From a virus (Duplodnaviria; Caudoviricetes): a stretch of DNA of 64,000 bases. The notes under the pieces were generated by a model. That model saw only the letters and a list, made by a program, of their open reading frames with translations. It was not told where the DNA came from and searched no databases. The stretch lies in the IMG/VR virus record IMGVR_UViG_3300021960_000017, one strand, 5' to 3'. How positions within the stretch are numbered: the first letter of the stretch is position 1; each line of letters starts with the position of its first letter. Of this stretch, positions 1-64,000 are shown in pieces. The translations under genes were made by a program, and so were the position numbers.

Positions 1-87
1 TTATAAAAAAAGTCAAGGCTATCCTCACAAAACTCTTTACACAGAAGAACACTATACCCAGGAACACCTCAACCGCAAAGGTGACTA

Positions 88-780
88 ATGCTGAAGCTAA
101 CACTAGCAACCAGTCCACTACAGCCTGATAAACATTTACTGGCACAAGTTGCCTACATGTTAGACGAGGTTAATGCAGAGTATGAAGATTTTCTAGCATC
201 CAATAATGACAAAGACGATTTAGATGAGTTGCTGGAAATACTTCAGGCTAATACCGATGTAGACAATCTGGACATTGAGTGGCATATAGGACCTACAGGG
301 CATATGGCAGTTGATTGGTACATACAATCTGCACAAGTACATGGTGATGGTAGCATGGACATAGTTATTGATCCTGACAGCACAATTGGCTATTGGGGTC
401 CAAAAACTTTTAAGAAAAGTGTGCTAAAAACCGTAGCACATGAAACAATACACTTAGCACAACGAGATAGAATGGGAGCGGACAAGTACAATAGTTTACC
501 TAGTGGATATCAAAACGGTTTAAAACTGATGAAAAAAACAGGTAATAACCGTGATCTTATTAGAACTTATTTGAGAGATCCACATGAACTAATGGCACAT
601 GGTCACGATTTAGCAGAGGAAATTAAAGCAAGTAGCAATCCAGAGCAAGCATTGCGTAATCCAGAACGTTTCCGTGATGAGTTACCAGCATATGATAAGC
701 ATAGGGCTATATTTCCGCCCAATGCAAAACAACTAAAAAGATTATTAAATTATACTGCAAAATACATTCTAAATGGTTGA
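88..780 (+). CDS. hypothetical protein with HExxH zinc-metallopeptidase motif
   Basis: 230 aa ORF with VAHETIH motif and a downstream ELMAHGH. Confidence 0.55.
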   Translation: MLKLTLATSPLQPDKHLLAQVAYMLDEVNAEYEDFLASNNDKDDLDELLEILQANTDVDNLDIEWHIGPTGHMAVDWYIQSAQVHGDGSMDIVIDPDSTIGYWGPKTFKKSVLKTVAHETIHLAQRDRMGADKYNSLPSGYQNGLKLMKKTGNNRDLIRTYLRDPHELMAHGHDLAEEIKASSNPEQALRNPERFRDELPAYDKHRAIFPPNAKQLKRLLNYTAKYILNG

Positions 781-805
781 CTAAAAGTATACTTGCCTAT
801 ATAAT
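777..805 (+). promoter_or_regulatory. sigma70-like early promoter
   Basis: TTGACT-N17-TATAAT; TTGA overlaps the upstream stop codon. Confidence 0.75.
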
Positions 806-833
806 GATTAAAGTTAGAAATTGGGAGACAGTT

Positions 834-1301
834 ATGTCTGTTAAGAAGTTATTGATAGTTTGTGTTGCAGCAGTATCACTATCAGCATGTTTAAACAACA
901 GTGGCCCTAAGGGACAAATGGGCGGATTGTTGGGCGCAGGCGGCGGTGCTTTACTTGGATCACAAGTTAAGGGTAAGGCCCAGATTCCAGCCATTGTTGC
1001 AGGTACTATCCTAGGCGGCGTTCTTGGCAATAGTATCGGTAACAGCCTGGACAAGGTTGACCAAATGACCATGGCAAAGACTACCCAGCGTACTCTTGAA
1101 GTGGTTAGGGATGGCGAAACAAATACTTGGCGCAATCCTAACACTGGCAATAGCGGAACTGTAGTGCCTACACGCACATATCAATCCAACAACACTTATT
1201 GTCGTGAATTCCAGCAGACTGTCGTAGTTGGTGGTCAACAGCAGAGTGCATATGGTACAGCCTGCAGACAGCCTGACGGTACCTGGAAAATCCAAGGCTA
1301 A
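834..1301 (+). CDS. 17-kDa surface antigen-like outer-membrane lipoprotein (glycine zipper)
   Basis: Lipobox LSAC after a hydrophobic signal; GGLLGAGGG...GGVLGNSIG glycine zipper; C-terminal YCREFQQTVVVGG..AYGTACRQPDGTW. Start moved to ATG 834, after GGGAG RBS. Confidence 0.88.
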   Translation: MSVKKLLIVCVAAVSLSACLNNSGPKGQMGGLLGAGGGALLGSQVKGKAQIPAIVAGTILGGVLGNSIGNSLDKVDQMTMAKTTQRTLEVVRDGETNTWRNPNTGNSGTVVPTRTYQSNNTYCREFQQTVVVGGQQQSAYGTACRQPDGTWKIQG

Positions 1302-1307
1302 TAATAA

Positions 1308-1382
1308 TCCAGGATAGCTCAACGGCAGAGCCATCGGCTGTTAACCGATAGGTTGTAGGTTCGAATCCTACTCCTGGAGCCA
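1308..1382 (+). tRNA. tRNA-Asn(GTT)
   Basis: TCCAGGA/TCCTGGA acceptor, ATCGG-CT GTT AA-CCGAT anticodon arm, GGTTCGAATCC, encoded CCA. Confidence 0.97.
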
Positions 1383-1387
1383 ATATA

Positions 1388-1470
1388 AAGGTAAGGTTCT
1401 GTGACTTTTGACTTTAGTGTCGATGTGCGGAATCATAGTGTAAGCGAGACGGCGGGGGCTGTACACTAGC
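1388..1470 (+). ncRNA. candidate structured RNA (copy 1 of a GGCGGGGGC-loop motif)
   Basis: GC-rich intergenic tract; stems GGTTCTGT/GCGGAATC and TAGTGTA/TACACTA; shares words with 26211-26280. Confidence 0.35.
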
Positions 1471-1483
1471 ATGAGGAGATAAA

Positions 1484-2455
1484 ATGCGTATACTAGTTAC
1501 AGGTGGCATGGGTTTAATTGGCCACAATGTTGTTAAAAAATTATTAGACAGAGGTCACAAAGTATTAATTGTTGACACGATGACAAACTATGGATTCATT
1601 CCCAAAGACGAAATGAATCATCTGTTTGCAGAGCGTAGCAAAAAGATTGTAGAACAAGTCCCGCTTATCATGCTGGATATTGTGGACGATGGATTAGGCG
1701 TTCATTTCAACAGTTTTAAACCAGAACTAGTAATGCATTTGGCCAGTTTCCCAAGGCAAAAAGTTGTTAATGCTAACCCACAACTGGGTGCAAAAACAAT
1801 GTGCGAAGGACTACTTAATTTACTTGAACTCAGCGTTGCACACGGCGTAGAAAAGTTCATGTATGTAAGTTCAAGTATGGTGTATGGTGACTTTAACCAT
1901 AGTATTTCAGAAGATGAACCCTGCAATCCACAGGGACAGTATGGCATTATGAAGTACATGGGCGAAAAACTTGTAAAGGATTATGAGCGTAAAGGACACT
2001 TTAAGACACTGGTTATTCGCCCAAGTGCTGTATATGGTCCACTGGATGTTGAGGACCGTGTGATCAGCAAGTTTATACTTACAGCAATGCGTGGTGGTAC
2101 TCTTAATGTAAATGGAGAACATGAGCGTTTAGACTTTACCTATGTTGACGACACTGCTGAAGGTATGGTACAAGCAGTTACATCAGACATAACCTGGGGC
2201 AATACCTATAACATTACCAAGGGAGCAGACCATACTCTACTTGACGCTGCTAAACTTGCTATTAAAATTGTTGGCAAGGGCGATATTAGGGTGCGTCAAA
2301 AGGATGCAGACTTCCCAAGCCGTGCAGGACTTGACATTAGCAGGGCAGTAGCCGACTTTGGTTATGATCCTAAAGTCAACATAGAGACCGGATTCCAACA
2401 CTATTATGAATGGTTCTCAGAAGATGAATACTGGCAGGAAAGGTTGAAGCAATGA
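1484..2455 (+). CDS. NAD-dependent epimerase/dehydratase (extended SDR)
   Basis: TGGMGLIG Rossmann motif, SSSMVYG, catalytic YGIMK, RPSAVYGP. Confidence 0.92.
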   Translation: MRILVTGGMGLIGHNVVKKLLDRGHKVLIVDTMTNYGFIPKDEMNHLFAERSKKIVEQVPLIMLDIVDDGLGVHFNSFKPELVMHLASFPRQKVVNANPQLGAKTMCEGLLNLLELSVAHGVEKFMYVSSSMVYGDFNHSISEDEPCNPQGQYGIMKYMGEKLVKDYERKGHFKTLVIRPSAVYGPLDVEDRVISKFILTAMRGGTLNVNGEHERLDFTYVDDTAEGMVQAVTSDITWGNTYNITKGADHTLLDAAKLAIKIVGKGDIRVRQKDADFPSRAGLDISRAVADFGYDPKVNIETGFQHYYEWFSEDEYWQERLKQ

Positions 2456-2724
2456 TTACACCCGTTGACATTCAAGCAGGTAACAGTTACAGTTGCACAT
2501 TTACAGTAAATATTCCGCTGGATCGTTTTGGGCGTCCAGGCGGAATGTACAGCGCGGCAGACCTTCCTATACAACGATATGGTGACTATACAAGCACAGG
2601 CGATATTGTTGCTCGTGATTTAAATACCAAATTATTTGAAGTTCGTGATCATAAGTCAAAAAGTACATTTGTTGTAAAGTTTAATGATACGCAAGACATA
2701 AAAGAGAATGTTGGGCAGGCGTGA
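2452..2724 (+). CDS. hypothetical protein
   Basis: 90 aa ORF, ATGA-coupled to the upstream gene. Confidence 0.7.
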   Translation: MITPVDIQAGNSYSCTFTVNIPLDRFGRPGGMYSAADLPIQRYGDYTSTGDIVARDLNTKLFEVRDHKSKSTFVVKFNDTQDIKENVGQA

Positions 2725-3133
2725 CCATAGGATAATGGAGTTTGTTCGTAGGCAGGCCATTGATAACAATGGTATGTCACGGGCTAAACTGGCAGCAGCA
2801 GTTGTTGTCAAAGGTAAAATTATCAGCATAGGCATAAACCAGAAAAAGAGTCATCCCTTTCAGCGTCAGTTTGCAAAGAACAAGGAAGCAATTTTTCTAC
2901 ATGCTGAAATAATGGCTATCAAGAATAGTCTTAATCATTTAACTCCAGCAGAGTTACGACAGGCTACCCTGTACATCTACCGTGTAAAGCGTCCCACAGA
3001 TAAAAGCAAGCACTGGGTAAATGGTATTGCCAAACCCTGCAAAGGATGCATGGGTGCTATTGCAGAGTTTGATTTTAAGCGAGTAGTATACACTACAGAT
3101 AATTTGCACGAGTTTGCAGTTATCGATAACTAA
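2708..3133 (+). CDS. cytidine/dCMP deaminase-family zinc protein
   Basis: HAE and PCKGC zinc-binding motifs. Confidence 0.85.
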   Translation: MLGRRDHRIMEFVRRQAIDNNGMSRAKLAAAVVVKGKIISIGINQKKSHPFQRQFAKNKEAIFLHAEIMAIKNSLNHLTPAELRQATLYIYRVKRPTDKSKHWVNGIAKPCKGCMGAIAEFDFKRVVYTTDNLHEFAVIDN

Positions 3134-3141
3134 ATACTAGT

Positions 3142-3435
3142 ATGGACACTAGTGAACTAATTAAAAAACTTTTAGGTATTATCGACGAGTTTCAGCAGGT
3201 AAATCAGCCTGCAGACCCCAATCATTTCCGTCAGATAGAGGAATTAACTGACGATGATCGCAGTCCCTATCAGCCTGCAAATGCTCCTAATGAGCAATAC
3301 GCTGGTATTGAAAGCGTAACAACTCATGCAGGTGGAGGCGTAAATGGACCCAAACACGCCGCAGATTTGCGTACAGACAGTCCAAGTCTATACCATTATC
3401 TAACACAAGTGGAGCATGATCGTGGCCAACATTAA
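3142..3435 (+). CDS. hypothetical protein (late)
   Basis: 97 aa ORF directly after TAAATA. Confidence 0.65.
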   Translation: MDTSELIKKLLGIIDEFQQVNQPADPNHFRQIEELTDDDRSPYQPANAPNEQYAGIESVTTHAGGGVNGPKHAADLRTDSPSLYHYLTQVEHDRGQH

Positions 3436-4627
3436 CATAACATACAAAGGCCTAACAGGTATTAGAAGTGCCCTGACTATTGACGATGGACAAACAATGG
3501 CACAACTTCGTACTGCTATTATTGCTGACGAAGTATTGAGTAGTGCCTATTATGGTCGTGTAAGTTTGCACAAAAATGGATTTGTAATTGATAGCACAGA
3601 TAACGCTGCCACCACACTTGCTAGTGCCGGAATGGTAAGCGGCGATATGGCAATAGTATCTACTGCTAAACAAACAACCAAAGAGGCACAACAGGTTATG
3701 AGTTTGGCTATCGCTCAACTAAAGCGTAGAGGCGGCAACGCTGCAGATGATACAGCACCCTATTTTAGAACTTACAATACCTACGACATTAATGCTCTAA
3801 GTCTAAAGTATGCTGGTAATGTTCCTGGTAACAACGCAGAAACTTATGATCCACTACAGCCTAGACGTCCCTGGCTAACTGGTGGTGCTGGTGCAGCACC
3901 TGAAACAGTTGAAGAAGCAGTTCCACAGGCTACACTAGATAGACTACAAACTAACTACGATGCTAGTACAAACACTTATATAAAACCACCCAGTCTTTCA
4001 AGTGGCGGTACTATTACACAGTGGACGGACCAATCTGTGTTTGCACACAACCTTAACAGCGGTGGCAGTGCTAGACCAACATGGCATAGTAATGTAAAGA
4101 ATAGCAAAGGTGTACTTCGTTTCGATGGTACAAATGACTGCCTAAATATTAATCCAGTAGCATGGTTGAACAGCGTACCACAAGCAACATTCTTTATTGT
4201 ATGTAAGCCCACTGCAACAACAGGTGACAGTGTAATGGGCAGTGATCAGGGTGACCTCCGTGTGTATAGTGACACCGGTGCGTGGAAAGTTGGCATGGCT
4301 GGTGCTACAGCAGGCCAAGCAAGTGGCACAGATGCTAATATAAGTGCTGGCAGTTGGTATTATCTTACTGTTGTTTATGATGGTACAGCAGGCACAAACG
4401 CTGACAGATTAAAATTTAAAGTAAATGGTACAGCAATTACATTAAGTTACACTGGTACAGTTGGTGCAACAACTAGTGCCACTAACACAGAATTTGCTGT
4501 TGGTTGTTATAATAGCACAGAGTTCTTTGCAGGTGACATCAGTGAGGTGCTAGTTTTTGATACCCTTCTAATTACTCCTGAAATTAATGCTATTGAGAGT
4601 TACTTGGCTGCTAGATGGGCTATATAA
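3422..4627 (+). CDS. putative virion protein: N-terminal ubiquitin-like domain plus C-terminal LamG/concanavalin-like domain
   Basis: GTG start 7 nt after GGAG; C-terminus has LRFDG, WYYLTVVYDG, FFAGDISEVLVF typical of LamG folds; N-terminus matches the ubiquitin pattern by eye. Confidence 0.65.
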   Translation: MANINITYKGLTGIRSALTIDDGQTMAQLRTAIIADEVLSSAYYGRVSLHKNGFVIDSTDNAATTLASAGMVSGDMAIVSTAKQTTKEAQQVMSLAIAQLKRRGGNAADDTAPYFRTYNTYDINALSLKYAGNVPGNNAETYDPLQPRRPWLTGGAGAAPETVEEAVPQATLDRLQTNYDASTNTYIKPPSLSSGGTITQWTDQSVFAHNLNSGGSARPTWHSNVKNSKGVLRFDGTNDCLNINPVAWLNSVPQATFFIVCKPTATTGDSVMGSDQGDLRVYSDTGAWKVGMAGATAGQASGTDANISAGSWYYLTVVYDGTAGTNADRLKFKVNGTAITLSYTGTVGATTSATNTEFAVGCYNSTEFFAGDISEVLVFDTLLITPEINAIESYLAARWAI

Positions 4628-4630
4628 TCC

Positions 4631-6199
4631 ATGGCAGTAAACTCTAGAAATAACACTACCCCTTATGCACATCCACAGGAAACAAACCTTCTCAATGTGC
4701 ATAAAGCCATGCAGTATAATGGTCAGGGCCAGCCTGTACTGAGAACAGGAAGTTTTGGACCAGAAGAAAGAAGTGCATTTGGTGAACCATATGCAATCCC
4801 CCTCACTCCTATATTACAGTTAGATGCACTATACGGATTGCCCAGCACAGAGTTTCAAACCTTTAGTGCAAGCAGTGGTACAGCAACCACAGAACGAGAC
4901 ATGTTCAAAGTCAGCACTGGCACCAGTGTTGGTGGCTATGGAGTTATTCGCAGTAGACGACTAGCACGATACAGACCTGGACAAGGCATGATGGCTAGAT
5001 TTACTGCTAGTTTTACAACGCCGGTTGCTGGAACTACACAACGAGCAGGATTCTTTGCACAGGAACAAGCACTTCAGATTGGTTTTGACGGAACACGATT
5101 TGGCATACTTAGACAAAATGATGGCAAAGCAGAACTGCGTGTGCTTACACTGTCAGCAGGTGCAAGTGGTGCTGGCGAAACAGCAACCATAACTGTAAAC
5201 GGTACAAGTTACACAGTGGCTCTAACAAACAGTAGTATAGAACAAAATGCCGCAGAAATCGCTGCCGCAGGTGCTACAGGTTATGTACTGGATCAAGAAG
5301 CCGGCAGTGTATACTTTTTTGCCGCAAGCAACGGTCCACAGACGGGCACATTTAGTTTTAGTAGCACAGGCAACGCCGCCGGCACATTCAGTCAACAACA
5401 AGCAGGCGTGGCAGATACCAACAACTGGATATATCAAGAAGATTTTAACATTGATAAACTGGATGGCACTGGATCTAGTGGCGTCAATATAGACTTTACT
5501 AAACTTAACATTTACCAAATCAGTTTCCGCTGGTTAGGAGCAGGCGAGATGCGATTTAGCATTGAAAATCCCGACACCGGCGATATGATGTTTTTCCATC
5601 ACATACACTACAGCAATCGCAACACTGATGTTAGTTTAGACAACCCTAGCTTTAGATTGGGATATATTGCGGCTAACCTATCAGCCAGTACTATTCCAGA
5701 TCTTGTGGTGCGTGGTGGCAGTATGGCAGCATTTAACGAAGGTGTAGTAAAAGATGTAGCATACTCTAGTTCAATCTCATCCAGTAAAAGTTCACTGGGC
5801 AGTAATACCTGGCATCACATATTGACCATTAGAAATCCATTGGTATTCAAAAACAAAGTTAATCTAAGAAATGTGATCCTTGAAAGAATAAGCATGGCGT
5901 TTCAGGGCAATGATCCACTCGAAGTAGCACTAATATTGGATGGCACACCCAGTACAACTTTATTCTATAATGGCGTAGACCTAACTGATACTATAAGCAG
6001 TTACTACAGTACCACTGACGCAACATTTACAAACCCTATTACAAGATTTAGAAGTATTGTTAACATCAACGGTAGCATTAATCTAGATATTAAAATATTG
6101 AGCATGGTTATACCTCCGCAGTGCGGAATAAGTCTAGCAGTTAGAAGTACCCAGACTATTAGTAAAGTAACGGCTGCACTAGTCTGGAACGAAATCTAA
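4631..6199 (+). CDS. putative virion structural protein (beta-rich)
   Basis: 522 aa, G/S/T-rich, follows the LamG protein in the same late unit. Confidence 0.55.
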   Translation: MAVNSRNNTTPYAHPQETNLLNVHKAMQYNGQGQPVLRTGSFGPEERSAFGEPYAIPLTPILQLDALYGLPSTEFQTFSASSGTATTERDMFKVSTGTSVGGYGVIRSRRLARYRPGQGMMARFTASFTTPVAGTTQRAGFFAQEQALQIGFDGTRFGILRQNDGKAELRVLTLSAGASGAGETATITVNGTSYTVALTNSSIEQNAAEIAAAGATGYVLDQEAGSVYFFAASNGPQTGTFSFSSTGNAAGTFSQQQAGVADTNNWIYQEDFNIDKLDGTGSSGVNIDFTKLNIYQISFRWLGAGEMRFSIENPDTGDMMFFHHIHYSNRNTDVSLDNPSFRLGYIAANLSASTIPDLVVRGGSMAAFNEGVVKDVAYSSSISSSKSSLGSNTWHHILTIRNPLVFKNKVNLRNVILERISMAFQGNDPLEVALILDGTPSTTLFYNGVDLTDTISSYYSTTDATFTNPITRFRSIVNINGSINLDIKILSMVIPPQCGISLAVRSTQTISKVTAALVWNEI

Positions 6200-6201
6200 A
6201 C

Positions 6202-6231
6202 TTGACAAGCAAGTAAAAAAGGTAGTATAAT
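6202..6231 (+). promoter_or_regulatory. sigma70-like promoter
   Basis: TTGACA-N18-TATAAT, 6 nt before ATG 6238. Confidence 0.6.
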
Positions 6232-6237
6232 AAAGGT

Positions 6238-7992
6238 ATGTTTTTAGGGATTCTTACATTACTGGTTGCTCTGTTCATTTCAGGTATTGCAGCCTATTAT
6301 AGTATTATTGGTTTGACTGCTATTTTTGCAGCAGCATTTATACCCATTGTTCTTATGGGTAGTGTGTTAGAGGTTGGTAAGATTTTAACAACTGTTTGGC
6401 TGCATCAAAACTGGCAACGAGCTCCCAGAATTATCCGCGGTTATTTGACTATAGCAGTTATAGTACTCATGTTCATTACAAGCATGGGTGTGTTTGGCTT
6501 TTTAAGTAAGAGTCATATTGAACAGGCAAGTGTTGGTGTAGAACAGCGAGCCCTTAGTGATAGTATTGATGAAAAGATTATTCGTAGCCAAGCAAAAATA
6601 GAACGCTGGGCTGAGGAAATAAAACGTCTTAACACAGGTGGTGATAGCACTCGTATTGATGGTTTGATTGCCAGAGAGCAACAACGCATCAAGGATGCAA
6701 ATGAAAGACTTGTACCACAGATTGATGCTGAAAATGCAAAGATACCTGGCCTAAGACAGCAAGCACAAAGAGAAATTGGTCAACAAGAAAAGCGTTTAGT
6801 TGATGCTCAAAAACGAGCAGAGGCAAGCATTAAAGTTGCACAGGATGAACTTACACGATTAGACGCAGATGTTGAAGCATATACTAAACAGGGCACAACT
6901 GGGTCCGGCGGATTTTTTGGTGGTAAAACTGATAATGTTGCCAAGGGTGCTGAACTACGCAAAAACCAAAAGCCAGAGCGTGATAAACTACAAGCAGACA
7001 TAGATGCAGCAAAAGCAAACGAACTTGCTATTGCAAGTAAGGTGCAGGCCGAAATAAGAGACATTAACAGTCGTTTGGCTACTAGCATTAAAGCAGTTGA
7101 AGCAAGAATTGTAGATATACGCAAGAGTATTGATCCTACCGTTAAACAGGCTAATGATAACATTGCTCGCTATACACTCGAAGCAGGCAATGCTAACAAA
7201 GGTGTAGATACTCGTATCTCTGAAATTGAAAAACTAATAGAAGCAGAGCAGCCTATTATTGATAAACTACGTGAAGAAAAGTTAGTATTTGAGAAAAAGT
7301 ACAGACAGTTTGAAGCAGAGGTTGGCCCAGTTAAATATATTGCTGAACTTATATATGGCACTACCACAGACAAAACGCTGTTAGAAGAAGCAGTGCGTTG
7401 GGTGATAATTATTATAGTAGCAGTTTTTGATCCACTTGCTGTCTGTCTTGTTCTTGCTGGTACAATGACCATAGGCTGGGCCAGACAAGAACGCAAGAAA
7501 AACATTAAAAAAAAGATAGTAAGAGTTGACGACCCTAGATTAGAGGAATTAGAAATGAAACTAGACCAACATAACGACATTCTCAGTGAACTTGAGAGAC
7601 TACTAGATGATAATCTAGGCAAAATGGATCCTGCAGAGTATGCAAAACTCAAAGCAGAATATGACAGCATGGTTGCAGAGCGTGACACACTTGCAGCAGC
7701 ACTTGAAGAAGCAAAAGCAGAGTCAGATGGTCTAGTTGACAAAGTAGTTGCTACTGAAGCAGAGCGTGATGCACTAGCAAAAAGATTAGATGATGTTGCA
7801 GCAGGTAGCAGTGCATTTGAAAAGCGTATTGAAGAATTACTAAAGCGTATAGCAGATCTAGAAGCAGAAGTTGAACGCCGTGATGCAGTGGTGCTTAAAA
7901 TGGCAGAGAAGTATCAGTTAGTTGAAAAAGACAGTTTTGGTGATGATTTAGTTGCAGCCGCTAACGGGCAGCAGACAGAAGCAAAAAACTAA
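6238..7992 (+). CDS. membrane protein with N-terminal TM helices and long coiled coils
   Basis: Three N-terminal hydrophobic segments, a coiled coil, an internal TM (WVIIIIVAVFDPLAVCLVLAG), then a second coiled coil. Confidence 0.85.
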   Translation: MFLGILTLLVALFISGIAAYYSIIGLTAIFAAAFIPIVLMGSVLEVGKILTTVWLHQNWQRAPRIIRGYLTIAVIVLMFITSMGVFGFLSKSHIEQASVGVEQRALSDSIDEKIIRSQAKIERWAEEIKRLNTGGDSTRIDGLIAREQQRIKDANERLVPQIDAENAKIPGLRQQAQREIGQQEKRLVDAQKRAEASIKVAQDELTRLDADVEAYTKQGTTGSGGFFGGKTDNVAKGAELRKNQKPERDKLQADIDAAKANELAIASKVQAEIRDINSRLATSIKAVEARIVDIRKSIDPTVKQANDNIARYTLEAGNANKGVDTRISEIEKLIEAEQPIIDKLREEKLVFEKKYRQFEAEVGPVKYIAELIYGTTTDKTLLEEAVRWVIIIIVAVFDPLAVCLVLAGTMTIGWARQERKKNIKKKIVRVDDPRLEELEMKLDQHNDILSELERLLDDNLGKMDPAEYAKLKAEYDSMVAERDTLAAALEEAKAESDGLVDKVVATEAERDALAKRLDDVAAGSSAFEKRIEELLKRIADLEAEVERRDAVVLKMAEKYQLVEKDSFGDDLVAAANGQQTEAKN

Positions 7993-8026
7993 TTCAGGTC
8001 TCTGTTGCAGAAACCATCAGGGACCT
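7983..8026 (+). other. predicted -1 programmed ribosomal frameshift signal
   Basis: A_AAA_AAC heptamer (7983-7989) just before TAA, 6-nt spacer, 9-bp stem AGGTCTCTG/CAGGGACCT; the -1 frame is open 7965-8306. Confidence 0.72.
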
Positions 8027-8042
8027 TGACTTACCAGCAGGT

Positions 8043-8306
8043 GTGAATATAGACTTTGGTACTGTTTTTACTCAGTATCCAGACAAAGGCGATTTGTTTA
8101 TTAGAGTAGATGTATTACCAAACAGGTTGTTTAGATACACTGGCGATAAGTGGATAGAAATACCCAAAACACGCACTACTAGTTATTTGGGCAATGAAGA
8201 ATATATCAAGCATATTTTAAATGATATAAGTGCAGGAAAAATAAAACTTGAAGATCTTACTGAAGATGAACAGGAAGAAATACAAAAGTTTTTAGGCAAT
8301 GAGTAA
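8043..8306 (+). CDS. hypothetical protein; probably the C-terminal frameshift extension of 6238-7992
   Basis: Frame open from 7965, weak RBS, KGDLFIRVD..RLFRYTGDKWIE motif. Confidence 0.75.
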   Translation: MNIDFGTVFTQYPDKGDLFIRVDVLPNRLFRYTGDKWIEIPKTRTTSYLGNEEYIKHILNDISAGKIKLEDLTEDEQEEIQKFLGNE

Positions 8307-8661
8307 ATTTACGATTGTAACATCGCCGGATTATTATTTTATGGACCAACCAAGTATTCTTAGTTACGGGTTGGATATCAATAATGAAAGAGTTTGCAAC
8401 TACATAAATGATGTAGATGTAGATGTAACAGTATACTTGGGAACACCAAGTTCAGATTTAAACTGGTTAATCAATGTTTCTAGGAGCGTTGATTATATAC
8501 TGTTAAATACTAATGTAGATATGTTAGTTACTGGTTTGTTAATTGACAAACCCAACACATACTACTATAATAATATCATTAACTTTGATATTTTAAATAA
8601 ACAACAAATCGAAGATCCAGTTGCATTTTTGATTAGTTGGCTGAACAAACTAGAGGTATAA
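8299..8661 (+). CDS. hypothetical protein
   Basis: 120 aa ORF overlapping the upstream gene. Confidence 0.7.
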   Translation: MSKFTIVTSPDYYFMDQPSILSYGLDINNERVCNYINDVDVDVTVYLGTPSSDLNWLINVSRSVDYILLNTNVDMLVTGLLIDKPNTYYYNNIINFDILNKQQIEDPVAFLISWLNKLEV

Positions 8662-8883
8662 ATGCCAGATAGACAACCACGTGGTCTTACAGTACAAGTC
8701 CACAATAATAATGTTAACAAGGCGTGGCGTCGCCTTAAGAAAATGATCCAAGAAGATGGATTATTTCAAGAATTAAAAGAGCGTGAACATTTCACAAAGC
8801 CTAGCGCAAAACGCAGGAAAGAACGTGATATGGCTCGTAAACGCTGGCTTAAGAAAAAGCGTGAAATAGAAATGAACTGGTAA
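8662..8883 (+). CDS. rpsU: ribosomal protein bS21
   Basis: VQVHNNNVNKAWRRLKK...ELKEREHFTKPSAKRR signature. Confidence 0.93.
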   Translation: MPDRQPRGLTVQVHNNNVNKAWRRLKKMIQEDGLFQELKEREHFTKPSAKRRKERDMARKRWLKKKREIEMNW

Positions 8884-8889
8884 AAAAAG

Positions 8890-8917
8890 TTGACATTTCT
8901 TGTATAGAGTGTATAAT
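8890..8917 (+). promoter_or_regulatory. sigma70-like promoter upstream of hsp20, followed by late TAAATA motifs
   Basis: TTGACA-N16-TATAAT, then GATAAATAAAT. Confidence 0.7.
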
Positions 8918-9000
8918 ACACAGATAAATAAATTTAGAAGATGCCGTGAATTCGGGTCTTCTTTAAAATGTAAATTCTTGCTTAATAAAGGAGAAATGCA

Positions 9001-9426
9001 ATGAATACTCTTACAACTTTTGACATCCCCACACTGAACAGAAACTTTATCGGCATTGATCGTTTGCTTGATCGTATGCTGGTTAATGGACAAACCCAAG
9101 AAGGGTATCCTCCATACAACGTGGTAAAACTTGACGACGATAACTTTGAAATTGAGCTTGCAGTAGCAGGTTTTGGCGAAAAGGATATTGAAGTCACTGT
9201 ACATAACGGAGTACTTGCTATTGAAGGCAAGACTGCTGAAGCCCAAACAGAACGTACATTCCTCCACAAGGGAATCAGCAGCCGTAAATTCCGTCGTACA
9301 TTTAACCTTGCAGATCATGTAGAGGTTAAAGATGCAAAGGTACGTGATGGCATTCTTAGTATTGCACTAGAACGCCAAGTACCTGAAGAATTAAAACCAC
9401 GCAAAATTTCAGTAAATTTCGTGTAA
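9001..9426 (+). CDS. ibpA: small heat-shock protein Hsp20 (IbpA-like)
   Basis: YPPYNVVK, IELAVAGF, FLHKGISSRKFRRTF, DGILSIALER..PEELKPRKI; strong AAGGAGA RBS. Confidence 0.95.
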   Translation: MNTLTTFDIPTLNRNFIGIDRLLDRMLVNGQTQEGYPPYNVVKLDDDNFEIELAVAGFGEKDIEVTVHNGVLAIEGKTAEAQTERTFLHKGISSRKFRRTFNLADHVEVKDAKVRDGILSIALERQVPEELKPRKISVNFV

Positions 9427-9432
9427 ATATAT

Positions 9433-9463
9433 GTGCGGGGAGAGCAATCTCCCCGCATACTTT
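9433..9463 (+). terminator. intrinsic terminator-like hairpin
   Basis: TGCGGGGAGA-GCAA-TCTCCCCGCA, short T tail. Confidence 0.7.
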
Positions 9464-9474
9464 CGGAGTTTTAT

Positions 9475-9780
9475 ATGTCTGAAAAAACAAACACAAAAAT
9501 TAAGGTTCGTCCTATAATTGAAAAGGAACCGCCTAAAGATTACAAGGTTATTTTTGTAAATGATCAAGTAACTACATTTGAGTTTGTTTGCGATAGTCTA
9601 GTGACTGTTTTTGATTATGATGAGTCAAAAGCACAAAAGAAAACACAAGAAATCCATGCCCAGGGTGCAGGCGTAGTTGCTGTACTTCCTTTTGAAATTG
9701 CAGAACAAAAAGGTGTGGAAGTTTTAGTACAAGCCCGTAATCAGGGCTATCCCTTAGAAGTTAAATTAGAACAAGAATAA
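9475..9780 (+). CDS. clpS: ATP-dependent Clp protease adaptor ClpS
   Basis: YKVIFVNDQVTTFEFV, EIHAQGAGVV, EIAEQK, YPLEVKLE. Confidence 0.93.
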   Translation: MSEKTNTKIKVRPIIEKEPPKDYKVIFVNDQVTTFEFVCDSLVTVFDYDESKAQKKTQEIHAQGAGVVAVLPFEIAEQKGVEVLVQARNQGYPLEVKLEQE

Positions 9781-9816
9781 TTTGCTTTTTTATTAACATT
9801 AGCATATAATAAGAAT

Positions 9817-10887
9817 ATGAGAATAGAACATGATTTAAAACTGGATTATTCTGGCGTGCTGCTGCGACCCAAGCGTAGTACATTGGATAGTCGCAAGAAT
9901 GTAGGGCTCAGCAGAGAGTATACATTTATTAACAGTCATCAAAGTTACAAAGGCATTCCCGTAATTGCTGCTAACATGGATGGCGTTGGTACCTGGGACA
10001 TGCATGACGTCCTGGGTAAACAAGGTATGCTCACTGCTATTGTTAAGCACTACAATATTGCAAGTCAGGTAGAAAAATTTAATAAACCAGGTAGCGAATT
10101 TGCTGTATATAGTATGGGCATTACAGATGATGACCTTGCTAAGTTTAGGGCAGTGAATGTAGGTGCACCAGTAAAATGGGTGTGTATAGATGTTGCTAAC
10201 GGTTACAGCGAGCGTTTTATAGACTTTGTAGCAAGGTTTAGAGATGAGTTCCCTGATAAAATTATCATGGCTGGTAATGTAGTTACTGGCGATATAACAG
10301 AGGAGTTAATACTAAAAGGTGCGGACATTGTTAAAGTTGGTATTGGTCCCGGTAGTGTATGTACTACTCGTATCCAAACTGGTGTTGGTTATCCTCAATT
10401 GTCTGCTGTTATTGAATGCTCAGACGCCGCTCATGGGCTGGGTGGTCATATTATTGCTGACGGTGGGTGCACTTGTCCTGGCGACGTTGCTAAGGCGTTT
10501 GCTGGTGGCGCTGACTTTGTAATGCTTGGCGGCATGCTTGCTGGGCACGACGAAGGTGGCGGTGATGTAATTAGTAAAATGTATATTACTGATGAAGTTG
10601 ACAGTGATGGCAATCGTGTCCTAGAAGAGCGTCAGTTTGTTGAGTTTTATGGTATGAGTTCTCAAGCAGCAAACGACAAGCACAATGGTGGACTTAAAGA
10701 ATATCGCAGTAGTGAAGGCAGAGAAGTTCTTATACCCTACAAGGGTGCAGTAGAAGATACGCTGCGAGACTTGCTAGGCGGTGTAAGAAGTGCCTGCACA
10801 TATGTTGGCGCAAGACGATTGAAAGATTTAACTAAGTGTGCTACATTTGTAAAATGTACTGACACACATAATAGGATTTATGAATGA
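9817..10887 (+). CDS. guaC: GMP reductase
   Basis: [43 protein letters not shown]. Confidence 0.95.
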
Positions 10888-11210
10888 AATTACATGTAGA
10901 TGACATTGGTGGAGATATTGTAAAAGATACTGATGTTTATCTATTGAAAGATAATACTACGCTCAAAAATCTAGTGCTCAGTTCTACTAGGCTAAAACCT
11001 AATAAAAGCACTCGTGGGCATAAACACGATGGTTGTGAAGAAGTGTACTACTTTATTAACGGGTCAGGCACAATGGAACTGGATGAAAAAATTATTATGG
11101 TAGATCCAGGAGATGTTGTACTAGTTGAGGACGGTGTATTTCATCGTGTCCATGCTAGTCAAGCAGGGTGCTATTTTATTTGTATATTCAATGAAAAAAG
11201 AAGTCATTAA
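10884..11210 (+). CDS. cupin-domain protein
   Basis: GHKH...[11 protein letters not shown] and GVFHRV cupin motifs. Confidence 0.85.
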
Positions 11211-11221
11211 GGAGAAATATT

Positions 11222-11581
11222 ATGGCTTATTGGGGTTACCATGCAATGTACGATTGTGCATCTTGCGACGTTAGTACATTTAGTAGAGCAAACATTTATA
11301 ACTTTATTAAAGAATTGGTTGATGCAATTGATATGGTTGCATATGGTGAACCAATGATTGAACATTTTGCTACACATGCCCCTGATAAGGCAGGATTTAG
11401 TTTTTGTCAGATGATTGAAACTAGTAACATTTCCGGACACATGGTTGATATTAACGGTGATGCTTACTTTGACATTTTTAGTTGTAAACCCTACAGTATT
11501 GATACTGCACAAGAAGTTATTGAAAAATATTTCCAACCAGGCAAAGTGCGTGTAAATTATATTACACGCCAAGCTGGCTAG
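11222..11581 (+). CDS. S-adenosylmethionine decarboxylase-like pyruvoyl proenzyme (divergent, IETSNI)
   Basis: QMIETSNISGH and FDIFSCK motifs of the SpeD-like fold. Confidence 0.75.
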   Translation: MAYWGYHAMYDCASCDVSTFSRANIYNFIKELVDAIDMVAYGEPMIEHFATHAPDKAGFSFCQMIETSNISGHMVDINGDAYFDIFSCKPYSIDTAQEVIEKYFQPGKVRVNYITRQAG

Positions 11582-11594
11582 GGGAGTAGAGCAA

Positions 11595-11960
11595 ATGTTG
11601 AGATCTGTAGAATATTGCGGTAGACATTTGCTTTTAGAAATTTGGACAGTAAAAGACTCGGAAAAACTAAAAAACATAGAAGAAATTTCTACAGTTATGA
11701 AGAGTGCAGCCAATATGGCAGGAGCCACAGTATTAGGTGACAACTGGCATAATTTTGGTGTAGGTTGTGGTATAACAGGTGTAGTGATGCTTAGTGAAAG
11801 TCATATGAGCATACACACCTGGCCCGAGCATGGTTATGCTGCTATTGACATATTCATGTGCGGCAATTGCAATCCACGAGATACTGTAGAATCTTTAGTT
11901 CAATATTTCGAGCCAATTGATTACACTGACAATCATTTGGTTAGAGGAATAATAGAATAA
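11595..11960 (+). CDS. speD: S-adenosylmethionine decarboxylase proenzyme
   Basis: GRHLL, LSESHMSIHTWPEHGYAAIDIFMCG. Confidence 0.92.
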   Translation: MLRSVEYCGRHLLLEIWTVKDSEKLKNIEEISTVMKSAANMAGATVLGDNWHNFGVGCGITGVVMLSESHMSIHTWPEHGYAAIDIFMCGNCNPRDTVESLVQYFEPIDYTDNHLVRGIIE

Positions 11961-11975
11961 CCTGAGGAATGTAAA

Positions 11976-12389
11976 ATGGCTATTTGGAATGTAGAAACAG
12001 CAAACAAAAAGGCCGTAGAAGAACATGAACTATGGCAAAAAGACGACATGGTTATCCGTCGCATTACTGGCTGGCGTTGGGGTGCATGGACTGTAACCAC
12101 TGAGGACGATGAACCTCCTGAGTTTGTTATGGACAGCGGCCCAAGTGGTGACGCTTGTAACATTAATGAAGACTGGCCAGACAATGTAGAAAGTGTTGAA
12201 CTAGATACACTAGACGATGGTGTATACGATGATATAATCTTCCCAGACGACATGAGCGAAGATGAACAAGTACGTCTAGAGCAACTATGGGAAGACGATC
12301 CTTACAATGGTTGGGAAGAAGACGGTTGGTATCATTATGATACTGAGTGCTGGGTTTGGGGTGAACTAGACATTGACCGTGTGGAATGA
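11976..12389 (+). CDS. acidic hypothetical protein
   Basis: 137 aa ORF with GAGGA RBS. Confidence 0.75.
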   Translation: MAIWNVETANKKAVEEHELWQKDDMVIRRITGWRWGAWTVTTEDDEPPEFVMDSGPSGDACNINEDWPDNVESVELDTLDDGVYDDIIFPDDMSEDEQVRLEQLWEDDPYNGWEEDGWYHYDTECWVWGELDIDRVE

Positions 12390-13038
12390 AGAAATTAATC
12401 TTGAAGCGGATTTTCTAGCCTGCTCTTGGTATTTGTACCGAACACAGAGTAATAATACGCTAAGGTCGGTTAAAAAATCTAGACTAAAACCGGAAGATTA
12501 TGATTACGCTAAAAAAATTAGGGCACACTTTTTAGGGAAACTAATGCTACTACAATTGGGTGGCAAACACATTACTCCCTATAGATCAGAACTCCTCAAG
12601 GTGTTGTCTCAAGAAAATACTACTACATACATGCAAGAACATGCAGGGATGTTGATGACACTTCCAAGATTGTATGTAGAAGATATGTTTTTAGACGATC
12701 TTAAAGAGAAGTATGATAACACTTCCTGGAGAATGACAGAAGTTCATAATGAAAATGTAGAACGCACACTGACTTATATAGGAAACCATCCTAAAAAAAG
12801 TTTTAGATATGGGTACCGCAAAACTAGTAACGACATGTTTACATGTAACTGGTTTCATGATGACAATGATAGATTATATTTAATAGAAACAGATGATGAT
12901 TGTCCTTATCGCTTTTTCTTTAAAAAACTAATAAACAAACCTTTTCGTATAGTGGGTAAGCCTATAAAACATCATAGTAGAGATGATTTAAGATACTATC
13001 AACTACACGATTACTATTTTGTACCTAACGCAGATTAA
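12373..13038 (+). CDS. hypothetical protein
   Basis: 221 aa ORF; exact start uncertain. Confidence 0.7.
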   Translation: MTVWNEEINLEADFLACSWYLYRTQSNNTLRSVKKSRLKPEDYDYAKKIRAHFLGKLMLLQLGGKHITPYRSELLKVLSQENTTTYMQEHAGMLMTLPRLYVEDMFLDDLKEKYDNTSWRMTEVHNENVERTLTYIGNHPKKSFRYGYRKTSNDMFTCNWFHDDNDRLYLIETDDDCPYRFFFKKLINKPFRIVGKPIKHHSRDDLRYYQLHDYYFVPNAD

Positions 13039-13050
13039 ATAAATAGTTTT

Positions 13051-14454
13051 ATGTATACTAGTGATTTATTTGAAAGTGTAGGGTTTCCAAATCGTAAACA
13101 AGGCGATGAGTTTTATAATCCAAAAGATGATAACGACACCGCTACTTTTATTGAACTAATTGCATACCCTGACGGTACAACAAAGTTTGAAACTCCTGAA
13201 TTAAGAGATCAAACTCTTAAGAGTTTTTCAGATCAAGTTAAGGGTAATGTTTTTATTTTAAATAAACCCACCGCTAGTTTATTAGGTCTTTACATTGTCC
13301 ATATGGTAGACAGTAAAGGACAAGATGATTATTATGTTAAGTATGTTCGTAGCACTGCTAACCTAGCAGGTATACTAACACAGATCCCAGTAAACATAAA
13401 AGCCCCTGGTCATGGTGGATACAGATTTGGCAGCAAGAGTGCTAGAAAAGAGGCATATGCTATAAAACCAAGTAATATTTTTACTAGTGAAGGTCCATAT
13501 GAACCTGCTCAAATTCCTGGTTATATTCAAGCAGCACAGGGCATGCCAGATGATCTTAAAGCACAAATGGTAGGTTATTTAAGTGCACTTGTTAAGGGTA
13601 ACAAAGACTTCTTGATGCAGGATGGCGACAAATATAGATCTGTACATGAAAATTATACAGGTGAATTTGCTGCTCCTATTGCTATTATTACAGCACAAGT
13701 AAATGAACAAGCAATCAGACAAAAGGCAGAACAAACACTATTGGGTGGCGAACGTTTTGCAAATTGTAAAATAGTCTTTCCACTAAGTGCTACAGAAAAG
13801 CTAGTAGATAGCAAACTGGTTGCTCCAAATGGCCGTACAGTTAGAGTGAGCAGTAAAGCTGAAAGTGGTGGTGGTGCTGCCGCTAGTATGGAAGGCTTAA
13901 TGGATACTATTAACCTAAAACGTAATGATCCCGATTTTAAGCCTGTTATAGATCAGTTTGGTCCTGAATTGCGTATGATGGAAACTGTTGTAAAAAACAA
14001 TGCAGTAGATGGCTTCCTAATACTTGCAAGAGAACAAAAACTTATAGACCAGCAGGACGAGCAAGCAATTAGGGCTGGTATTGCTAGAGCAAAAGAAGGC
14101 CAAAAGAGCACACTAGAGCAACTTACTAGTAGACTACAAAACTATGTAGGCAATTATGGTGCAGATACAGACAATCCAAGATACAATGTTGTGTATCATG
14201 CAACAGCAGCACTAAGCAGAGTACTAGGTGCTAAACTTGGTGAAATGAATGTAACTGGTGCCGTTAAAGCGATACTTAATTATAGTTCATTTGTACAAAT
14301 TTATGCAGGCACACAAAAACTAGGCAATGATATAAAAATGAATAGTTTTAAAATGGTGTGGCCTCCAGAGTATGATGGTACTGTATATATTGACACTGCT
14401 AAGAACTTTACTGGTACAGAGATACGCGGCAAAATAAGTTTCAAATTTAAATGA
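13051..14454 (+). CDS. hypothetical protein (late)
   Basis: 467 aa ORF after TAAATAAATA. Confidence 0.8.
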   Translation: MYTSDLFESVGFPNRKQGDEFYNPKDDNDTATFIELIAYPDGTTKFETPELRDQTLKSFSDQVKGNVFILNKPTASLLGLYIVHMVDSKGQDDYYVKYVRSTANLAGILTQIPVNIKAPGHGGYRFGSKSARKEAYAIKPSNIFTSEGPYEPAQIPGYIQAAQGMPDDLKAQMVGYLSALVKGNKDFLMQDGDKYRSVHENYTGEFAAPIAIITAQVNEQAIRQKAEQTLLGGERFANCKIVFPLSATEKLVDSKLVAPNGRTVRVSSKAESGGGAAASMEGLMDTINLKRNDPDFKPVIDQFGPELRMMETVVKNNAVDGFLILAREQKLIDQQDEQAIRAGIARAKEGQKSTLEQLTSRLQNYVGNYGADTDNPRYNVVYHATAALSRVLGAKLGEMNVTGAVKAILNYSSFVQIYAGTQKLGNDIKMNSFKMVWPPEYDGTVYIDTAKNFTGTEIRGKISFKFK

Positions 14455-14774
14455 TAGAATATGCACTAGCATTAAGTTTCCACCTTGGGCTTAAAAATGA
14501 TTACAATAGTGTACACCCACATATAAGATATACTGACAAAGGTTTTATTGCTGGCGTTTACTACAATTCAGAAGACAATATAAGTTTTTATGCTGGAAAA
14601 CGCTGGGAGCATGGAGGCGTTGGATTTGAGGCAGGTGCTGTAACAGGATATTCCGGAGCGCCAGTAGTTCCTTATGGTCGTGTAACATACAATAATTTTT
14701 TTGCAGCACCAGCAATAGAAAAAACTGACACAGTTAGAGTAGGCGTAGTTTTAGGTTACGAAATTAAATTTTAA
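14451..14774 (+). CDS. small beta-strand-rich protein, outer-membrane-like
   Basis: Alternating aromatic/Gly strands, C-terminal YEIKF. Confidence 0.55.
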   Translation: MIEYALALSFHLGLKNDYNSVHPHIRYTDKGFIAGVYYNSEDNISFYAGKRWEHGGVGFEAGAVTGYSGAPVVPYGRVTYNNFFAAPAIEKTDTVRVGVVLGYEIKF

Positions 14775-14981
14775 GATGCGCTAATTTTGCATATCAGACA
14801 TTATTGCGGCGCAACATTTTTCCTATTGATCTCCATATAAATAATATTGTACAATTAGAGTATAGCATATCCCATGCTTTACAAGAGATGCACTAGTACA
14901 GGCATCGTGGTAGCGCCGGGAGAGACCGGGGTCGTAATTCCTACATTACACATACATATACACTTATAAGGAGATGAAGCA

Positions 14982-15188
14982 ATGACTTCACTAGCAATGA
15001 CGGCTGACCATAGCCTACACTTTGTTGCAGAGTGGTTTAAAAGACTTAATGCAACTCTCACTCACAGAGCACAGATAAAAAGAACAATGACAGAGCTCAA
15101 CAAACTTAGCGACCGCGAGCTTCAGGACATTGGCATACATCGCACACAGATTACTAGCATCGCAATGGGAGTACACAGAAATGACTAA
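14982..15188 (+). CDS. DUF1127 (YjiS-like) small protein
   Basis: RAQIKRTMTELNKLSDRELQDIGIHRTQI signature; AAGGAGA RBS. Confidence 0.9.
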   Translation: MTSLAMTADHSLHFVAEWFKRLNATLTHRAQIKRTMTELNKLSDRELQDIGIHRTQITSIAMGVHRND

Positions 15189-15276
15189 AATTTTTGCTCC
15201 AATTCTAACAGCACTAGTTATTATTAGCGTAATGGGTGTAACATTTGTTGCACCAAATTTAAAATATTTCATTTAA
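15181..15276 (+). CDS. 31-aa hydrophobic small protein
   Basis: MTKIFAPILTALVIISVMGVTFVAPNLKYFI; GGAG RBS; overlaps the DUF1127 stop. Confidence 0.5.
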   Translation: MTKIFAPILTALVIISVMGVTFVAPNLKYFI

Positions 15277-15287
15277 GGAGTGGGACT

Positions 15288-15392
15288 ATGACATTCTGGA
15301 ACAGAGTTATAAAGTTCTTTGAACAGATTGCAAAGCACAGAGTTGAGCGTGAATTGGCCATGCACAACATGACTTTTAAATTAGACAAGTAA
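15288..15392 (+). CDS. 34-aa small protein
   Basis: AAGGAG RBS; MTFWNRVIKFFEQIAKHRVERELAMHNMTFKLDK. Confidence 0.55.
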   Translation: MTFWNRVIKFFEQIAKHRVERELAMHNMTFKLDK

Positions 15393-15420
15393 ACAAAAAT
15401 TTAATAAAATAAATATTACT

Positions 15421-15600
15421 ATGCAAACTTTTCTTAAAAGCCTAAATAAAATTTTAACATGTTTTTTAAATAGTATAGCCGGTCATAATAAAGGTCTACA
15501 TGAATATTATATAAAAGAATATGGAAAAATAGAAGGCGAAAAACTCTACAGAGAATATCTAGTAGATTACAATAATGTGCAGAGTTTAAAAAGGTTTTAA
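15421..15600 (+). CDS. 59-aa small protein
   Basis: Open frame after AAATA-like motifs, ending before a terminator. Confidence 0.45.
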   Translation: MQTFLKSLNKILTCFLNSIAGHNKGLHEYYIKEYGKIEGEKLYREYLVDYNNVQSLKRF

Positions 15601-15623
15601 GCCTAGTAAAAAACTAAAAACTC

Positions 15624-15653
15624 AAACCGCCACTGCAAAGTGGCGGTTTTTTT
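15624..15653 (+). terminator. intrinsic terminator
   Basis: AAACCGCCACT-GCAA-AGTGGCGGTTT plus T run. Confidence 0.9.
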
Positions 15654-15654
15654 A

Positions 15655-15662
15655 TATAAATA
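15655..15662 (+). promoter_or_regulatory. T4-like late promoter of the curli-like operon
   Basis: Exact TATAAATA 19 nt before the csgF ATG. Confidence 0.75.
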
Positions 15663-15681
15663 GCCTTGGAGGAGTACGGAT

Positions 15682-16128
15682 ATGAAAACTGTCATAGTTA
15701 CAGTTGTTTTCAGTTATGTACTGTTGACTCAGGCATTTGCAAGTGAGTTAAGGCAGACTTGGAAAAGCCCTGCATTTAGTGGACAAGGCTATAGCAGTCA
15801 TGTATTGACCATTGAAAATCTAACACATCAACGCAAAGCAGAAATTAAATCAAAAGAAGAAGCCGCAGCAAGAGAAGCGGAACGAGACGCTGAAAATACA
15901 AACATTAATAAGTTCCTAAGAAACTTTGAAAGCCGAGTATATGCTGAATTGAGTAAACAGTTAAGTGAAAAACTGTTTGGAGAAGCAGCACAAGACAGTG
16001 GCACAATTGATATTATGGGAAATACTATTGAGTATAGTAGTGATGGAACAGCCGTGACAATGATTGTTACTGATGCTGATGGAACCACTACTACTCTTGT
16101 AGTACCACTATCAGGATTTGGATTCTGA
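15682..16128 (+). CDS. csgF: curli assembly protein CsgF-like
   Basis: Signal peptide; KSPAFSGQGYSSHVLTIEN; FLRNFESRVYAELSKQL; adjacent to csgG. Confidence 0.85.
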   Translation: MKTVIVTVVFSYVLLTQAFASELRQTWKSPAFSGQGYSSHVLTIENLTHQRKAEIKSKEEAAAREAERDAENTNINKFLRNFESRVYAELSKQLSEKLFGEAAQDSGTIDIMGNTIEYSSDGTAVTMIVTDADGTTTTLVVPLSGFGF

Positions 16129-16970
16129 TGTTAAGACTTGCTGCAATATGTTTACTAGCCTTGGGCTTGAGTGGGTGTATGATGGGCCACGAAGTTGCAA
16201 AAACTATGGAGCCCAGTGTGGCAGTAACTCCAATGCAACCTGGATTAAGAGACTTTCCCAAAATATCCAATGGCAAGCCAGTAACAGTTGCAGTTTATAA
16301 TTTTCTTGATAAAACAGGACAACGCAAGCCTGCAGATAACATAGCAAACATTAGCACTGCTGTTACCCAGGGTGCAGAGATATATTTAATTAAAGCATTA
16401 GACGATATTGCTGACGGAAACTTCTTTGATGTAGTCGAACGCAACGGAATGGAATCACTTATAAAAGAACGACAAATTATTCGCCAGGCACGAGAAAAGT
16501 ATGATCCCAATAAAGACCTGGCACCATTAAAATTTGCAGGTGTTATTATTGAAGGTGGTATTGTTGGATACGATTCCAACAAACATACAGGCGGCGCCGG
16601 CGCAAGAATAATGGGCATCGGACCACAAACAGAGTGGCGTGTTGATATTGTTACGGTAGGTATTAGAGCAGTAAGCGTTTTAACAGGCGAAGTTATATTA
16701 GCAGTTAGTGCGGAGAAGACAATACTAAGTACCAACACCGCTATTAATGTATTCAGATTTTATGATTTAGGCACAAAAGTTTTAGAAATTGAAGCTGGCA
16801 CTAGTACAAATGAGCCAGTCAATTATGCGGTACGGCAAGCAATAGAGTTCGCCGTGGTGCAGATGGTAGAAGAGGGAAAGAGAAAAGGATACTGGAATTA
16901 TGATAGCACAAAAATTCCAGAAAAATTTATAAAGAAGGAGTCTACACTCGATTTAAGAGACGTCAAGTAA
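16128..16970 (+). CDS. csgG: curli secretion channel CsgG-like lipoprotein
   Basis: Lipobox LSGC; VAVYNFLDKTGQRK; STAVTQGA; FDVVERNG; EGGIVGYDSN; NEPVNYAVRQAIE. Confidence 0.93.
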   Translation: MLRLAAICLLALGLSGCMMGHEVAKTMEPSVAVTPMQPGLRDFPKISNGKPVTVAVYNFLDKTGQRKPADNIANISTAVTQGAEIYLIKALDDIADGNFFDVVERNGMESLIKERQIIRQAREKYDPNKDLAPLKFAGVIIEGGIVGYDSNKHTGGAGARIMGIGPQTEWRVDIVTVGIRAVSVLTGEVILAVSAEKTILSTNTAINVFRFYDLGTKVLEIEAGTSTNEPVNYAVRQAIEFAVVQMVEEGKRKGYWNYDSTKIPEKFIKKESTLDLRDVK

Positions 16971-16995
16971 CCGAGAGTACTTTAGGAGGATTACT

Positions 16996-17697
16996 ATGAG
17001 AGGCATAGTAGTAGGAGGAGCAATATTGCTATTAGCAATGTCCAGTAGGGCATTTGCTGATAACTTGATCTATATAGATCAAACAGGCAGTAGTGCAACC
17101 ATAAACATTAACCAGGACGGTACAGGTAACCGTGTTGGTGCAAGTGGCGATGACAGCGTAAGTGATGGTGCAACCACCACTATGGACATCGATCAAGTTG
17201 GTACAAGCAACGTCTTGGATTATGATATCTATGGCGACACAGCCAACATTACTTCCAATATAACTGGTAACTCATCAGACATTGATATTCAGGTTGGTAC
17301 CACAGGCGGTAGCAACGGTGGATCAGATGATGTTGACATTACAATTAATGCAAGCGGCGGTAACTCAAATACAGTTAGTGCAAATGTGGGCACATCCGCA
17401 AGTGGTGTTGATGATGTTGACATTGATGTTGATATTACTGGCGGAAGTAATAGTGTAACAATAACAGAAAACTCAACAGCAGCAAGTATTTCAGATAAAA
17501 TCACAGATGTAGATATTACTGGTAGTACAAACACTGTCACAGCAACAAAGAGCGGTGCTTCACAGCACGACACAACATTGAATATAACAGGCTCAAGTAA
17601 TACATTTAGTGTTACACAGTCTGGAGCAGAAGCGAGCACTGTAGATGTTACAACGAACGGGTCTAGTAGTAGCGTTACTATTACTGTTACAGATTAA
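16996..17697 (+). CDS. curlin-like secreted beta-solenoid protein (CsgA/B-like)
   Basis: Signal peptide; repeats IDQTGS, INQDGTGN, IDQVGTSN, ITGxSN. Confidence 0.8.
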   Translation: MRGIVVGGAILLLAMSSRAFADNLIYIDQTGSSATININQDGTGNRVGASGDDSVSDGATTTMDIDQVGTSNVLDYDIYGDTANITSNITGNSSDIDIQVGTTGGSNGGSDDVDITINASGGNSNTVSANVGTSASGVDDVDIDVDITGGSNSVTITENSTAASISDKITDVDITGSTNTVTATKSGASQHDTTLNITGSSNTFSVTQSGAEASTVDVTTNGSSSSVTITVTD

Positions 17698-18727
17698 TTT
17701 TGTAACAGAGTCACATGCAGCCGTAGGGCAAGTTGAACAGCAGTTGGGTACTGCTGAAGTGCTGCGATCTGGTGACAAAAAGACCAGCAGTGTTGGATTT
17801 GGCATAGAGATGATGGATGAAGTCAGATCCGGCAACGGTATTGTAGGTATAGGATTTGAAGATCAAACAAAAGTTCGTGTTGACAAACATTCAAAGTTAG
17901 TCATAGATGATTTTATCTATGACCCCAAGAAACCCAATGCAAGCAAACTAGGACTAAAGGTTGCGTTGGGCACTGTCCGATATGCCAGTGGACTTATTGC
18001 TAAACAGAATAGACAGTCTGTTAGCATCCGCACTCCCACCGCTTCCATTGGTGTAAGAGGAACGGCATTCAGTATGACTGTGGATGAGATAGGTCGTTCA
18101 TTAGTCATACTGTTGCCTAACCCGGACGGCACAGTAGGTGAAATTGCTGTTACAAGTGATGTAGGAACTGTCATAATGAATCAAGCATTCCAGGCTACAC
18201 TTGTTACTGCTACTGAAAAGCCACCTGCTAAACCAGTAATACTGGATCTATCAGAGGCAATGATTAATAACCTCCTAATTATCAATCGCCCTAAAAGAAT
18301 TGAAAAAGAATACTCAACAGATGAAGAAAGTAGCAATGTCCTAGATTTTAATGAACTGGACGTTGACTACCTAGCAGCAAATGAACTTGAAGAAGAGCAA
18401 TTAGAATTTACAAGACTGGACTTTAACTTGTTAGATGCTGATTTACTACAAAATATTCTGGACATTGTAAACAGACGATTAGCAAGTGCAGATCGTTTTC
18501 CAACCAATCCTATATTTTCAGGACAATACGAAGGTGGTAACACACAGATATTTGGCGGCGAGAATGAAGATTGGGAAATATACAGACAAGTTGATGGACG
18601 CATAGTTAGTATTAAAACGCCAAGCACACAGGATACTCAGATAATTTTAAATCAAGCAGGTAGTGCAGTTACATTACACACAACGGAGGATGCTAGTGAT
18701 TCGGTTATTACTATTACTCAAAATTAG
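17645..18727 (+). CDS. secreted FecR-domain protein
   Basis: Signal peptide; IRTPTASIGVRGTAF FecR signature; acidic linker. Confidence 0.88.
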   Translation: MLQRTGLVVALLLLLQINFVTESHAAVGQVEQQLGTAEVLRSGDKKTSSVGFGIEMMDEVRSGNGIVGIGFEDQTKVRVDKHSKLVIDDFIYDPKKPNASKLGLKVALGTVRYASGLIAKQNRQSVSIRTPTASIGVRGTAFSMTVDEIGRSLVILLPNPDGTVGEIAVTSDVGTVIMNQAFQATLVTATEKPPAKPVILDLSEAMINNLLIINRPKRIEKEYSTDEESSNVLDFNELDVDYLAANELEEEQLEFTRLDFNLLDADLLQNILDIVNRRLASADRFPTNPIFSGQYEGGNTQIFGGENEDWEIYRQVDGRIVSIKTPSTQDTQIILNQAGSAVTLHTTEDASDSVITITQN

Positions 18728-19490
18728 CATCCTAGTTTTTACTAGCGTTGCTCATGCTGACAATATTATTAATATTGAACAAGTTACGAGCGGCAACTCT
18801 AATAATATTACTGTTAGCATGGAAGGTAGTGGCAACAAAGTAGATTACAGCTTTGGCGGCGCTGGCAATACAGTAACCATAGACCAAAAAGGCGATGATG
18901 GTTATGTTGGGTATACAACAGCCTGGGGCAGTGGAGCACAGTGGGGCGGCGACTTGGACGGCGACAATAATAACTTGAATATAAAACAATTATGTAATCA
19001 ATCTCCATGTGGTGGAGATAGATTTGAATTTCATATCGCAGGCAATAGTAATGATGTTGATTTTTACCAGGGATATAGAGCATATAGTGATGGTACACTA
19101 GATACGGTGGATGATTATGAATATGGTGGCCACTTTGTGCAGTTAGACATCCACGGTTCCAACAATAAATTTTTAGGAAGTCAACGAGCAAATAATTCAG
19201 GTCACGAACATTCAAATACAACTGGCATATATGGTAATTACAATAACGTTTTTGCTGTACAGTGGGGCAATCAAGATAAGACAATAAACTTAACAATTAA
19301 CAATAGCAATAATGATGTAGATATTGTGCAAAAAGGCAGCGCACCTCATACTGCTACCATCAATTTAAGTGGTGACTATGGAACAACTCTAGACTTACTG
19401 CAACAAAGTGATACAACACAATCTTATTCTCTGAGCCAAAACTGTCTAACAGCAGGCGGTTGTAGCGTAAGCGTTACACAGGGTAACTAA
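18690..19490 (+). CDS. second curlin-like secreted protein
   Basis: Signal peptide; repeats IEQVTSGNSN, IDQKGDD, AVQWGNQD, IVQKGS, VTQGN. Confidence 0.8.
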   Translation: MLVIRLLLLLKISILVFTSVAHADNIINIEQVTSGNSNNITVSMEGSGNKVDYSFGGAGNTVTIDQKGDDGYVGYTTAWGSGAQWGGDLDGDNNNLNIKQLCNQSPCGGDRFEFHIAGNSNDVDFYQGYRAYSDGTLDTVDDYEYGGHFVQLDIHGSNNKFLGSQRANNSGHEHSNTTGIYGNYNNVFAVQWGNQDKTINLTINNSNNDVDIVQKGSAPHTATINLSGDYGTTLDLLQQSDTTQSYSLSQNCLTAGGCSVSVTQGN

Positions 19491-19607
19491 TAAATACTAC
19501 AGTTATACAGATAGATTCAATAGCAAATCAAGAATAATAGTTTGAATCAACACAAGTAAAATACATCGATAATATTATAACGCCCTTATTTTGTAGAGGA
19601 GAGAAAA

Positions 19608-21668
19608 ATGAGGCGTCTATTATTGACTAGCGTCAGTGTGGCTGCACTGATGTCAACAACAGCCATGGCTGGAACTGCTAGCCTACAAGCATCAGGCATG
19701 GGATTGCTTGAAAACGAATGGGTTAAAGCAGGTATAAACACAACAACAGGTACACTAGGTTCAGGAAACGGCACAAGTCCAGGATTATTGTTTGATCCAA
19801 CAGGAACTGGAACATTCAACCCTAGTTACGACTATCTAACCCCAGGATCACCATTTGATGGTTTTGCTGTGAAAGTAGATGGAACAAATTACTATAATAA
19901 CAACGCTGGAAACCAAGTTAACATAACAAAGTCCGGAGATGGAACAGGAGATAATGTTATCGCCTGGGACGGCAGTGTGTCCGGTGTTTTTGATTTGACA
20001 AATAACTATGTATTGTTAGCAGGAAACCCATACATTGATATTACCACAAGTATTACAATGAGCATTGCTGCTGACAGTGTAAGTTTTGCAAAATACATTG
20101 ATCCAGACAGTCAGGGTATGCCTGGCGACAGCTCAGCAACTGACAATGTGTTAGGTTATGGAGTTATTCCAAGTACTAATGTTGCGTTCTCAGAAGCAAC
20201 TGTAAGTCGTTACGCATTAGGTATCTATACAACAGATACAAACGTAACCGCAGGTGTAGAAAACTGGACACAAGAAGCTGATGGCTATAGTGGCACAAAC
20301 TATACAGACGCAGATGGTAATGCTTTAACCTACGGCACTAGTGACGACACCATTGGTATTAGTTGGACATGGACAGGCGTTAGTGCAGGTGACGTTTTAA
20401 CAGCAAGTTATGCTTACATCTTTGGTCCAAGTGCATTTGATGCAGCAGATGATGCTGTATCAGGCGGAGCAGGTGGTGGCGACACTACTGTTACAGATGG
20501 TTGGGGTACAGTTACAGACGTTGGTTCAGCAACTGATGCGGCAGAAAGTGGCGCAACAGGCGGTGATTCATCACCAACAGTTGTTAGCACAAGTACAGAA
20601 ACAATTACAAGCACAAGTGAAGCAACAAGTACTACACTTCCTGTTCTTACAGCAAGTTTAACACATCATGAAGCAAGTATTGCGGGTGGTGTACAAACAG
20701 TTGACAGAGAAAAAACTACAACTGTAACTACACCTGTAAATGTTACAACTACAAGTTTTGTACGAACAACAACAACATATAGTGATGGTAGTACAACTAC
20801 TTCAGATGGCGAAGCCACAAGTACAGTAGTAGTACGCAACGATGTTGTTTCAAGTTTAGAAATACTTCCTGACTTATCAGGACGTATTGATCAACAGCAA
20901 AAAATGGATGCAATTGGTGAAAGTATTAACCGTGGCATGCATGTAGATCCGTTTAAAGCAGGTGGTGCTAAAACTGAATGGGGTCAAATGTGGGCAATAG
21001 GCGGTTATGGCAAAACCAAATTGGATAACAGTTACGAAGCAGATACACAAAGTTTTGGCTTACAAATTGAATTCCAACCAATGGCAGAGTGGCGTATTAG
21101 TTTAGGTGTGGCAAAATCACACACTGATCTTTCTGGTACAGGTAGCTCAAGTGACTTGGATAAAATAAATGTTAACATTGGTAGCATTTATGATTTAGGT
21201 AGCATAATACTTGTTACAGATGCTGGTATTGCTAAAAATGAATATACAAATTCAAGAGACATTGATGTTTATTCAAATGCTAGCCAATCAGAAGGTACTG
21301 ACATGATACTTAAACAGCGTGTATACTACAAGTTGAGTGACAGCATTACTCCATTTGTTGGTGGTGCCGTTACAAGAACATCTAGAGATGCTTATGCAGA
21401 ATCTGGTTGGGTAGTAACTGCAAGAGAAGTTGGCAAGGTAGAAGAAACTACAGAATACGGTGAAGCAGGCGTTCGTTTACAACATAGCGTTGCAGGCTTT
21501 GATGTATTTGGACAGGGTAGTATTACTACAGACGAATATATGACTGCAAGTGCAGGCATTAGTTACGAAATTACAGAAAATGCTAGTGTAAGCATTACTG
21601 CTAATGGTAGCAAACAGGATGATATGAAATCCGTATCGGGTAACTTATCAGCAAACATTAAGTTTTAA
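19608..21668 (+). CDS. autotransporter-like outer-membrane protein
   Basis: Signal peptide, G/T/D-rich passenger, Thr-rich linker, ~250 aa beta-barrel ending ANIKF. Confidence 0.8.
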   Translation: MRRLLLTSVSVAALMSTTAMAGTASLQASGMGLLENEWVKAGINTTTGTLGSGNGTSPGLLFDPTGTGTFNPSYDYLTPGSPFDGFAVKVDGTNYYNNNAGNQVNITKSGDGTGDNVIAWDGSVSGVFDLTNNYVLLAGNPYIDITTSITMSIAADSVSFAKYIDPDSQGMPGDSSATDNVLGYGVIPSTNVAFSEATVSRYALGIYTTDTNVTAGVENWTQEADGYSGTNYTDADGNALTYGTSDDTIGISWTWTGVSAGDVLTASYAYIFGPSAFDAADDAVSGGAGGGDTTVTDGWGTVTDVGSATDAAESGATGGDSSPTVVSTSTETITSTSEATSTTLPVLTASLTHHEASIAGGVQTVDREKTTTVTTPVNVTTTSFVRTTTTYSDGSTTTSDGEATSTVVVRNDVVSSLEILPDLSGRIDQQQKMDAIGESINRGMHVDPFKAGGAKTEWGQMWAIGGYGKTKLDNSYEADTQSFGLQIEFQPMAEWRISLGVAKSHTDLSGTGSSSDLDKINVNIGSIYDLGSIILVTDAGIAKNEYTNSRDIDVYSNASQSEGTDMILKQRVYYKLSDSITPFVGGAVTRTSRDAYAESGWVVTAREVGKVEETTEYGEAGVRLQHSVAGFDVFGQGSITTDEYMTASAGISYEITENASVSITANGSKQDDMKSVSGNLSANIKF

Positions 21669-21674
21669 TGTACT

Positions 21675-21697
21675 GGGGGGCGTTAAGCCCCCCTTTT
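21675..21697 (+). terminator. intrinsic terminator
   Basis: GGGGGGC-GTTAA-GCCCCCC-TTTT. Confidence 0.85.
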
Positions 21698-21699
21698 AC

Positions 21700-21705
21700 T
21701 AAATA
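21700..21705 (+). promoter_or_regulatory. late promoter of the cyclase gene
   Basis: TAAATA 8 nt before ATG 21714. Confidence 0.55.
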
Positions 21706-21713
21706 GAGTTGCA

Positions 21714-23771
21714 ATGGGAAAACTTTTAACCAGCACTTGGATGGCTGTTGTAACTCTATTAATATTAGTCACCCTGCGTGTTTGGGACCCAGCTCCTGTA
21801 GAAACACTGCGACTAAAAGGCTTTGATTACTTACAAAGCCAAGAGCAAAAACAGCAAAGCAAAGACATTGTACTCTTAGACATAGGTGAACCTAGTCTGG
21901 ATGCGTTTGGTCAGTGGCCCTGGCCACGTGATTACTTTGCAAGCATAATGATGAAGTTGCGTGAAAATGGCGCACAACTTATAACATTTGTAGTGTTTTT
22001 CCCAGAAGCAGATCGTATGCAACAGGATCCTGCATTTGCAGATATACTGTCACAGGATCCCTATACAATACTAGCACAAACAGCAACTAACCGTGCGCTT
22101 AAAACACACGGCAAACACATTGCAGCAAACTGGATAGGTGATGATCCCACACCCTGGTTATACAACTGGCCCGGACTTGTTAAGAACATTGACCTATTAG
22201 AAAATGCTGCTAAAGGTGTTGGCATGGTTGCAGTAGCACCTGAAGTGGATAATCTTGTTAGACGACTACCCTTGGTGGTAAGGATTGCGGATCAAATATA
22301 TCCTAACCTTGCTATAGAGTTTATTCGTGTAGCAACCGGTGATCCTGGTTATCAGATTAAAACAGGTGAAAGTGGTATTCAGGCCGTAAGAGTGCCTGGA
22401 TATAATGTTGTTAAAACTGATCCTCATAGTAGAATGTGGATTGACTTTAACAAAACCTATGACAGAATTGAAGTGTCGGAGGAAGACTGGAGCAGGGTAA
22501 ATGGCAAGCATGTGTTCATTGGAACTACAGCAGCCGGACTTGCCAACTTCATTAGTACGCCAACGGGCCTTGTATATCCACATGAAATACAAGCGAGCCT
22601 GGTTCAAACAATCCTAGATGGAACCTTTATACAACGACAAGACTTTATGAACACACTGGAAGCAATAGCGTTTGCAGTGTTTGGCATAATACTCTTGTTG
22701 GTTGTTCCCCGTACAAGCGTCTTGCTCACAGTACCAGTATTGCTGTTATACCTGGGCGGCGTAGGGGGTTACAGTTATTATGAGTGGACAGATAGTAAAA
22801 ATCTTGTGGACGCAACCTTCCCAATGGCAGCGGGCTTTTTACTATTTGCTCATCTCATATACAATAACTTTGCAAGAGAATTCCGTCAGAAGATGGAAAT
22901 TAAAAAACAGTTTGCAGGTTATTGCTCACCCGAAGTTGTTAAAATACTTCAAACAAATCCGGACTTGATCAAGAAGGGTGTTAAAAAAGATGTTAGCGTT
23001 ATGTTTAGTGATTTGCGTGGATTTACTCCCATTGGCGAACATTATGGTGACGATGTACAAGGCTTAGGAGAATATATGAATGGGTATATGGACTCAATTA
23101 CCCGACCAATTCTGGAAAAAAATGGTATGGTTATTAAGTATGTTGGGGATGCTAGCATGCATATCCATGGCGCTCCTATCGACGATCCTAATCATGCTCA
23201 TACTTGTGTGGATGTTGGATTAAAGATGATAGATGCTGTACAAAAATACAGCGCAGAAAAGGTAGCACAAGGATTACCCAAAGCAGAGATGGGCTTTGGT
23301 ATTAACACTGGTGATGGCTTTATTGGCGAGATGGGATCAACTGCCAGACACAGTTATGACATTTTAGGCGATATGGTTAGCACCGCAGCACGTCTAGAAG
23401 CACGTTGTAAGGCATATGGTGTACTGTGTATTATTGGTGCAGAAACATACAAACGCACCAGTGACGACTTCTTTTACTTGTTCTTAGATAACCTACAGCC
23501 CAAAGGCAAAAGCACTCCAGACTTTATCTATACAGCTCTAGGTGGCGACAGTAGTGGTTGGACCAAACACAAGTCAGATCATATTGAAATGCACAAACTT
23601 TACAAAGCACAAAAGTTTGATGAAGCCATTGCGATGTGTAAAACGATGTATGGTAACTTTGATGGTAAGATGGACAAGTATTATGACATCTGGATAGAGC
23701 GTTGCGAACTAATGAAGACACAGGACTTGCCCAAGGATTGGAACGGCGCATTTGTTGCTACGGAGAAATAA
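21714..23771 (+). CDS. CHASE2-domain class III adenylate/guanylate cyclase
   Basis: GQWPWPR CHASE2 motif, three TMs, VMFSDLRGFT, KYVGDA, GFGINTG, YDILGDMVSTAARLE. Confidence 0.93.
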   Translation: MGKLLTSTWMAVVTLLILVTLRVWDPAPVETLRLKGFDYLQSQEQKQQSKDIVLLDIGEPSLDAFGQWPWPRDYFASIMMKLRENGAQLITFVVFFPEADRMQQDPAFADILSQDPYTILAQTATNRALKTHGKHIAANWIGDDPTPWLYNWPGLVKNIDLLENAAKGVGMVAVAPEVDNLVRRLPLVVRIADQIYPNLAIEFIRVATGDPGYQIKTGESGIQAVRVPGYNVVKTDPHSRMWIDFNKTYDRIEVSEEDWSRVNGKHVFIGTTAAGLANFISTPTGLVYPHEIQASLVQTILDGTFIQRQDFMNTLEAIAFAVFGIILLLVVPRTSVLLTVPVLLLYLGGVGGYSYYEWTDSKNLVDATFPMAAGFLLFAHLIYNNFAREFRQKMEIKKQFAGYCSPEVVKILQTNPDLIKKGVKKDVSVMFSDLRGFTPIGEHYGDDVQGLGEYMNGYMDSITRPILEKNGMVIKYVGDASMHIHGAPIDDPNHAHTCVDVGLKMIDAVQKYSAEKVAQGLPKAEMGFGINTGDGFIGEMGSTARHSYDILGDMVSTAARLEARCKAYGVLCIIGAETYKRTSDDFFYLFLDNLQPKGKSTPDFIYTALGGDSSGWTKHKSDHIEMHKLYKAQKFDEAIAMCKTMYGNFDGKMDKYYDIWIERCELMKTQDLPKDWNGAFVATEK

Positions 23772-24249
23772 TCCTAATAACTTTCTTATGCCAAACATAT
23801 TCAGGCCAGGGCACTATATTTGTATATTCAATCTGTGTTATATACCATGGTTTTACTAAGTTAAATCTATTATCCAATAGCAAATCGTTTACTCTGACTA
23901 TGGCATGATACATATTGTCTTTTGGACTAAAAACAGTATATAGTCTAGGTTTGTAGCCTTGCTCGTCAAGTAATGTATAGATTGTTACAGCAAAATCATC
24001 ACAATCACCATAAAACCTTCTGTTCTTTTTCACTCTATAACTATAGTCTATCCATAAATCTTCGCCAGGACGGTCACTTACATAACTAAAGTTTTTGTAA
24101 ACACGATCGAATATGTTATAAATTTCAACAGACCTGTCTTGCTGGCGTATAGCCTGATCTAGTATGCTGTTTATATTTTGAGCATAAACACCACTAGAAA
24201 TTAGCAGAGCAACAACTAGAGTGCTACACCAAACATATAGCCTAGCCAT
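23758..24249 (-). CDS. transglutaminase-like cysteine protease (BTLCP/LapG-like)
   Basis: Signal peptide; GDCDDFA (Cys), YHAIV (His), LLDN (Asp). Confidence 0.8.
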   Translation of the reverse strand: MARLYVWCSTLVVALLISSGVYAQNINSILDQAIRQQDRSVEIYNIFDRVYKNFSYVSDRPGEDLWIDYSYRVKKNRRFYGDCDDFAVTIYTLLDEQGYKPRLYTVFSPKDNMYHAIVRVNDLLLDNRFNLVKPWYITQIEYTNIVPWPEYVWHKKVIRIISP

Positions 24250-24351
24250 AAACCTAATGTGAATCCAGCCGCTAATGCAACAACCAGATCACTGCCTTTG
24301 TACTGATAGGGAAACTGTTCTTTCATTAGTTCCCGCATTCTTATTTCAGAG

Positions 24352-24663
24352 TCAGGTAACTTTTTTGTTTGACTTAGAAACTTCATCGACCTCTTCCTCC
24401 TTTACAGATATAAGTTTGTCCTCGCTTAATCTGTGCTTTTCTTGATACTCTAAAATCATGTTTAGTTTTTGATTTAAGCGTATAAGGTCATTGTCTAACA
24501 TTCTTATACGATCAATAAGTGCAATTAGCGTAGTGTTTGCTTCGCCAATTACAGGCTTTACTGTTTTGGTGCTCCATTGCCAAACGTAAAATACAAAGTA
24601 ACCTAATCCTACTGCCGCTACAATAGGAAATCCAAAATCTTTAATTAGTTGTGCTATGTCCAT
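24352..24663 (-). CDS. small single-TM protein with coiled coil (YvrJ/holin-like)
   Basis: FGFPIVAAVGLGYFVFYVW; IRMLDNDLIRL. Confidence 0.7.
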   Translation of the reverse strand: MDIAQLIKDFGFPIVAAVGLGYFVFYVWQWSTKTVKPVIGEANTTLIALIDRIRMLDNDLIRLNQKLNMILEYQEKHRLSEDKLISVKEEEVDEVSKSNKKVT

Positions 24664-24865
24664 CCCACTGTCCTTTAATAAACCATTTTGTTAATTTGTC
24701 CATCTTAACAAGTTTGCCGGTTTCGTTGACTACAAAAATGTCGCCAACTTCAAATAACTTTTTATCCAGTAATTCAGTAGGCCAGTTTGTATCAGGCACT
24801 ACAGTTAAATCACCATTTGGATCCTGTTGTATAGTGTAATCTATCCATGATTTAAGACCACTCAT
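24641..24865 (-). CDS. hypothetical protein
   Basis: 74 aa ORF coupled to both neighbours. Confidence 0.65.
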   Translation of the reverse strand: MSGLKSWIDYTIQQDPNGDLTVVPDTNWPTELLDKKLFEVGDIFVVNETGKLVKMDKLTKWFIKGQWDGHSTTN

Positions 24866-25143
24866 TAATCTCTCCTTGCATCTTTTTTGCCATCTGCTCT
24901 GGCAATACGGTCCATATCAGGACGCACTCCGAAAGCATTGCTCATCAAAGTGTCGATGCGTATGACATCATGGTTCATAGTTTGCACACGGTTGTCCAGT
25001 GCAGTAATGATACCTTTCATACCATTAATGCTACCTTCAACTGAGTTCAAAATAAATTTTACTGATAAAAAAACAAAATAGCCCGCTGCACATGCCGCGG
25101 CGATGGGGAAGCCCACCTCGGCTATCAGACCAAAGATCTCCAT
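24865..25143 (-). CDS. small single-TM protein, paralog of 24352-24663
   Basis: VGFPIAAACAAGYFVF; RVQTMNHDVIRI. Confidence 0.7.
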   Translation of the reverse strand: MEIFGLIAEVGFPIAAACAAGYFVFLSVKFILNSVEGSINGMKGIITALDNRVQTMNHDVIRIDTLMSNAFGVRPDMDRIARADGKKDARRD

Positions 25144-25200
25144 CTTTGCACTCCTCGATTCACATCCTAGGATGTATACTTACTCTCCAGAAGTATTTAG

Positions 25201-25554
25201 TTAAAGGAGTACTATTATAGAATAATATGTGATGTAGTGACAAAGTTGATCAATGCTAGTAAGCCATAGCCAAACTTTTCCATACTTTACATACGGGCTT
25301 CGTTTTACTAGTGTGCTTTTAACGAAGTCAATGTGCCAGTGCGCCAACCAGTCTATTATACCAGCGAGTAAGGCAGTAACAGGGCCAACAAACATAAGTG
25401 CTACGAAAAAGGTAGCAATGCCATGCAACCCGTAATGATACTGGGCAAGTTTACTATAATAGTTTGCTTTGTTTAGGGGGCCTTGCATACCTTGTATGCC
25501 AATGTCCACTATAGCATGCTTGACTAGCAATGCTAAGAAAAAGGTTAATTCCAT
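25201..25554 (-). CDS. DUF3307-like membrane protein
   Basis: KHAIVD..Q, HGLHG, HWHIDFVK, IDQLCH histidine motifs. Confidence 0.75.
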   Translation of the reverse strand: MELTFFLALLVKHAIVDIGIQGMQGPLNKANYYSKLAQYHYGLHGIATFFVALMFVGPVTALLAGIIDWLAHWHIDFVKSTLVKRSPYVKYGKVWLWLTSIDQLCHYITYYSIIVLL

Positions 25555-25594
25555 AGAATTATTTATAGACTAAATATTATAAACAAGTTAATAT

Positions 25595-25954
25595 ATGAAT
25601 ATGCAAATAATACTCGGAAAAGAAATCGCAGATCAAGTTGGCGACAAATATATTGTCCTTGAACTTGACACATTCAAACACGACAGTGAACTTAAAACTG
25701 CCTATGCAGTACTTGATGCTGGTGCTATTCCTCTTGGGGAAATGCAAGAGATACCTAAATGGGTAGAGCATCATAATAAGATTATAGAAAACTACCGTAA
25801 ACAAAACTGGAGTTTTTGTGAGCAAATGATTGAACACTGCCAGAACCGCTGGGGTGGCGAATTGAATAGTTTTTACACAGATCTCTATGTTAGAATACAA
25901 GACTTAAAAAATAAAGAGTTATCAGATTCCTGGGATGGAACACTACAAAGATAG
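25595..25954 (+). CDS. standalone homolog of the cyclase C-terminal region
   Basis: Aligns by eye to the last ~115 aa of 21714-23771. Confidence 0.7.
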   Translation: MNMQIILGKEIADQVGDKYIVLELDTFKHDSELKTAYAVLDAGAIPLGEMQEIPKWVEHHNKIIENYRKQNWSFCEQMIEHCQNRWGGELNSFYTDLYVRIQDLKNKELSDSWDGTLQR

Positions 25955-25982
25955 TTGACATTATAACAGTATCGTGTATAAT
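25955..25982 (+). promoter_or_regulatory. sigma70-like promoter
   Basis: TTGACA-N16-TATAAT. Confidence 0.7.
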
Positions 25983-26007
25983 GATAATAGTTGCTGAGGG
26001 ATAAACA

Positions 26008-26199
26008 ATGGCAGACAAAAAGTTTAATAAAATTTCAGATCTTATGGATCGTCATTATTTTGATCCTAAGGAAACTGGACCACGAAAGCGTACAGAGTAT
26101 CGTGGACAATTAAGAGAACAGGCTCGCATTGCGTATAGGATTGCTAAAAAGTCCCTTAGAGACATTCAACGAGCAGAAACTGGAAAAGATCCTGAATAG
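26008..26199 (+). CDS. hypothetical basic protein
   Basis: 63 aa ORF with GAGG RBS. Confidence 0.65.
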   Translation: MADKKFNKISDLMDRHYFDPKETGPRKRTEYRGQLREQARIAYRIAKKSLRDIQRAETGKDPE

Positions 26200-26210
26200 G
26201 ATTATTTCTT

Positions 26211-26280
26211 AAGGTAAACCTGCGGAGCAAGACAACACCTAGCGGTTGTCAGATACAGGGCGAAGGCGGGGGCCACTGTA
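26211..26280 (+). ncRNA. candidate structured RNA (copy 2 of the GGCGGGGGC-loop motif)
   Basis: Hairpins GACAAC/GTTGTC and TACAG..GCGAAGGCGGGGGC..CTGTA. Confidence 0.35.
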
Positions 26281-26299
26281 ATCAACTATAAATAGGCAC

Positions 26300-26572
26300 A
26301 TGATAGTAATTGCACCCTATCCCAAGGGATTTAAACTAGAGCAGACTGCACTAAGTTATTATTACTACAACACAGGTAGTAATATACCAGCCATCGTTCA
26401 AAGAAAACACAAACTTGCCTATACACATTATAGTAATGTTAAGCGTTGGTGTAAGGACAATCTTAGTGGGCCATTTGAGATAACCCTAGATGATATACTA
26501 CATGACGGCGTGCGTGTTAGATTAAGTACTAGTGATGATTTAGCATTTTTTCAACTAAGATGGTTAGTTTAA
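26300..26572 (+). CDS. hypothetical protein (late)
   Basis: 90 aa ORF after TATAAATA. Confidence 0.65.
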   Translation: MIVIAPYPKGFKLEQTALSYYYYNTGSNIPAIVQRKHKLAYTHYSNVKRWCKDNLSGPFEITLDDILHDGVRVRLSTSDDLAFFQLRWLV

Positions 26573-26576
26573 TTTT

Positions 26577-27464
26577 ATGAAAAAGAATTTTTATCTATTA
26601 TATCCGCCAGGGTATATGGGAACTTATTTAAATTGGATTATTCAAGTAAGTGATAAACAAGGCAATGCTGTACTAAATCCAGTAACAGAAAATGCTAATG
26701 CCCATAATCATATAAAGCGACCAACACATCAAGTTATTCTTAAACATGGCATTTGGCGCTTATTAAATAAACCTCAAGAAAAGTTGGTTCATTGTGTTCA
26801 TACAACTAGTACAGCAGAAGACTATACTGCAAGGTCAGCTTGGGCAGCATACTTTATTTTGCTAAGTGACCCAGATCCTGTTATTATTAATATTCATGAT
26901 AATAATGATGATGATATTTATAAATTTGGTGCACTTAACACATATACTAAATGGAAACCTTTTCTGAAAACCAGAGAAGTATGGTTGCCTGAACTTTTTT
27001 CAAAAGCTCTTGCAGGTGACACGCCGCCCGAATTTTTAGCAGAGAATTGGAAAAAAATTTTCCAAAACAATAGTCCCTTAAATATGGAAGAGGTATATTT
27101 TAATTTGGATAAGCAACGTGCCTGGTTGGATATTCGTATACAAGAAAGTCCAGATGAGGTATTTGAGAACGAATATAACATCAGTAGAGATATCAAACCA
27201 AATACAATCTTTGACATAAACATGACTGACATAATGAAAGCAAATTTTATTGATAAGTTTGCTGAAATTTTGGCACTAACTGATAGCGCAGAATATGATT
27301 TTACTTATGCTAAAGAGTATCATCAAACTTATGTTAAAGCACAAAATAATTTTTTATTATTTGATGCAATTAAGAAATTTAGAGAAGATGGTGTTCGCGT
27401 CGATTGGTGGGACACTAATCCTTTAACAAAATCTTTTTTTATTTTAGAAACAATGAATGGTTGA
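26577..27464 (+). CDS. hypothetical protein, possible sulfotransferase-like fold
   Basis: N-terminal LYPPGYMGTYLNW loop; fold assignment is tentative. Confidence 0.5.
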   Translation: MKKNFYLLYPPGYMGTYLNWIIQVSDKQGNAVLNPVTENANAHNHIKRPTHQVILKHGIWRLLNKPQEKLVHCVHTTSTAEDYTARSAWAAYFILLSDPDPVIINIHDNNDDDIYKFGALNTYTKWKPFLKTREVWLPELFSKALAGDTPPEFLAENWKKIFQNNSPLNMEEVYFNLDKQRAWLDIRIQESPDEVFENEYNISRDIKPNTIFDINMTDIMKANFIDKFAEILALTDSAEYDFTYAKEYHQTYVKAQNNFLLFDAIKKFREDGVRVDWWDTNPLTKSFFILETMNG

Positions 27465-27488
27465 CATAAACTCAGACTCGTTTATAAT
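27461..27488 (+). promoter_or_regulatory. sigma70-like promoter for tRNA-Arg and downstream genes
   Basis: TTGACA-N16-TATAAT. Confidence 0.7.
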
Positions 27489-27506
27489 AATAATTATAGA
27501 ACATAA

Positions 27507-27582
27507 GATTCCGTAGCTCAGAGGATAGAGCATCCGCCTTCTAAGCGGATGGTCGCAGGTTCGAATCCTGCCGGGATCGCCA
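27507..27582 (+). tRNA. tRNA-Arg(TCT)
   Basis: GATTCCG/CGGGATC acceptor, TCCGC-CT TCT AA-GCGGA, GGTTCGAATCC, CCA. Confidence 0.97.
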
Positions 27583-27596
27583 TTTGGAGTAACTCG

Positions 27597-27974
27597 ATGA
27601 CGATGCATCTTGTAGGTCCTTATTTGACCACAACCAACTTCAGGCCTCGCAAGGCCAAGAACAAAAGCAAGGCACAACTTGCTACAGATGCAGCTCATGC
27701 AAAGTTTCTCAAGAAGATGGGTTATAAGGGGAATGGTGTCAGTGGTAGCACAGTAGTCTCCAAAACTAACAGCGAGGGTTCGATTCCTTCTTCCTCTGCC
27801 ATCCCTAGCATAGGTGATGGTGTCGGTTATAATCCAGGTATGTCTCGGCGTAAAGAAAATGTCTATAGTGGCGAGCGCAAACTGTTAGGCGTTGCCACTA
27901 TGCATAAATCCAATATGGTGCCAGTATTTTCCAGTGAAGATGCTGAAGCAATATCCAAGATGAGACGTGGATGA
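27597..27974 (+). CDS. basic hypothetical phage protein containing an in-frame tRNA-Trp
   Basis: TGGAG RBS; MHLVGPYL N-terminus and MHKSNMVPVFS..AEAISKMRR C-terminus. Confidence 0.75.
   Translation: MTMHLVGPYLTTTNFRPRKAKNKSKAQLATDAAHAKFLKKMGYKGNGVSGSTVVSKTNSEGSIPSSSAIPSIGDGVGYNPGMSRRKENVYSGERKLLGVATMHKSNMVPVFSSEDAEAISKMRRG
27727..27801 (+). tRNA. tRNA-Trp(CCA), nested inside CDS 27597-27974
   Basis: AGGGGAA/TTCCTCT acceptor, GTGT/GCAC D arm with GG, TAGT-CT CCA AA-ACTA, GAGGG-TTCGATT-CCTTC, G discriminator, CCA. Confidence 0.85.
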
Positions 27975-28225
27975 AAACCATTATTCACATTAATAAGAAT
28001 CTAAAACAGTCTAACGATAAACATGGTAGAACACTACCAGTATGTCGTGTTGAAGTAGATGGCAAAACCTGGTATGGGAGTAGTGTAGACATTCTTGGTC
28101 CAAGTAGGATGGTATACAGTCCTGACAAGCCTAGACAGTGTGGTGCTAAACTGTGGATCGAAACAGATAGTGATGTAGTTATACACGACAAAACCACATA
28201 CAAGGAAATGGATCGCAGTTTATGA
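27971..28225 (+). CDS. hypothetical protein
   Basis: 84 aa ORF, ATGA-coupled. Confidence 0.75.
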   Translation: MKTIIHINKNLKQSNDKHGRTLPVCRVEVDGKTWYGSSVDILGPSRMVYSPDKPRQCGAKLWIETDSDVVIHDKTTYKEMDRSL

Positions 28226-28428
28226 ATAAAGAACTTGTAGATAGTTTAGCAAAAAAAGCTACAACTGAAATATTGGGTGTGCCCTGTTTAAACGAGACAA
28301 AGTTTGCTCGATTAATTATAGAGCAATGTTGTGAAGTAATAGAAAATAATACAGTTACAAACGGAGCCGGAGGGTTCCTTAAAGTTGGTACAGCAGAACA
28401 AATTAAACAACATTTTGGAGTAGAATAA
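28222..28428 (+). CDS. hypothetical protein
   Basis: 68 aa coupled ORF. Confidence 0.7.
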   Translation: MNKELVDSLAKKATTEILGVPCLNETKFARLIIEQCCEVIENNTVTNGAGGFLKVGTAEQIKQHFGVE

Positions 28429-28429
28429 A

Positions 28430-28621
28430 ATGGCAAAATTAGGAAAATTAGTAAAAGTAAATGATCAATTAACAATTAATCGTTATGACAACGGCTGGAT
28501 GGTCGAAGTTGGCGGTCGTAACAAGAAAGAAGATTGGGTAACTGCTAAGGTCATGTGCAGTTCAGAAGACGATCTCGTTGCACTCATTAAAGAATACAAT
28601 ACTATGGAAATAAACGACTAA
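28430..28621 (+). CDS. hypothetical protein
   Basis: 63 aa ORF with GGAG RBS. Confidence 0.7.
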   Translation: MAKLGKLVKVNDQLTINRYDNGWMVEVGGRNKKEDWVTAKVMCSSEDDLVALIKEYNTMEIND

Positions 28622-28920
28622 TGGGTCCTCCAATCCCAAGTGAACTTCAGGCAGCAGTTGAGCGGCAACGTCGTATTAGAATACGTCTTGCCCTTGCTGC
28701 ATATGCATATGAGTTTGATAACGACAGTATTATAACTGATGCAGAGTTTGATGAACTTGCGGATCAAGTTATACCCAGTATTGAAACTGGGAACGAGGTA
28801 ATGGATAAATTCTTTAAAGATATCTTTATTCCTGATACTGGTATGTGGGTGCACAATCATCCAGAACTGGACAAACTTAAAGATTTGTACGAGAGATTAA
28901 AAAAGGTGGGCGTTTATTAA
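28621..28920 (+). CDS. standalone NAD-dependent DNA ligase domain Ia-like protein
   Basis: AAYAYEF..SIITDAEFDEL resembles the LigA N-terminal YY...ISDAEYDxL. Confidence 0.65.
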   Translation: MGPPIPSELQAAVERQRRIRIRLALAAYAYEFDNDSIITDAEFDELADQVIPSIETGNEVMDKFFKDIFIPDTGMWVHNHPELDKLKDLYERLKKVGVY

Positions 28921-29081
28921 TGGCAGACTGGAAAAAATATTTGTCACCACATGGACAATCTAAACAAGTATGTGAGTATGTTGTTAGCAAGTTTGGAGAC
29001 TATGCCGGTGACAATCTAGGATTAAAACGCTGGGTAGAGTGCAGCAAACAATGTTTAGAGGATGCTCACAATGACGATTAG
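28920..29081 (+). CDS. 53-aa hypothetical protein
   Basis: TAATG-coupled ORF that fills the gap before gcvH. Confidence 0.5.
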   Translation: MADWKKYLSPHGQSKQVCEYVVSKFGDYAGDNLGLKRWVECSKQCLEDAHNDD

Positions 29082-29436
29082 ATACACAGAAGAACATGAA
29101 TGGCTGCGCCGCGAAGGCGATGTTCTAGTTGTAGGCATCAGCAAGTATGCTGTAGAACAACTGGGAGATGTTGTGTTTATTGATTTACCTCCAGTGGATA
29201 GTTCATTTAGTGCAAATGCAGATTGTGCTGTAGTTGAAAGTGTCAAAGCAGCAAGTGACGTTTATTGTCCTATTGCAGGAACTATTGTAGAAGTAAATCC
29301 TATTCTAAATGACGATCCTGAAATGGTTAATCGTGAGCCACTATCAGATGGATGGTTTTTTAAAATGGTTCCCGACAACTGGGACGATGTTGACGCACTA
29401 ATGACAGAAGAGCAATATCAAGAGTTTATTGCATAA
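29071..29436 (+). CDS. gcvH: glycine cleavage system H protein
   Basis: YTEEHEW, LGDVVFIDLP, lipoyl-Lys motif VESVKAASDVYCP. Confidence 0.95.
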   Translation: MTIRYTEEHEWLRREGDVLVVGISKYAVEQLGDVVFIDLPPVDSSFSANADCAVVESVKAASDVYCPIAGTIVEVNPILNDDPEMVNREPLSDGWFFKMVPDNWDDVDALMTEEQYQEFIA

Positions 29437-29669
29437 TGGAAAAGCCTCCCGTTAAACATGGTTTTTTTACACGGGACGATGAGTGGTTGGATCAATTTTG
29501 TGATTTTTTACGAGCAAACTGGGATACGCCCAGTATACCTGTAGAAGAAATTTTAGAACGAACAGGGTTAGAAAGAATAGACTTGCCAGTTGGTAGAATT
29601 CCATTTTACTATGAATTTATGGCAGACCAAACATACAGACTAGTGTGGACTAGTCCCAAGGAATACTAA
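29436..29669 (+). CDS. hypothetical protein
   Basis: 77 aa coupled ORF. Confidence 0.65.
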   Translation: MEKPPVKHGFFTRDDEWLDQFCDFLRANWDTPSIPVEEILERTGLERIDLPVGRIPFYYEFMADQTYRLVWTSPKEY

Positions 29670-30145
29670 TGAAAATAGGCATAGCAAGTGATCACGGTGG
29701 GTACGAACTAAAAGAATATCTAATAAAATGGTTAACAAAACGAGATTGTGAAGTATTTGATCTAGGTTGTTATTCCAAAGACAGTGTGGACTATCCTGTT
29801 TATGGTAACATAGTAGGACAAAGTATAACACAAGGTGAATTCGACTACGGAATAATTATTTGCGGCACTGGTATCGGAATCAGTATTGCCGCCAATAGGT
29901 ATCCTAGTGTAAGAGCGGCATTGTGCTATGATCTCACCACTGCTAGATTGTCCAGAGAACACAATGATGCAAACGTACTAGCACTTGGCGCACGTCAAAC
30001 TGCTCCAGAACTTGCTAGAGAAATCGTTAGTGTGTTTTTGTCAACGGAGTTTGATGGTAATAGACATCAATCCAGAGTTAGCATGTTGTCTGTAGAATTA
30101 GACAGATTAGAGCAACACCGTGCAAATATACTAAAGACTGACTAA
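29669..30145 (+). CDS. rpiB: ribose-5-phosphate isomerase B
   Basis: IASDHGG, VDYP, CGTGIG, REHNDANVL, RHQSRV. Confidence 0.95.
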   Translation: MKIGIASDHGGYELKEYLIKWLTKRDCEVFDLGCYSKDSVDYPVYGNIVGQSITQGEFDYGIIICGTGIGISIAANRYPSVRAALCYDLTTARLSREHNDANVLALGARQTAPELAREIVSVFLSTEFDGNRHQSRVSMLSVELDRLEQHRANILKTD

Positions 30146-31291
30146 ATTATCTCTTAGTTCCTGCCAACACTGGTCAGCAAACCCATTATAAAACCAATTA
30201 TAATTGTGCTCTAGTATGGGCTTCATTTGTTCACGCATTTGCTCGCACTCTGCTAGAGTCATTTTGCCTATGCGATTTACAATGTCTGCTACTGCTTGTA
30301 ATCGTTTATCCTCGTCCTGAATCTGGTCATATTCTTCACTCCAAAAACCATCAAAGGTTTTAAAGCCATAACCTTTAAGATAGTTTAGTGCACCTGCTCC
30401 GCAAAGTAGCACAAAGGGTTGCTTTAGCACAACGGGTTTAAAAACCTTTTCTGTTAGATGGACACGGTCAATCATTGTTTCAGAAACAATGTGTAAGAAA
30501 CTAGTAGCCCATGGAGTAAAATTATAAATTTCTTTTTCTTCATTCCATGCACTAACAACTATTTCCGAACTACTGTTATTGTGATTATCGAAACTGTTGG
30601 GTTTAATTCTATTAGCAGGTAAAATTTCATTTAAACTAACGCCCGTATACGGATCCCGTTCTAGCAAACTATATAGACCAGCATTTACGTCTATTAGATT
30701 AAGAAATTTTATCCTATATTTTCTTTTTTCATCTATTAATCTATTTGCACAAATAAACTTATGTTCAATAGCTTTATAGTCCTCATAAAGTTTTATGCCA
30801 GTATAATTTCTATACCAATGTTCTGCTGCCAAGACGCCGTTGCCAAAAAAATGAACAGGTATACAATTATATTCATTTAGAGCACTTACTTCAGAAGAAA
30901 TTTCGCTATGCAAAATTATGTAATCATTTTTAAAGTAATCGTTTGGTATGTCTAAAAATTTTTCTATGTAATTTTTTAAAATATTCCAAAATTTATGGTC
31001 AATTTCATAAAGTATAGGCTCAAAACTGTGATTAGTTAATGTAATTTGGCGATTGTAATTTAATTCAAAAAATACTTGTTTAAATGTTAGATCATGCGGG
31101 ATCCGTGATACTGTTTTCAAAGGAATATATTCTTTCCATCTTTTTTTGGGATCAGAAAACACTGTGTCTAATTTACTATCATACCTATAGGTATTATTAA
31201 AATTTTTAATTTCTATGCAGGTTTTGTCCTGGTGTAAACATTCAACTAAAATATCAAAAATTTTAAAATTTATGTAGTCTAAATCTTGCAT
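30131..31291 (-). CDS. hypothetical protein, possible glycosyltransferase-like C-terminus
   Basis: IVSET..HLTEKVFKP..QPF..GFKTF..WSEEYD pattern; function tentative. Confidence 0.6.
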   Translation of the reverse strand: MQDLDYINFKIFDILVECLHQDKTCIEIKNFNNTYRYDSKLDTVFSDPKKRWKEYIPLKTVSRIPHDLTFKQVFFELNYNRQITLTNHSFEPILYEIDHKFWNILKNYIEKFLDIPNDYFKNDYIILHSEISSEVSALNEYNCIPVHFFGNGVLAAEHWYRNYTGIKLYEDYKAIEHKFICANRLIDEKRKYRIKFLNLIDVNAGLYSLLERDPYTGVSLNEILPANRIKPNSFDNHNNSSSEIVVSAWNEEKEIYNFTPWATSFLHIVSETMIDRVHLTEKVFKPVVLKQPFVLLCGAGALNYLKGYGFKTFDGFWSEEYDQIQDEDKRLQAVADIVNRIGKMTLAECEQMREQMKPILEHNYNWFYNGFADQCWQELRDNLVSL

Positions 31292-31304
31292 AATAAGTAA
31301 CTAT

Positions 31305-32201
31305 GTGAAAATATCTTCCAGTAATGAATGGGACCAGTTACGGTCTATAATTGTAGGCACTGCCAATTATGCAAATTGGCCAGTACATTGTCCTGACTTC
31401 AGGAAACAAGAACAAACAACTCTATGGACTGAAACTCCATTGCCAGCTGGGCCTGTACCAGATTATATTATACAGGAAGCTAACCAGGATCTCGATTATT
31501 TAGTTAGCTTTTTAGAGGGCTGCGGAATAACGGTATACAGGCCTACTGATATCAACTTCCAGGAAACAGACGGATTTTATAACTATTGTCCTAGAGATAG
31601 ACTGCTGATACTTGATAATGATATCATAGATTGTCCAATGGCCTATGGTTGCAGGGATCAGGAATATGCTGCATATGACTTTTTACCACAGGATTGGGTA
31701 CCAGCATTAGGGCACTGGGATGCTGCAAATGTTTGTAGACTTAATGATGATTTACTCTATCTTAAAAGTGAAAGCGGAGACCTGGCAGGCTATAGGTGGT
31801 TGTCAGATTACTATGCAGACAAGCGAGTACATCTAGTAGAGTGTTATAGTGGTGTTCATATTGACAGCACTATTGTTCCAGTAAGAGAAGGCCTAGTAGT
31901 TTTAAATGCGGCCCGAATAACAGAAGATACTGTACCAGCACCACTAAAAAACTGGGACAAGATATGGATTCATGAATGTGCACACCAACCTTTTATTAAC
32001 TATCCCTATGCTAGTAATTGGATAGGAATTAACTTCCTAGTCGTTAATCCTAATAGCGTCGTGTGCGATCCCAACCAAGAGTTTTTACGGAGAGAATTAG
32101 ATAAGTATAATATAGACTCTCAGGGTATAGATTTGAGACATAGTAGGACATTGGGTGGTGGGCACCATTGTGTTACTCTCGATTTACATCGTGAAGAATA
32201 A
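31305..32201 (+). CDS. amidinotransferase (glycine/inosamine-phosphate amidinotransferase family)
   Basis: NEWDQL, YCPRD, HIDST, GGGHHCVTLD catalytic motifs. Confidence 0.9.
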   Translation: MKISSSNEWDQLRSIIVGTANYANWPVHCPDFRKQEQTTLWTETPLPAGPVPDYIIQEANQDLDYLVSFLEGCGITVYRPTDINFQETDGFYNYCPRDRLLILDNDIIDCPMAYGCRDQEYAAYDFLPQDWVPALGHWDAANVCRLNDDLLYLKSESGDLAGYRWLSDYYADKRVHLVECYSGVHIDSTIVPVREGLVVLNAARITEDTVPAPLKNWDKIWIHECAHQPFINYPYASNWIGINFLVVNPNSVVCDPNQEFLRRELDKYNIDSQGIDLRHSRTLGGGHHCVTLDLHREE

Positions 32202-32219
32202 TTATTTTAGGATACTAAA

Positions 32220-32906
32220 TTGAACTCTTTGGAATATTTTTTGAAGGACATTAACATTAGCGTTTTTGCTAAAAGCAGTCAAGTCAAGGCAAAGACCTTT
32301 TTGGAAATACTGGATGTAAATCATAGCCCATCATTAGGCAATACCTATCTGGTTATAGGCAAAAACATTGTAGGTTACGGCCTACAACAACTGGGATATA
32401 ATGTAACTATAGCAGATGGTTTAGATAGTGATTTAACTCTGGATGAAGTTATAGCAAGCAAGCAAACCTATGACTATATTATTGCACCAGATGAATACTT
32501 TGTTTACTTTGGTGACGAGTCCAAACAGATTGAAGAAATCAATACAATTTGTAAACTTGCAAGAATAGGTGTGTATACTACACTAAAAGATTATCGTAAT
32601 ATGCATGTCAGCCAAAGATTTTTTGAAGAACCTTTCGAAATTAAACAGGACTCAGGTAACAGCATAGTAATCAAAAAGCGTGACTGGGACCGTGAAGATA
32701 AACAAAAGTGGACACAGAGAGAATACATTATCGAGAACGACAGTTTAATTGTTTGTGATGCAGCTGAGTGCAGAACAATGTATTTCAAACAATTAGCAAA
32801 ATTCAGTAGTGATGCTGGAGCCAAGAAATTTCAAGTAGAAAAGAAGCAAATGTATAAAGCACTTTTTAGTAAGGCTTATGAGTATATAGTGTACATTAGC
32901 TTCTAA
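32220..32906 (+). CDS. possible degenerate class I SAM-dependent methyltransferase-like protein
   Basis: Rossmann-like LVIG..., YDYIIAPDEY; no clear GxGxG. Confidence 0.4.
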   Translation: MNSLEYFLKDINISVFAKSSQVKAKTFLEILDVNHSPSLGNTYLVIGKNIVGYGLQQLGYNVTIADGLDSDLTLDEVIASKQTYDYIIAPDEYFVYFGDESKQIEEINTICKLARIGVYTTLKDYRNMHVSQRFFEEPFEIKQDSGNSIVIKKRDWDREDKQKWTQREYIIENDSLIVCDAAECRTMYFKQLAKFSSDAGAKKFQVEKKQMYKALFSKAYEYIVYISF

Positions 32907-32920
32907 ACAAGGAGCGATCA

Positions 32921-33883
32921 ATGAGCGCACAAGCAGCGTTTCGCGAAGGTTTAGATCAACAGATTAATAGTCTGATTGATGGCTATGTTAAAGAAGTTGT
33001 TAATCGCAATTTGCATCAGATTAACAAACAATTAACAGAACGCATAGACAATGTTTTAAGAACAAGCATAGGCGAAAAGATTAAAGACTGGGACTTCCCA
33101 GAGTCTAGTATACCCAGCACGAGTATTAACTGGAAAAATTTTAGTTTGTCTACAGATTCTGTGCAGGGTTACCGCAAACTTAGTGGCATTGAAGACCATA
33201 GTAACCAGGTAGAGTTAACTATTCTAGATGGCGCAGTGGTTGCAGAAAATAGCGTGTATACCAAACAAGTGGTAACTGAAAATCTAGCAGTAAATGGTGA
33301 TTTTCATCTTAGTGACACAGCCTACAACAATTTAAGAGATAGAATAGCAAACAGTATTGCTATACCCGAAGTTCCTAAAATTCCAGAAATTAAAGACTGG
33401 AGTTTTAAAATTGCGGAAATGGATGCTAAAATTGAGGTTAACAGTAAGCGACAAGAAAATTTAAAGCAGTTAGATGTAAGTGGTGAAGCATATTTGAGTG
33501 AGACTCTGTATACAACGCCGGGCAACAATAGAGTAGGTATTAACACTATGGATCCTAGTGATGCACTTACTGTATGGGATCAGGAAGTAGAAGTCGTAGT
33601 AGGCAAACATGCTAGTCAACAGGGATATGTGGGCACAAGACGCAGACAGGATTTGAATATTGGCGCTAATAACAAGGTAGGTATCACAGTAACCAGTGAC
33701 GGTGTTGTAAAAATAGATCGTTTACAATTAATGAACCGTATAGTTTCAGAAAGCGACTCAATACCAGGAACAGCAGCAAAAACTGGCGATATTGTTTTAA
33801 ATACTAAACCCAAACCCGGCGGTTACATAGGCTGGGTGTGTCTAGACGGAATAAAATGGTCAGGCTTTGGTAAAATTGAATAA
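32921..33883 (+). CDS. hypothetical protein, probably virion-associated
   Basis: Coiled coil plus RVGINTMDP and GDIVLN..P.PGGYIGWVC tail-fibre-like motifs. Confidence 0.6.
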   Translation: MSAQAAFREGLDQQINSLIDGYVKEVVNRNLHQINKQLTERIDNVLRTSIGEKIKDWDFPESSIPSTSINWKNFSLSTDSVQGYRKLSGIEDHSNQVELTILDGAVVAENSVYTKQVVTENLAVNGDFHLSDTAYNNLRDRIANSIAIPEVPKIPEIKDWSFKIAEMDAKIEVNSKRQENLKQLDVSGEAYLSETLYTTPGNNRVGINTMDPSDALTVWDQEVEVVVGKHASQQGYVGTRRRQDLNIGANNKVGITVTSDGVVKIDRLQLMNRIVSESDSIPGTAAKTGDIVLNTKPKPGGYIGWVCLDGIKWSGFGKIE

Positions 33884-34539
33884 TGAGCATAGCATTCTGT
33901 ATAGGCAATGGTGAATCAAGGCAAGGATATGACACTCAGAGCCTTAAACAATCTGGCAAAATTTTTGGGGCTAATGCTTATCATAGAGATCATGTTCCCG
34001 ATTTTCTTGTATGCTGCGATAAGCGTATGGTGCAAGAAGCGTTAAACAATAAAAACTACACAGGGCCCATTTACACAAGACCAGAGTGGATAAGTACATT
34101 CGCTAATCCCAGAGTCTTAAAACTGCCTAACTTTAGTTGGAACGAAGACCTAAAATGGCGACAACATTTTCACTGGGGCAGTGGATTACATGCTGTCCAT
34201 CTAGCCTGCAAAATGAAGAATGATATAATAATTTGTATAGGTCACGATATGTATGGTATAGACAACCGGCACAATAACATTTACAAAGGCACAAACAATT
34301 ATGAAGCAGCGGATCACCATGCAGTAGATCCCAGTTTTTGGATAAAACAATTTTTACTGCTCTTTGACGCTTTTCCTAAAATACAGTTTTTTATATGTCA
34401 ACCCGATTACAAAAAATGGCAAATACCTGAAACCTGGTGCAATAAAGAAACACATGTAGGAGATAATTGCATTCTAATAAGGGACAATGTTTTCATACAA
34501 GAACTAGGGGATCTTAAAAATGAACTTGGGATCAATTAA
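33883..34539 (+). CDS. hypothetical nucleotide-binding protein (DUF115-like)
   Basis: CIGNGESR, GANAY, WGSG..AVHLA, IGHDM. Confidence 0.55.
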   Translation: MSIAFCIGNGESRQGYDTQSLKQSGKIFGANAYHRDHVPDFLVCCDKRMVQEALNNKNYTGPIYTRPEWISTFANPRVLKLPNFSWNEDLKWRQHFHWGSGLHAVHLACKMKNDIIICIGHDMYGIDNRHNNIYKGTNNYEAADHHAVDPSFWIKQFLLLFDAFPKIQFFICQPDYKKWQIPETWCNKETHVGDNCILIRDNVFIQELGDLKNELGIN

Positions 34540-34990
34540 AAAAGGATTAAATGGTCAAAAACTTATAAGCCATAGGGGCAATATTTGGGGTCCTTATCCA
34601 AGTAAAGAAAACCATCCAGACTATATACAAGCAGCACTGGATCGCGGTTATGAAGTAGAAATAGATGTATGGAGTACACCTGACGGTATGTATTTGGGAC
34701 ACGATGAGCCGCAGTATAGAGTGGACTATAGTTTTTTAACTATACCTGGTTTATGGTGTCATGCTAAAAACTTTCAAGCATTTGGTGCACTGATAAACAC
34801 TCAAAAAATAAATTGCTTTTGGCATCAGGAAGATCAGTATACACTAACAAGCCATGGTTGGATTTGGGCTTATCCTGGGCAACCAGGTAACAAGCGTAGC
34901 ATTGCAGTTATGCCTGAAAAACAACAAGTAGATGTAACAATCTTTGGCGGAATATGCAGTGATGTTATAGAGGATTATTTGGCAAAATGA
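34520..34990 (+). CDS. glycerophosphodiester phosphodiesterase-like (PLC-like) protein
   Basis: ISHRGN, EN, VEIDVW, LGHD, WCHAKN. Confidence 0.8.
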   Translation: MNLGSIKKGLNGQKLISHRGNIWGPYPSKENHPDYIQAALDRGYEVEIDVWSTPDGMYLGHDEPQYRVDYSFLTIPGLWCHAKNFQAFGALINTQKINCFWHQEDQYTLTSHGWIWAYPGQPGNKRSIAVMPEKQQVDVTIFGGICSDVIEDYLAK

Positions 34991-36360
34991 CTGTTAAACT
35001 TGTAGTTTTTGATTTAGATGGCGTGCTTATTGATAGCAAACAAATACATTATGAGGCACTCAATCGTGCACTTGGGCCTGAATATGCTATAGACATAGAA
35101 GAGCATTTAAGCACCTATGACGGGTTGCCTACAAGAACAAAACTTAACATGTTAACAAAACATAAGGGTCTTCCCACTGACAAACATGCTAGCATTGCCA
35201 GAGCAAAACAACATGCAACAGTTGAAATATTAAAGGAAACTGTACAGCCAAGATCCGAATTTATAGACATGTGCAGAGAATTAAGAGATCGTGGTTACAT
35301 ATTAGCCTGTGCAAGTAATGCTGTTAGAGAGACAGTAAAGATGAGTTTGTTACAGTTGGGCCTTGTAGAATATTTCGACTTTTGGTACAGTAACGAAGAT
35401 GTAAGCAAGCCTAAACCACATTTTGAAATGTATTTTAAATGCATGCTCAAAGCAAATACAAAGCCTAGTGAAACACTTATAATAGAAGACAGTCACATAG
35501 GCAGACAAGCAGTGCTAGATGCTGGCTGTCACTTGCTAGCAGTTATAGATACACATGATGTATCACTAGGCAAAGTCCTAGACAAAATAGAAGAAGTAGA
35601 TCGAACACCCAAACATAATATACCCTGGAAGAGTAAATCAATGAATGTACTAATACCCATGGCCGGTGCTGGCAGCAGGTTTGCTGAAGCAGGCTATACA
35701 TTTCCTAAACCATTAATAGAAGTAGGCAACAAACCTATGATACAGGTTGTAGTAGATAACCTTAACATAGATGCACATCATATTTTCATTGTGCAACGAG
35801 AACACTATGAGAAGTACAATTTGGAAACAGTGCTTAACCTTATTAAACCTGGCTGTACTATAGTACAGGTTGATGGTGTTACTGAAGGTGCAGCCTGTAC
35901 TACACTACTAGCAAGGGAGTATATTGATAATGAAGAACCGCTTGTCATCGCCAACAGCGATCAGTTCGTGGAATGGAACTCAAACGAAGTACTCTATGCT
36001 TTCAGTACAGAAGGAGTTGATGGAGGAATACTTACTTTTGAAAGCACACACCCGAAGTGGAGTTATGCAAAAATTAACGAAACAGGATGGGTTACAGAAG
36101 TTGCTGAAAAGCAGCCAATCAGCACTAATGCCACTGTTGGTGTCTATTATTATGCACGTGGTTGTGATTATGTTGCCAGTGCTGACGATATGATTGCCAA
36201 AAACATTCGTACAAACAACGAATTCTATGTTTGCCCAGTATACAATCAGTTTATAGAACAGGGTGCACGAGTTAGGATTAAGAATATAGAACGCATGTGG
36301 GGACTGGGAACTCCTGAAGATCTCACAAACTTTATGACCAACTACACTGGAACTTATTAA
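34987..36360 (+). CDS. HAD phosphatase fused to a sugar-nucleotidyltransferase (dTDP-glucose pyrophosphorylase-like)
   Basis: FDLDGVL and IIEDS (HAD); IPMAGAGSRF..PKPLI (NTP transferase). Confidence 0.9.
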   Translation: MTVKLVVFDLDGVLIDSKQIHYEALNRALGPEYAIDIEEHLSTYDGLPTRTKLNMLTKHKGLPTDKHASIARAKQHATVEILKETVQPRSEFIDMCRELRDRGYILACASNAVRETVKMSLLQLGLVEYFDFWYSNEDVSKPKPHFEMYFKCMLKANTKPSETLIIEDSHIGRQAVLDAGCHLLAVIDTHDVSLGKVLDKIEEVDRTPKHNIPWKSKSMNVLIPMAGAGSRFAEAGYTFPKPLIEVGNKPMIQVVVDNLNIDAHHIFIVQREHYEKYNLETVLNLIKPGCTIVQVDGVTEGAACTTLLAREYIDNEEPLVIANSDQFVEWNSNEVLYAFSTEGVDGGILTFESTHPKWSYAKINETGWVTEVAEKQPISTNATVGVYYYARGCDYVASADDMIAKNIRTNNEFYVCPVYNQFIEQGARVRIKNIERMWGLGTPEDLTNFMTNYTGTY

Positions 36361-36363
36361 CGG

Positions 36364-36391
36364 TTGACGTCTGTTGTGAATAGTATATAAT
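36364..36391 (+). promoter_or_regulatory. sigma70-like promoter
   Basis: TTGACG-N16-TATAAT. Confidence 0.65.
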
Positions 36392-36417
36392 AATATTATT
36401 ACTACAATAGGTGTTTT

Positions 36418-37458
36418 ATGCGTATAGGTTTTGCATGCAAATATTTCCATCCAGATCGCAGTTTGACCAAAAAACTGCTGGAAGAAATTGAGCGTCCTCT
36501 TAACGAGCGATGTACTACAATAACCTGGCTTAATAGACAAAAGCGTGAAGTTGCAGAGCAAAGACTCTGGGACATTATGGTACACAACATACAGGGCATA
36601 GAAAACTTAGTTAAATACGTGGGGAGTTTACCTGATGACTTACGAATGGTCCGCATTGGAAGTAATATCCTTCCTGCTTATACTGAGCCTAACTGGAGTT
36701 ACTATTGGAAAGAACCTAGCGTTCAAAGGTATTGTGAGCGAGTATTTGCAAAAGTTGGTGATGTTGCAAGGGCTCTTGATGTACGCCTGTCTATGCATCC
36801 TGGTCAGTTCACTGTTCTGGCAAGCGATAATCCTGATATTGTAGAGCGTAGTCTAGAAGAGTTTGAATACCATACTGATATGATCAGATGGATGGGATAT
36901 GGCAAACAGTTTCAGGACTTTAAATGTAATGTACATATCAGTGGCAAACAGGGCCCAGCAGGCATTAAAGCAATACTACCAAAACTTAGCCCAGAAGCAA
37001 GAAACACAATCACTATAGAAAACGATGAAATGTCCTGGGGACTGGATGCAAGTCTAGAACTGGAACAGGATGTTGCACTAGTGTGTGACATTCATCATCA
37101 CTGGGTAGCAACAGGAGAATATATTAATGCTAATGATGACAGGATTAAGCGCATTCGCGACAGTTGGCGTGGTGTGCGTCCTGTTATTCATTTCAGTGTA
37201 TCACGAGAAGATGTATTGGTTGGCTTCCCTCAGAATGTGCTTCCTAGAATGCACGATCTATTAGAAATCGGTCACAAAAAAGCAAAACTTAGAGCACACT
37301 CGGATTACTATTGGAATCACAAGGTTAACAAGTGGGCCTGGAGTTTTAAAGACGACTTTGATATTATGTGCGAAGCAAAGTGTAAGCAGGTTGCTAGTAT
37401 TGACTTTTACAATCAGATGACAGGAAGTAATGTCAGTCCTTACCTAGCAGATAAATAA
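36418..37458 (+). CDS. uvsE: UV damage endonuclease UvsE/UvdE
   Basis: RIGFAC, RLSMHPGQF, TIENDE, DIHHH, AHSD, MCEAK. Confidence 0.93.
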   Translation: MRIGFACKYFHPDRSLTKKLLEEIERPLNERCTTITWLNRQKREVAEQRLWDIMVHNIQGIENLVKYVGSLPDDLRMVRIGSNILPAYTEPNWSYYWKEPSVQRYCERVFAKVGDVARALDVRLSMHPGQFTVLASDNPDIVERSLEEFEYHTDMIRWMGYGKQFQDFKCNVHISGKQGPAGIKAILPKLSPEARNTITIENDEMSWGLDASLELEQDVALVCDIHHHWVATGEYINANDDRIKRIRDSWRGVRPVIHFSVSREDVLVGFPQNVLPRMHDLLEIGHKKAKLRAHSDYYWNHKVNKWAWSFKDDFDIMCEAKCKQVASIDFYNQMTGSNVSPYLADK

Positions 37459-37515
37459 ATTTAGCAACGCCGGTATAATCCGACGTCAGACCAAATGGAC
37501 GCTATGGTAACTTCC
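37441..37515 (+). ncRNA. candidate late-promoter small RNA/leader
   Basis: CAGATAAATAAATTTAG start identical to the hsp20 leader, followed by GC-rich hairpins and no sizeable ORF. Confidence 0.3.
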
Positions 37516-37528
37516 ATTTATCAATGAT

Positions 37529-37557
37529 TTGACATTGAAACGCCCTCTGTATATAAT
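37529..37557 (+). promoter_or_regulatory. sigma70-like promoter of the TctA operon
   Basis: TTGACA-N17-TATAAT. Confidence 0.75.
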
Positions 37558-37593
37558 TTATATTATTAGCACCCAACTGTTATAGGTTTAATT

Positions 37594-38925
37594 ATGTTAG
37601 AACTATCATATGTTGTTCTTAGCGGTATTTTTGTGGGTTTGGTTGCAGGGCTATTGCCAGGTCTTGGCTCAACGGCAATATTACTATTGGCTCTGCCAGT
37701 TCTCTATACGCTTCCGCCAGAACTTTGTATAATCTACTATGCAGTAGCAATACAAAGTTCACAGTTTAGTGGAAGTGTGAGTGCAATTAATTTTGGAATG
37801 ATGGGAGAACTTACTAGTTATCCTGCCCTTATGGAAAGGCAAAGCATTCTTAAAAACAATCTACAAAAAACTGCATTACGGTTTACTGCACTGGGAAGTG
37901 CTATAGCCTGTATTATTCCTGCCTTAAGTTTGTACTGGTTACTGGAATGGTTTAAAGACCAGCATACTATTATGCGTACAGACTTTATATTCGGTATAAC
38001 ACTTGTTATAATATTATTTTGTTTACTTTATAAAAGCAACAAGAAAATAGTAAATGCTATATTAATTTTACTTGGTATTATTATATCTCAAGTAGGTTTA
38101 AGAAATCAAGGAGCGGCAGAAAGAGAATTCCTAACATTTGGACAACCATGGTTATATGGTGGTATCCCAATGATAAGTGTACTTGCAGGACTAATTGCGG
38201 TGCCTTTAGTAATTAGGTATATCACCTGGAAAGAAAATAACGATGTAATTGGCATAAGCAAAGTAACAGAAACTGCTCCTAGATTTCCGTTTGCAAGTGT
38301 TTTACGCGGAGGTATCCTAGGATTGTTTACTGGTTTACTTCCTGCTATAGGCACACAAATCGGTAGTAACCTAGCATGGTATGTAGAAAAAAAACTAAAG
38401 CCAAGCAATAGTAATCAACATGTCATGGCTAGATTAGTTGCTGCTGAAACTGCAAATAATGGTAGTCAGATCACTGTTTTGGTTCCTTTGCTTATAATAG
38501 GTATTGCTATTGTTCCAAGTGAAATGCTCTTGTTAAGCATACTGGAAACAAAATTTTGGATGCCTGGCCAGAACACATTTGATATATTAGGGTTGAACTT
38601 TTACCAACTAATAATACTTTCATTAATAACTGCAAGTATTGTCTCATATCTTAGTTGTTATACTTTTCTATCCTTAATCTATCGTTTCTTAAAAAATAAT
38701 CTTATATTATTAAACCGATTAACATTAATAATAATGACCGTGGCAGTCGTATATTCAGGAAGTCTTGTAGAAGCAAGAATGTTTTTTCTTGCTACATTTA
38801 TGGCTTTTGCTGGATTGGCTATATGGTTAAAAAATGTAGACTTTATTCCTTTTGTTGCTGGATATTTTATTGGAGATATCTTTATTGACAGTTGGGTAAT
38901 ATTAAGTTACATTTATAGTAATTAA
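37594..38925 (+). CDS. tctA: tripartite tricarboxylate transporter TctA-like permease
   Basis: GLVAGLLPGLG, FSGSVSAI, GLFTGLLPAIG, AAETANNG; ~12 TM. Confidence 0.85.
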   Translation: MLELSYVVLSGIFVGLVAGLLPGLGSTAILLLALPVLYTLPPELCIIYYAVAIQSSQFSGSVSAINFGMMGELTSYPALMERQSILKNNLQKTALRFTALGSAIACIIPALSLYWLLEWFKDQHTIMRTDFIFGITLVIILFCLLYKSNKKIVNAILILLGIIISQVGLRNQGAAEREFLTFGQPWLYGGIPMISVLAGLIAVPLVIRYITWKENNDVIGISKVTETAPRFPFASVLRGGILGLFTGLLPAIGTQIGSNLAWYVEKKLKPSNSNQHVMARLVAAETANNGSQITVLVPLLIIGIAIVPSEMLLLSILETKFWMPGQNTFDILGLNFYQLIILSLITASIVSYLSCYTFLSLIYRFLKNNLILLNRLTLIIMTVAVVYSGSLVEARMFFLATFMAFAGLAIWLKNVDFIPFVAGYFIGDIFIDSWVILSYIYSN

Positions 38926-38943
38926 ACATTTAAGGAGTAACAT

Positions 38944-39804
38944 ATGTTTAATAAAATTATGACTGGAGCTCTAGTCATTTTAGGCTTATCACTTGGAAAC
39001 GCAAGTGCTAGCGAAACAATCAACTTCTTTGTTGGACATGGCAATGGTGGTTTGTCTAGTGCATTTCAAACCAAAGTAGCTACAGGTTTAAAAGACAAGG
39101 GTTGGAATATTAATTTTAAAATCATTGGTAACTGCGGGAAAGTAAAAGCGGACCTTGATAGTTCAAACGAGCCAATGATTGCTGGCTGGGGTGCTGATTG
39201 GAATGCAGACAGTAAAAATGTTTGCTATAACCCACCATCAGCTGATGCTTTTGTTGATGTGTTTGTTATTAGTCCACGCCTATTATGTGGGCCATTAGGC
39301 GACGCAAACTTCAAACTCGAAAAAGGTAAGAAGTATGTAGTAGGTGTTAATGAAGGACAGAATCACCAAGTATTACTAAACGATTTAGGTGCGAAGTTAG
39401 GTATAACTTTTAAAGTAGTTGAATATAGGAATTCAGGATTTATTAAACGTGCGATGCAGGCAAAAGAAATTGATGCATGGTATACTACAAAAGGTCTAGT
39501 TGAACATCAATCCGGACAACAGAAATGTTTGTATGGTACTCTAACTACACCACTAGATGGTATTACTCCATTAAATACTGTACTTAATACAGACAATGTT
39601 TACTCAAGTTTCGTAGGATATCTTATCACTAATAATAAGTTTAGTGCAGATACCCGCAAGAAACTAGTAGCAGACATTAATGACATTATCAAAAGTGCTG
39701 AGTACAGAAGTGCACTAAAGTCCACTGGTAGTTATGTAACTGACGATAACAGTGAAGCACAGGTAGACTATGTAAAGGCTACAGCCAAGGCTTTTGCAAA
39801 GTAA
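38944..39804 (+). CDS. periplasmic substrate-binding protein, TctC/Bug-like
   Basis: Signal peptide; VGHGNGG start; VVEYRNSG..RAMQAKEID; directly after tctA. Confidence 0.65.
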   Translation: MFNKIMTGALVILGLSLGNASASETINFFVGHGNGGLSSAFQTKVATGLKDKGWNINFKIIGNCGKVKADLDSSNEPMIAGWGADWNADSKNVCYNPPSADAFVDVFVISPRLLCGPLGDANFKLEKGKKYVVGVNEGQNHQVLLNDLGAKLGITFKVVEYRNSGFIKRAMQAKEIDAWYTTKGLVEHQSGQQKCLYGTLTTPLDGITPLNTVLNTDNVYSSFVGYLITNNKFSADTRKKLVADINDIIKSAEYRSALKSTGSYVTDDNSEAQVDYVKATAKAFAK

Positions 39805-39806
39805 GC

Positions 39807-40469
39807 ATGAAGTTTTTAGATTACGGTGATCAAGGCCTACTGGTAGACTTTGGAGACACAGTCTCCCAAGAGTTAAACCAGGAAATCCTTGATTACTGTA
39901 ATTTACTCAGGGAAAAAAACTTTCCTGAGATAGCATATGTTATACCTACTTATAACAAACTTACAGTATATTTTAAATCACCACTAAGCGATCAAAATCC
40001 TGTTAGAAACTTTTTAAGTTCTAAAAATATAAGCCTAGTTAGCGGTAAATCTAAAACAATCGAAATACCTGCATGTTTTGAACCCGAGTTTGGGTTAGAT
40101 ATACAACGGATAGCAGATTACTGTAACGTTACTTCCCATAAATTGATAGACCAATTTTGCAGCAAGCCATATTATGTATATGGTTATGGGTTTTTGCCAG
40201 GCATGCCAAAATATGGTGACACAGATTTTATAGCACCCAAAAGATTAGATAAGCCCAGGGAAAATGTGCCCAAAGGTAGTATAGGTAGTGTAGAAAAATA
40301 TTGTAGTGTTTACACTGAACAGATTTCTGGGGGGTGGAATATTATTGGCAGAACACCTGTGAAATTTTTTAACAAAGATAGTGAAAGCCCTTGTTTGGTA
40401 AATCCTGGAGATTTAATACAATATTTTCCTGTAACTTCCAAAGAATATAAAAATTATGCCAACAATTAA
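39807..40469 (+). CDS. pxpB: 5-oxoprolinase subunit B / KipI-like
   Basis: YGDQGLLVDF, IPTY, YGFLPG, PRENVPKGSIG, SGGWNIIGRT. Confidence 0.9.
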   Translation: MKFLDYGDQGLLVDFGDTVSQELNQEILDYCNLLREKNFPEIAYVIPTYNKLTVYFKSPLSDQNPVRNFLSSKNISLVSGKSKTIEIPACFEPEFGLDIQRIADYCNVTSHKLIDQFCSKPYYVYGYGFLPGMPKYGDTDFIAPKRLDKPRENVPKGSIGSVEKYCSVYTEQISGGWNIIGRTPVKFFNKDSESPCLVNPGDLIQYFPVTSKEYKNYANN

Positions 40470-41361
40470 ATTTTTAAATGCAGGACTACATTGTAGTTTT
40501 CAGGATACTGGCAGACTAGGATATCAACATCTAGGTATTAGTCCCAGCGGATGTATTGATAATAAGATTTATAATTTAGTTGATACTGCATTAGATAACG
40601 CAGGCTGTGTTTTAGAGTTCGCTGAGATAGGGCCCAGTATACAAATAATATCAGGTACTGTTGTAGTCTGTTTAATTGGAGACTTTAACTTTAATATTAT
40701 TAAGCAAGGTAAAAATTATACTGGCGATATTTTTAAAATTTACCACCTATACCCAGGAGATATATTAGAAGTAGGCAAAACTAAGGATTTAGTTTATGGT
40801 TATATAGGTTTCAAAAATAGTCCTGGTCATACTCCTAGTTTTGGCAGTTATAGTATGAATAAGTATAATAAATTGGGATATAACAATGGAAACAATTTTA
40901 GTAAAGATGACATCTTATTTTTAAAACCAGCAAAAGATTTTGAAATTCTTAATCATGAACAAGATATTAGCCTTAGTAGTACAGATATCTTTGTAACACC
41001 TGGACCACAATTTAATAAATTTACATTAACCCAAATAGATAAATTTTTTAGCAGTCAATATACAGTAACAAACAAACGTGACAGAATGGGCATGTGGTTA
41101 GATGGACCAAAACTAAAGTATCAGATAACCCAGGATTTAATGAGTGAAGGCATTGTTAGGGGAGCAATACAAATAACCCCAAGCGGTGATTGTGTTACTC
41201 TTTTAAGTCACCATGGTGTCACTGGAGGATATCCTAAAATTGCTATTGTAAGTAACATTAGTTTTAGAAATTTAGCTCAATGTAAAGAAGGTACTGATAT
41301 AAAATTTGTATTAATTGATGAAATAGAAAGTAGACGTTTATATGAACTTACCAGTAGATGA
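40456..41361 (+). CDS. pxpC: 5-oxoprolinase subunit C / KipA-like
   Basis: SFQDTGRLG, LEFAEIGP, RDRMG, GAIQITPSG, TGGYPKI. Confidence 0.9.
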   Translation: MPTIKFLNAGLHCSFQDTGRLGYQHLGISPSGCIDNKIYNLVDTALDNAGCVLEFAEIGPSIQIISGTVVVCLIGDFNFNIIKQGKNYTGDIFKIYHLYPGDILEVGKTKDLVYGYIGFKNSPGHTPSFGSYSMNKYNKLGYNNGNNFSKDDILFLKPAKDFEILNHEQDISLSSTDIFVTPGPQFNKFTLTQIDKFFSSQYTVTNKRDRMGMWLDGPKLKYQITQDLMSEGIVRGAIQITPSGDCVTLLSHHGVTGGYPKIAIVSNISFRNLAQCKEGTDIKFVLIDEIESRRLYELTSR

Positions 41362-42586
41362 TCTTTATAAAATACCAGCTTTTGTCAGAAAGTTTGGTGT
41401 TTATAAACATAAAGACAAGTATTATACTAATAAGTATAGAGCATTAAAAGCTGCTGGTACTGATTATGTCCAGTGGATATTTAACGATGATGTTTACGCA
41501 AAATACGATTTTACAAAAGAACCAAGTGAAGACATATATAGTCTATATGCTAAAAGAGCTTGGCAAATCAGAGAAAAATTTGATAAAGTTGTTATTTATT
41601 TTAGTGGCGGTATAGATAGCACCTGTGTTCTAAGAACATTTGTAGACAATAATATTCCTATTGATGCAGTAGTAGTGTGTGGCGCATGGTCAGGCGGCAA
41701 ACACTCCGATATCAATACAGCCGAACAAACTAAAGTTGCCATACCCTATTTAAAAATGATAGAGCGGGAACGCAATATAAAACTTAATGTTCACTTTTTA
41801 GATGTAGTAAATGCTCATAGACATTATAATGAAGATTGGATTTATTCTAATAGTTATAACCTTGTACCAGCATGCATAGCTTATAACTATTATGATCAGG
41901 ATCCCTTTTTACAAAATATAATGATGCAAGGCAATGCATGTACAGTACGTGGAGTAGATAAACCACGTATTATATGTGAAGATGGCAAATGGTATCTAGC
42001 GTTTTTAGATGTTACCCTTGGCGGCGTTACTTCATATAGTAACTACGAGGAAAAGCCTATACACTTAACTGATGAATTTTTTTATTGGTCACCTGATTTA
42101 GTAGAGTTAGTAATTAAACAAGCCCACGTTATAGTTGGTGAATTTGAGAGAAGATTTAGTAAAGAGGAATGTGAAACTAAGTTTACTAAATTGTCTAAAT
42201 TTGACAAAATTGGATACGGTAATTTAGTAGAACCTATTGTATATGGCAGGTATGTAAGGCAAGCAATAGGTGCAGATAGGCCCTATTTTAGTCTTACTCC
42301 GCCGTATAGTAGTGTATACAATCCAAAATCCTGGTGGTTTTTCAATGCTAAAGATGAGTTTAAAAAAGATGTGAGTTTATTTGTTGAGGGTATCAGTAAT
42401 CTAACTAATATAATTGACCCAATGCATTTTAATAAAGTTCCTAATGATAAAAAATTTAATACATGGATAAAAAATGCACCAATAGATAAATTTATTATCC
42501 CAGAAATAGGAAGCAATAGCCCTCTTTTTGGAACTGTTGGCTGTTGGAGCCCCTGGTACCATATTAAAGATTATGAATCACAATAA
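41342..42586 (+). CDS. PP-loop (adenine nucleotide alpha-hydrolase) ATP pyrophosphatase-like protein
   Basis: IYFSGGIDS motif. Confidence 0.65.
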   Translation: MNLPVDDLYKIPAFVRKFGVYKHKDKYYTNKYRALKAAGTDYVQWIFNDDVYAKYDFTKEPSEDIYSLYAKRAWQIREKFDKVVIYFSGGIDSTCVLRTFVDNNIPIDAVVVCGAWSGGKHSDINTAEQTKVAIPYLKMIERERNIKLNVHFLDVVNAHRHYNEDWIYSNSYNLVPACIAYNYYDQDPFLQNIMMQGNACTVRGVDKPRIICEDGKWYLAFLDVTLGGVTSYSNYEEKPIHLTDEFFYWSPDLVELVIKQAHVIVGEFERRFSKEECETKFTKLSKFDKIGYGNLVEPIVYGRYVRQAIGADRPYFSLTPPYSSVYNPKSWWFFNAKDEFKKDVSLFVEGISNLTNIIDPMHFNKVPNDKKFNTWIKNAPIDKFIIPEIGSNSPLFGTVGCWSPWYHIKDYESQ

Positions 42587-43648
42587 ACTTATTTGAATTT
42601 TGTTGAAGTCGGAGTCGCTCCAACGATAAGGATATTCGCAAGTTTGATCTGAAGTTTGTATTCTATATACATCTAGGTGACGAGTTAGTATATTCTGAAC
42701 TGTCTCTGAGTCTTTTGTCTCAAAACTCTTATTAAGATCTACTTGGGCTACTAATGGGTGCCCAATAGTTAAACTTGGATCTTTTGGATCCCATCCATGT
42801 TTTTTTAACCATTCTTTAAACTGATCTATACGTTCGTGTCTAGATGGCAAATCCTTTATAGATTTACTCCAACTAATGTCAAAGTCTGCAGCGGCTTCTA
42901 TTTGCGGCCTAAGTGCAGTAGTTATAAGATCATCTATGTCTGCGTCGTTTTCATCATTAAACACTTCCCAGTGTGTCTTACTAACTGACTTGTTTACCCC
43001 TATATATACTTCACCTAAGTCCCTGTGTAAGGCATCTACACCAAATAAATCATAGTCTTTTTCTGGATCTAATTTAAATCTAGGTGTATTCAAAAAGCAA
43101 AAAAGTTGATTATACTGTGCCCATTCAGGGACAGATAACCTTTTCCTTTCTGATAATGCAAAACTTTCTAGTTCATGACACAATAAATTTAACCGTCTAA
43201 TACAATGTTTAATTGCTGGACTTGCTACATTATAGTAACTACTAATACTTCCGCTATGTCCTTGCAAGTCTTCAAAATATCTGTGCAGCCAATTAGTCTT
43301 ATCGTGTATTAATCTATATCCGGGTTTTCCTGGTCCTACTTCCCCTGATGTAACTACATTATCAGTTGTAAACTCATCATTAATAACGTATGGCGTTATT
43401 CCAGGCCATTCATAGCAGTTAATTTGTGAAATACAATCATTGATTTCTTTGCAAATATATTCTAGGTTACGTTCTGTAAATCCCATCCAGTGATAGTTCT
43501 TTTCCAAGTGATAACCATTTTTTAATGTTGTATTTAAATTTGTAAGCCACTTATGACTAAGCGAGTTGTCCACCACATTAATGTATACTGGGCATAACTC
43601 TCCAGTTTTACTTCTTAGTGTAACTATAATTTGATCTAGTGTCTTCAT
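42578..43648 (-). CDS. hypothetical protein
   Basis: 356 aa ORF. Confidence 0.75.
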   Translation of the reverse strand: MKTLDQIIVTLRSKTGELCPVYINVVDNSLSHKWLTNLNTTLKNGYHLEKNYHWMGFTERNLEYICKEINDCISQINCYEWPGITPYVINDEFTTDNVVTSGEVGPGKPGYRLIHDKTNWLHRYFEDLQGHSGSISSYYNVASPAIKHCIRRLNLLCHELESFALSERKRLSVPEWAQYNQLFCFLNTPRFKLDPEKDYDLFGVDALHRDLGEVYIGVNKSVSKTHWEVFNDENDADIDDLITTALRPQIEAAADFDISWSKSIKDLPSRHERIDQFKEWLKKHGWDPKDPSLTIGHPLVAQVDLNKSFETKDSETVQNILTRHLDVYRIQTSDQTCEYPYRWSDSDFNKIQISLL

Positions 43649-43650
43649 TC

Positions 43651-43678
43651 AAAAAAAAGGGTGACATAAAGTCACCCC
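43651..43678 (-). terminator. intrinsic terminator
   Basis: GGGTGAC-TTTAT-GTCACCC plus T run on the minus strand. Confidence 0.8.
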
Positions 43679-43808
43679 TCCTAATTTGTACTGCTTCCAG
43701 TTTTTATGATATGGGATAATTTCGCCATATGACAGTGGTTTATCCGGCACTGCCTCCAAACGTTTCATCGTTTCTTACTGTCTCTGATCCTCTAGGAAGT
43801 ATAATTAT

Positions 43809-44096
43809 TTACTTCTTGGATCCAGTCTGGTTAACAAAATCATAAAACTTTTCTGCTGCTTCAAGAATCTTCTCTGCACCTGGAACTTCAGGGGCTTCAA
43901 ACTTTGTTACAACTTCGCCGTCTTGCTTCTCTACTGAAAGTGACCAAGCACCAAATCTTGAATGGTAATCATTCCAAACATGGTCCTTTGCCATTTCAAG
44001 AATCTTTGTACGAATCTCGTAACCATTCTTGTTAAAATTAACTTGGGGCATAAAGGCTTTCGCAGCCTGTGTAAACTCTTCTGGTGTTTTAAACAT
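43809..44096 (-). CDS. hypothetical protein (late)
   Basis: GGAG RBS; start moved to MFKTPEEF. Confidence 0.75.
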   Translation of the reverse strand: MFKTPEEFTQAAKAFMPQVNFNKNGYEIRTKILEMAKDHVWNDYHSRFGAWSLSVEKQDGEVVTKFEAPEVPGAEKILEAAEKFYDFVNQTGSKK

Positions 44097-44156
44097 TTTT
44101 TTTCTCCGTCTGTTAGTGTGTGTTATGTTGCATCGCAACATATTATTTATCTACAA

Positions 44157-44232
44157 TGGTGGAGATGAGGAGGATCGAACTCCTGACCTTCGGAATGCAA
44201 ATCCGACGCTCTCCCAGCTGAGCTACATCCCC
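44157..44232 (-). tRNA. tRNA-Ala(TGC)
   Basis: GGGGATG/CATCTCC acceptor with G3:U70, TCGGA-TT TGC AT-TCCGA, CCA. Confidence 0.96.
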
Positions 44233-44296
44233 ATTGTCCTTGTATTATATGACAGAATTATTTATAATGCAATAAATTTATTTTTCACATTTTTGG

Positions 44297-44324
44297 TTGA
44301 CTACCCGTATATCTGTGTTAATAT
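44297..44324 (+). promoter_or_regulatory. sigma70-like promoter, divergent from tRNA-Ala
   Basis: TTGACT-N16-TAATAT with extended TG. Confidence 0.55.
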
Positions 44325-44354
44325 CATCATAGTTAAACAAACAGGAGCAAGCAC

Positions 44355-44693
44355 ATGGTAGGCATTTACAAAATCCACCAAATCGTGTTAGATGATGATC
44401 TTGTAGACCTCATTAATAAGGAAGGCTGGAAGTGTCATGTTAAGGCTCTTGCTTATATAGAAGCAATGGATAAAGGCGACGCCAAACTAGGTGTAATGCA
44501 CGATTGCTACTCACATGTTGGAGATATTATTGCTGATGATTTAGAACATGTGTTTGAAGTAGGCAATATTGGTCCTGAGGATAGGATCCAACGGCATGGT
44601 CGTATGCGTAGTGTAAGTGTTGGTGATATTGTTGAAGATCCCAATGGTGTTAAGCACGTAGTTGCCAAGTTTGGCTTTGAGGAGTTAGCATGA
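44355..44693 (+). CDS. hypothetical protein (YodL-like RSVSVGDIV motif)
   Basis: CAGGAG RBS; MRSVSVGDIV. Confidence 0.7.
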   Translation: MVGIYKIHQIVLDDDLVDLINKEGWKCHVKALAYIEAMDKGDAKLGVMHDCYSHVGDIIADDLEHVFEVGNIGPEDRIQRHGRMRSVSVGDIVEDPNGVKHVVAKFGFEELA

Positions 44694-44791
44694 ACCTACT
44701 AAATGCTATAGTGCTCTATGGTTTAGGTTTGCAAAACATTGCTATTAATTATTCGCCAATAATTCAAACGTGGACTTAGAAAGGATTCGAT

Positions 44792-45043
44792 ATGGCTAGA
44801 ACAGCAGGAAAAGACAAGCGTATTATGGATCTTAAGGCAAAAGCACCTAAAGTTCCGCCTAATACATGTCCTTATATTAACTTTGTGCAAGAAATCATCG
44901 AAGATCATTTTAAGTATGATGATAGTGTGGATGAACACCGCAAGGCTACCTTGCTTGAAACTCTAGAGTATATTAGGAAAGCAAACGAAACTCTCAGAGA
45001 CTCTTCACTTTATTGGTATCAACAGTACAAAAAAGTTGCATAA
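44792..45043 (+). CDS. hypothetical protein
   Basis: 83 aa ORF with AAGGA RBS. Confidence 0.7.
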   Translation: MARTAGKDKRIMDLKAKAPKVPPNTCPYINFVQEIIEDHFKYDDSVDEHRKATLLETLEYIRKANETLRDSSLYWYQQYKKVA

Positions 45044-45056
45044 ATTTGAAAAATGG

Positions 45057-45084
45057 TTGACTCCAGGTGTTTTTGTGCTATTAT
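45057..45084 (+). promoter_or_regulatory. sigma70-like promoter
   Basis: TTGACT-N16-TATTAT with TG. Confidence 0.6.
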
Positions 45085-45117
45085 GATAATATGAAAACAA
45101 ACACAAGGACCAAGCAA

Positions 45118-45459
45118 ATGAACAAGATTTATGCAGTTATCGAGGACTTAGACAACAAGCGCAACGAGCTAGGCTTTGAAACTCGCTGGAGCATGTTCAA
45201 CGAAGAGATTGTTAACCTCACAGATAAGGTTGTTGATGAAGAGCGTGAAACATATCGCATTACATATCGTGCATATGATGTGAACATGCAAGAATGCGAG
45301 TTCAGCCACTTCACACACGAAAACACTGTAGAAGGTTTTTGGAGAGCAGCAGAGTCAGTTTTCCAATCAGCCAAACGCCACTGTGGTGACTGGCATGTGT
45401 TTGTAGAAGGCTTCGAGCTGGTAGAAGACGGCAGCTTTAGAATGATTGCTGGGTCCTAA
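45118..45459 (+). CDS. hypothetical early protein
   Basis: ORF after the promoter with AAGGA RBS. Confidence 0.7.
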   Translation: MNKIYAVIEDLDNKRNELGFETRWSMFNEEIVNLTDKVVDEERETYRITYRAYDVNMQECEFSHFTHENTVEGFWRAAESVFQSAKRHCGDWHVFVEGFELVEDGSFRMIAGS

Positions 45460-45469
45460 GGAGGACAGT

Positions 45470-45640
45470 ATGGAAATTGAAGTAGGTAGAGTTTGGCTAG
45501 TAGTTGATCGCAAGGACGGCAGCAACTACTTTGCAGAAGACGATGGCTCTCTGTCAGGTATGCTCAGTGCTACTGCTAAGAAAGCCAAAGGTGATAAACA
45601 AACCTGGGTAGATGAAGATAACTTCTATATCATGATGTAA
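45470..45640 (+). CDS. hypothetical protein
   Basis: GGAGG RBS. Confidence 0.65.
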   Translation: MEIEVGRVWLVVDRKDGSNYFAEDDGSLSGMLSATAKKAKGDKQTWVDEDNFYIMM

Positions 45641-45650
45641 GGATTGCGCT

Positions 45651-45881
45651 ATGAAAGTAGGCGACAAAATAGAACTCAAAGGCCGTAGCAAACACGGTAA
45701 AAACCGTATTCAAGCGTTTGGCTCTGAGTTTACAGTAGGTGAGATACGTTCACGTATTCACACTATTACCCATAGACATATGCCAGGTCCGTTTGCGCTG
45801 GTGTTTAACTCTAAGGCTGACAGTATGCGTTGGATCGCTGTTGAGGATGATCCTGATTTCGAGTTAGTTTCGGACAATTAA
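45651..45881 (+). CDS. hypothetical protein
   Basis: 76 aa ORF with AAGGA RBS. Confidence 0.7.
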   Translation: MKVGDKIELKGRSKHGKNRIQAFGSEFTVGEIRSRIHTITHRHMPGPFALVFNSKADSMRWIAVEDDPDFELVSDN

Positions 45882-45892
45882 ACTAAATAGGG

Positions 45893-46105
45893 TTGTTGTT
45901 GCTAGGAGGTTGCGCCCAAATGTCTGTAAATTCAGTCGACTATGTCTATCTGACAGGATCCCGAGAATTATTAAACGAAGTAAAATACAAACAAGATTTA
46001 AGTTATCCCTGGGCCAGCCAGGATGTTGAGCATAATCGGCAAATTGTTAAAGAATATTTAGAATTTAGATACAAAACAGCGCAAGAAAAAATAGACAACG
46101 ATTGA
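45893..46105 (+). CDS. hypothetical protein
   Basis: ORF after TAAATA; start uncertain (ATG near 45920 has GGAGG). Confidence 0.5.
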   Translation: MLLLGGCAQMSVNSVDYVYLTGSRELLNEVKYKQDLSYPWASQDVEHNRQIVKEYLEFRYKTAQEKIDND

Positions 46106-46129
46106 CTTTACTCCTTAACGTGCTATTAT
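46102..46129 (+). promoter_or_regulatory. sigma70-like promoter
   Basis: TTGACT-N16-TATTAT with TG. Confidence 0.6.
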
Positions 46130-46159
46130 AGGCATATGATGAACGTTGAGGAGCGGATT

Positions 46160-46297
46160 ATGTCTAAACTGTATCGTAAAGCACGTAACACTGTTGCTAC
46201 AAACCTTTTTATCAAAAATAGCCCGTATAAGCCACGAGTTGTTCAAAACAAAAAAGCCTATTCACGTAAAAAAAAGCACCGGGGGGAGGGCGAATAA
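46160..46297 (+). CDS. ArfA-like small basic protein (45 aa, absent from the ORF track)
   Basis: GAGGAG RBS; MSKLYRKARNTVATNLFIKNSPYKPRVVQNKKAYSRKKKHRGEGE. Confidence 0.6.
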   Translation: MSKLYRKARNTVATNLFIKNSPYKPRVVQNKKAYSRKKKHRGEGE

Positions 46298-46722
46298 TGT
46301 CCAGCCTTAACAGACTACAGAAGTTTGTTCAGCGCAATGACATGTATGAGCGTAGGTTTGAGGCTAGCCAAGAACTAGCACTAGAAGCATATGACATGCT
46401 CAATCAGTATGTGTTTGATAACGGATTAGACCCCTGTCCTATTACGGTGCGACGCACAAGAGGGTATTGGGGTCTATGCGACGGCCGCATTGTGGACGAC
46501 GAATGCCGTGTAAAGGAAATTACCCTTACCAAACGGTATCCATTTAAAGCGATGTTCATTAACACTCTAGCACATGAAATGGTGCATCAGTTTCAGTGGG
46601 AAGTATTAAGCAACGAGCGCATGGAACAGGGCAAAGCACCTATTATGAGCCATGGCCCTAGTTTTTATTGCTGGAAACCTGCCCTAAAAGAATACAATAT
46701 TATATTGACTCGAGAGTACTAA
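46297..46722 (+). CDS. SprT-like metalloprotease
   Basis: TLAHEMVHQ and SHGPSF motifs. Confidence 0.8.
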   Translation: MSSLNRLQKFVQRNDMYERRFEASQELALEAYDMLNQYVFDNGLDPCPITVRRTRGYWGLCDGRIVDDECRVKEITLTKRYPFKAMFINTLAHEMVHQFQWEVLSNERMEQGKAPIMSHGPSFYCWKPALKEYNIILTREY

Positions 46723-46743
46723 TACTAGTATTATTAACAATAC

Positions 46744-46818
46744 GGCCCCATCGTCTAGCGGTTAGGACGCTGGCCTTTCACGCCGGAAACACGGGTTCGA
46801 TTCCCGTTGGGGTCACCA
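46744..46818 (+). tRNA. tRNA-Glu(TTC)
   Basis: GGCCCCA/TGGGGTC, CTGGC-CT TTC AC-GCCGG, GGTTCGATTCC, CCA. Confidence 0.96.
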
Positions 46819-46832
46819 ATTCAGGTATTGTT

Positions 46833-47087
46833 ATGAGCGAATTTAAACTTGGTATATTTAGACTATTAAAACGCATCATAGGTGGCAGCAGTGTCCTCCT
46901 TGCAGTTGTTTATACCATAGGACATATTTTTATTGCCATGCTCTGCAACAATTTAATTACTGGAGCAGAGTTTACACTAGCAGCACTAGATGCGATTATA
47001 GAGCCCTGCATTAACGGTGTATGGTTTTATGTTCTCCATAAATTATGGAGATCATTTTATAAAGATGCTACTGTATTCGAAAAATAA
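46833..47087 (+). CDS. DUF2061-like membrane protein
   Basis: AVVYTIGHIFIA, IIEPCINGVWFYVLHKLW. Confidence 0.7.
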   Translation: MSEFKLGIFRLLKRIIGGSSVLLAVVYTIGHIFIAMLCNNLITGAEFTLAALDAIIEPCINGVWFYVLHKLWRSFYKDATVFEK

Positions 47088-47095
47088 ATATTTGC

Positions 47096-47650
47096 ATGAT
47101 TGGCTTACGAACTCTAGTCCTCAGCGCAAACTATATGCCGGTGAGTATATTTCCACTGCATACTGTACCTGTAGAAGATGCTATAACAAGAATTTTTAAC
47201 GGCAACATGCATGCCGTGTTTAATTACGATCGCAAAATTGGACACCCATTGCTAGATATGTACTGGCCCAGTGTAGTTGCTCGTAACAAGAGCACCCGCA
47301 TAAAAGAGAGTGTCAGGTTTGCTAGAGACACTGTGTATTACAGAGACCATGGCATTTGTCAGTACTGTGAAACTCCACTTGATATAAAGGAAACTACATA
47401 TGATCATGTTATTCCCCGCAGTCGTGGTGGCGAGCATGTCTGGGAGAATGTAGTTATGAGTTGCCGTAGTTGTAACACTGCAAAGGGAAATAAGATGCCC
47501 CGGGATACCTTTGTTCCACGGCAAAGACCGTTTAAGCCTACCTATTGGCAGTTGTTAAACAATCGTCGTAAATTTCCTATCATGCTTGATCACCCTAGTT
47601 GGGTGAATTTCTTTGGCGATTGGGAAGCAGAGATATTAATATCAAAATGA
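47096..47650 (+). CDS. HNH endonuclease
   Basis: RDHGICQYC..TYDHVIPRSRGG..WENVVMSCRSCNTAKG. Confidence 0.92.
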   Translation: MIGLRTLVLSANYMPVSIFPLHTVPVEDAITRIFNGNMHAVFNYDRKIGHPLLDMYWPSVVARNKSTRIKESVRFARDTVYYRDHGICQYCETPLDIKETTYDHVIPRSRGGEHVWENVVMSCRSCNTAKGNKMPRDTFVPRQRPFKPTYWQLLNNRRKFPIMLDHPSWVNFFGDWEAEILISK

Positions 47651-49098
47651 AATTTGAATGTTTAGAAAACATCAATGATGAAACACGCGATGTTGTTATA
47701 GTCACAGTTCCATGGACTGACAGTAGTATTCCACTAATGGCACCAGCACAACTTAAACCTATTGTTGAAAGTGCTGGCATGAGTTGCTTGGCAACCGATA
47801 TAAATGCTGAAGTGTTTAGATGGACACAGACACACGAGAACGTTACTCCGTTATTGGATTTTTTCTTTAATGAAAAATTAAGTGATGTTGTTAAAGATGA
47901 CTTGTTTAATTTATTTAAAAATATAGCAGAGCAAATACTCGCTTGGAAGCCCAAGATAGTTGGACTTAGTTTGTTCAGTTATGTTTGTCAAACAAGTGCA
48001 AAATGGATATCATGGTTTATAAAAAAAATAGATCCCAATGTAAAAATTATTATTGGTGGCGCAGGATGTCTTCCAACTTTTACAGGCCCTAGTGAGTTTG
48101 CAAAAAACACAATCGCAGCAGGATTAGTTGACTACCATATCCGTGGTGATGGTGAGCATGCACTATATCAATTTCTAATAGATAACAAACAATACATTGG
48201 AATCAATAGCCTTGAATGGCGTGAATTGTCTATAGATGAGATGCGACAATTGCCAATGCCAGATTATGATAATTATAAATTTGATGTGTATAATAAAAAA
48301 GCGTTACCGTTAGTTGGTAGTCGTGGCTGTGTACGAAAATGTACATTCTGTGATTATATTGCTAATTGGAAAAAATTTAATTGGCGAATGGCTGATGATA
48401 TTTTTGCTGAAATGCAGAGTCAATATAAAAAATATGGGATACGATATTTTAAGTTTCAAGACAGTTTAACAAACGGAAATATGAAAGAGTTTACAAAACT
48501 AACCCAATTGCTTAGTGAATACAATAGGACAAATCCTAATGAAAGTTTTAGGTGGAGTGGGTACTATATTTTTAGAGAACACAATGCAAATACTGCAAAC
48601 GAATGGAAATTGGTATATGAAAGTGGTGCTGAAAATTTAGCAGTTGGCATTGAAAATCTTAATCAACGTATACGCTTTAATATTGGTAAAAAATTTAGTA
48701 ATGAAGCCATTGATGTACACTTATCCTATGCAAAGAAATATAACATTACTTTGCAGTTATTAAACATTGTTGGTTATGTAGATGAAACTCAAGACGATAT
48801 AGACTATATTAAACAATGGTTGGTTAACCATGTTGAATACAAAGACACCTTGTTTATACAATGGGGAGGCACTTTAGGCATCTTTCCTAATACCTGGTTA
48901 GAACGCAATTTTGATAATCTAGGTATAGAAAAAATAGACGAATCGCCACAAGGATGGATAAACAAAAGTATAGACAGTACACCAGCAAAAAGAGCACAAT
49001 GGGCAAAAGATCTAAATGAATTAAGCACTAGTTTAGGGTATAAAGTTGCTGATAACCTTGACAATCATTATCTTTTAGAGTTATTGATAAATGACTAA
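47647..49098 (+). CDS. B12-binding-domain radical SAM protein
   Basis: N-terminal cobalamin-binding domain (VGLSLF, IIIGG); SRGCVRKCTFC. Confidence 0.9.
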   Translation: MKFECLENINDETRDVVIVTVPWTDSSIPLMAPAQLKPIVESAGMSCLATDINAEVFRWTQTHENVTPLLDFFFNEKLSDVVKDDLFNLFKNIAEQILAWKPKIVGLSLFSYVCQTSAKWISWFIKKIDPNVKIIIGGAGCLPTFTGPSEFAKNTIAAGLVDYHIRGDGEHALYQFLIDNKQYIGINSLEWRELSIDEMRQLPMPDYDNYKFDVYNKKALPLVGSRGCVRKCTFCDYIANWKKFNWRMADDIFAEMQSQYKKYGIRYFKFQDSLTNGNMKEFTKLTQLLSEYNRTNPNESFRWSGYYIFREHNANTANEWKLVYESGAENLAVGIENLNQRIRFNIGKKFSNEAIDVHLSYAKKYNITLQLLNIVGYVDETQDDIDYIKQWLVNHVEYKDTLFIQWGGTLGIFPNTWLERNFDNLGIEKIDESPQGWINKSIDSTPAKRAQWAKDLNELSTSLGYKVADNLDNHYLLELLIND

Positions 49099-49513
49099 TT
49101 TCAATGAATGTAAAGTTAAAATTATTTTCAAATATCACAGTTGTAATAACAAACTTATGACTGTATTAGTCGATGATATACTTCTCAAACCATCTGATGA
49201 TAATTATGCCATTTTTGAAAAAGAGATAAATTTGCCAACAGAACTAGTTATAAAAACTGCTGGCAAGAATCACAAATACGATACAAAAATTGATGCGGCA
49301 GGGAACATATACGAGGATCTGGCTGTACAAATAGAAAGTATATCGCTGGACTCGTTTGAATTATCTGATGTGTATCTTCATCAAAAAATAAAAATTTTAA
49401 CCGAATCTGGAGATGAATATACTACAAGTTATTTTGGATTCAATGGCACTATAATGTTAAATTTTTCAGAAAGCAATGTCTTTTCACAAGTTTTAAAGGA
49501 AAACACACAATGA
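49091..49513 (+). CDS. hypothetical protein
   Basis: 140 aa coupled ORF. Confidence 0.7.
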   Translation: MTNFNECKVKIIFKYHSCNNKLMTVLVDDILLKPSDDNYAIFEKEINLPTELVIKTAGKNHKYDTKIDAAGNIYEDLAVQIESISLDSFELSDVYLHQKIKILTESGDEYTTSYFGFNGTIMLNFSESNVFSQVLKENTQ

Positions 49514-50301
49514 ATAAAAATATATTAATTAGTGGATGTTCGTTGGCAATGGGATATGGTCTTCCTGAAACTAGAAATAATCCAAAAAATTGGCCTAATC
49601 AAGTAGTAAATACAATTTACCCGGAAGCACACATAACCAATATTGCAGAGCCTGGGTACAACAACGACACAATATTTCTCAAAACATCAGAAGAACTTTT
49701 AAAAAACAAATATGATTGTGTTATTGTAGAATGGTCAGAAACTACACGGTTAAATTTTAACATAGGATTAGAAATATATAATACATTATCTAGGGTTGCT
49801 AATGACCATGACTTTAATTTAGTAAATGGACAAACAATTAAAGCAGACTGGTTGTATAAAAATATTAAACAAAATATAGTTAGAATTTCTAACGATCATT
49901 GGTTCATTTTGAACATGGTAAGATATTTAAATATCTTAATCAGATTACAAAAGCCACATGGTGAAATATTTTTTGTAAACGGCGGCGGCCATTGGCCTGA
50001 CAATTATTTTAATAGACAGAAGTCCTGGTTCGATGCTGATGATGCTTATACAAAAAAAGAAATCCTACAAATGGATTTCAGAGATGATGAAGATATAGCA
50101 AAACTTTATAACAAAATACATGATGATTATGAAAATGCTGGCGGAATCCATGAAGATCTTTGGCTTAATTTATATTGGTCATTGCATAGATCAAAAATAG
50201 ATACAATATCTGATACAGATCTGCATCCAGGATTATTATCGCAAGATAAATTTGCCAAAGAGTTTATTTTAAAAATTCAAAATATTTACCAAAATATTTG
50301 A
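49510..50301 (+). CDS. SGNH/GDSL hydrolase-like protein
   Basis: GCSLAMG, PGYNN, DLHPG. Confidence 0.75.
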   Translation: MNKNILISGCSLAMGYGLPETRNNPKNWPNQVVNTIYPEAHITNIAEPGYNNDTIFLKTSEELLKNKYDCVIVEWSETTRLNFNIGLEIYNTLSRVANDHDFNLVNGQTIKADWLYKNIKQNIVRISNDHWFILNMVRYLNILIRLQKPHGEIFFVNGGGHWPDNYFNRQKSWFDADDAYTKKEILQMDFRDDEDIAKLYNKIHDDYENAGGIHEDLWLNLYWSLHRSKIDTISDTDLHPGLLSQDKFAKEFILKIQNIYQNI

Positions 50302-50335
50302 CAGGTAGTAAATAATATAGTATTATTATAACAAT

Positions 50336-50411
50336 GCTGGCGTAGCTCAGTTGGTAGAGCAGGGGTTTTGTAAACCTCAGGTCCGCGGTTCAAGTCCGTG
50401 TGCCAGCACCA
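50336..50411 (+). tRNA. tRNA-Thr(TGT)
   Basis: GCTGGCG/TGCCAGC, GGGGT-TT TGT AA-ACCTC, CCA; upstream TTGACA-N17-TATTAT. Confidence 0.96.
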
Positions 50412-50437
50412 CTTTTTTAACTTAATAGGCTTGTACT

Positions 50438-50641
50438 ATGGAAGATGTAGTAAAAGGTGAGTTAGGCGACCTTATGGACGATAACGATTGGGCTATTATC
50501 TTTGACAAAGAAGGTAATGTTAGAGGTCTTTTTATTCCTGACGGAATGCCTAATGGTGCAGTAGTTCCTGAAAACATTCTTAAAATTTTAGAAGAGGTTG
50601 GGATAGGTGAAGATGACTTTGCAGACCCTGTTGTGCACTGA
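50438..50641 (+). CDS. hypothetical acidic protein
   Basis: 67 aa ORF. Confidence 0.65.
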   Translation: MEDVVKGELGDLMDDNDWAIIFDKEGNVRGLFIPDGMPNGAVVPENILKILEEVGIGEDDFADPVVH

Positions 50642-51081
50642 TGCGTAAAATTGTTCTTGCTTTTTTAGCATTATTTTTTATTAGTACTACTCCTGGATAC
50701 AGTTTTGAAGTTATGGGTAGTAAGCGTGTGCCAACTGTTGTTCCAAGAGATACCTACCTTAGAGATCCACAATATGTAAGTGCTCCAGTCGTTAGTGCAG
50801 ATCGTGCTTATGAAGTAACTTACTTTGATCAAATGGGGCATATTTGTGCTCATGAGCAAGTTCCTATTAACCCTGTAGACTATAGAAACTTTTGGGACCA
50901 ATTGTTTAATCCCAGAGGCCCTGTATATACCGAGCCACAGTACAACTGTTATGATACAGCAGAAAGACAAGAGCAACGAGTCTTTGTAGGGTATATGGTT
51001 ACATTTGAATATCTTGGCGAATACTATACTAAACTAGTAGACTATCGCCCAGGAAAATATATTAGAGTTTTAATAAAATAG
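50641..51081 (+). CDS. secreted hypothetical protein
   Basis: Signal peptide MRKIVLAFLALFF. Confidence 0.7.
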   Translation: MRKIVLAFLALFFISTTPGYSFEVMGSKRVPTVVPRDTYLRDPQYVSAPVVSADRAYEVTYFDQMGHICAHEQVPINPVDYRNFWDQLFNPRGPVYTEPQYNCYDTAERQEQRVFVGYMVTFEYLGEYYTKLVDYRPGKYIRVLIK

Positions 51082-51082
51082 G

Positions 51083-51110
51083 TTGACGCATTCATAAAAT
51101 TTGCTATAAT
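51083..51110 (+). promoter_or_regulatory. sigma70-like promoter
   Basis: TTGACG-N16-TATAAT with TG. Confidence 0.7.
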
Positions 51111-51143
51111 AGGTATATTGTTAAAAACAAACATGGAAGGACC

Positions 51144-51326
51144 ATGACGATGTTAGCGAATGATTTGGATTATGCAGCGAATGAGGCAATTCATGGCTTG
51201 CAACTTAACTGGAATGATGCAGTAAAGTTTGTTTGCCGTAATGCAAAAGTTGACCAGCGTGAGGCATCAAAAGCCCTAGAGTCTATTTTAACTGGTTACA
51301 AGCGGAAAGAATACGCAATTGACTAG
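51144..51326 (+). CDS. hypothetical protein
   Basis: 60 aa ORF with AAGGA RBS. Confidence 0.65.
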   Translation: MTMLANDLDYAANEAIHGLQLNWNDAVKFVCRNAKVDQREASKALESILTGYKRKEYAID

Positions 51327-51552
51327 TCTTGATAATGTTATCAATGCACGGGTTGACTTTTTAGCCCGTGCAGTAATAGCAAAAATCGAAAGAATTTTAG
51401 ACAAGCATGGAGATCTAGATAGATACGATGTCTATTGTGAATGGTATGAAGACGATGCTACAGAGGATGATATTGAAATATGGCTACGTGATCGCAGCGA
51501 TGATAGCCGTATCGGTCCTCTTGATCTTGCGTCCATGATGAGTAAACAATAA
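51319..51552 (+). CDS. hypothetical protein
   Basis: 77 aa ORF with TTG start. Confidence 0.55.
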   Translation: MTSLDNVINARVDFLARAVIAKIERILDKHGDLDRYDVYCEWYEDDATEDDIEIWLRDRSDDSRIGPLDLASMMSKQ

Positions 51553-51562
51553 GAGTTAAATT

Positions 51563-51654
51563 GGATGGTTACCCAAGAGGCTGAAGGGGCGGGATTGCTA
51601 ATCCTGTAGGGCGGTTTTGCTGTCGCGAGAGTTCGAATCTCTCACCATCCGCCA
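51563..51654 (+). tRNA. tRNA-Ser(GCT)
   Basis: GGATGGT/ACCATCC, CGGGA-TT GCT AA-TCCTG, long variable arm, CCA. Confidence 0.95.
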
Positions 51655-51662
51655 TATTTTGA

Positions 51663-51737
51663 GCGGGCATCGTATAATGGCCATTACGTGGCGTTGCCAA
51701 CGCTAGGATAGGAGTTCGATTCTCCTTGCCCGCTCCA
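51663..51737 (+). tRNA. tRNA-Gly(GCC)
   Basis: GCGGGCA/TGCCCGC, TGGCG-TT GCC AA-CGCTA, T discriminator, CCA. Confidence 0.95.
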
Positions 51738-51742
51738 AAAAA

Positions 51743-51784
51743 ATTGGTTAGACTGCTAAATAAAATATAGGAGGTCTAACCAAT
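51743..51784 (+). promoter_or_regulatory. start-codon-sequestering hairpin with an internal late promoter
   Basis: ATTGGTTAGAC/GTCTAACCAAT 11-bp stem; TAAATA at 51757-51762 in the loop. Confidence 0.75.
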
Positions 51785-52214
51785 GCCAAAGAGTAATTGT
51801 TTAAATTGTAATAAGGAAATTCATTACAATCCCAGCCAAAGAAGGGGATTATATTGTTCTAATGTTTGTCAACAAGAGTATCGTATAAACGAAGCAGTTG
51901 CCACTGGAACTTATACTAAAGCAAACGGATATAGTTGGTTCAAGAAGAATACAAAATATGAATGTAGTTGTTGCGGCATAAGTGAATGGCAAGGTAAAGA
52001 ACTTCGTTTACAGATAGATCATATTGACGGCAACAATAAGAACAATGTAATAGAAAACTTTAGATACCTTTGTCCTAACTGTCATACACAGACAGAAACA
52101 TGGGGTGTCAAAAGTGCTAGTGATGAAGGTAAACAAAGAATTAAAGAGGCAGCCAAACTAGGGAGAGCAATACAACTTGGTAGGGTGCCAGAAGGAACAA
52201 AATTGGGGGTGTAG
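51783..52214 (+). CDS. HNH homing endonuclease (free-standing, between tRNA genes)
   Basis: CxxC..YCSNVC zinc finger; CSCC..LQIDHIDGNNKNN..NFRYLCPNCH. Confidence 0.9.
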   Translation: MPKSNCLNCNKEIHYNPSQRRGLYCSNVCQQEYRINEAVATGTYTKANGYSWFKKNTKYECSCCGISEWQGKELRLQIDHIDGNNKNNVIENFRYLCPNCHTQTETWGVKSASDEGKQRIKEAAKLGRAIQLGRVPEGTKLGV

Positions 52215-52281
52215 CTCAGTTGGTCAGAGCGCGAGCCTGTCACGTTCGAGGTCGCGGGTTCGAGCCCCGTCACTCCCGCCA
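52205..52281 (+). tRNA. tRNA-Asp(GTC)
   Basis: GGGGGTG/CACTCCC, CGAGC-CT GTC AC-GTTCG, CCA; 5' end overlaps the HNH stop codon. Confidence 0.96.
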
Positions 52282-52290
52282 GTTAGTTAA

Positions 52291-52340
52291 GGGATCACCG
52301 CCTAATAGGTGCACGACAGGCAACTGTTAGCCTGAGGATC
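52291..52340 (+). ncRNA. candidate structured RNA in the tRNA-Asp trailer
   Basis: GATC...GATC closing stem with CACC/GGTG and GACAG-GCAA-CTGTT hairpins. Confidence 0.3.
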
Positions 52341-52429
52341 AAAAAAAGTTGAAAATAATATTGACTTAACAAGTAAGTTAATATAGACTTTAAAATGTAG
52401 TAACAATCGATTACAAAAAGGAGATATCA

Positions 52430-52693
52430 ATGACGACTACAGTATCAACCAAGCAGGACCGCGTTCTTGCCGCTCTTCGTAACGGTGAAGAACTCACCGG
52501 CAAGCAAATTCGTGCTCGCTTTGGCGTTGGCAATCCACGTGCCACCGTTTCAGCACTTCGCATGAAGGGCTTTGCTATCTATGCTAACGAGCGTACCGAT
52601 AGCAAGGGCCGTACCAAGAGCTTTTATCGCCTTGGCACACCAAGCCGCGCAGTAGTTGCTGCTGGTTATCGTGCACTTGCTGCTAGCAAGTGA
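52430..52693 (+). CDS. small basic winged-helix-like DNA-binding protein
   Basis: KQDRVLAAL..GEELTGKQI..RFGVGNPRATVSALR..G; AAGGAGA RBS. Confidence 0.65.
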   Translation: MTTTVSTKQDRVLAALRNGEELTGKQIRARFGVGNPRATVSALRMKGFAIYANERTDSKGRTKSFYRLGTPSRAVVAAGYRALAASK

Positions 52694-52715
52694 TCACAAA
52701 TAACTGTAACTTGTG

Positions 52716-52751
52716 GGAGAAGGGGGCTTTATGTCCCCTTCTCCTTTTTTT
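52716..52751 (+). terminator. intrinsic terminator
   Basis: GGAGAAGGGG..CCCCTTCTCC plus T run. Confidence 0.9.
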
Positions 52752-52770
52752 GTATGTATAAATAACACTG

Positions 52771-53001
52771 ATGCCCAAAACAGACTTTACAGAATATGCC
52801 GGTTTAGTTACCAAGGTTGTACCCGGCGGTAAATTTTTAGTGAATTTACAGATAGATGAAAAAACCGTACACCCAATAACCGCTCATCTTAGCGGAAAAA
52901 TGCGTATGCATAAGATAAACGTATTGGAGGGAGATCAGGTTACTGTGGAGGTATCTCCATATGATGTTACACAGGGCAGGATCACTTACAGAAAAAAATG
53001 A
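52771..53001 (+). CDS. infA: translation initiation factor IF-1
   Basis: AHLSGKMRMHKINVLEGDQVTVEVSPYDVTQGRITYR. Confidence 0.95.
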   Translation: MPKTDFTEYAGLVTKVVPGGKFLVNLQIDEKTVHPITAHLSGKMRMHKINVLEGDQVTVEVSPYDVTQGRITYRKK

Positions 53002-53183
53002 ATAAAGACACACAGTTTGTTTGTAAAAAAACTAATAGAATTTACGGATACGAAAATTGTACTAGCTTCGTAGATCCAGATTTTGTGCCCGGTTGCGGAT
53101 GCGTAGGATACTGTATGGAAAGCAAAGAAGAACTACAAAAACGTGAGCAAAAAGTAGAACAAGCAATTAGGGCTTTAAGTTAA
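52998..53183 (+). CDS. hypothetical Cys-containing protein
   Basis: 61 aa coupled ORF. Confidence 0.6.
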   Translation: MNKDTQFVCKKTNRIYGYENCTSFVDPDFVPGCGCVGYCMESKEELQKREQKVEQAIRALS

Positions 53184-53184
53184 T

Positions 53185-53505
53185 ATGAATACTATTAAAC
53201 TTACGGATAGTGCCAAAGGATATCTAGTTCAGATAACAAAAAAAGAAAACAAACCCTATGTGTCACTAGCAATTAAGGGCGGCGGGTGCAGTGGATTTCA
53301 ATATGTTTGGGGATTGTCAGCTGATTATCCTGACGTAACATGGAGCGATCCAATTGACGACTGCCTTGTTGTAGATCCTATGGCAGAGTTAATGCTGTTT
53401 GGGTGCACTATCGATTATGTAACTGAACTTGGTGGTAGTTTTCTAAAAGTAATAAATCCAAACGCAACTGCATCCTGCGGTTGTGGGGAAAGTTTTAGCG
53501 TATAA
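53185..53505 (+). CDS. HesB/IscA/ErpA A-type Fe-S carrier
   Basis: GGGCSGFQY, IDYV, NPNATASCGCGESF. Confidence 0.95.
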   Translation: MNTIKLTDSAKGYLVQITKKENKPYVSLAIKGGGCSGFQYVWGLSADYPDVTWSDPIDDCLVVDPMAELMLFGCTIDYVTELGGSFLKVINPNATASCGCGESFSV

Positions 53506-53532
53506 TTCTAATAAATACCATAAACACAAGGA

Positions 53533-56034
53533 ATGTTTATGGTAGCACCAGTATGGGTAACTCCCCCAGGGACACTAGGCACTATTGTTGAAGAAGAGTT
53601 TTATCAGATTCAACTAGATGCTACAAATGCAGCAACATACGAGCATTTGAGCGGTTTTTTACCAGACGGAATTCGCATTACAATCTATGGGCAATGCGAA
53701 GGTTTTCCAAAAAATATAGATTACATTCAGGGTGTGCCTAAATCAGTAACAACTGACACTGTAAATCAGTTCACTGTTAGAGCTACTAGTGAGGATGGTT
53801 TAGTGGCTGACCGTGTTTTTACTTTAACAGTAACTGGTCCAGACGCTCCCATTATTAATGCACTACCAGCCAGTAACCTAGGTAGTTATTTTGATGGTGA
53901 CCAAATAAATGTTCAACTTACAGCAACAGACGCTGATACAGCAGACACCCAAACATGGAAACTAATATCAGGGGAATTACCTGACGGAGTTACACTTAGT
54001 ACATCAGGACTTTTAAGTGGTTGGATCACTCCTATGCCAACAGAAACTGGGGACAGTGGCTGGGACGAAAATAACTTTGACATTGGAAGTTTTGACTTTA
54101 CTACAGTAAGCACCAATGTAACATACAAGTTTAAGGTGCAGGTTAGCGATAGCGGCGGTCTAACAAGTAGTAAAGAATACACATTATTTGTTGCCAGTAG
54201 AAACACACTAACTGCTGATAGCACGGTATTCACAGCAGACACTTATGCACCTACAGCAAGTTCAACTAGTATTGAGAGTAAGATTACTGCTGATTTAAAT
54301 GATAAAAGAACACCATATTTAAAAACACAACCAGCAGACTTTGGTGAAATTTTACATGACAATTATTACAGTTTCCAGTTTGTTGGTGTAGATTTTGATG
54401 CAGACATTTTAGAATATAGTATAACGACTGGTGCTGGATTAGGGTACGACGCTGATGGAGTAGGATATGATGCAGCAGCATTAGATAGAGGTGATTTAGA
54501 ATTGCCTCCTGGTATGACATTAGATCCTAACTCAGGCTGGCTTACAGGTTACATACCTTCGCAGGCAGCAACTAAAAAAGACTATAAATTTGGTATACAA
54601 GTCCGTAAAAAAAATTATCCAGAGTATATAAGTGACATAACATTTTTTACACTTACAATTATAGGAAATATAGCAGGAACAGTTACTTGGCCAGCAGCAG
54701 ACCTAGGAACTATTGACACTGGAGCAATAAGCGAACTAGATGTTCGTGCAACTATTAGCAATAACAAGAGTGTAAAATACGTTCTTAAAACAACGTATTC
54801 CAATAATCTCCCACAAGGATTGAGATTGGAACAAAATGGACTAATTACAGGCCGTGTAAGTTTTAACCATCTTATGTTTGATACTGGATCTACTAGTTTT
54901 GACAAAAACAGTACACAGGTATCTGAAACAACCTTCGAAAGAAAGCATACATTTACTGTAAGAGTCTTTAGTGACGACCTAACAATAGATACTTTTCAAA
55001 CATTTAATATTGTAATTAAACCAAGCAGTTTTAAACCTTATGAGGCACTTTATGCTAAAGCACTAATAAGCAGTGGACAAAAAGACATTCATAGCATTCT
55101 TATTAACAACAGTGATGATATCGACCCTAACAGTGTTTACAGACTTGGCGATCTAAACTTTGGCATACAGCAAAATATTAGAGCACTTGTTACAAGCGGA
55201 CTTAATCCTGCTCTGTTAACTGATTATGTTGAAGCCATGGCTTATAATCATCACAATAATATTTTAAGATTTGGTGATATTAAAGTTGCTACAGCATATG
55301 AATCCGACGGAACTACAAAAAAGTATGAAGTTGTCTATGTTACACTAGTTGACAAGAGCCTGGGTATAGATCCTACAACTAAACTCCCCAGTGCACCCAA
55401 GCAACAAATCGATTTAGCAAAACAACAGAGTGTAACTGCTATGAGCGGATTTAATAGACGTCTTAGTGTAGACAGTTTGGGGCTAAGTGCTGACAGCGGC
55501 GGGTTTACTGGTGATGAACACAATTACAGATATGCCTATCCAAACAGTATAGAAAATATGCGATCACGCATTAAGGATGGCATAGGATATGCTGTACTAG
55601 AAAGATTAACTTTACCACAGTGGATGCAGGACAAACAAATAGACACTGGCGGCAATATATTAGGTTATACACTTGCGGTGCCATTGGTATTTTGTAAACC
55701 TGGATCTGGCAAAAAAGTTGCATATCTTATTGGCCAACGAATTAGTAGTAGTAATATAGATCTAAAGAAAATAAGTTTTGAAGTTGATAGATTTATTCTT
55801 GATAATAATTTAAGTCAGTACTATAATAAGACTACAGGTGCATGGTCAAGTGCAGGACAAACTACATTTGATGTTGCTACAACTGAAATGACATTAGATG
55901 GAGATGGAACCAGGTTTTTTGCAAATGCAGACCAATATGCAGATCCAGACCAAAATGACCAATATATCAAGTTCCCCAAACGAGACATCTTCCGCTATGA
56001 TCGTGCCAGTTCAGGATTTGAATACAATATTTAA
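53533..56034 (+). CDS. virion structural protein with Ig/cadherin-like repeats
   Basis: PVWVTPPGTLG, GELPDGVTLSTSGLLSG, LPPGMTLD..GWLTG repeats; late TAAATA upstream. Confidence 0.75.
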   Translation: MFMVAPVWVTPPGTLGTIVEEEFYQIQLDATNAATYEHLSGFLPDGIRITIYGQCEGFPKNIDYIQGVPKSVTTDTVNQFTVRATSEDGLVADRVFTLTVTGPDAPIINALPASNLGSYFDGDQINVQLTATDADTADTQTWKLISGELPDGVTLSTSGLLSGWITPMPTETGDSGWDENNFDIGSFDFTTVSTNVTYKFKVQVSDSGGLTSSKEYTLFVASRNTLTADSTVFTADTYAPTASSTSIESKITADLNDKRTPYLKTQPADFGEILHDNYYSFQFVGVDFDADILEYSITTGAGLGYDADGVGYDAAALDRGDLELPPGMTLDPNSGWLTGYIPSQAATKKDYKFGIQVRKKNYPEYISDITFFTLTIIGNIAGTVTWPAADLGTIDTGAISELDVRATISNNKSVKYVLKTTYSNNLPQGLRLEQNGLITGRVSFNHLMFDTGSTSFDKNSTQVSETTFERKHTFTVRVFSDDLTIDTFQTFNIVIKPSSFKPYEALYAKALISSGQKDIHSILINNSDDIDPNSVYRLGDLNFGIQQNIRALVTSGLNPALLTDYVEAMAYNHHNNILRFGDIKVATAYESDGTTKKYEVVYVTLVDKSLGIDPTTKLPSAPKQQIDLAKQQSVTAMSGFNRRLSVDSLGLSADSGGFTGDEHNYRYAYPNSIENMRSRIKDGIGYAVLERLTLPQWMQDKQIDTGGNILGYTLAVPLVFCKPGSGKKVAYLIGQRISSSNIDLKKISFEVDRFILDNNLSQYYNKTTGAWSSAGQTTFDVATTEMTLDGDGTRFFANADQYADPDQNDQYIKFPKRDIFRYDRASSGFEYNI

Positions 56035-56071
56035 TTGATAAATAATAATGTTCCCATGGAGTTAACATAGT

Positions 56072-56803
56072 ATGGCTAGTAATATCAATGCAAATAATAT
56101 AGACGGTACTTATCCTATCGCGGGTCAGGACAACGATAGTCAAGGCTTCAGAGATAATTTTACTAATATCAAAACAAACTTCACAAATGCAAAATCTGAA
56201 ATAGAAGACCTCCAAAGCAAAGTTGTTCTTAAAAGCGCACTTATAGGCACAAGTTTAAGCAATGCCGGCGGTGGCTCTATTATGAGCGATTTCCAACTCC
56301 AGGACATGAGCGAAACCCGTGTGGCAAAGGGAACAACTAGCGGCACAGTAACTATTGAATATACTAGTGGTGGGTATCAGACAGTAACAACTAGCGGAAA
56401 TATTAGTCTTGAGTTTACTAATTTCAGCGCAAGTGGAACACTTAGCAGAGTAAGAGTAGAAATTACAATTGCAAGTGCTAGCCACACAGTGACACTTCCA
56501 AGTGCAGTCACAATTGGCGCTAACACACTACAAGGTATTGTTCCAGCAACCAAAGTTATTACCTTTGATGCTGCTGGTACATACATTTTCGAATTTACGA
56601 CAGATGACTCGGGTACAACTATTGCAGTAAATGATCTTACCCGTAACCGCACCCAAATGGATGTACGCACACCAGCAAACACTGGACAGAGCGGCGATGT
56701 TGCAGGCATGGCAGTAGTTGATAGCAGTTACATTTATGTTTGCACAGGAACATATGATGGATCTACAGTTATCTGGAAGCGTGTAGGTATTAGTGCCTAC
56801 TAA
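56072..56803 (+). CDS. putative virion structural protein
   Basis: YPIAGQDNDSQGFRDNFTNIK N-terminus; C-terminal YIYVC..WKR tail-fibre-like motif. Confidence 0.7.
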   Translation: MASNINANNIDGTYPIAGQDNDSQGFRDNFTNIKTNFTNAKSEIEDLQSKVVLKSALIGTSLSNAGGGSIMSDFQLQDMSETRVAKGTTSGTVTIEYTSGGYQTVTTSGNISLEFTNFSASGTLSRVRVEITIASASHTVTLPSAVTIGANTLQGIVPATKVITFDAAGTYIFEFTTDDSGTTIAVNDLTRNRTQMDVRTPANTGQSGDVAGMAVVDSSYIYVCTGTYDGSTVIWKRVGISAY

Positions 56804-56823
56804 GTTATACTAAGGTATAAACA

Positions 56824-57591
56824 ATGCAAGACGCAGAATTTGTTGTTAGTGCAGCTCAAGGCTGTTTTGGCAATCATTTGAGATGGCTGTTGTTACTTGA
56901 CCCAAAATTTAATTTTAAATTTACTGACTTTAATTTACAACCTAGTAAATTTTATACATATCAAGATATGTATTTCCACAAGTATGGTCATCTAAACTAC
57001 AATGACTTTAAAAATTTAAATCCTGATTCGATAGACCAAAAGTTGTTAACGGATTATGTTAATGATTTTGATTTACCTACACTAGACTTTACTTCAACCG
57101 AATCAAAAATTAAATCTATTGAAAATTATGTATATCCTAAAAGTAGAACTTGGCACAATTGGTTATACTTTGAATTTAAATTTAGGGAGATTATACAATG
57201 TATAACTTTTGACCATTTTATTCCAGATTTTAAATCAAATATAAAATATTTAAGCCTAGTTCCAGACAATGTACATAATGCTTTTAAATGGTATGTAAAG
57301 TGGAATAGTGGCTTAAATGCTATATCTAAAGATGAACTGTTATGGGACATTAATAACTTTAAAAATAATACCGTCAAATCAATGTCTACTAACCCAAATG
57401 TATGTATGTTAAATTCTGATATTTTGTATAATCATACATTAGATAAGGATATATACAAAAAGGCAATTAATCATTTTGGACTATCAGACTGTTATAATCA
57501 AGCAAATTATGTCCATGGTCTTTGGTATGAGTTGCATAAAAACTCAGAAAGACAAATGATAAGTGACTTAAAAGAGTTGTTTGAATTATAA
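56824..57591 (+). CDS. hypothetical protein
   Basis: 255 aa AT-rich ORF with GCFGNHLRWLL. Confidence 0.65.
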   Translation: MQDAEFVVSAAQGCFGNHLRWLLLLDPKFNFKFTDFNLQPSKFYTYQDMYFHKYGHLNYNDFKNLNPDSIDQKLLTDYVNDFDLPTLDFTSTESKIKSIENYVYPKSRTWHNWLYFEFKFREIIQCITFDHFIPDFKSNIKYLSLVPDNVHNAFKWYVKWNSGLNAISKDELLWDINNFKNNTVKSMSTNPNVCMLNSDILYNHTLDKDIYKKAINHFGLSDCYNQANYVHGLWYELHKNSERQMISDLKELFEL

Positions 57592-57617
57592 ATAAGTACA
57601 TAACAGGAAACAAAACA

Positions 57618-57953
57618 ATGAATAATGATGAATTTAGATCACTGCAAAATAAACTAGCAAGCATCCAAGCACTAGGCGACATGCGTTTGTCTACACAACC
57701 AATTGTGGAAGACAAAGAAAATGCAAAAAGCGAACTATTAGCAATTCTTCATCAACTTGAAGATTTAAGCCGTGAAGCTTCTGCTATTATGCAGTCTAAT
57801 TTCCCAAATTCTTATCGCCAAGCTCAAGCATATGGCTCACTACTATTTGGTAAGAGCAAGAATCCATACGATACAACATTTGAACAACTTATTCTAAACC
57901 TAGATCAAGAAGATACAGACTTTGCTGACGACGACTACAGAGAAGAAGACTGA
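57618..57953 (+). CDS. hypothetical protein (late)
   Basis: 111 aa ORF after TAAATA. Confidence 0.7.
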   Translation: MNNDEFRSLQNKLASIQALGDMRLSTQPIVEDKENAKSELLAILHQLEDLSREASAIMQSNFPNSYRQAQAYGSLLFGKSKNPYDTTFEQLILNLDQEDTDFADDDYREED

Positions 57954-57968
57954 GACCTATTATATAAA

Positions 57969-57996
57969 TTGACTTAATGAACTCCTGTAGTATAAT
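57969..57996 (+). promoter_or_regulatory. sigma70-like promoter
   Basis: TTGACT-N16-TATAAT. Confidence 0.65.
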
Positions 57997-58015
57997 AAAC
58001 TATAGGAGTTTTTTA

Positions 58016-58420
58016 ATGACGCAAATCGACTTGAACAAGTATGCAGTATTTGTGACTGCTGTTACCAGCAACGAAAGTAAAAACAGTGCCGCTCTCGAGG
58101 CTAGCATCCGTGAATTGTCCAAACATGTTATTGTACCGCGGTTGCTTACAGCAAGTATTGGTCTAGCAAGTGAGACCGGTGAATTTAGCGAAATTGTGAA
58201 AAAGTGTTTATTTCAAGGCAAACCTGTAAATGAGGAAACATTATTTCACATGAAGCGTGAGTTGGGTGATATTATCTGGTATTGGATTCAGGGATGCTAT
58301 GCATTGAACCTAGATCCTAACGATGTAATTGCAGAGAATGTAAATAAACTGAAAGCCCGTTATCCAGGCGGAGAATTCGACGCTTATTACAGCGAAAACA
58401 GAAAAGATGGAGATCTATGA
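58016..58420 (+). CDS. MazG-like nucleotide pyrophosphohydrolase
   Basis: GLASETGEFSEIVKK, RELGDIIWY, NVNKLKARYP. Confidence 0.9.
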   Translation: MTQIDLNKYAVFVTAVTSNESKNSAALEASIRELSKHVIVPRLLTASIGLASETGEFSEIVKKCLFQGKPVNEETLFHMKRELGDIIWYWIQGCYALNLDPNDVIAENVNKLKARYPGGEFDAYYSENRKDGDL

Positions 58421-58845
58421 AAGTACTAATTTACGGATTACCCGGTGCTGGTAAAAGCACCCTTGCAGAACCTTTCGCTAAACTAATTGGTGGTGTTTGG
58501 ATCAATGCAGATAAAGTTAGAGAACGATATAATGACTGGGACTTTAGCCCAGAGGGTAGAATTCGTCAAGCACAACGCATGCGTCATCTGGCAGATGGTG
58601 TAGTAATGGCTGGCAAAACTGCTGTTGCTGATTTTGTTTGCCCAACAGAACGAGCTCGTAAAGAGTTCGGTGCAGACTTTACTGTATGGATGGATACTAT
58701 AGAAGCTGGCAGATTTGAAGATACTAATGCAATGTTTGAAAAGCCAGCCAAAGTAGACTACCATGTTAAGGCTTGGTTCGATGACACCCCGCAACAACTA
58801 ATAGATGTTGTTAAAGTATGGATGGAGAGAAACGATGAGCTTTGA
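58417..58845 (+). CDS. adenylylsulfate kinase-like P-loop kinase
   Basis: GLPGAGKST, INADKVR, DFSPEGRIRQ, FEKP. Confidence 0.8.
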   Translation: MKVLIYGLPGAGKSTLAEPFAKLIGGVWINADKVRERYNDWDFSPEGRIRQAQRMRHLADGVVMAGKTAVADFVCPTERARKEFGADFTVWMDTIEAGRFEDTNAMFEKPAKVDYHVKAWFDDTPQQLIDVVKVWMERNDEL

Positions 58846-59308
58846 CTTCCAAAAACCAACCGTCCAAATGCTGGGCCGCTGGCAACCCTGGCACGATGGA
58901 CATACGGCTCTGTTTAAGAAAGCATTAGCTATAACAGGTCAAGTATGTATCATGGTGCGAGATGTAGGTGGTATTGTTGGTTCTGATGCCGGTGCCGGGC
59001 GCACCGCAACCGTACAAAGTGATAATCCTTTTGATTTTAAAACTGTAGTTGAGAACATTAAAATTGGTTTAGGCAAACATGGTTTTGCCTATTATGAAGA
59101 ATATACAGTTATGCTAGTGCCTAATATTGTTGATATTAGTTATGGTCGCGGAGTAGGTTATACATTTACTGAACATGATCTAGGCGCAGCCGTACACGAT
59201 ATTAGTGCAACAAAGATTCGTGCTCGGATGCGTGAAGAAGGTACTCTTGCTAAAGTAGAAACACTACAAGTTGATCATGTAGCTGTAGTTGGCGGTGCTA
59301 ACGATTAG
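58835..59308 (+). CDS. cytidylyltransferase-superfamily (HxGH) nucleotidyltransferase
   Basis: LGRWQPWHDGH, YGRGVGY, ISATKIR. Confidence 0.85.
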   Translation: MSFDFQKPTVQMLGRWQPWHDGHTALFKKALAITGQVCIMVRDVGGIVGSDAGAGRTATVQSDNPFDFKTVVENIKIGLGKHGFAYYEEYTVMLVPNIVDISYGRGVGYTFTEHDLGAAVHDISATKIRARMREEGTLAKVETLQVDHVAVVGGAND

Positions 59309-59316
59309 GAAATGTT

Positions 59317-59562
59317 ATGCATCCACTAGCACCAAACTTTTCAGACATGTCAGACGCTGATTTAAATGAAAATATTAAAAAACTTCAAACTAGGTTAAGT
59401 CATGCTTATAGAACTAGTTCTAGTGTGGTGCCTCAAATTCAAATGTTATTGCAAGATTACATTGAAGAACGTGGACGCAGAGATAAAGAATCATTAGATA
59501 AACTCATGCAAAAAAGCAAGGACTCAGGAAATGACTGGGACGACATTATTGACATTGGATAA
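59317..59562 (+). CDS. hypothetical protein
   Basis: 81 aa ORF. Confidence 0.7.
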   Translation: MHPLAPNFSDMSDADLNENIKKLQTRLSHAYRTSSSVVPQIQMLLQDYIEERGRRDKESLDKLMQKSKDSGNDWDDIIDIG

Positions 59563-59565
59563 GTC

Positions 59566-60192
59566 ATGATTACACTTAAACATAAATTTTTAGCTACTAT
59601 AATTATTGATGGACAAATTCTTCCCAACAGTTGGGACCTAAACATAGACATGGTTCCTAATCCTAGTGAGTCTACTCACGATATTAGTGTAGTTACTGAT
59701 CGTGTAAATGTTTGGATAGAAAGTATGCTAGACAACAGTATGCTTGTTGGGCCTGGCGATATGCATTTGTTAAAAGAAATGGAATGTCCATTTAGCATAG
59801 GTGTTCATCCATTGCCTGATGAACCCTACGATAGAATGATTGCAATTTGCTTATACACCAAGTTAAGTGCTATAATGGAAAAAAAGATGTTTATTAATAG
59901 CATCTGGTTAGAAAGTTATCAAAGTGAAGGCATCAGCCACACTTACACTAGTGAAGAAGGCGACGGCGATTTACTCAAGGCTCTAGCAGAACCTGGCAAT
60001 GAAGAGTTTGCAAGTTATTGGTACAGAAAAGATCCAGTATTCTTTAGAGTAGACGCAGATGGTATGGAACTAAAAGAACAAACCTGGGGAGAACTAGGGC
60101 TGGCATTGAAGTCTGAAGAAGATGGCAAAGTTATTCCAATGCGGTTCAAGCCAAGAATAATTCCTGGTGACAAGGGAGATGATATTGCTTAG
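59566..60192 (+). CDS. hypothetical protein
   Basis: 208 aa ORF. Confidence 0.75.
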   Translation: MITLKHKFLATIIIDGQILPNSWDLNIDMVPNPSESTHDISVVTDRVNVWIESMLDNSMLVGPGDMHLLKEMECPFSIGVHPLPDEPYDRMIAICLYTKLSAIMEKKMFINSIWLESYQSEGISHTYTSEEGDGDLLKALAEPGNEEFASYWYRKDPVFFRVDADGMELKEQTWGELGLALKSEEDGKVIPMRFKPRIIPGDKGDDIA

Positions 60193-60697
60193 TCTAGACA
60201 GTTATGGCAGACAAGTTTATAAAGAGCAGGATGCTATAAATTTACTGTATAGAAATCCAAATGTGGACTTACAGAGTCTAAACATAAAAGATGTAGAACA
60301 ATTTAATCGCGCAAGTGAAATACTGTACGCTGGTTATAGACTAGAGAAGACAGCAGATTTGGATTGTACACCTGTAGAATATCATAAACAAAACCAACAA
60401 AACTGGCATATGCCACAAGAATATAAAGATCTAGATATAGCAAAATGGTGTTTAGATCGTTGTACACACGCAGAACAGTTGCAAAGAGTTGGAACTGAAC
60501 TATTACTGTATCAAGAACGGGACTTATTTCCCCTATTACAATTCCTACTTTATATGGTTGACACCATGCGAGCAAATAGTATAATATGGGGAGTAGGACG
60601 TGGTAGTAGTGTAGCAAGTTATGTATTGTATCTTATCGGAGTACACAAAGTAGACAGTTTGTATTACGATTTAGATATCACAGAATTTTTACGATAA
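60179..60697 (+). CDS. DNA polymerase III alpha (DnaE) palm-region fragment
   Basis: WGVGRGSSVASYVLYLIGVHKVD..YDLDITEFLR. Confidence 0.8.
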   Translation: MILLSLDSYGRQVYKEQDAINLLYRNPNVDLQSLNIKDVEQFNRASEILYAGYRLEKTADLDCTPVEYHKQNQQNWHMPQEYKDLDIAKWCLDRCTHAEQLQRVGTELLLYQERDLFPLLQFLLYMVDTMRANSIIWGVGRGSSVASYVLYLIGVHKVDSLYYDLDITEFLR

Positions 60698-60725
60698 ATA
60701 TATGCGTATATTATAGGAGTTAATT

Positions 60726-61190
60726 ATGGCAAAAAGAACATATCGATCAGCAAACGGAAAAATAGTTGATTTTGGCGGCTTGTTAAGTCAAAACGAAACT
60801 GTTCCTGCCCTGGGCAATATGAATGTAAATGCAAGAGGAGACGAAATTACTCCAGACGGCACAATTACAAGAACTCGCGAACAAGTTATGCGTGAGTATC
60901 ATCAAATGAGCAATGCTCAAGTGCCACAGGATGATCGCATACCTGAAAGTGCTGATGATACCTGGAGTGACTGGGAACCACGAGTAGAACCAGAACTAGT
61001 CAAAACTAGCGAGCCTGCTGTAGAAGATGTAGCAGATGAGCCAGTTACTGAAGCAGCACCAAAACCAGCGGCTGCTGAGCCTAGGCCAAGTGCTGGACTT
61101 GCTAGTGCAGTAGCAGCAGCGAGAACAGTTACACCAACTGTAACTACAAAACCCGACGCAAAAACAACCGCAGGAGTAACCAGATTATAA
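60726..61190 (+). CDS. hypothetical protein with Pro/Ala/Thr-rich tail
   Basis: GNMNVNARGD motif; late promoter upstream. Confidence 0.7.
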   Translation: MAKRTYRSANGKIVDFGGLLSQNETVPALGNMNVNARGDEITPDGTITRTREQVMREYHQMSNAQVPQDDRIPESADDTWSDWEPRVEPELVKTSEPAVEDVADEPVTEAAPKPAAAEPRPSAGLASAVAAARTVTPTVTTKPDAKTTAGVTRL

Positions 61191-61191
61191 T

Positions 61192-61554
61192 ATGCCAATA
61201 TCAATTACAAATGTAACAGGAACATTTAAGCCATTACATGCTGGCGTTCTTGTAAGACAGATGAAATTCGATCAAATTACCACCAGTGGTGGAATTATTA
61301 TTCCTGGCGATGATGGAGAGCTTAGAGGCATTCATCCACGCTGGGCAGAAGTTATTGCTATTGGTCCAGAGCAGACTGATGTAGTAATTGGCCAATGGGT
61401 ATTAGTAGCACATGGTCGCTGGAGTAGGGGATTTACTCTCAATGGCGAAACATGTAGAACTGTAGACCCCAAGGACATATTAGGCGTAAGCGACGAAAAG
61501 CCTGTGGAAGATTTTGCACCTCCAACTATGGGACATGCGAGAGATGAGCACTGA
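61192..61554 (+). CDS. groES: co-chaperonin GroES-like
   Basis: FKPLHAGVLV, TTSGGIIIP, VIAIGP, DILGV. Confidence 0.85.
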   Translation: MPISITNVTGTFKPLHAGVLVRQMKFDQITTSGGIIIPGDDGELRGIHPRWAEVIAIGPEQTDVVIGQWVLVAHGRWSRGFTLNGETCRTVDPKDILGVSDEKPVEDFAPPTMGHARDEH

Positions 61555-61643
61555 AGAAATTCTTAAACACAATGTAAGAGAATTACAAGAGCAACTCCAA
61601 AAAGCATATATTAGAATTAAAGAACTAAACGAAGAATTAGAAC

Positions 61644-62411
61644 TTGAGAGAAACAAAACTCGTTAATACCAGACATGGTAACATGTTTATTTACAGTAAT
61701 GATCCAACTATCGGCAAGAGTTTGGAGCATTATGGCGAGTATTGCTATCCTGAAATAGAATTGTTATTGCCATTTTTAAACTCTGAAAGTTTTGTAATAG
61801 ACATTGGGGCTAATATCGGCACTCATACAGTTGCACTTGCACCACATGTAAGCAGACTAGTAGCCTTTGAGCCTGATCCTGAAAATCTAGATTTATTACA
61901 AAAAAATTGTGCTATGCAAGATAGCAAGGTAGCCAAGCGAATTAGTGTTAATCCTTTTGCTCTTAGCAATGAACAATTAATGGTTTCTACACAATTTGAT
62001 TATGGAAAGACTAAAATAGTTCCTGGTGGCGATATTGTTACGGTGCCATTGGACGATATCAAAGGCTTCCCTCGTATTGATTTGATTAAGATAGATGTTG
62101 AGGGTATGGAATACAATGTACTGCTTGGTGCTAAAAATACACTAATGTATTTTAGGCCAATACTGTTTATTGAAATGCAAGATGCCAGTATGAACAGCCT
62201 TGTGTTTGACTTTTTGGACAGTTTAGGCTATAATATGTTTTGGGCTCCATGTGCTACATATAATCCAAATAATCACAAAGGTAACACTGAAGATATATTT
62301 GGCAAGCAGCATGGCGTCCTCAACTGGCTTTGTACACCATATCAGGTTAGTACCGGGCTAGTGCCAGTAACAGACAGAACAGACACTATAGAGAAAGCAG
62401 TGCTTAGATGA
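61644..62411 (+). CDS. FkbM-family methyltransferase
   Basis: VIDIGANIG, AFEP, LIKIDVEGME. Confidence 0.92.
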   Translation: MRETKLVNTRHGNMFIYSNDPTIGKSLEHYGEYCYPEIELLLPFLNSESFVIDIGANIGTHTVALAPHVSRLVAFEPDPENLDLLQKNCAMQDSKVAKRISVNPFALSNEQLMVSTQFDYGKTKIVPGGDIVTVPLDDIKGFPRIDLIKIDVEGMEYNVLLGAKNTLMYFRPILFIEMQDASMNSLVFDFLDSLGYNMFWAPCATYNPNNHKGNTEDIFGKQHGVLNWLCTPYQVSTGLVPVTDRTDTIEKAVLR

Positions 62412-63325
62412 AAGAACTTTGGACAGAGAAGTACAGGCCAGACAATCTAGAAGGGTATGTGTTTAGAGATGATGCTCAAAAGCACCAGGTAGAAGGCTGG
62501 ATCAAAGCAGGTGCTATTCCACACTTGCTGTTTAGCGGTGCACCTGGCGTGGGCAAGACTACGCTAGCAAAGATTCTTATCAAACAACTACAAGTAAACG
62601 ATCTGGATGTGTTAGAGATTAATGCAAGCCGTGAGAATAGTGTTGACGCTGTTAGGGAAAAGATTACCAACTTCGTAGCAACTATGCCCTTTGGTGACTT
62701 TAAAGTTGTGCTACTTGATGAAGCAGACTATATCAGTCCAAACGGACAGGCAGCATTGCGTGGTGTTATGGAAACCTATTCAAGCACTGCAAGGTTTATC
62801 CTAACTTGTAACTATCCAAACAAAGTTATTCCTGCACTGCATAGCAGATGCCAGGGCTTTCACATTGAGAAGATTGATACAACAGAGTTTACTGCTCGCA
62901 TTGCAACAGTGCTCGTAACAGAAGGCGTGGAAATTGATATTGATACACTGGACAGTTATGTAAAGGCTACCTATCCAGACTTGCGTAAGTGTATCAATCT
63001 TGTACAGATGAACACTGTAGACGGCAAACTAGTACGCCCGCAGGAATCAGACAGTGCAATGGCTGACTATAGGCTGGCAGTTGTAGACCTGTTTAAGGAA
63101 GGTAAACTACTTGAGGCTCGCAAACTCCTATGTAGCCAGGTTCGTGCAGATGAAATGGATGAACTGTTCCGCTGGATGTATGACAATCTGGAACTGTGGA
63201 GTAGCACACAAGAAGGACAGGATCAGGCAGTGTTGATTATTGCAAAAGGGTTGCGTAACATTCCGCTTGTAGCAGATCAAGAGATTAACTTGGCTGCTAC
63301 TCTTGTTGAACTATGTCAGATATAA
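62408..63325 (+). CDS. sliding-clamp loader subunit (RFC/gp44-like AAA+)
   Basis: WTEKYRP, PHLLFSGAPGVGKTT, EINAS, LLDEAD, SRC. Confidence 0.95.
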   Translation: MKELWTEKYRPDNLEGYVFRDDAQKHQVEGWIKAGAIPHLLFSGAPGVGKTTLAKILIKQLQVNDLDVLEINASRENSVDAVREKITNFVATMPFGDFKVVLLDEADYISPNGQAALRGVMETYSSTARFILTCNYPNKVIPALHSRCQGFHIEKIDTTEFTARIATVLVTEGVEIDIDTLDSYVKATYPDLRKCINLVQMNTVDGKLVRPQESDSAMADYRLAVVDLFKEGKLLEARKLLCSQVRADEMDELFRWMYDNLELWSSTQEGQDQAVLIIAKGLRNIPLVADQEINLAATLVELCQI

Positions 63326-64000
63326 ATCTTTTTAATAGACTTAAATTTGGTGATAGTTTTTGTGTATTGCCTTTCATTCATAAGCATGTGGATACAGGAG
63401 GTGAACGACGTTTATGTTGTAATTCTGAACAATCTGTAACACAAGATAGAATAAACAAAGTACGTCAGTTGATGTTAGCAGGTAATCCAGTAAGTGAATG
63501 TGAAAATTGCGTAGATTGTGAATCCACAAATAAAATAAGTGAAAGACAAAATCAGTCTAAAGATTGGTTAAAAAATACAGATATTAAAAACTGGATCCAA
63601 AATTGCACTGAGGTAAGTTACGATTTCAGATATAGTAATCTTTGCAACCTAAGATGTCAAACATGCGGCCCCCGTGCTAGCAGTGCTTGGGCGGAATTTT
63701 TGCAAAAAAATGATGTGTATAAAAATTGGGAACCGGATAGTATTGATATAAATCCAGATGCTAAACGCATCTATCTCGCCGGAGGTGAACCCTTTCTTAT
63801 TAAGTCTTTTAGTAGAGCTCTAGATAGTGTTACTAATACCAATTGTGAAATAGTAGTAAACACAAATGCTACTATTTTAACAAATCATATGATTGAAGCA
63901 TTATCTAGATTTACAAATGTTTGCTTTGTGTTAAGCATAGATGGCATAGGGCCTGTAATAGAACAAATACGCACCGGCTGTAATTGGAAAACAATACAGG
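63313..64000 (+). CDS. radical SAM protein with Twitch/SPASM-like N-terminus (runs off the window end)
   Basis: FCVLPF..CC..C..C; NLCNLRCQTC; YLAGGEP. Confidence 0.85.
   Translation, partial: MSDINLFNRLKFGDSFCVLPFIHKHVDTGGERRLCCNSEQSVTQDRINKVRQLMLAGNPVSECENCVDCESTNKISERQNQSKDWLKNTDIKNWIQNCTEVSYDFRYSNLCNLRCQTCGPRASSAWAEFLQKNDVYKNWEPDSIDINPDAKRIYLAGGEPFLIKSFSRALDSVTNTNCEIVVNTNATILTNHMIEALSRFTNVCFVLSIDGIGPVIEQIRTGCNWKTIQ

What the first reader, a model, noticed from the sequence alone, without database searches (positions are those of the whole stretch)
6238..8306. Hidden -1 programmed ribosomal frameshift fusing a coiled-coil membrane protein to the next ORF
The 584-aa ORF ends GCA AAA AAC TAA, a canonical X_XXY_YYZ slippery heptamer (A_AAA_AAC, 7983-7989). 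After a 6-nt spacer there is a 9-bp stem, AGGTCTCTG (7996-8004)/CAGGGACCT (8018-8026). The -1 frame is stop-free from 7965 into the 8043-8306 ORF (KKLIQVSVAETIRDLDLPAGVNIDFGTVF...), which has only a weak RBS of its own. Predicted products are a 584-aa form and a ~690-aa form carrying a C-terminal KGDLFIRVD..YTGDKW domain. Conserved phage -1 frameshifts are best known from tail chaperones (gpG/gpGT) and capsid/tail extensions; I know of none for this type of membrane protein.
Basis: partly seen in the sequence, partly recalled or inferred. Interest (0 to 1): 0.85.

Follow-up and report, generated by a model that had tools for sequence, protein, structure and literature searches.

The report
Frameshift-extended phage membrane protein
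A membrane protein gene of an abundant marine phage group almost certainly uses a conserved, so far unannotated -1 ribosomal frameshift to make both a 584-residue form and a 689-residue form that carries an extra C-terminal domain, which most relatives encode as an ordinary in-frame fusion.

Summary
The 584-aa ORF (6238-7992) ends gcA_AAA_AAC TAA. A 9-bp hairpin lies 6 nt downstream, and the -1 frame is open from 7965 to 8306.

In this AT-rich window the cassette alone is only moderately unusual. There are 103 in-frame heptamers, and the hairpin z-score is -2.9. Comparison with relatives makes the case.
- All 20 distinct split relatives keep an in-frame X_XXY_YYZ heptamer 0-1 codon before the stop (AAAAAAC/T/A/G, CCCAAAG).
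- All 20 keep a hairpin 5-6 nt after it, and the arms covary.
- 14 of the 20 have no ATG/GTG/TTG from which the downstream domain could start. The window's GTG 8043 is not conserved.
- The domain is under purifying selection (dN/dS 0.12-0.27).
- In hundreds of more distant relatives the same domain is the in-frame C-terminus of the same four-TM, coiled-coil protein.
- One nested relative that lost the domain also lost the heptamer and the hairpin.
- Independent metagenome assemblies show no indel at the A-run.

Verdict: a genuine conserved -1 programmed frameshift, confidence about 0.88. It is a new member of a known kind, in a DUF4407-like phage membrane protein of unknown function. No product has been shown experimentally. 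The scan had noted this same stretch once before, on the same DNA.

The parts
6202..6231 (+). Sigma-70-type promoter-like site: TTGACA (6202-6207), 18-nt spacer, TATAAT (6226-6231). It ends 6 nt before ATG 6238, so the mRNA would be leaderless or nearly so.
   Evidence: Sequence read. The arrangement GGTAGTATAAT-N6-ATG is conserved upstream of the gene in nearly all split-clade loci. Function as a promoter is inferred, not shown.
6238..7992 (+). Zero-frame ORF giving the 584-aa short form. It has TM1-TM3 (about res 1-92), a periplasm-facing antiparallel coiled-coil hairpin (about res 93-373, tip GTTGSGGFFGGK at res 219-230), the conserved EAEVGPVKYIAELIYG motif (res 359-374), TM4 (res 384-414), a basic stretch WARQERKKNIKKK, and a C-terminal coiled coil (about res 433-564).
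   Evidence: AlphaFold2 model, pLDDT 81; hydropathy; more than 7,900 homologues; alignment; DUF4407 sub-threshold in 21 of 67 relatives.
7983..7989 (+). Slippery heptamer A_AAA_AAC in X_XXY_YYZ register.
   Evidence: An in-frame heptamer sits at the same place in 20 of 20 distinct split loci: AAAAAAC, AAAAAAT, AAAAAAA, AAAAAAG, CCCAAAG.
7990..7992 (+). Zero-frame stop TAA directly abutting the heptamer. It terminates the short form.
   Evidence: In all split relatives the stop lies 0 or 1 codon after the heptamer.
7996..8026 (+). Frameshift-stimulating hairpin: 9-bp stem (7996-8004 with 8018-8026) and 13-nt loop, 6 nt after the heptamer. Weaker flanking pairs can extend it to 7990-8033.
   Evidence: The hairpin is at the same place in every split locus. 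Eight of about 11 stem positions show both-sides compensatory changes. The covariance model finds exactly one hit per split locus and none in fused or domain-less loci. Pairing is 82% against 28-64% in slid controls.
7989..8306 (+). The -1 frame extension read after the slip: 105 codons (LIQVSVAETIRDLDLPAG...) plus stop TAA 8304-8306. It makes the 689-aa long form.
   Evidence: dN/dS is 0.12-0.27 among split-clade copies. Amino-acid conservation starts right at the slip site in close relatives.
8049..8303 (+). Folded C-terminal domain 'B': four beta strands followed by three helices, with conserved FG..FP..KGD.F.RVD.LP..L...G..W.E motifs.
   Evidence: AlphaFold2 model with pLDDT above 87 over model residues 21-100. 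There are 609 relatives, nearly all at the extreme C-terminus of 170-900 aa proteins. All 33 tested members match the C-terminal end of phrog_11591.
8043..8045 (+). GTG that mechanical ORF listing takes as the start of the 87-aa ORF. It is a Val codon of the linker and is not conserved as a start.
   Evidence: The equivalent codon is GTG in 6 of 20 loci (window, L054, L055, L042, L061, and an ATG further upstream in L004). It is GCC or GTA or absent in the others.

Best explanation
The gene at 6238-8306 is one gene decoded in two ways. Most ribosomes read the zero frame to TAA 7990 and release a 584-aa integral membrane protein. This protein has four TM helices, a roughly 2x140-residue coiled-coil hairpin between TM3 and TM4, and a C-terminal coiled coil.

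A fraction of ribosomes pause with A_AAA_AAC (7983-7989) in the P and A sites while the hairpin 7996-8026 sits at the mRNA entrance. The two tRNAs re-pair one base upstream. Translation then continues in the -1 frame past the stop and adds 105 residues that fold into a small beta-plus-helix domain (B). The product is 689 aa, with junction ...TEAK(N/K)LIQVSVAETIR.

The frameshift replaces the ancestral in-frame fusion and fixes a ratio of subunits without and with domain B.

What is shown here:
- the cassette;
- its conservation and covariation;
- selection on the -1 frame;
- the lack of start codons in relatives;
- natural fusions.

What is inferred:
- that slippage actually occurs, and at what efficiency;
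- the topology (N and C termini cytoplasmic, coiled-coil hairpin periplasmic, by the positive-inside rule);
- that domain B binds a partner.

The protein's function is unknown. My best guess, held at low confidence, is an early-expressed envelope-spanning scaffold whose cytoplasmic B domain recruits a partner. B's beta module faintly resembles modules of tail-fibre and tailspike proteins.
For: Evidence that the site is a frameshift cassette:
1. The heptamer, stop, spacer and stem are as described.
2. All 20 distinct loci with the split arrangement have an in-frame X_XXY_YYZ heptamer 0-1 codon before the stop. There are five different heptamers, including the non-homopolymeric C_CCA_AAG.
3. Every split locus has a hairpin whose core begins 5-6 nt after the heptamer. 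Stem sequences differ while pairing is kept: for example UA/CG/UG, CG/AU/UA, GC/AU and AU/CG at single stem positions, with 8 of about 11 positions showing double changes.
4. A covariance model hits once in each split locus, including L079, which was not in the seed. It hits nowhere in the fused loci, in L007 or in L022, and nowhere else in the 64-kb window.
5. Stem cells are 82% paired, against 28-64% in slid controls. The covariation score is 0.342 against 0.246 shuffled, reached by 0 of 500 shuffles.

Evidence that the -1 frame is translated as part of the same protein:
6. 14 of 20 loci have no ATG/GTG/TTG in the -1 frame upstream of the invariant FG motif. In L008 the first possible start lies 53 codons inside the domain.
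7. dN/dS of the -1 frame region is 0.12-0.27.
8. Domain B has 609 relatives in 1.8 billion representative proteins, almost all at the extreme C-terminus of longer proteins. 66 long ones align with protein A over TM1-3, the EAEVGPIKYIA motif and TM4. Most of 80 further IMG/VR loci are in-frame fusions.
9. L007, nested inside the split clade, lacks B, the heptamer and the hairpin together.

Evidence against artefact, and support for the heptamer:
10. Contigs from three independent DNA studies, and one contig from a metatranscriptome library, cross the site with no indel.
11. A_AAA_AAC is a proven bacterial -1 site (IS1), and A_AA.R-type heptamers are the most shift-prone in E. coli (PMC4066793).
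Against: - No protein, ribosome-profiling or reporter data exist. Efficiency is unknown and could be very low with A_AAA_AAC.
- In this window a GTG (8043) with a weak purine-rich upstream stretch could allow some independent initiation.
- In one distant relative (L022) the B domain lies in a separate ATG-started ORF, so B can apparently work as a separate polypeptide.
- Both hairpin arms are also coding, so part of their conservation may be protein-level.
- The formal covariation test used a model-fitted alignment of related sequences, and 'pairs with a change on both sides' was reached by 27 of 500 shuffles.
- In-frame heptamers are common in this AT-rich DNA.
Confidence: 0.88

Rival explanations
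1. Gene fission. A and B are two separate proteins. B starts on its own at GTG 8043 in the window, or at non-canonical starts or by termination-reinitiation in relatives. The heptamer and hairpin are incidental or serve another role, such as mRNA stability.
For: The window has GTG 8043 just upstream of the folded domain. L022 has an ATG-started ORF that ends in B. Public gene callers call small downstream ORFs.
Against: - 14 of 20 split loci have no ATG/GTG/TTG upstream of the domain core. The called ORFs of 70-85 aa start inside the first strands and would truncate the fold.
- Amino-acid conservation in the -1 frame starts at the slip site.
- B is in the -1 frame in 20 of 20 split loci and never in +1, always overlapping the end of A, and always with a heptamer.
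- The heptamer and hairpin vanish together with B in L007.
Confidence: 0.05
2. Transcriptional slippage. RNA polymerase adds one A in the A-run, so a subset of mRNAs encodes the fusion in frame. The ribosome does not shift.
For: Most sites are A-runs of 6-8. Heptamers of A are known to allow slippage (PMC4066793).
Against: - The window, L002, L008, L076 and L079 have only A6, and L010 has CCCAAAG with only A3. Efficient slippage usually needs runs of about 9 or more (established knowledge; Baranov et al. 2005, cited within PMC4066793).
- Slippage would not need the exact X_XXY_YYZ register or a covarying hairpin 5-6 nt downstream.
- The one metatranscriptome-library contig crossing the site has no indel, although contigs drop rare variants.
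Confidence: 0.04
3. Artefact or decay. The frame break is a homopolymer sequencing or assembly error, or a recent inactivating mutation, and B is a dying remnant.
For: The break lies at a homopolymer, a typical site of indel errors.
Against: - The same frame structure is seen in independent assemblies from at least three other studies with no indel.
- It is also seen in 20 distinct, diverged loci whose stops, heptamers and stems differ.
- B is under purifying selection with no internal stops.
Confidence: 0.01

Closest known systems
C-terminal accessory (Ig-like) domains of phage structural proteins added by programmed frameshift (T3 10A/10B, Lactobacillus phage A2 gp5, Listeria phages A118/A500), reviewed in Atkins et al. 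2016 (PMC5009743)
   Same: A small C-terminal domain is appended to a fraction of the molecules by a frameshift at the very end of the gene. In other phages the same domain is joined in frame without recoding. This is the pattern found here.
   Different: The carrier here is an integral four-TM membrane protein, not a capsid or tail protein. Domain B is not Ig-like (four strands plus three helices, no Ig Pfam hit). No virion association has been shown for this protein.
Lambda gpG/gpGT-type tail assembly chaperone -1 frameshift (Xu, Hendrix and Duda 2004, cited in PMC8163748 and PMC5009743)
   Same: A conserved -1 frameshift near the 3' end of a phage gene yields a short and a long form in a fixed ratio. 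The position is conserved despite sequence divergence.
   Different: There is no homology, the genomic position differs (not between tail tube and tape measure genes), and the protein is membrane-embedded. This site has a clear covarying hairpin, whereas many G/GT sites lack a stimulator.
IS1 insA-insB' (A_AAA_AAC) and IS3-family or dnaX (A_AAA_AAG plus hairpin) bacterial -1 frameshift signals (PMC4066793)
   Same: The heptamers are the same as in the window (A_AAA_AAC) and in relatives (A_AAA_AAG, A_AAA_AAA). A downstream stem-loop lies at a 5-6 nt spacing, and the zero-frame stop is close to the site.
   Different: Those are transposase and replication genes. No upstream Shine-Dalgarno-like stimulator is evident here. 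The gene is from a virus, so the host translation apparatus is unknown.
Pfam DUF4407 (uncharacterised bacterial membrane proteins with a coiled-coil loop)
   Same: 21 of 67 relatives of protein A give sub-threshold DUF4407 hits (best E 3e-6). Three DUF4407 AlphaFold models are among the top structural matches. The layout is the same: TM helices flanking a long coiled coil.
   Different: The window's own protein gives no DUF4407 hit at E 0.01. DUF4407 has no known function, so the relation gives no functional information.

Membership tests
-1 programmed ribosomal frameshift site (bacterial/phage type) | Slippery heptamer X_XXY_YYZ in the zero-frame register | tested here: met
   A_AAA_AAC at 7983-7989. 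An in-frame heptamer is present in 20 of 20 distinct split loci.
-1 programmed ribosomal frameshift site (bacterial/phage type) | Downstream RNA structure at about 5-9 nt, supported by covariation | tested here: met
   9-bp stem 6 nt downstream, z -2.89. A hairpin is present in all split loci. Compensatory changes are seen at 8 of about 11 positions. 82% of cells are paired against 28-64% when slid.
-1 programmed ribosomal frameshift site (bacterial/phage type) | The -1 ORF overlaps the site, is open, and evolves as coding sequence | tested here: met
   Open from 7965 to 8306. dN/dS is 0.12-0.27.
-1 programmed ribosomal frameshift site (bacterial/phage type) | The downstream ORF lacks its own initiation signal, and the same two parts occur as one ORF elsewhere | tested here: met
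   14 of 20 loci have no canonical start upstream of the domain. In-frame fusions are the norm in relatives.
-1 programmed ribosomal frameshift site (bacterial/phage type) | Trans-frame protein product observed | not testable with these tools
   No proteomic or ribosome-profiling data are available. Only contigs of one metatranscriptome library cross the site.
Tail assembly chaperone G/GT | Small soluble chaperone encoded between the tail tube and tape measure genes; homology to TAC families | tested here: not met
   The protein is a 584-aa four-TM membrane protein with no TAC Pfam or PHROG hit. Its downstream neighbours are a 120-aa ORF, bS21, Hsp20 and ClpS.
Pfam DUF4407 | Score above the Pfam gathering cut-off (31.3 bits) | tested here: inconclusive
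   The window protein has no hit at E 0.01. 21 of 67 relatives hit at E down to 3e-6. P0012 scores 17 bits, below the cut-off. Structural matches to DUF4407 models have E 7e-4 to 2e-3.
phrog_11591 ('virion structural protein') | Match over the family profile | tested here: inconclusive
   Only domain B matches, and only to profile positions about 412-486 of 497. Protein A does not match the rest of the profile, so this is a shared C-terminal module rather than family membership.
Phage spanin / lysis membrane protein | Position in a lysis cassette; i-spanin layout (single N-terminal TM plus periplasmic coiled coils) with an outer-membrane partner | tested here: not met
   The layout is four TM helices with a coiled-coil hairpin. 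A cell-wall hydrolase gene is adjacent only in Mosig. Such genes lie some genes away in the immuto phage and in L078, and none is near in the window. No partner lipoprotein was sought.

The most novel reading that the evidence does not exclude
The frameshift may be a tunable switch rather than a fixed-ratio device. The gene appears to be transcribed as a leaderless mRNA from a conserved sigma-70-type promoter. A phage-encoded ribosomal protein bS21 lies two genes downstream in most split loci. If phage bS21-containing ribosomes shift at a different rate, the ratio of short to B-bearing membrane protein would change as infection proceeds. That would be a first example of a virus-encoded ribosomal protein controlling recoding of a viral gene.
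Probability: 0.04. Interest if true: 0.85.

Novelty: new member of a known kind. Interest (0 to 1): 0.55.

Why it matters
- The gene family is very common in marine and estuarine viral metagenomes: more than 7,900 homologues of protein A, and the stretch itself was found in 12 studies. Automatic annotation nevertheless splits it into a 584-600 aa 'hypothetical protein' and a truncated 70-85 aa ORF. Recognising the frameshift corrects the gene model for a whole clade of abundant T4-like marine phages.
- It adds a well-supported recoding case outside tail-chaperone, capsid and transposase genes. As far as I could find, it is the first in a phage integral membrane protein.
- The family offers a natural comparative series for studying why a fixed ratio of isoforms is selected: five heptamers, many stem variants, fused forms, a fission form and a domain-loss form.

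Tried and rejected
- tblastn of domain B against 50,697 GenBank phage records found nothing. Protein A found only N-terminal matches in Mosig and several jumbo phages. No cultured phage with the split arrangement is available.
- Foldseek against PDB gave no significant match for B or A. VIA-align gave only Z of 3.9 or less for B, mostly to tail-fibre or tailspike modules. AFDB clusters gave weak tail-protein module matches for B and coiled-coil or DUF4407 matches for A. No function could be assigned from these.
- The Pfam Phage_int_SAM_3 hit of B's helices (E 7e-4, below cut-off) was found in only 1 of 33 family members. I rejected it as chance.
- RNAalifold on the MAFFT alignment recovered only the 5 outer pairs, because gaps and a one-base register slip misplace the 3' arm between subgroups. 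I replaced this with per-sequence folds and a covariance-model alignment. The model alignment still misregisters one subgroup, so its pair counts understate pairing.
- Link between the adjacent bS21 gene and the frameshift: bS21 is next to 16 of 18 split loci, but also next to fused, fission and domain-less loci. This is shared synteny, not a specific association.
- The tree of protein A does not resolve whether the frameshift arose once. The two split clades and one fused clade meet at an unresolved fork, so one origin plus one loss (L007) is compatible but not shown.
- The whole genome of the window is not held, so paralogues and the phage's own tRNA set could not be checked.
- The literature searches found no prior description. 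Subscription journals are not covered.
Full report
**1. The observation**

All the coordinates hold. The ORF 6238-7992 (584 aa) ends GCA AAA AAC TAA. A_AAA_AAC occupies 7983-7989 in the X_XXY_YYZ register. AGGTCTCTG (7996-8004) pairs with CAGGGACCT (8018-8026) over 9 bp with one G-U, 6 nt after the heptamer. There is no T-run behind the stem, so it is not an intrinsic terminator. The -1 frame read from 7965 is open to TAA 8304-8306 and contains the GTG-started 87-aa ORF of the mechanical list. The hairpin folds at -14.8 kcal/mol, with z -2.89 against dinucleotide shuffles.

Taken alone this is only suggestive. The window has 38% G+C, and its ORFs of 100 aa or more hold 103 in-frame heptamers. 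Only three of these lie next to a stop, and this one ranks fourth of the 103 for downstream fold stability.

**2. Comparative evidence**

A scan of IMG/VR with the 584-aa protein gave 35 loci. Scans with the downstream domain ('B'), together with look-ups of homologues, gave more. They fall into clear classes.

- *Split class.* In 20 distinct loci of the window's clade, B lies in the -1 frame and overlaps the end of A. It is never in the +1 frame.
  - Every one has an in-frame slippery heptamer 0 or 1 codon before the stop: AAAAAAC, AAAAAAT, AAAAAAA, AAAAAAG or CCCAAAG.
  - Every one has a hairpin whose core starts 5-6 nt after the heptamer.
- *Fused class.* In more distant relatives A and B are one uninterrupted ORF of 480-930 aa.
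- *Domain-less locus.* L007 sits inside the split clade on the protein tree. It lacks B and also lacks both the heptamer and the hairpin.
- *Fission-like locus.* L022 has B in a separate ATG-started ORF.

**3. The RNA structure**

Stem sequences differ between subgroups while pairing is kept. Examples are GGUCUCUG/CAGGGACC, GGGUACCUAA/UUAGGUGCCC, CAGGCUUCUAC/GUAGGAGCCUG and GAUCCCUAC/GUAGCGGAUC.

I tabulated the partner of each 5'-arm column from per-sequence folds. Eight of about eleven positions carry two or more Watson-Crick pair types that differ on both sides.

A covariance model built from the site finds exactly one match in each split locus, including L079, which was not used to build it. 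It finds none in seven fused loci, in L007 or in L022, and none elsewhere in the window.

On the model alignment 82% of stem cells are paired, against 28-64% when partners are slid. The covariation score exceeds all 500 shuffles. Two caveats apply. The alignment is fitted to the model, and it still misregisters one subgroup, which lowers the counts.

**4. The -1 frame is translated, and not from its own start**

- dN/dS of the -1 region between split-clade copies is 0.12-0.27.
- In close relatives amino-acid similarity begins at the first codon after the slip.
- In 14 of 20 loci there is no ATG, GTG or TTG in the -1 frame upstream of the invariant FG motif that opens the first beta strand. In L008 the first candidate lies 53 codons inside the domain.
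- The window's GTG 8043 is a Val codon of the motif G-V-N-(I/V)-D-F-G. It is GTA or GCC in other loci.
- Public gene calls in relatives give 70-85 aa ORFs from internal starts, which would cut off part of the fold.

**5. Not an artefact, and probably not transcriptional slippage**

Contigs from three further studies cross the site without any insertion or deletion. So does a contig from a metatranscriptome library that is about 90% identical. The A-runs are 6-8 long in most loci and 3 long in L010. The conserved register and the hairpin are what ribosomal slippage needs, not what polymerase slippage needs. A_AAA_AAC is the proven IS1 site, and A_AA.R-type heptamers are the most shift-prone in E. 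coli (PMC4066793).

**6. What the protein is**

Protein A has four hydrophobic helices (about residues 1-92 and 384-414). The AlphaFold2 model (pLDDT 81) has one very long helical hairpin between TM3 and TM4: helices 64-220 and 231-373, with a Gly-rich tip GTTGSGGFFGGK. A further coiled coil follows TM4.

Basic residues after TM2 (QRAPRIIRG) and after TM4 (RQERKKNIKKK) suggest that both termini, and therefore domain B, are cytoplasmic and that the hairpin faces the periplasm. This topology is an inference.

Relatives give sub-threshold DUF4407 and tetraspanin hits (21 and 16 of 67), and DUF4407 models appear among the structural matches. DUF4407 has no known function.

Domain B has four strands and three helices (pLDDT above 87 in the core). 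It has 609 relatives, nearly always at the extreme C-terminus. It matches only the C-terminal end of phrog_11591, annotated 'virion structural protein'. It shows faint structural likeness to modules of tail-fibre and tailspike proteins. Its beta part is repeated 9-13 times in two long proteins, one of which has a Prophage_tail domain.

None of this fixes a function.

Genomic context:
- The downstream synteny of a 120-aa ORF, bS21, Hsp20, ClpS and a GMP-reductase-like gene is conserved.
- Cell-wall hydrolase genes lie near the homologues in Mosig and in Flavobacterium phage immuto.
- A conserved TTGACA-N18-TATAAT ends 6 nt before the ATG. This suggests early, leaderless expression.
- The nearest cultured phage is Pelagibacter phage Mosig, whose homologue is short and lacks B. 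The host of the window's phage is not established.

**7. Mechanism and comparison**

The best reading is a classical simultaneous-slippage -1 frameshift that gives a 584-aa form and a 689-aa form.

The closest functional parallel is the addition of C-terminal Ig-like domains to phage structural proteins. This happens by frameshift in some phages and in frame in others (PMC5009743). The closest matches for the signal itself are IS1, IS3-family elements and dnaX. The site is not a tail-chaperone frameshift.

In the split clade the segment between TM4 and B is a coiled coil. In many fused relatives it is a long low-complexity linker. A coiled-coil oligomer in which only some chains carry B is a plausible reason for a fixed ratio of the two forms, but this is speculation.

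**8. Verdict**

It is a new member of a known kind, and I found no description of it in the searchable literature.

Interest is moderate (0.55). It is a clean, abundant, mis-annotated recoding case in an unusual gene class. However, the mechanism is textbook and the protein's function remains unknown.

Noticed in passing
window 6202-6240; same position in L002-L012, L021, L041, L054, L059, L073, L076, L078: A near-consensus sigma-70 promoter (TTGACA, 18 nt, TATAAT) ends exactly 6 nt before the ATG, so the mRNA would start at or next to the start codon (leaderless). The block GGTAGTATAAT-N6-ATG is conserved across the split clade. Fused-clade loci instead have ATAAATA-like, T4-late-like motifs 6-9 nt before the ATG.
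   Followed up: partly
window 9414-9480: The hsp20 ORF (9001-9426) ends with an in-frame AAATTTC heptamer followed by the most stable downstream fold of all 103 heptamers in the window (-22.8 kcal/mol). The next ORF (ClpS, 9433) is in the same frame, not -1, so this is more likely a terminator or leader hairpin than a frameshift site.
   Followed up: no
L022 4455-5383: In this distant relative, A (507 aa) also ends in an A-run (cta aaa aaa aag ttc TGA). B lies about 300 nt further on, in an ATG-started 183-aa ORF. Two roughly 60-aa repeat units (MAKPQDEINAIWGKY... and MASKHQETIDSLWIKY...) lie in different frames in between. This could be gene fission, several shifts or assembly errors.
   Followed up: partly
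L007 4700-4800: This relative, nested within the split clade, has lost domain B, the slippery heptamer and the hairpin together. Its A ORF ends ...cctaaagcagta TGA and runs straight into the homologue of the window's 120-aa ORF.
   Followed up: yes
proteins P0002 (991 aa) and P0008 (906 aa): The beta half of domain B occurs as 13 and 9 tandem copies in these long proteins. P0008 also carries Prophage_tail and DUF2793 hits. The module may therefore be shared with tail proteins.
   Followed up: no
window 8662-8883 and the equivalent in L002-L078: A phage bS21 gene lies two genes downstream of the frameshift gene in 16 of 18 split loci with enough flank. It is also present next to some fused, fission and domain-less loci, so this is conserved synteny rather than a frameshift-specific link.
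   Followed up: yes
window 6892-6927: A glycine-rich loop with two Phe (GTTGSGGFFGGK) sits at the predicted tip of the roughly 140-residue-per-arm coiled-coil hairpin, which is long enough (about 20 nm) to cross a periplasm. pLDDT is low there, and conservation of the tip was not examined.
   Followed up: no
window 8299-8306: The next gene's ATG (8299) overlaps the last codons of the -1 frame extension (aATGAGTAA). The 120-aa ORF would therefore be translationally coupled to the long form's frame rather than to the short form's stop.
   Followed up: no

Follow-up and report, generated by a model that had tools for sequence, protein, structure and literature searches.

A marine T4-like phage carries an extended copy of the viral curli (type VIII secretion) module

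In a window of 64,000 nucleotides (the whole stretch of viral DNA analysed), positions 15655–25954 were found to contain the viral curli (type VIII secretion) module that is already published, here from a marine T4-like phage with a genome of 228.5 kb and in an extended form that is typical of one viral CsgG sub-clade. The genes csgF and csgG, two curlin-like paralogues around a secreted FecR-domain protein, an autotransporter and a CHASE2 cyclase are all present; a convergent unit on the opposite strand encodes a protease of the BTLCP family, a pair of small, paralogous membrane proteins and a DUF3307 protein, and a stand-alone homologue of the cyclase tail lies beyond it. The gene identifications made in an earlier note on this DNA were right almost gene for gene, as judged by Pfam and NCBIfam matches, a structure model and hhalign. 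The core of the module is ordinary and already in the literature, and the new points reported here leave the basic picture unchanged. Taken as a whole, with the identity, the layout and the working set out below, we consider this account probable. The features are as follows.

14451..14774, + strand: o107, 107 aa, ending ...EIKF, possible small PagP-like outer-membrane beta-barrel
15624..15649, + strand: intrinsic terminator hairpin at the end of the upstream unit (11-bp stem, then a T run)
15655..15662, + strand: T4-type late promoter octamer TATAAATA, 19 nt 5' of the csgF ATG
15682..16128, + strand: csgF, secreted CsgF homologue (Pfam CsgF 3.8e-14, full-length match)
16128..16970, + strand: csgG, outer-membrane lipoprotein pore (Pfam CsgG 1.6e-48)
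16996..17697, + strand: curlin-like repeat protein 1, with signal peptide (NCBIfam CsgA 7e-7, below cutoff)
17645..18727, + strand: secreted FecR-domain protein (Pfam FecR 4.1e-8)
18663..19490, + strand: curlin-like repeat protein 2, paralogue of curlin-like 1 (BLASTP 6e-9)
19608..21668, + strand: type Va autotransporter, 686 aa (Pfam Autotransporter beta-domain 1.6e-12 in the last 286 aa)
21675..21693, + strand: strong intrinsic terminator at the end of the unit that runs from csgF to the autotransporter (7 G-C pairs, then a T run)
21714..23771, + strand: CHASE2 class III adenylate cyclase, 'long' subfamily (Pfam CHASE2 4.7e-39, Guanylate_cyc 5.6e-18)
23758..24249, − strand: secreted BTLCP-family (transglutaminase-like) cysteine protease (Pfam Peptidase_C93/BTLCP 5.9e-7)
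24352..24663, − strand: sm103, single-pass membrane protein, core member (paralogue of sm92, 2e-13)
24641..24865, − strand: o74, small gene between sm103 and sm92, near-identical to the copy in locus L026
24865..25143, − strand: sm92, single-pass membrane protein, core member, found only in curli-bearing phages
25201..25554, − strand: DUF3307 membrane protein (Pfam 9.4e-7)
25560..25567, − strand: second exact TATAAATA, preceding the DUF3307-to-protease unit
25595..25954, + strand: o119, 119 aa, stand-alone homologue of the C-terminal tail of long cyclases (hhalign)

Precedent, transcription units and conservation

The viral module is known from HTVC008M, Melnitz and podophages of the HTVC023P type (Zaragoza-Solas 2020; Buchholz 2022; Wittmers 2022), and its description includes metatranscriptome expression (PMC9599517). 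The annotated order in HTVC008M and Melnitz is small membrane protein(s), CsgF, CsgG, CsgA/B, FecR, CsgA/B and cyclase, and the present stretch has the module order of Wittmers et al. 2022, with one to two small genes attached. It shares with the pelagiphage module the order csgF, csgG, curlin, FecR, curlin, CHASE2 cyclase, the small membrane genes and the lack of CsgE, with protein identities to HTVC008M/Melnitz of 41–49% for CsgF, CsgG and FecR, 39–47% for the cyclase and 31–35% for the curlin-like proteins. In contrast, the small membrane pair, which lies upstream in the pelagiphages, is here downstream and on the other strand, the csg operon ends in a type Va autotransporter, and the module is joined by the protease, the DUF3307 gene and the cyclase-tail paralogue. 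The genome is also larger than those of the pelagiphages, and its structural genes are closest to those of Synechococcus phage S-T4. That curli genes go together with FecR and a cyclase was put forward in the earlier note as a new point; as such it was overstated, the association having been published with expression data and with hypotheses of aggregation, exclusion and import (PMC9599517; PMC7029224; PMC9004378).

The proposed late-promoter placement was borne out: the exact octamer at 15655–15662 lies directly 3' of a terminator hairpin, and 17 of 25 related loci keep an exact copy just 5' of their first module gene. Across the whole window the octamer is not enriched (8 observed vs 8.9 expected). 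One T4-type late promoter would drive csgF, csgG, curlin-like 1, the FecR-domain protein, curlin-like 2 and the autotransporter, with the cyclase forming a separate unit beyond the terminator at 21675–21693 and the small membrane pair expressed from the other strand behind the second late promoter. The TAAATA that had been assigned to the cyclase as its own signal does sit after that strong terminator, but the motif is only partial.

Synteny across related loci separates a core from its additions. Wherever the contig reaches, csgF/G, both curlins, the FecR gene, the cyclase and the small pair are kept in about 30 related viral loci, with the exceptions that the curlin genes occur in nearly all and that sm103, present in almost all loci reaching far enough, was not found in L031. 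The autotransporter and the tail paralogue belong to the module in one viral sub-clade as well, so that the claim of co-conservation holds for the core, but fails for the protease and DUF3307 and applies to the autotransporter in that sub-clade only. Among about 65 chromosomal bacterial csgFG loci, the FecR gene, the cyclase, the small pair and the autotransporter were absent, except for FecR and the cyclase in a single Henriciella MAG. In our CsgG tree, the viral sequences form a clade whose sister group is the chromosomal proteins sampled, which are mostly alphaproteobacterial.

Curli proteins and the FecR–CHASE2 pair

The E. coli curli genes are arranged as csgBAC/csgDEFG. The phage module shares with bacterial curli the lipoprotein pore CsgG, the accessory protein CsgF and secreted proteins whose repeats have Q-x-G-x-x-N motifs. 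Unlike the E. coli and alphaproteobacterial systems, it has no CsgE, CsgC or CsgD; no Pfam family for CsgE or CsgC was found among the module ORFs scanned, and the absence of both has also been reported for the viral module (PMC9599517). CsgF is 44–47% identical to its HTVC008M and Melnitz homologues and CsgG is 46% identical to that of HTVC008M. The lipobox LSGC of CsgG occupies residues 14–17, and Cys17 is nearly invariant in an alignment of homologues.

The curlin-like proteins give a weak curlin signal. Curlin-like 1 matches NCBIfam CsgA (7e-7) and CsgB (1.6e-3), both under the curated cutoffs, and Pfam Curlin_rpt at 0.04; curlin-like 2 matches CsgB at 0.022, again under the curated cutoff, and Curlin_rpt at 2.5. 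The first repeat of curlin-like 1 carries the Q-x-G-x-x-N pattern, with N23, Q29, G31, Q40, G42 and N45 invariant in the alignment, and its AF2 model (pLDDT 78.6) has 18 short strands in a predicted stack of strand-turn-strand repeats. Curlin-like 2, whose real start is probably a few codons 3' of the GTG, has a conserved C-terminal end, Cys...GGC-x-V-x-V-T-Q. Viral curlin HMMs match curlin-like ORFs beside alphaproteobacterial csgFG genes, but Foldseek retrieved no CsgA, and we count the curlin assignment, with its sub-threshold matches, against our account.

In the FecR-domain protein, 47–49% identical to its HTVC008M and Melnitz homologues, a signal peptide and the FecR domain are followed by an acidic linker and a small domain that has I-x-I-x-Q at its C-terminal end. 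It does not have the make-up of a FecR-type anti-sigma factor: a signal peptide stands at its start, FecR is its sole recognised domain, and a cytoplasmic anti-sigma part is missing. The partner cyclase has an extracytoplasmic CHASE2 domain (residues 14–325, Pfam) between its N-terminal helix and the transmembrane block, the hydrophobic segments reading as approximately 7–24 and 320–390. When aligned to its nearest solved structures, 6fht and CyaB (3r5g), it retains both metal-binding Asp residues and the Lys/Asp pair for ATP (FSDLRGF, KYVGDA, YDILGD). In all long-type viral cyclases the transition-state Asn is replaced by Ser (VSTAAR), with the Arg retained, whereas the canonical Asn is present in viral cyclases of the short type. 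The replacement makes the activity or product of the long subfamily uncertain, and is likewise counted against our account.

Secreted FecR-domain genes beside inner-membrane CHASE2 sensor enzymes have been described in bacteria, namely SMc02177 with CHASE2 cyclases such as CyaD1 in S. meliloti (PMC5498481) and a LysM-FecR protein with a CHASE2 kinase in Burkholderia (PMC5192318); unlike these pairs, the present one is embedded in a viral secretion operon. The 65-aa C-terminal tail that marks the long subfamily has, as had been noted, a stand-alone paralogue, o119: hhalign established the homology (probability 96.7%, E 4.6e-10) where plain BLASTP showed nothing, and o119 homologues adjoin the module in L003, L006, L026 and L031.

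The autotransporter, small genes and clade-restricted cargo

That the autotransporter is a recurrent member of the operon is one of the new points of this analysis. Its beta-domain scores 48.2 bits in Pfam (cutoff 26), and the protein is laid out as a signal peptide, a beta-sandwich passenger (approximately 23–273), a Thr/Ser-rich beta stalk, a linker helix (429–442) and a 12-strand barrel (459–684) with a terminal Phe. The barrel of the AF2 model (pLDDT 81) matches the translocators of NalP, EstA, Hbp, BrkA and EspP, with a Foldseek value of 4.3e-12 and a target TM of 0.79 against NalP. The signal peptide, passenger, linker helix, barrel and terminal Phe are shared with NalP, EstA, Hbp and EspP, but here the protein is virus-encoded within a curli operon, and its passenger is a beta-sandwich with no recognisable enzyme domain, rather than the beta-helix usual in type Va autotransporters; the passenger fold is common to PEP-CTERM, T9SS and CHU_C surface proteins. 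Metagenomes contain more than 1,568 homologues, and in all six contexts sampled the gene lies directly 3' of FecR or curlin 2. It is confined to one sub-clade of the CsgG tree and has been lost repeatedly. Since L006, HTVC008M and Melnitz lack it, both cultured model phages among them, the autotransporter is dispensable.

The small membrane proteins, of 92 and 103 aa, bear on the genes called 'HK' in the literature, which precede csgF; from their position and number, we infer that sm92 and sm103 are these genes. The histidine kinase label found no backing, with no HisKA or HATPase domain and no Pfam or NCBIfam kinase match for either protein even at E 5 or 1, and the supposed 'kinase' genes would thus encode tiny membrane proteins. 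Relatives of sm92 comprise 301 representatives (48–154 aa among the matches listed), and in 50,697 phage records it matched only the curli-bearing Melnitz and HTVC008M. Between the two, o74 is 100% identical in amino acids and about 96% in nucleotides to the L026 copy, with sharp borders, while the neighbouring genes show 56–61%. Homologues of o107 lie inside the module of other phages: in L007/L008 they separate curlin 2 from the cyclase, in L027 the autotransporter from the cyclase, and in L028/L030 curlin 2 from the autotransporter. It has no Pfam match; an Atlas structure with a TM of 0.69 to PagP clusters offers, as a lead, a possible small PagP-like outer-membrane beta-barrel.

The protease and the DUF3307 protein are clade-restricted cargo and not conserved parts of a circuit, because they are limited to the clade of this phage, with DUF3307 also in L009. 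Homologues of the protease were found only in the closest relatives (L003, L006 and one metagenomic cluster, P0123), with no match in 50,697 phage records, and DUF3307 only in L003, L006 and L009. The protease of this phage is 46–47% identical to those of its closest relatives, compared with 85–93% for the adjoining genes. Like the LapG/BTLCP proteases, the protein has a signal peptide, a Peptidase_C93 match (29.8 bits, barely above the cutoff of 27) and a Cys-His-Asp triad (C82/H114/D125), invariant in four homologues, but it gave no sequence match to solved LapG. Unlike the LapG system, it comes with no identified LapD-like receptor or LapA-like substrate, and no LapD-like partner was found among the module ORFs scanned.

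Proposed working of the module and its alternatives

Late in infection, the CsgG/CsgF pore would be placed in the host outer membrane, where it would export the curlin-repeat subunits while the beta-sandwich passenger is displayed, so that a host lacking curli genes would gain a new surface, which may serve aggregation, adhesion or the exclusion of other phages. By analogy with the bacterial FecR/CHASE2 pairs, the FecR-domain protein and the CHASE2 domain of the cyclase may pair up as a periplasmic sensor controlling cAMP output, with the protease and DUF3307 as probable accessory cargo of this phage's clade. Melnitz cultures showed no clumping (PMC9004378), which we count, with the missing CsgE and CsgC, against this explanation.

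The lack of clumping and of CsgE fits an alternative proposed by Buchholz et al. 2022 (PMC9004378), in which CsgG/CsgF, lacking the CsgE gate, acts as a regulated outer-membrane channel or a secretin/pinholin-like device for timing lysis, the small single-pass proteins as holin/antiholin-type regulators and the cyclase as the timing signal. The late-promoter placement and the linkage of two small membrane proteins to the module also agree with it, but a channel alone would not need CsgF, which is retained, the autotransporter that joins it in the operon, or the two curlin-repeat genes that selection maintains in nearly all loci. In this window we saw no lysis genes adjoining the module, and we judge the proposal unlikely. 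The absence of CsgE is also in keeping with an import channel, one of the hypotheses of Wittmers et al. 2022 (PMC9599517), through which ungated CsgG would admit cofactors, siderophores or other solutes to the periplasm, with the FecR-like protein and the cyclase reporting their availability. Since this leaves the curlin repeats and CsgF unexplained, and the FecR-domain protein has a signal peptide and no cytoplasmic anti-sigma part, we give it a low probability. Iron-citrate signalling, from which the FecR domain is known, speaks in favour of import, but a scan of the module ORFs detected neither an ECF sigma factor nor a TonB-dependent transducer.

The earlier note had joined the autotransporter, a FecR relay, the CHASE2 cyclase and a LapG-like protease into a trans-envelope circuit; in its full version, such a loop would respond to the assembly of fibres or to contact, and would release or remodel the structure at the surface. 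Every part is present in this window, the protease gene overlaps the cyclase stop and its triad is intact, and in S. meliloti an outer-membrane beta-barrel, NsrA, is required upstream of CHASE2 cyclases (PMC7529298). However, the protease, so divergent beside its neighbours, does not occur in any of the other loci or in cultured phages, the autotransporter is often missing, variable cargo often lies between it and the cyclase, and the LapD-like partner is lacking among the ORFs scanned. Neither the protease nor the autotransporter is a fixed part of such a circuit, and the full version is very improbable. There is a slight chance that, within the autotransporter sub-clade, the passenger or barrel, the FecR-domain protein and the CHASE2 cyclase form an outer-to-inner-membrane relay, by analogy with NsrA acting on CHASE2 cyclases, that would convert an external cue into cAMP and so act on late functions, with o119 tuning the cyclase. 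Cues might be contact with other cells, debris of lysed neighbours or a superinfecting phage, and an infected cell would then adjust its late functions, such as lysis timing, through cAMP.

In ocean viromes, few auxiliary modules are as widespread as the curli genes of phages. In one large sub-clade the operon includes the autotransporter, which both cultured model phages have lost; together with the tiny membrane proteins in place of a 'kinase' and the altered catalytic residue and detachable tail domain of one cyclase subfamily, its membership corrects the parts list of the module and narrows the experiments that are needed.

Gene content and transcription units

The reading frames that the earlier note listed for 15655-25954 were borne out by Pfam matches, paralogy and structure models.

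Features in and beside the curli module
14451-14774, plus strand: o107, a 107-residue protein ending in EIKF, without a signal peptide
15682-16128: CsgF (Pfam)
16128-16970: CsgG (Pfam)
16996-17697: curlin-like repeat protein 1
17645-18727: FecR (Pfam)
18663-19490: curlin-like repeat protein 2, paralogous to protein 1 (6e-9)
21714-23771: CHASE2 and Guanylate_cyc, the cyclase (Pfam)
23758-24249, minus strand: Peptidase_C93/BTLCP protease (Pfam)
24352-24663, minus strand: sm103, a small single-pass membrane protein
24641-24865, minus strand: o74, between the small membrane proteins
24865-25143, minus strand: sm92, paralogue of sm103 (2e-13)
25201-25554, minus strand: DUF3307 protein (Pfam)
25595-25954: o119, 119 residues, homologous to the last 65 residues of the cyclase (hhalign 96.7%, E 4.6e-10)

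The T4-type late promoter octamer, TATAAATA, lies at 15655, directly behind a terminator hairpin of 11 bp (15624-15649), and csgF starts 19 nt further on. Across the whole window the octamer is not enriched (eight observed, 8.9 expected). Just 5' of the first module gene, however, it is shared by 17 of 25 related loci, whose proteins are in many cases only 40-50% identical, and this conservation supports a working late promoter, from which we infer late timing of module expression. The region's strongest terminator (21675-21693) ends the unit downstream of the autotransporter gene, and the cyclase therefore forms a separate unit behind the TAAATA of the earlier note, which is only a partial motif. 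A second exact octamer lies on the minus strand (25560-25567), ahead of the unit running from the DUF3307 gene to the protease gene.

The contig carrying the autotransporter is 228,546 bp long, the phage's structural proteins resemble those of Synechococcus phage S-T4 (41%), and the window holds nine tRNA genes. One of these found by ARAGORN, tRNA-Trp(CCA) at 27727-27801, just past tRNA-Arg (27507-27582), lies wholly within the reading frame 27549-27974, which may be spurious. A search of sequencing runs placed the phage in 12 studies of marine and estuary metagenomes; all the runs found were of DNA, and none was of RNA.

Both curlin-like proteins gave only sub-threshold matches, to NCBIfam CsgA/CsgB and Pfam Curlin_rpt, but the pattern Q-x-G...Q-x-G-x-x-N is invariant in the first curlin repeat of 16 viral homologues. 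The AF2 model of curlin 1 has 18 short, stacked strands (pLDDT 78.6); a Foldseek search with it of PDB and Swiss-Prot models did not retrieve CsgA and gave only weak matches of beta-solenoid type. Curlin 2 and all its homologues have a conserved C-terminal motif, Cys...G-G-C-x-V-x-V-T-Q, which is likely to form a disulfide; we know of no such motif in classical CsgA or CsgB. A conserved h-x-h-x-Q strand terminates FecR and both curlins, hinting at a common recognition or docking element. Alignment of the FecR C-terminal domain with the curlins was not significant (hhalign, 18-21% probability); the I-x-I-x-Q ending is nonetheless conserved. In most viral CsgG proteins, residues ~70-80 read N-I-A-x-F-S-T-A-V, a stretch that we take to correspond to the pore constriction in E. 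coli, and in the window phage and its close relatives Ile replaces the Phe.

The viral curli module and its conserved parts

Curli modules of this kind are already known from viruses, and the locus is one variant. Megablast of the 10.4-kb stretch gave no match among 50,697 phage records, and tblastn with CsgG matched Pelagibacter phage HTVC008M (46%) and Methylophilales phage Melnitz (41%), whose records show the same order of csgF, csgG, curlin, FecR or a hypothetical protein, curlin and adenylate cyclase. The operon was first noted by Zaragoza-Solas et al. 2020 (PMC7029224), and a lysis-timing pore was proposed by Buchholz et al. 2022 (PMC9004378). Wittmers et al. 2022 (PMC9599517) described the set 'HK(s), CsgF, CsgG, CsgA/B, FecR, CsgA/B, AC' in podo- and myophages, treated the missing CsgE and the alphaproteobacterial affinity, advanced hypotheses of aggregation, exclusion and import and, in their supplement, reported metatranscriptome expression, CHASE2 included. 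With this description and the annotation in phage records, the coupling of curli, FecR and cyclase is already published.

We compared 23 IMG/VR loci found via CsgG, six contexts found via autotransporter homologues, and phage-derived MAG contigs. Where the contig extends far enough, nearly every locus has CsgF, CsgG, curlin 1, FecR, curlin 2, the cyclase and the small membrane pair; among the related viral loci, curlin 2 is missing in L012, L027 and L031 and only a short reading frame in L026, and sm92 was not found in L031. Co-conservation thus holds almost throughout for this core and the small pair. The protease turned up in L003, L006 and a single metagenomic cluster only and is not a conserved part.

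The small pair lies directly 5' of csgF or, as in the window, downstream on the opposite strand. A search of the 50,697 phage records with sm92 matched just two, Melnitz and HTVC008M, both of them cultured phages with the curli module; sm92 has 301 representative relatives, small proteins throughout among the matches listed. Judged by position and number, the pair most likely represents the genes labelled 'HK' in the literature; if so, the label is unsupported, because neither sm92 nor sm103 has a kinase domain in Pfam or NCBIfam.

Motif alignment divides the viral CHASE2 cyclases into two subfamilies, a long form (~680-690 residues; the window phage, Melnitz and others) with a C-terminal tail, and a short form (~615-629 residues; HTVC008M and others) without one. 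Both metal-binding Asp residues and the transition-state Arg are kept in the two forms, whereas the ATP-selecting residues are Lys/Asp in the long form and Lys/Ser or Thr in the short, and the transition-state Asn, canonical in the short form, is replaced by Ser in every long member. The similarity of o119 is confined to the long-form tail; its homologues adjoin the module in L003, L006, L026 and L031, and it had no match in cultured phages.

The autotransporter and other variable genes

The 686-residue protein belongs to the classical type Va autotransporters, and its C-terminal 286 residues match Pfam Autotransporter (1.6e-12). In its AF2 model (pLDDT 81) the signal peptide is followed by a beta-sandwich passenger, a beta stalk and a linker helix, and the chain ends in a 12-strand barrel that superposes on those of NalP, EstA, Hbp, BrkA and EspP. 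Surface proteins anchored by PEP-CTERM, T9SS or CHU_C also show the passenger fold; the passenger has no similarity to curlin 2, and we therefore rejected a fused curlin.

Only two of the 23 IMG/VR loci carry the autotransporter, and the close relative L006 does not; a first impression of recent insertion is countered by the number of its full-length metagenomic homologues, which exceeds 1,568. In all six sampled contexts (44-55% identity; two of the contigs measure 203 kb and 330 kb) it directly follows FecR or curlin 2, with an o107-like small gene intervening in two. The cyclase lies farther downstream in five, often past variable cargo, and is absent within 10 kb in the sixth. The viral sequences group in a single clade of the CsgG tree (100/100), which has two sub-clades; the autotransporter-bearing loci all fall in that of the window phage, HTVC008M and Melnitz, a distribution requiring at least 4-5 gains or losses. 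The set of loci compared is biased, because six of its contexts were selected via the autotransporter itself. The literature searched contains no mention of an autotransporter in a viral curli module.

L026-L031 have a hot spot for insertions between the autotransporter (or curlin 2) and the cyclase, with varied cargo of UDP-glucose dehydrogenase, glycosyltransferases, fatty-acid desaturases, ketoacyl synthase and lipase. Homologues of o107 occur within the module in L007/L008, L027 and L028/L030; its Atlas structure is similar to a portion of the PagP barrel, which gives a PagP-like small barrel as a possible lead. The protease retains an intact Cys82-His114-Asp125 triad and is 46-47% identical in the relatives that have it, compared with 85-93% for neighbouring genes; it had no match in phages (tblastn), only two word-sharing relatives and no solved relative by sequence. 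The DUF3307 gene is restricted to the window's clade (L003, L006) and L009. The o74 protein is 100% identical to that at L026:14584-14784 (~96% in DNA, the differences all synonymous), whereas its neighbours are only 56-61% identical; with its sharp borders, this suggests a recent exchange of a single tiny gene.

Bacterial counterparts and reading of the module

Scanning species-representative genomes with the viral CsgG alignment gave 80 loci. About 65 are chromosomal csgFG loci, mostly alphaproteobacterial, with curlin-like reading frames detected by the viral curlin HMMs, and none has FecR, the cyclase, the small pair or the autotransporter, a Henriciella MAG excepted. There (L045:6466-12489, on a 397-kb contig), ordinary metabolic genes surround csgF, csgG, a 504-residue curlin, FecR and a CHASE2 cyclase of the long type; no second chromosomal bacterial locus with all five was found. 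It looks isolated; its FecR was not found in 150 further genomes of the family (E<=1e-20). Because its CsgG nests, on a long branch, in the viral clade, the locus is possibly of phage origin; the placement fits phage-to-bacterium transfer without proving the direction. S. meliloti and Burkholderia are known to pair FecR-domain with CHASE2 genes away from curli loci, and in S. meliloti the outer-membrane barrel NsrA is also required upstream of the CHASE2 cyclases.

The observation in the earlier note was right; its interpretation was partly so, had for the most part been put forward in the literature already, and counted in a protease that is no conserved part of the module. Beside the demonstrated gene identities, operon boundaries, co-conservation and conserved catalytic residues, the module would be transcribed late in infection, the curlin-like subunits would leave through CsgG/CsgF, the autotransporter passenger would be displayed on the surface, and FecR and CHASE2, as a sensing pair, would set cAMP. 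Co-folding of CHASE2 (25-320) with FecR (26-360) scored 0.00, which is uninformative either way. New and useful details on the viral module are its autotransporter, its pair of small membrane proteins, the two cyclase subfamilies with the tail paralogue, the conserved promoter, and the finding that bacteria almost entirely lack this combination of FecR, cyclase and csg genes.

What the first reader, a model, noticed from the sequence alone, without database searches (positions are those of the whole stretch)
27597..27974. Apparently intact tRNA-Trp nested in frame within a protein-coding gene
Bases 27727-27801 fold into a complete 75-nt cloverleaf with a CCA anticodon, G discriminator, TTCGATT T-loop and encoded CCA end; there is one G-A mismatch at the top of the anticodon stem. 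The same bases are read as KGNGVSGSTVVSKTNSEGSIPSSSAI in the middle of a 125-aa ORF that has its own RBS and protein-like ends. The ORF is co-transcribed right after tRNA-Arg. RNase P/3' processing would destroy the mRNA, so protein and tRNA outputs would be mutually exclusive per transcript. This could be a processing-coupled regulatory switch or a dual-coding locus.
Basis: partly seen in the sequence, partly recalled or inferred. Interest (0 to 1): 0.8.

Follow-up and report, generated by a model that had tools for sequence, protein, structure and literature searches.

The report
tRNA slot inside a phage gene
An intact-looking tryptophan tRNA gene lies in frame inside the flexible-linker codons of a small conserved early gene of a marine T4-like phage, and related phages carry Pro, Met, Ala or Trp tRNAs (one or two) at the same spot with the reading frame always kept, so the same DNA very probably serves as both tRNA and protein code.

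Summary
ARAGORN and Rfam (49.6 bits, threshold 29) call tRNA-Trp(CCA) at 27727-27801. It lies in frame in the 125-codon ORF 27597-27974.

The ORF is a real gene (phrog_27048) with hundreds of relatives. They share conserved N and C modules joined by a variable linker that AlphaFold models poorly. Module dN/dS is about 0.15.

The arrangement recurs. About 27 related viral or metagenome contigs carry Trp, Pro, Met, Ala, Met+Pro, Ala+Pro or Trp plus a tRNA-like element in that linker.
- All 19 distinct nested tRNA sequences are read in a stop-free frame. For 13 it is their only open frame; the background is 0.29 per frame.
- 26 of 27 tRNA spans are not multiples of three, so the frame holds only if the tRNA is translated.
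- The nested tRNAs keep CCA ends and show compensatory stem changes: Pro 12/23 pairs, Trp 10/23.
- Each is the only tRNA of its anticodon on its contig.

So both tRNA and protein are under selection. A processing-coupled switch remains untested.

Precedent exists: selC nested in selB (Mukai 2021, bioinformatic). This scan also noted in-frame nested tRNAs on other DNA, including a note on what may be this gene family (e1-5337828). I rate it a new variant of a known kind.

The parts
27461..27488 (+). Sigma-70 consensus promoter (TTGACA, 16 nt, TATAAT; 12 of 12) driving tRNA-Arg and the ORF
   Evidence: 33% of family members have a promoter with at least 11/12 matches within 250 nt upstream, against 5% of control windows.
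27507..27582 (+). tRNA-Arg(tct), free-standing, 14 nt upstream of the ORF start
   Evidence: ARAGORN; Rfam 72.2 bits
27586..27589 (+). GGAG ribosome-binding site, 7 nt before the ATG
   Evidence: read from the sequence
27597..27974 (+). 125-codon gene of family phrog_27048 (P0001), including the stop codon
   Evidence: full-length PHROG match, E 1.1e-13; 578 relatives; dN/dS about 0.15
27597..27725 (+). Conserved N module (residues 1-43: MTMHLVGPY...TTT, a basic stretch, helix 25-40)
   Evidence: alignments; AlphaFold helix 25-40 with pLDDT about 90
27727..27801 (+). tRNA-Trp(CCA), 75 nt with encoded CCA, read in frame as residues K44 to I69
   Evidence: Four homologous nested copies show compensatory changes in 10 of 23 pairs. 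It is the only tRNA-Trp among the 9 tRNAs of the window.
27802..27860 (+). Remaining linker (residues 69-88), homologous to the distal linker of tRNA-less relatives (PSIGDGVG..) and holding the YNPxM motif shared by many tRNA-bearing genes
   Evidence: pLDDT 46-66
27861..27971 (+). Conserved C module (residues 89-125: VYSGERKLLGVATMHKSNMVPVF...MRRG; beta-hairpin plus helix)
   Evidence: invariant columns; codon-position diversity 0.20/0.10/0.54; AlphaFold E98-110 and H113-124

Best explanation
This is a dual-use locus. A small early phage protein is built from two conserved modules joined by a linker that AlphaFold models with low confidence. That linker serves as an in-frame slot for functional tRNA genes. 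In the window, a strong sigma-70-type promoter transcribes tRNA-Arg, then the gene. Ribosomes starting at 27597 translate straight through the 75-nt tRNA-Trp sequence, which supplies 25-26 linker residues, and so make the full two-module protein. Transcripts, or decay intermediates, that fold into the cloverleaf before or instead of being translated are cut by RNase P and 3'-end nucleases, releasing tRNA-Trp with its encoded CCA. Shown here: the tRNA cloverleaf is under selection; both protein modules are under selection; frame and openness are maintained through tRNAs of different length and identity; the tRNA bodies are exchanged between otherwise near-identical genes. Inferred: both products are actually made, a given transcript yields one or the other, and the slot is favoured because it combines strong early transcription with a sequence-tolerant linker.
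For: tRNA side:
- ARAGORN and Rfam call the window copy. Nested tRNAs in relatives score 50-68 bits.
- All nested tRNAs encode CCA.
- Compensatory double changes occur in 12/23 pairs of nested tRNA-Pro, 10/23 of nested tRNA-Trp and 3/21 of tRNA-Met.
- The nested tRNA is the only one of its anticodon in the window and in 5 contigs checked.

Protein side:
- Full-length PHROG match and 578, 541 and 592 relatives in three scans.
- Third-position diversity is 0.54, against 0.10-0.20 at positions 1 and 2. Median dN/dS is 0.15 overall and 0.12 among tRNA-bearing genes.

Frame:
- All 19 distinct nested tRNAs are read in a stop-free frame. For 13 it is their only open frame. The background probability is 0.287 per frame, and 16 of 50 free tRNAs have no open frame at all.
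- 26 of 27 tRNA spans are not multiples of three, so the C module is in frame only if the tRNA is translated.
- L045 (Ala) and L092 (Pro) differ by indels of +5, +1 and -9, a net -3.
- The window and L039 Trp copies differ by a 1-nt D-loop indel that is offset at the 5' junction.
- In a sample anchored on the C module alone, 15 of 17 tRNA-bearing loci have a continuous ORF and none is frameshifted.

Context:
- The tRNA-coded residues fall in a low-pLDDT linker.
- There is a 12/12 promoter in the window, and strong promoters are enriched upstream across the family.
- Weak hint: short contigs in three metatranscriptome libraries run from coding sequence through the whole tRNA into coding sequence.
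Against: - There is no direct evidence for a mature or charged tRNA, or for the protein. All support is comparative.
- The window's copy is the least canonical of the set: it has the lowest Rfam score (49.6 bits), a G27-A43 non-pair, an AU-rich anticodon stem, and a pyrimidine where A14 is expected (reading). Single-sequence folding shows only the acceptor and T arms, and an energy no better than shuffles.
- The RNA-library contigs could be DNA carry-over.
- L109 and L148 keep the tRNA-Met and the C module but have lost the N module, so the full-length protein is dispensable in at least one lineage.
- The protein's function is unknown, so why this gene is the slot remains unexplained.
Confidence: 0.72

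Rival explanations
1. Dedicated regulatory switch, a stronger version of the best explanation. tRNA folding and processing is used to set the level of the protein, or ribosome traffic through the tRNA gates tRNA maturation, so the two outputs are deliberately anti-correlated, as Mukai proposed for selC in selB.
For: The geometry permits it. The arrangement is old and maintained.
Against: The slot accepts Trp, Pro, Met, Ala and tandem pairs interchangeably. Most family members have no tRNA at all. Trp-bearing genes have no Trp codon in the N module, which reads F or Y where relatives have W, so there is no codon-specific feedback. The in-frame Met after the tRNA is only weakly enriched: 9/23 against 27/147, and this is confounded by ancestry.
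Confidence: 0.15
2. Pseudo-tRNA. In the window the Trp sequence is a decaying or exapted tRNA that now serves only as linker codons, and no functional tRNA is made.
For: It has the lowest Rfam score of the nested set (49.6 bits), a G27-A43 non-pair, an unusual residue at position 14, and an unremarkable folding energy.
Against: Four diverged Trp copies keep the cloverleaf through 10 compensatory pair changes, and all keep the CCA anticodon, discriminator G and CCA end. Variants in other samples differ at loop positions 44-45, not in stems. It is the only tRNA-Trp among the window's 9 tRNAs. The score is still 20 bits above the family cut-off.
Confidence: 0.08
3. The ORF is not translated as one protein in tRNA-bearing phages. 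The tRNA is the only product, and the modules are relics or are expressed separately.
For: L109 and L148 have lost the N module but keep the tRNA-Met and an intact C module. An in-frame Met follows the tRNA in some genes.
Against: dN/dS is 0.12 for both modules among tRNA-bearing genes. The frame and absence of stops are kept in every full-length case, across non-multiple-of-three spans and compensating indels. This would not be maintained if the modules were untranslated or translated separately.
Confidence: 0.04
4. Assembly chimera or chance ORF.
For: None beyond the window being a metagenome-type sequence.
Against: An independent DNA run bridges both junctions. The sequence is found in runs of 13 studies. 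The same arrangement is present in about 27 other contigs.
Confidence: 0.01

Closest known systems
selC (tRNA-Sec) nested inside the selB ORF of Alphaproteobacteria (Mukai 2021, Int J Mol Sci, PMC8124441; bioinformatic prediction)
   Same: An entire same-strand tRNA gene lies inside a protein ORF in a prokaryotic-type system. The proposed consequence is that tRNA processing and full-length translation are alternatives.
   Different: There, one specific tRNA sits in a C-terminal extension of its own functional partner, in cellular genomes. Here the tRNA sits between two conserved modules of a phage protein of unknown function, is of several unrelated identities (Trp, Pro, Met, Ala), can be doubled, and is exchanged like a cassette.
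[quoted passage not shown]
   Same: A tRNA in direct orientation within a coding region.
   Different: That case is a product of extreme genome compaction with a reduced 60-nt tRNA. Here full-size canonical tRNAs with encoded CCA lie in a phage that also has ordinary intergenic tRNAs.
Intergenic tRNA genes and clusters of T4-like and other large phages
   Same: Phage-borne tRNAs that complement the host pool, co-transcribed with neighbouring small early or middle genes. The window itself has 8 such free tRNAs.
   Different: Those lie between ORFs; here the tRNA is itself translated as part of an ORF.
tmRNA
   Same: One RNA with both a tRNA-like and a coding function.
   Different: tmRNA is a single mature molecule using both parts in trans-translation. 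Here one DNA stretch gives two different products. No sequence relationship was found.
Earlier notes of this scan on other DNA (e1-5337828: a small gene of marine giant phages with tRNA-Trp; e1-3294340: primase-helicase linker; e1-931926: phage lysin; e1-5254598: actinobacterial nuclease)
   Same: In-frame tRNA in linker codons with both frame and cloverleaf maintained. e1-5337828 may describe this same gene family; I did not test that directly.
   Different: These are AI notes, not publications. This report adds the multi-identity and tandem slot, the span-modulo-three argument, the C-module-anchored unbiased sample and the promoter context.

Membership tests
tRNA (Rfam RF00005), tryptophan acceptor type | Cloverleaf scoring above the family's gathering score | tested here: met
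   49.6 bits against 29, full model 1-71; ARAGORN call
tRNA (Rfam RF00005), tryptophan acceptor type | CCA anticodon in a 7-nt loop, and discriminator G73 (a bacterial TrpRS identity element; established knowledge) | tested here: met
   Read from the alignments; kept in all four nested Trp copies
tRNA (Rfam RF00005), tryptophan acceptor type | Stems maintained by compensatory substitution among homologs | tested here: met
   10 of 23 pairs with double changes among 4 copies
tRNA (Rfam RF00005), tryptophan acceptor type | Canonical tertiary nucleotides (U8-A14) and a fully paired anticodon stem | tested here: inconclusive
   U8 is present, but position 14 is C in the window and U in relatives. 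There is a G27-A43 non-pair in the window only.
tRNA (Rfam RF00005), tryptophan acceptor type | Processed, modified and aminoacylated in vivo | not testable with these tools
   No RNA run holds more than a small share of the sequence, and the data are contigs only
phrog_27048 (uncharacterised phage protein) | Full-length match to the family profile | tested here: met
   E 1.1e-13, residues 2-124 on profile positions 2-127 of 127
phrog_27048 (uncharacterised phage protein) | Conserved N module and C module (..ATMHKSNMVPV..MRR) under purifying selection | tested here: met
   17 invariant columns; dN/dS 0.15, and 0.12 in tRNA-bearing genes
Nested tRNA-in-ORF arrangement (selC/selB type, PMC8124441) | Whole tRNA gene on the same strand inside an ORF that stays open through it | tested here: met
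Nested tRNA-in-ORF arrangement (selC/selB type, PMC8124441) | Functional link between the tRNA and the host protein (SelB binds tRNA-Sec) | tested here: not met
   The tRNA identity is interchangeable (Trp, Pro, Met, Ala), and no function could be assigned to the protein
Nested tRNA-in-ORF arrangement (selC/selB type, PMC8124441) | Alternative expression of tRNA and full-length protein | not testable with these tools
   It is hypothetical in the paper as well

The most novel reading that the evidence does not exclude
The linker of this early gene is a dedicated, exchangeable tRNA expression platform. Translation through the tRNA sequence keeps it unfolded, so the rate at which mature tRNA is released is set by ribosome traffic on the message. 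This would give the phage a built-in feedback between translational capacity and tRNA supply early in infection. New tRNAs would be swapped in by recombination between co-infecting phages, using the conserved modules as homology arms.
Probability: 0.15. Interest if true: 0.85.

Novelty: new variant of a known kind. Interest (0 to 1): 0.72.

Why it matters
It shows that a full-size, selected tRNA gene and a selected protein-coding frame can occupy the same nucleotides, repeatedly and with interchangeable tRNAs. That goes against the working rule of genome annotation that tRNAs and CDSs do not overlap. Pipelines mask tRNAs or drop overlapping ORFs, so such loci are systematically missed or mis-annotated. 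It offers a compact natural system for asking how RNase P and 3'-end processing compete with ribosomes on one transcript. It suggests that poorly structured linkers of highly transcribed early genes are landing pads through which phages gain and swap tRNAs. It also extends a single bioinformatic precedent (selC in selB) to viruses and to a multi-tRNA slot.

Tried and rejected
1. Excision and re-ligation of the tRNA as an 'intron'. Rejected: 26 of 27 tRNA spans are not multiples of three, so removal would break the frame.
2. Linkers of tRNA-less relatives as decayed tRNAs. Rejected: no tRNA-like hit at E <= 1 inside 14 such genes. The HPDQ motif that resembles the translated 3' end of tRNA-Pro also occurs upstream of the tRNA in L039, so I take it as a coincidence.
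3. Codon-specific attenuation. Trp-bearing genes have no Trp codon upstream of the tRNA.
4. Internal restart Met after the tRNA. Only weakly enriched (9/23 against 27/147) and confounded by ancestry.
5. Function of the protein. No Pfam hit, nothing from the ESM Atlas, the PDB profile search or Foldseek against PDB; BFVD returned only uncharacterised family members.
6. Single-sequence folding. Only the acceptor and T arms are predicted, with z -0.6 and 0.0, which is uninformative.
7. Expression. No RNA holder was listed for the 1.6-kb stretch. RNA runs hold at most 0.10 of the words. Laid contigs cannot show RNA ends.
8. Cultured model. Only three distant cultured-phage lineages have the gene (five GenBank records: ACP17, PhiW-14, BUCT-ZZ01), all without a tRNA in it.
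9. Literature. Five full-text searches found no description of this arrangement in phages. Two apparent hits were unrelated uses of 'embedded within'.
10. The window's tRNA-Glu in a 141-codon open frame is not nested: a downstream gene starts at its own ATG after the tRNA.
11. No whole genome is held for the window.

Full report
**Observation.**
ARAGORN finds nine tRNAs in the window, among them tRNA-Trp(cca) at exactly 27727-27801 on the + strand. Rfam's tRNA model scores it 49.6 bits (E 1.8e-9, gathering score 29) over the whole model, with one non-pair at the top of the anticodon stem. ORF 27597-27974 is open for 125 codons and reads the tRNA in frame as residues K44 to I69. GGAG lies 7 nt before the ATG. 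tRNA-Arg ends 14 nt upstream. A 12/12 sigma-70 consensus promoter (27461-27488) precedes tRNA-Arg, and no + strand terminator follows before 29200.

**The ORF is a real gene.**
- It matches phrog_27048 over its full length (E 1.1e-13).
- It has distant homologs in Acidovorax phage ACP17, Delftia phage PhiW-14 and, unannotated, Synechococcus phage BUCT-ZZ01. None of these has a tRNA inside.
- Scans of IMG/VR and JGI metagenomes found 578, 541 and 592 relatives.
- The family has a conserved N module (MxMHLVGPYMTTT, a basic stretch, a helix), a variable linker of roughly 35-45 residues, and a strongly conserved C module (VYSGERxLLGIATMHKSNMVPVF...MRR).
- AlphaFold models the helix (25-40) and a C-terminal hairpin plus helix (98-124) with confidence, and residues about 45-85 with pLDDT around 50.
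- Codon-position diversity in the C module is 0.20/0.10/0.54. Median dN/dS on the two modules is 0.15, and 0.12 among tRNA-bearing genes alone.
- No function could be assigned.

**The arrangement recurs, with different tRNAs.**
ARAGORN on the fetched loci finds tRNAs inside the homologous gene, always on the sense strand and in the linker, in the following samples.

| Sample | Loci with a nested tRNA |
|---|---|
| Best full-length matches | 12 of 80 |
| Loci selected on the C module alone | 17 of 80 |
| Metagenome loci | 9 of 80 |

- The arrangements seen are Pro(tgg), Met(cat), Met+Pro, Ala(tgc), Ala+Pro, Trp(cca), and Trp plus a 92-nt tRNA-like element.
- Rfam scores the nested tRNAs at 50-68 bits.
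- About 27 contigs besides the window carry such an arrangement. Some may be the same assembly held in two collections.
- Fourteen tRNA-less relatives show no tRNA-like signal in the gene at E <= 1, so ordinary linkers are not decayed tRNAs.

**The reading frame is maintained through the tRNAs.**
- All 80 ORFs of the first sample are open end to end.
- Across all samples there are 19 distinct nested tRNA sequences. Every one is read in a stop-free frame, and for 13 that is their only stop-free frame.
- Among 50 distinct free-standing tRNAs from the same loci, a given frame is stop-free with probability 0.287, and 16 have no open frame at all.
- The tRNA spans are 74, 76, 77, 155, 157 or 188 nt; only the window's 75 is a multiple of three. 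So the C module is in frame only if the tRNA nucleotides are translated. This also excludes an excise-and-religate model.
- Flanking indels compensate. L045 (Ala) and L092 (Pro) are about 90% identical in both modules with mostly third-position differences. They have homologous DNA right up to the tRNA on both sides, and differ by indels of +5, +1 and -9, a net -3.
- The window and L039 Trp copies differ by one nucleotide in the D-loop. Their 5' junctions are shifted by one, so both read the T arm as EGSIPSSSA.
- In the sample chosen without regard to the N module, 15 of 17 tRNA-bearing loci have a continuous ORF. The other two (L109, L148) have the N module replaced by an unrelated upstream gene. 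None is frameshifted.
- Taking five tRNA types as independent, chance openness alone gives about 0.002, and with the phase requirement about 1e-5.

**The tRNAs evolve as tRNAs.**
- All nested copies encode CCA.
- Compensatory double substitutions keep 12 of 23 pairs in five nested tRNA-Pro variants, 10 of 23 in four nested tRNA-Trp copies, and 3 of 21 in tRNA-Met.
- In the window and in five contigs examined as a whole (31-244 kb), the nested tRNA is the only tRNA with its anticodon.
- Variants of the window locus in other samples differ at variable-loop positions 44-45.
- The window's copy is the least canonical of the set: lowest score, the G27-A43 non-pair, a pyrimidine at position 14, and an unremarkable folding energy. 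A pseudo-tRNA reading for this copy therefore keeps a small probability.

**History and context.**
- A tree of the two modules places tRNA-bearing genes in at least three to five places. Close sisters carry different tRNAs: Ala and Pro at 99/99 support, and the window's Trp next to a Pro gene. With few columns and evident mosaicism the tree is rough.
- Together, it shows that tRNA bodies are exchanged within an otherwise conserved gene.
- Many tRNA-bearing genes share the motif FY(N/D)xxMAK after the tRNA, which suggests a common origin of the slot.
- The gene tends to sit just behind a strong sigma-70-type promoter: at least 11/12 matches in 33% of upstream regions against 5% of control windows, with a median 32 nt from the -10 box to the ATG.
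- It often sits near tRNA arrays or a phage tmRNA.
- A virion protein of the window is about 40% identical to those of T4-like cyanophages.
- The sequence occurs in estuarine and marine metagenomes of 13 studies.

**Expression.**
No run gives usable RNA ends. Contigs of an independent DNA run bridge both junctions. In three metatranscriptome libraries from three studies, short contigs of 94-96% variants run from coding sequence through the whole tRNA into coding sequence. That is compatible with an unprocessed message, but DNA carry-over cannot be excluded.

**Mechanism.**
The best-supported account is a dual-use locus. Ribosomes translate through the tRNA sequence to make a two-module protein whose linker tolerates any sequence. 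Transcripts that fold first are processed to a tRNA. That both are under selection is shown. That both are made, and that one transcript gives one or the other, is inferred. It is not favoured, because the tRNA identity is interchangeable, most relatives have no tRNA, and there is no codon-specific logic.

**Comparison and novelty.**
A whole tRNA inside a bacterial ORF has been predicted once: selC in selB (PMC8124441), which calls itself the first such report in bacteria and cites a tRNA-Lys inside cox1 in an isopod mitochondrion. Five full-text searches found no phage case. This scan has noted in-frame nested tRNAs on other DNA, including one note that may concern this same gene family (e1-5337828) and a primase-helicase linker (e1-3294340). 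Those are unchecked AI notes. The present case differs from the published kind in three ways: it is viral, the tRNA lies between two conserved modules, and the slot is exchangeable and sometimes tandem. I rate it a new variant of a known kind.

Noticed in passing
L025:287-647, L027:287-647, L031:3409-3772: Phage-encoded tmRNA genes (ARAGORN; tag peptides ANDNF...) lie next to tRNA-less copies of this gene, in L031 only about 25 nt downstream of it. The gene seems to live in the small-RNA gene neighbourhood of these phages.
   Followed up: no
L164:283-374: A second in-frame element after the nested tRNA-Trp. It is a 92-nt tRNA-like sequence with a TAT anticodon, a 3-bp D stem, a 6-bp anticodon stem, a long extra arm and a CCA end. 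Rfam gives only a sub-threshold tRNA-Sec-like score (31.5 bits against 47). All three of its frames are stop-free.
   Followed up: partly
L109:1384-1638 and L148:1384-1638: The N module is replaced by the 3' end of an unrelated gene up to about 15 nt before the tRNA-Met, while the tRNA-Met and an intact C module are kept. This is a natural N-module deletion.
   Followed up: partly
window 27729 and 27796 (tRNA positions 3 and 70); also L039: The nested tRNA-Trp of the window and of L039 has a G3-U70 wobble pair, the classical alanine identity element. L164 and L185 have C3-G70 instead. Possible Ala mischarging was not examined.
   Followed up: no
window 46668-47087: tRNA-Glu (46744-46818) lies in a 139-codon open frame, but the upstream part overlaps the end of a SprT-like gene in another frame, and a small membrane-protein gene starts at its own ATG about 15 nt after the tRNA. 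This is not a nested case.
   Followed up: yes
L019:4920-4997: ARAGORN calls a tRNA with a TCA anticodon (labelled tRNA-SeC) inside an 11-tRNA array about 1 kb downstream of a tRNA-less copy of the gene. It may be a UGA-reading or suppressor tRNA in a phage.
   Followed up: no
L003:2698-3105 (Synechococcus phage BUCT-ZZ01, ON615601.1): A clear homolog of the gene, with the C module ...GNLHKSNAVPVFSDTEAQEISAMRR, is not annotated in the GenBank record.
   Followed up: partly
window 27461-27488 and upstream regions of family members: There is a perfect sigma-70 consensus promoter in the window. One third of family members have a promoter with at least 11/12 matches within 250 nt upstream, so this is probably an early gene read by host RNA polymerase.
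   Followed up: partly
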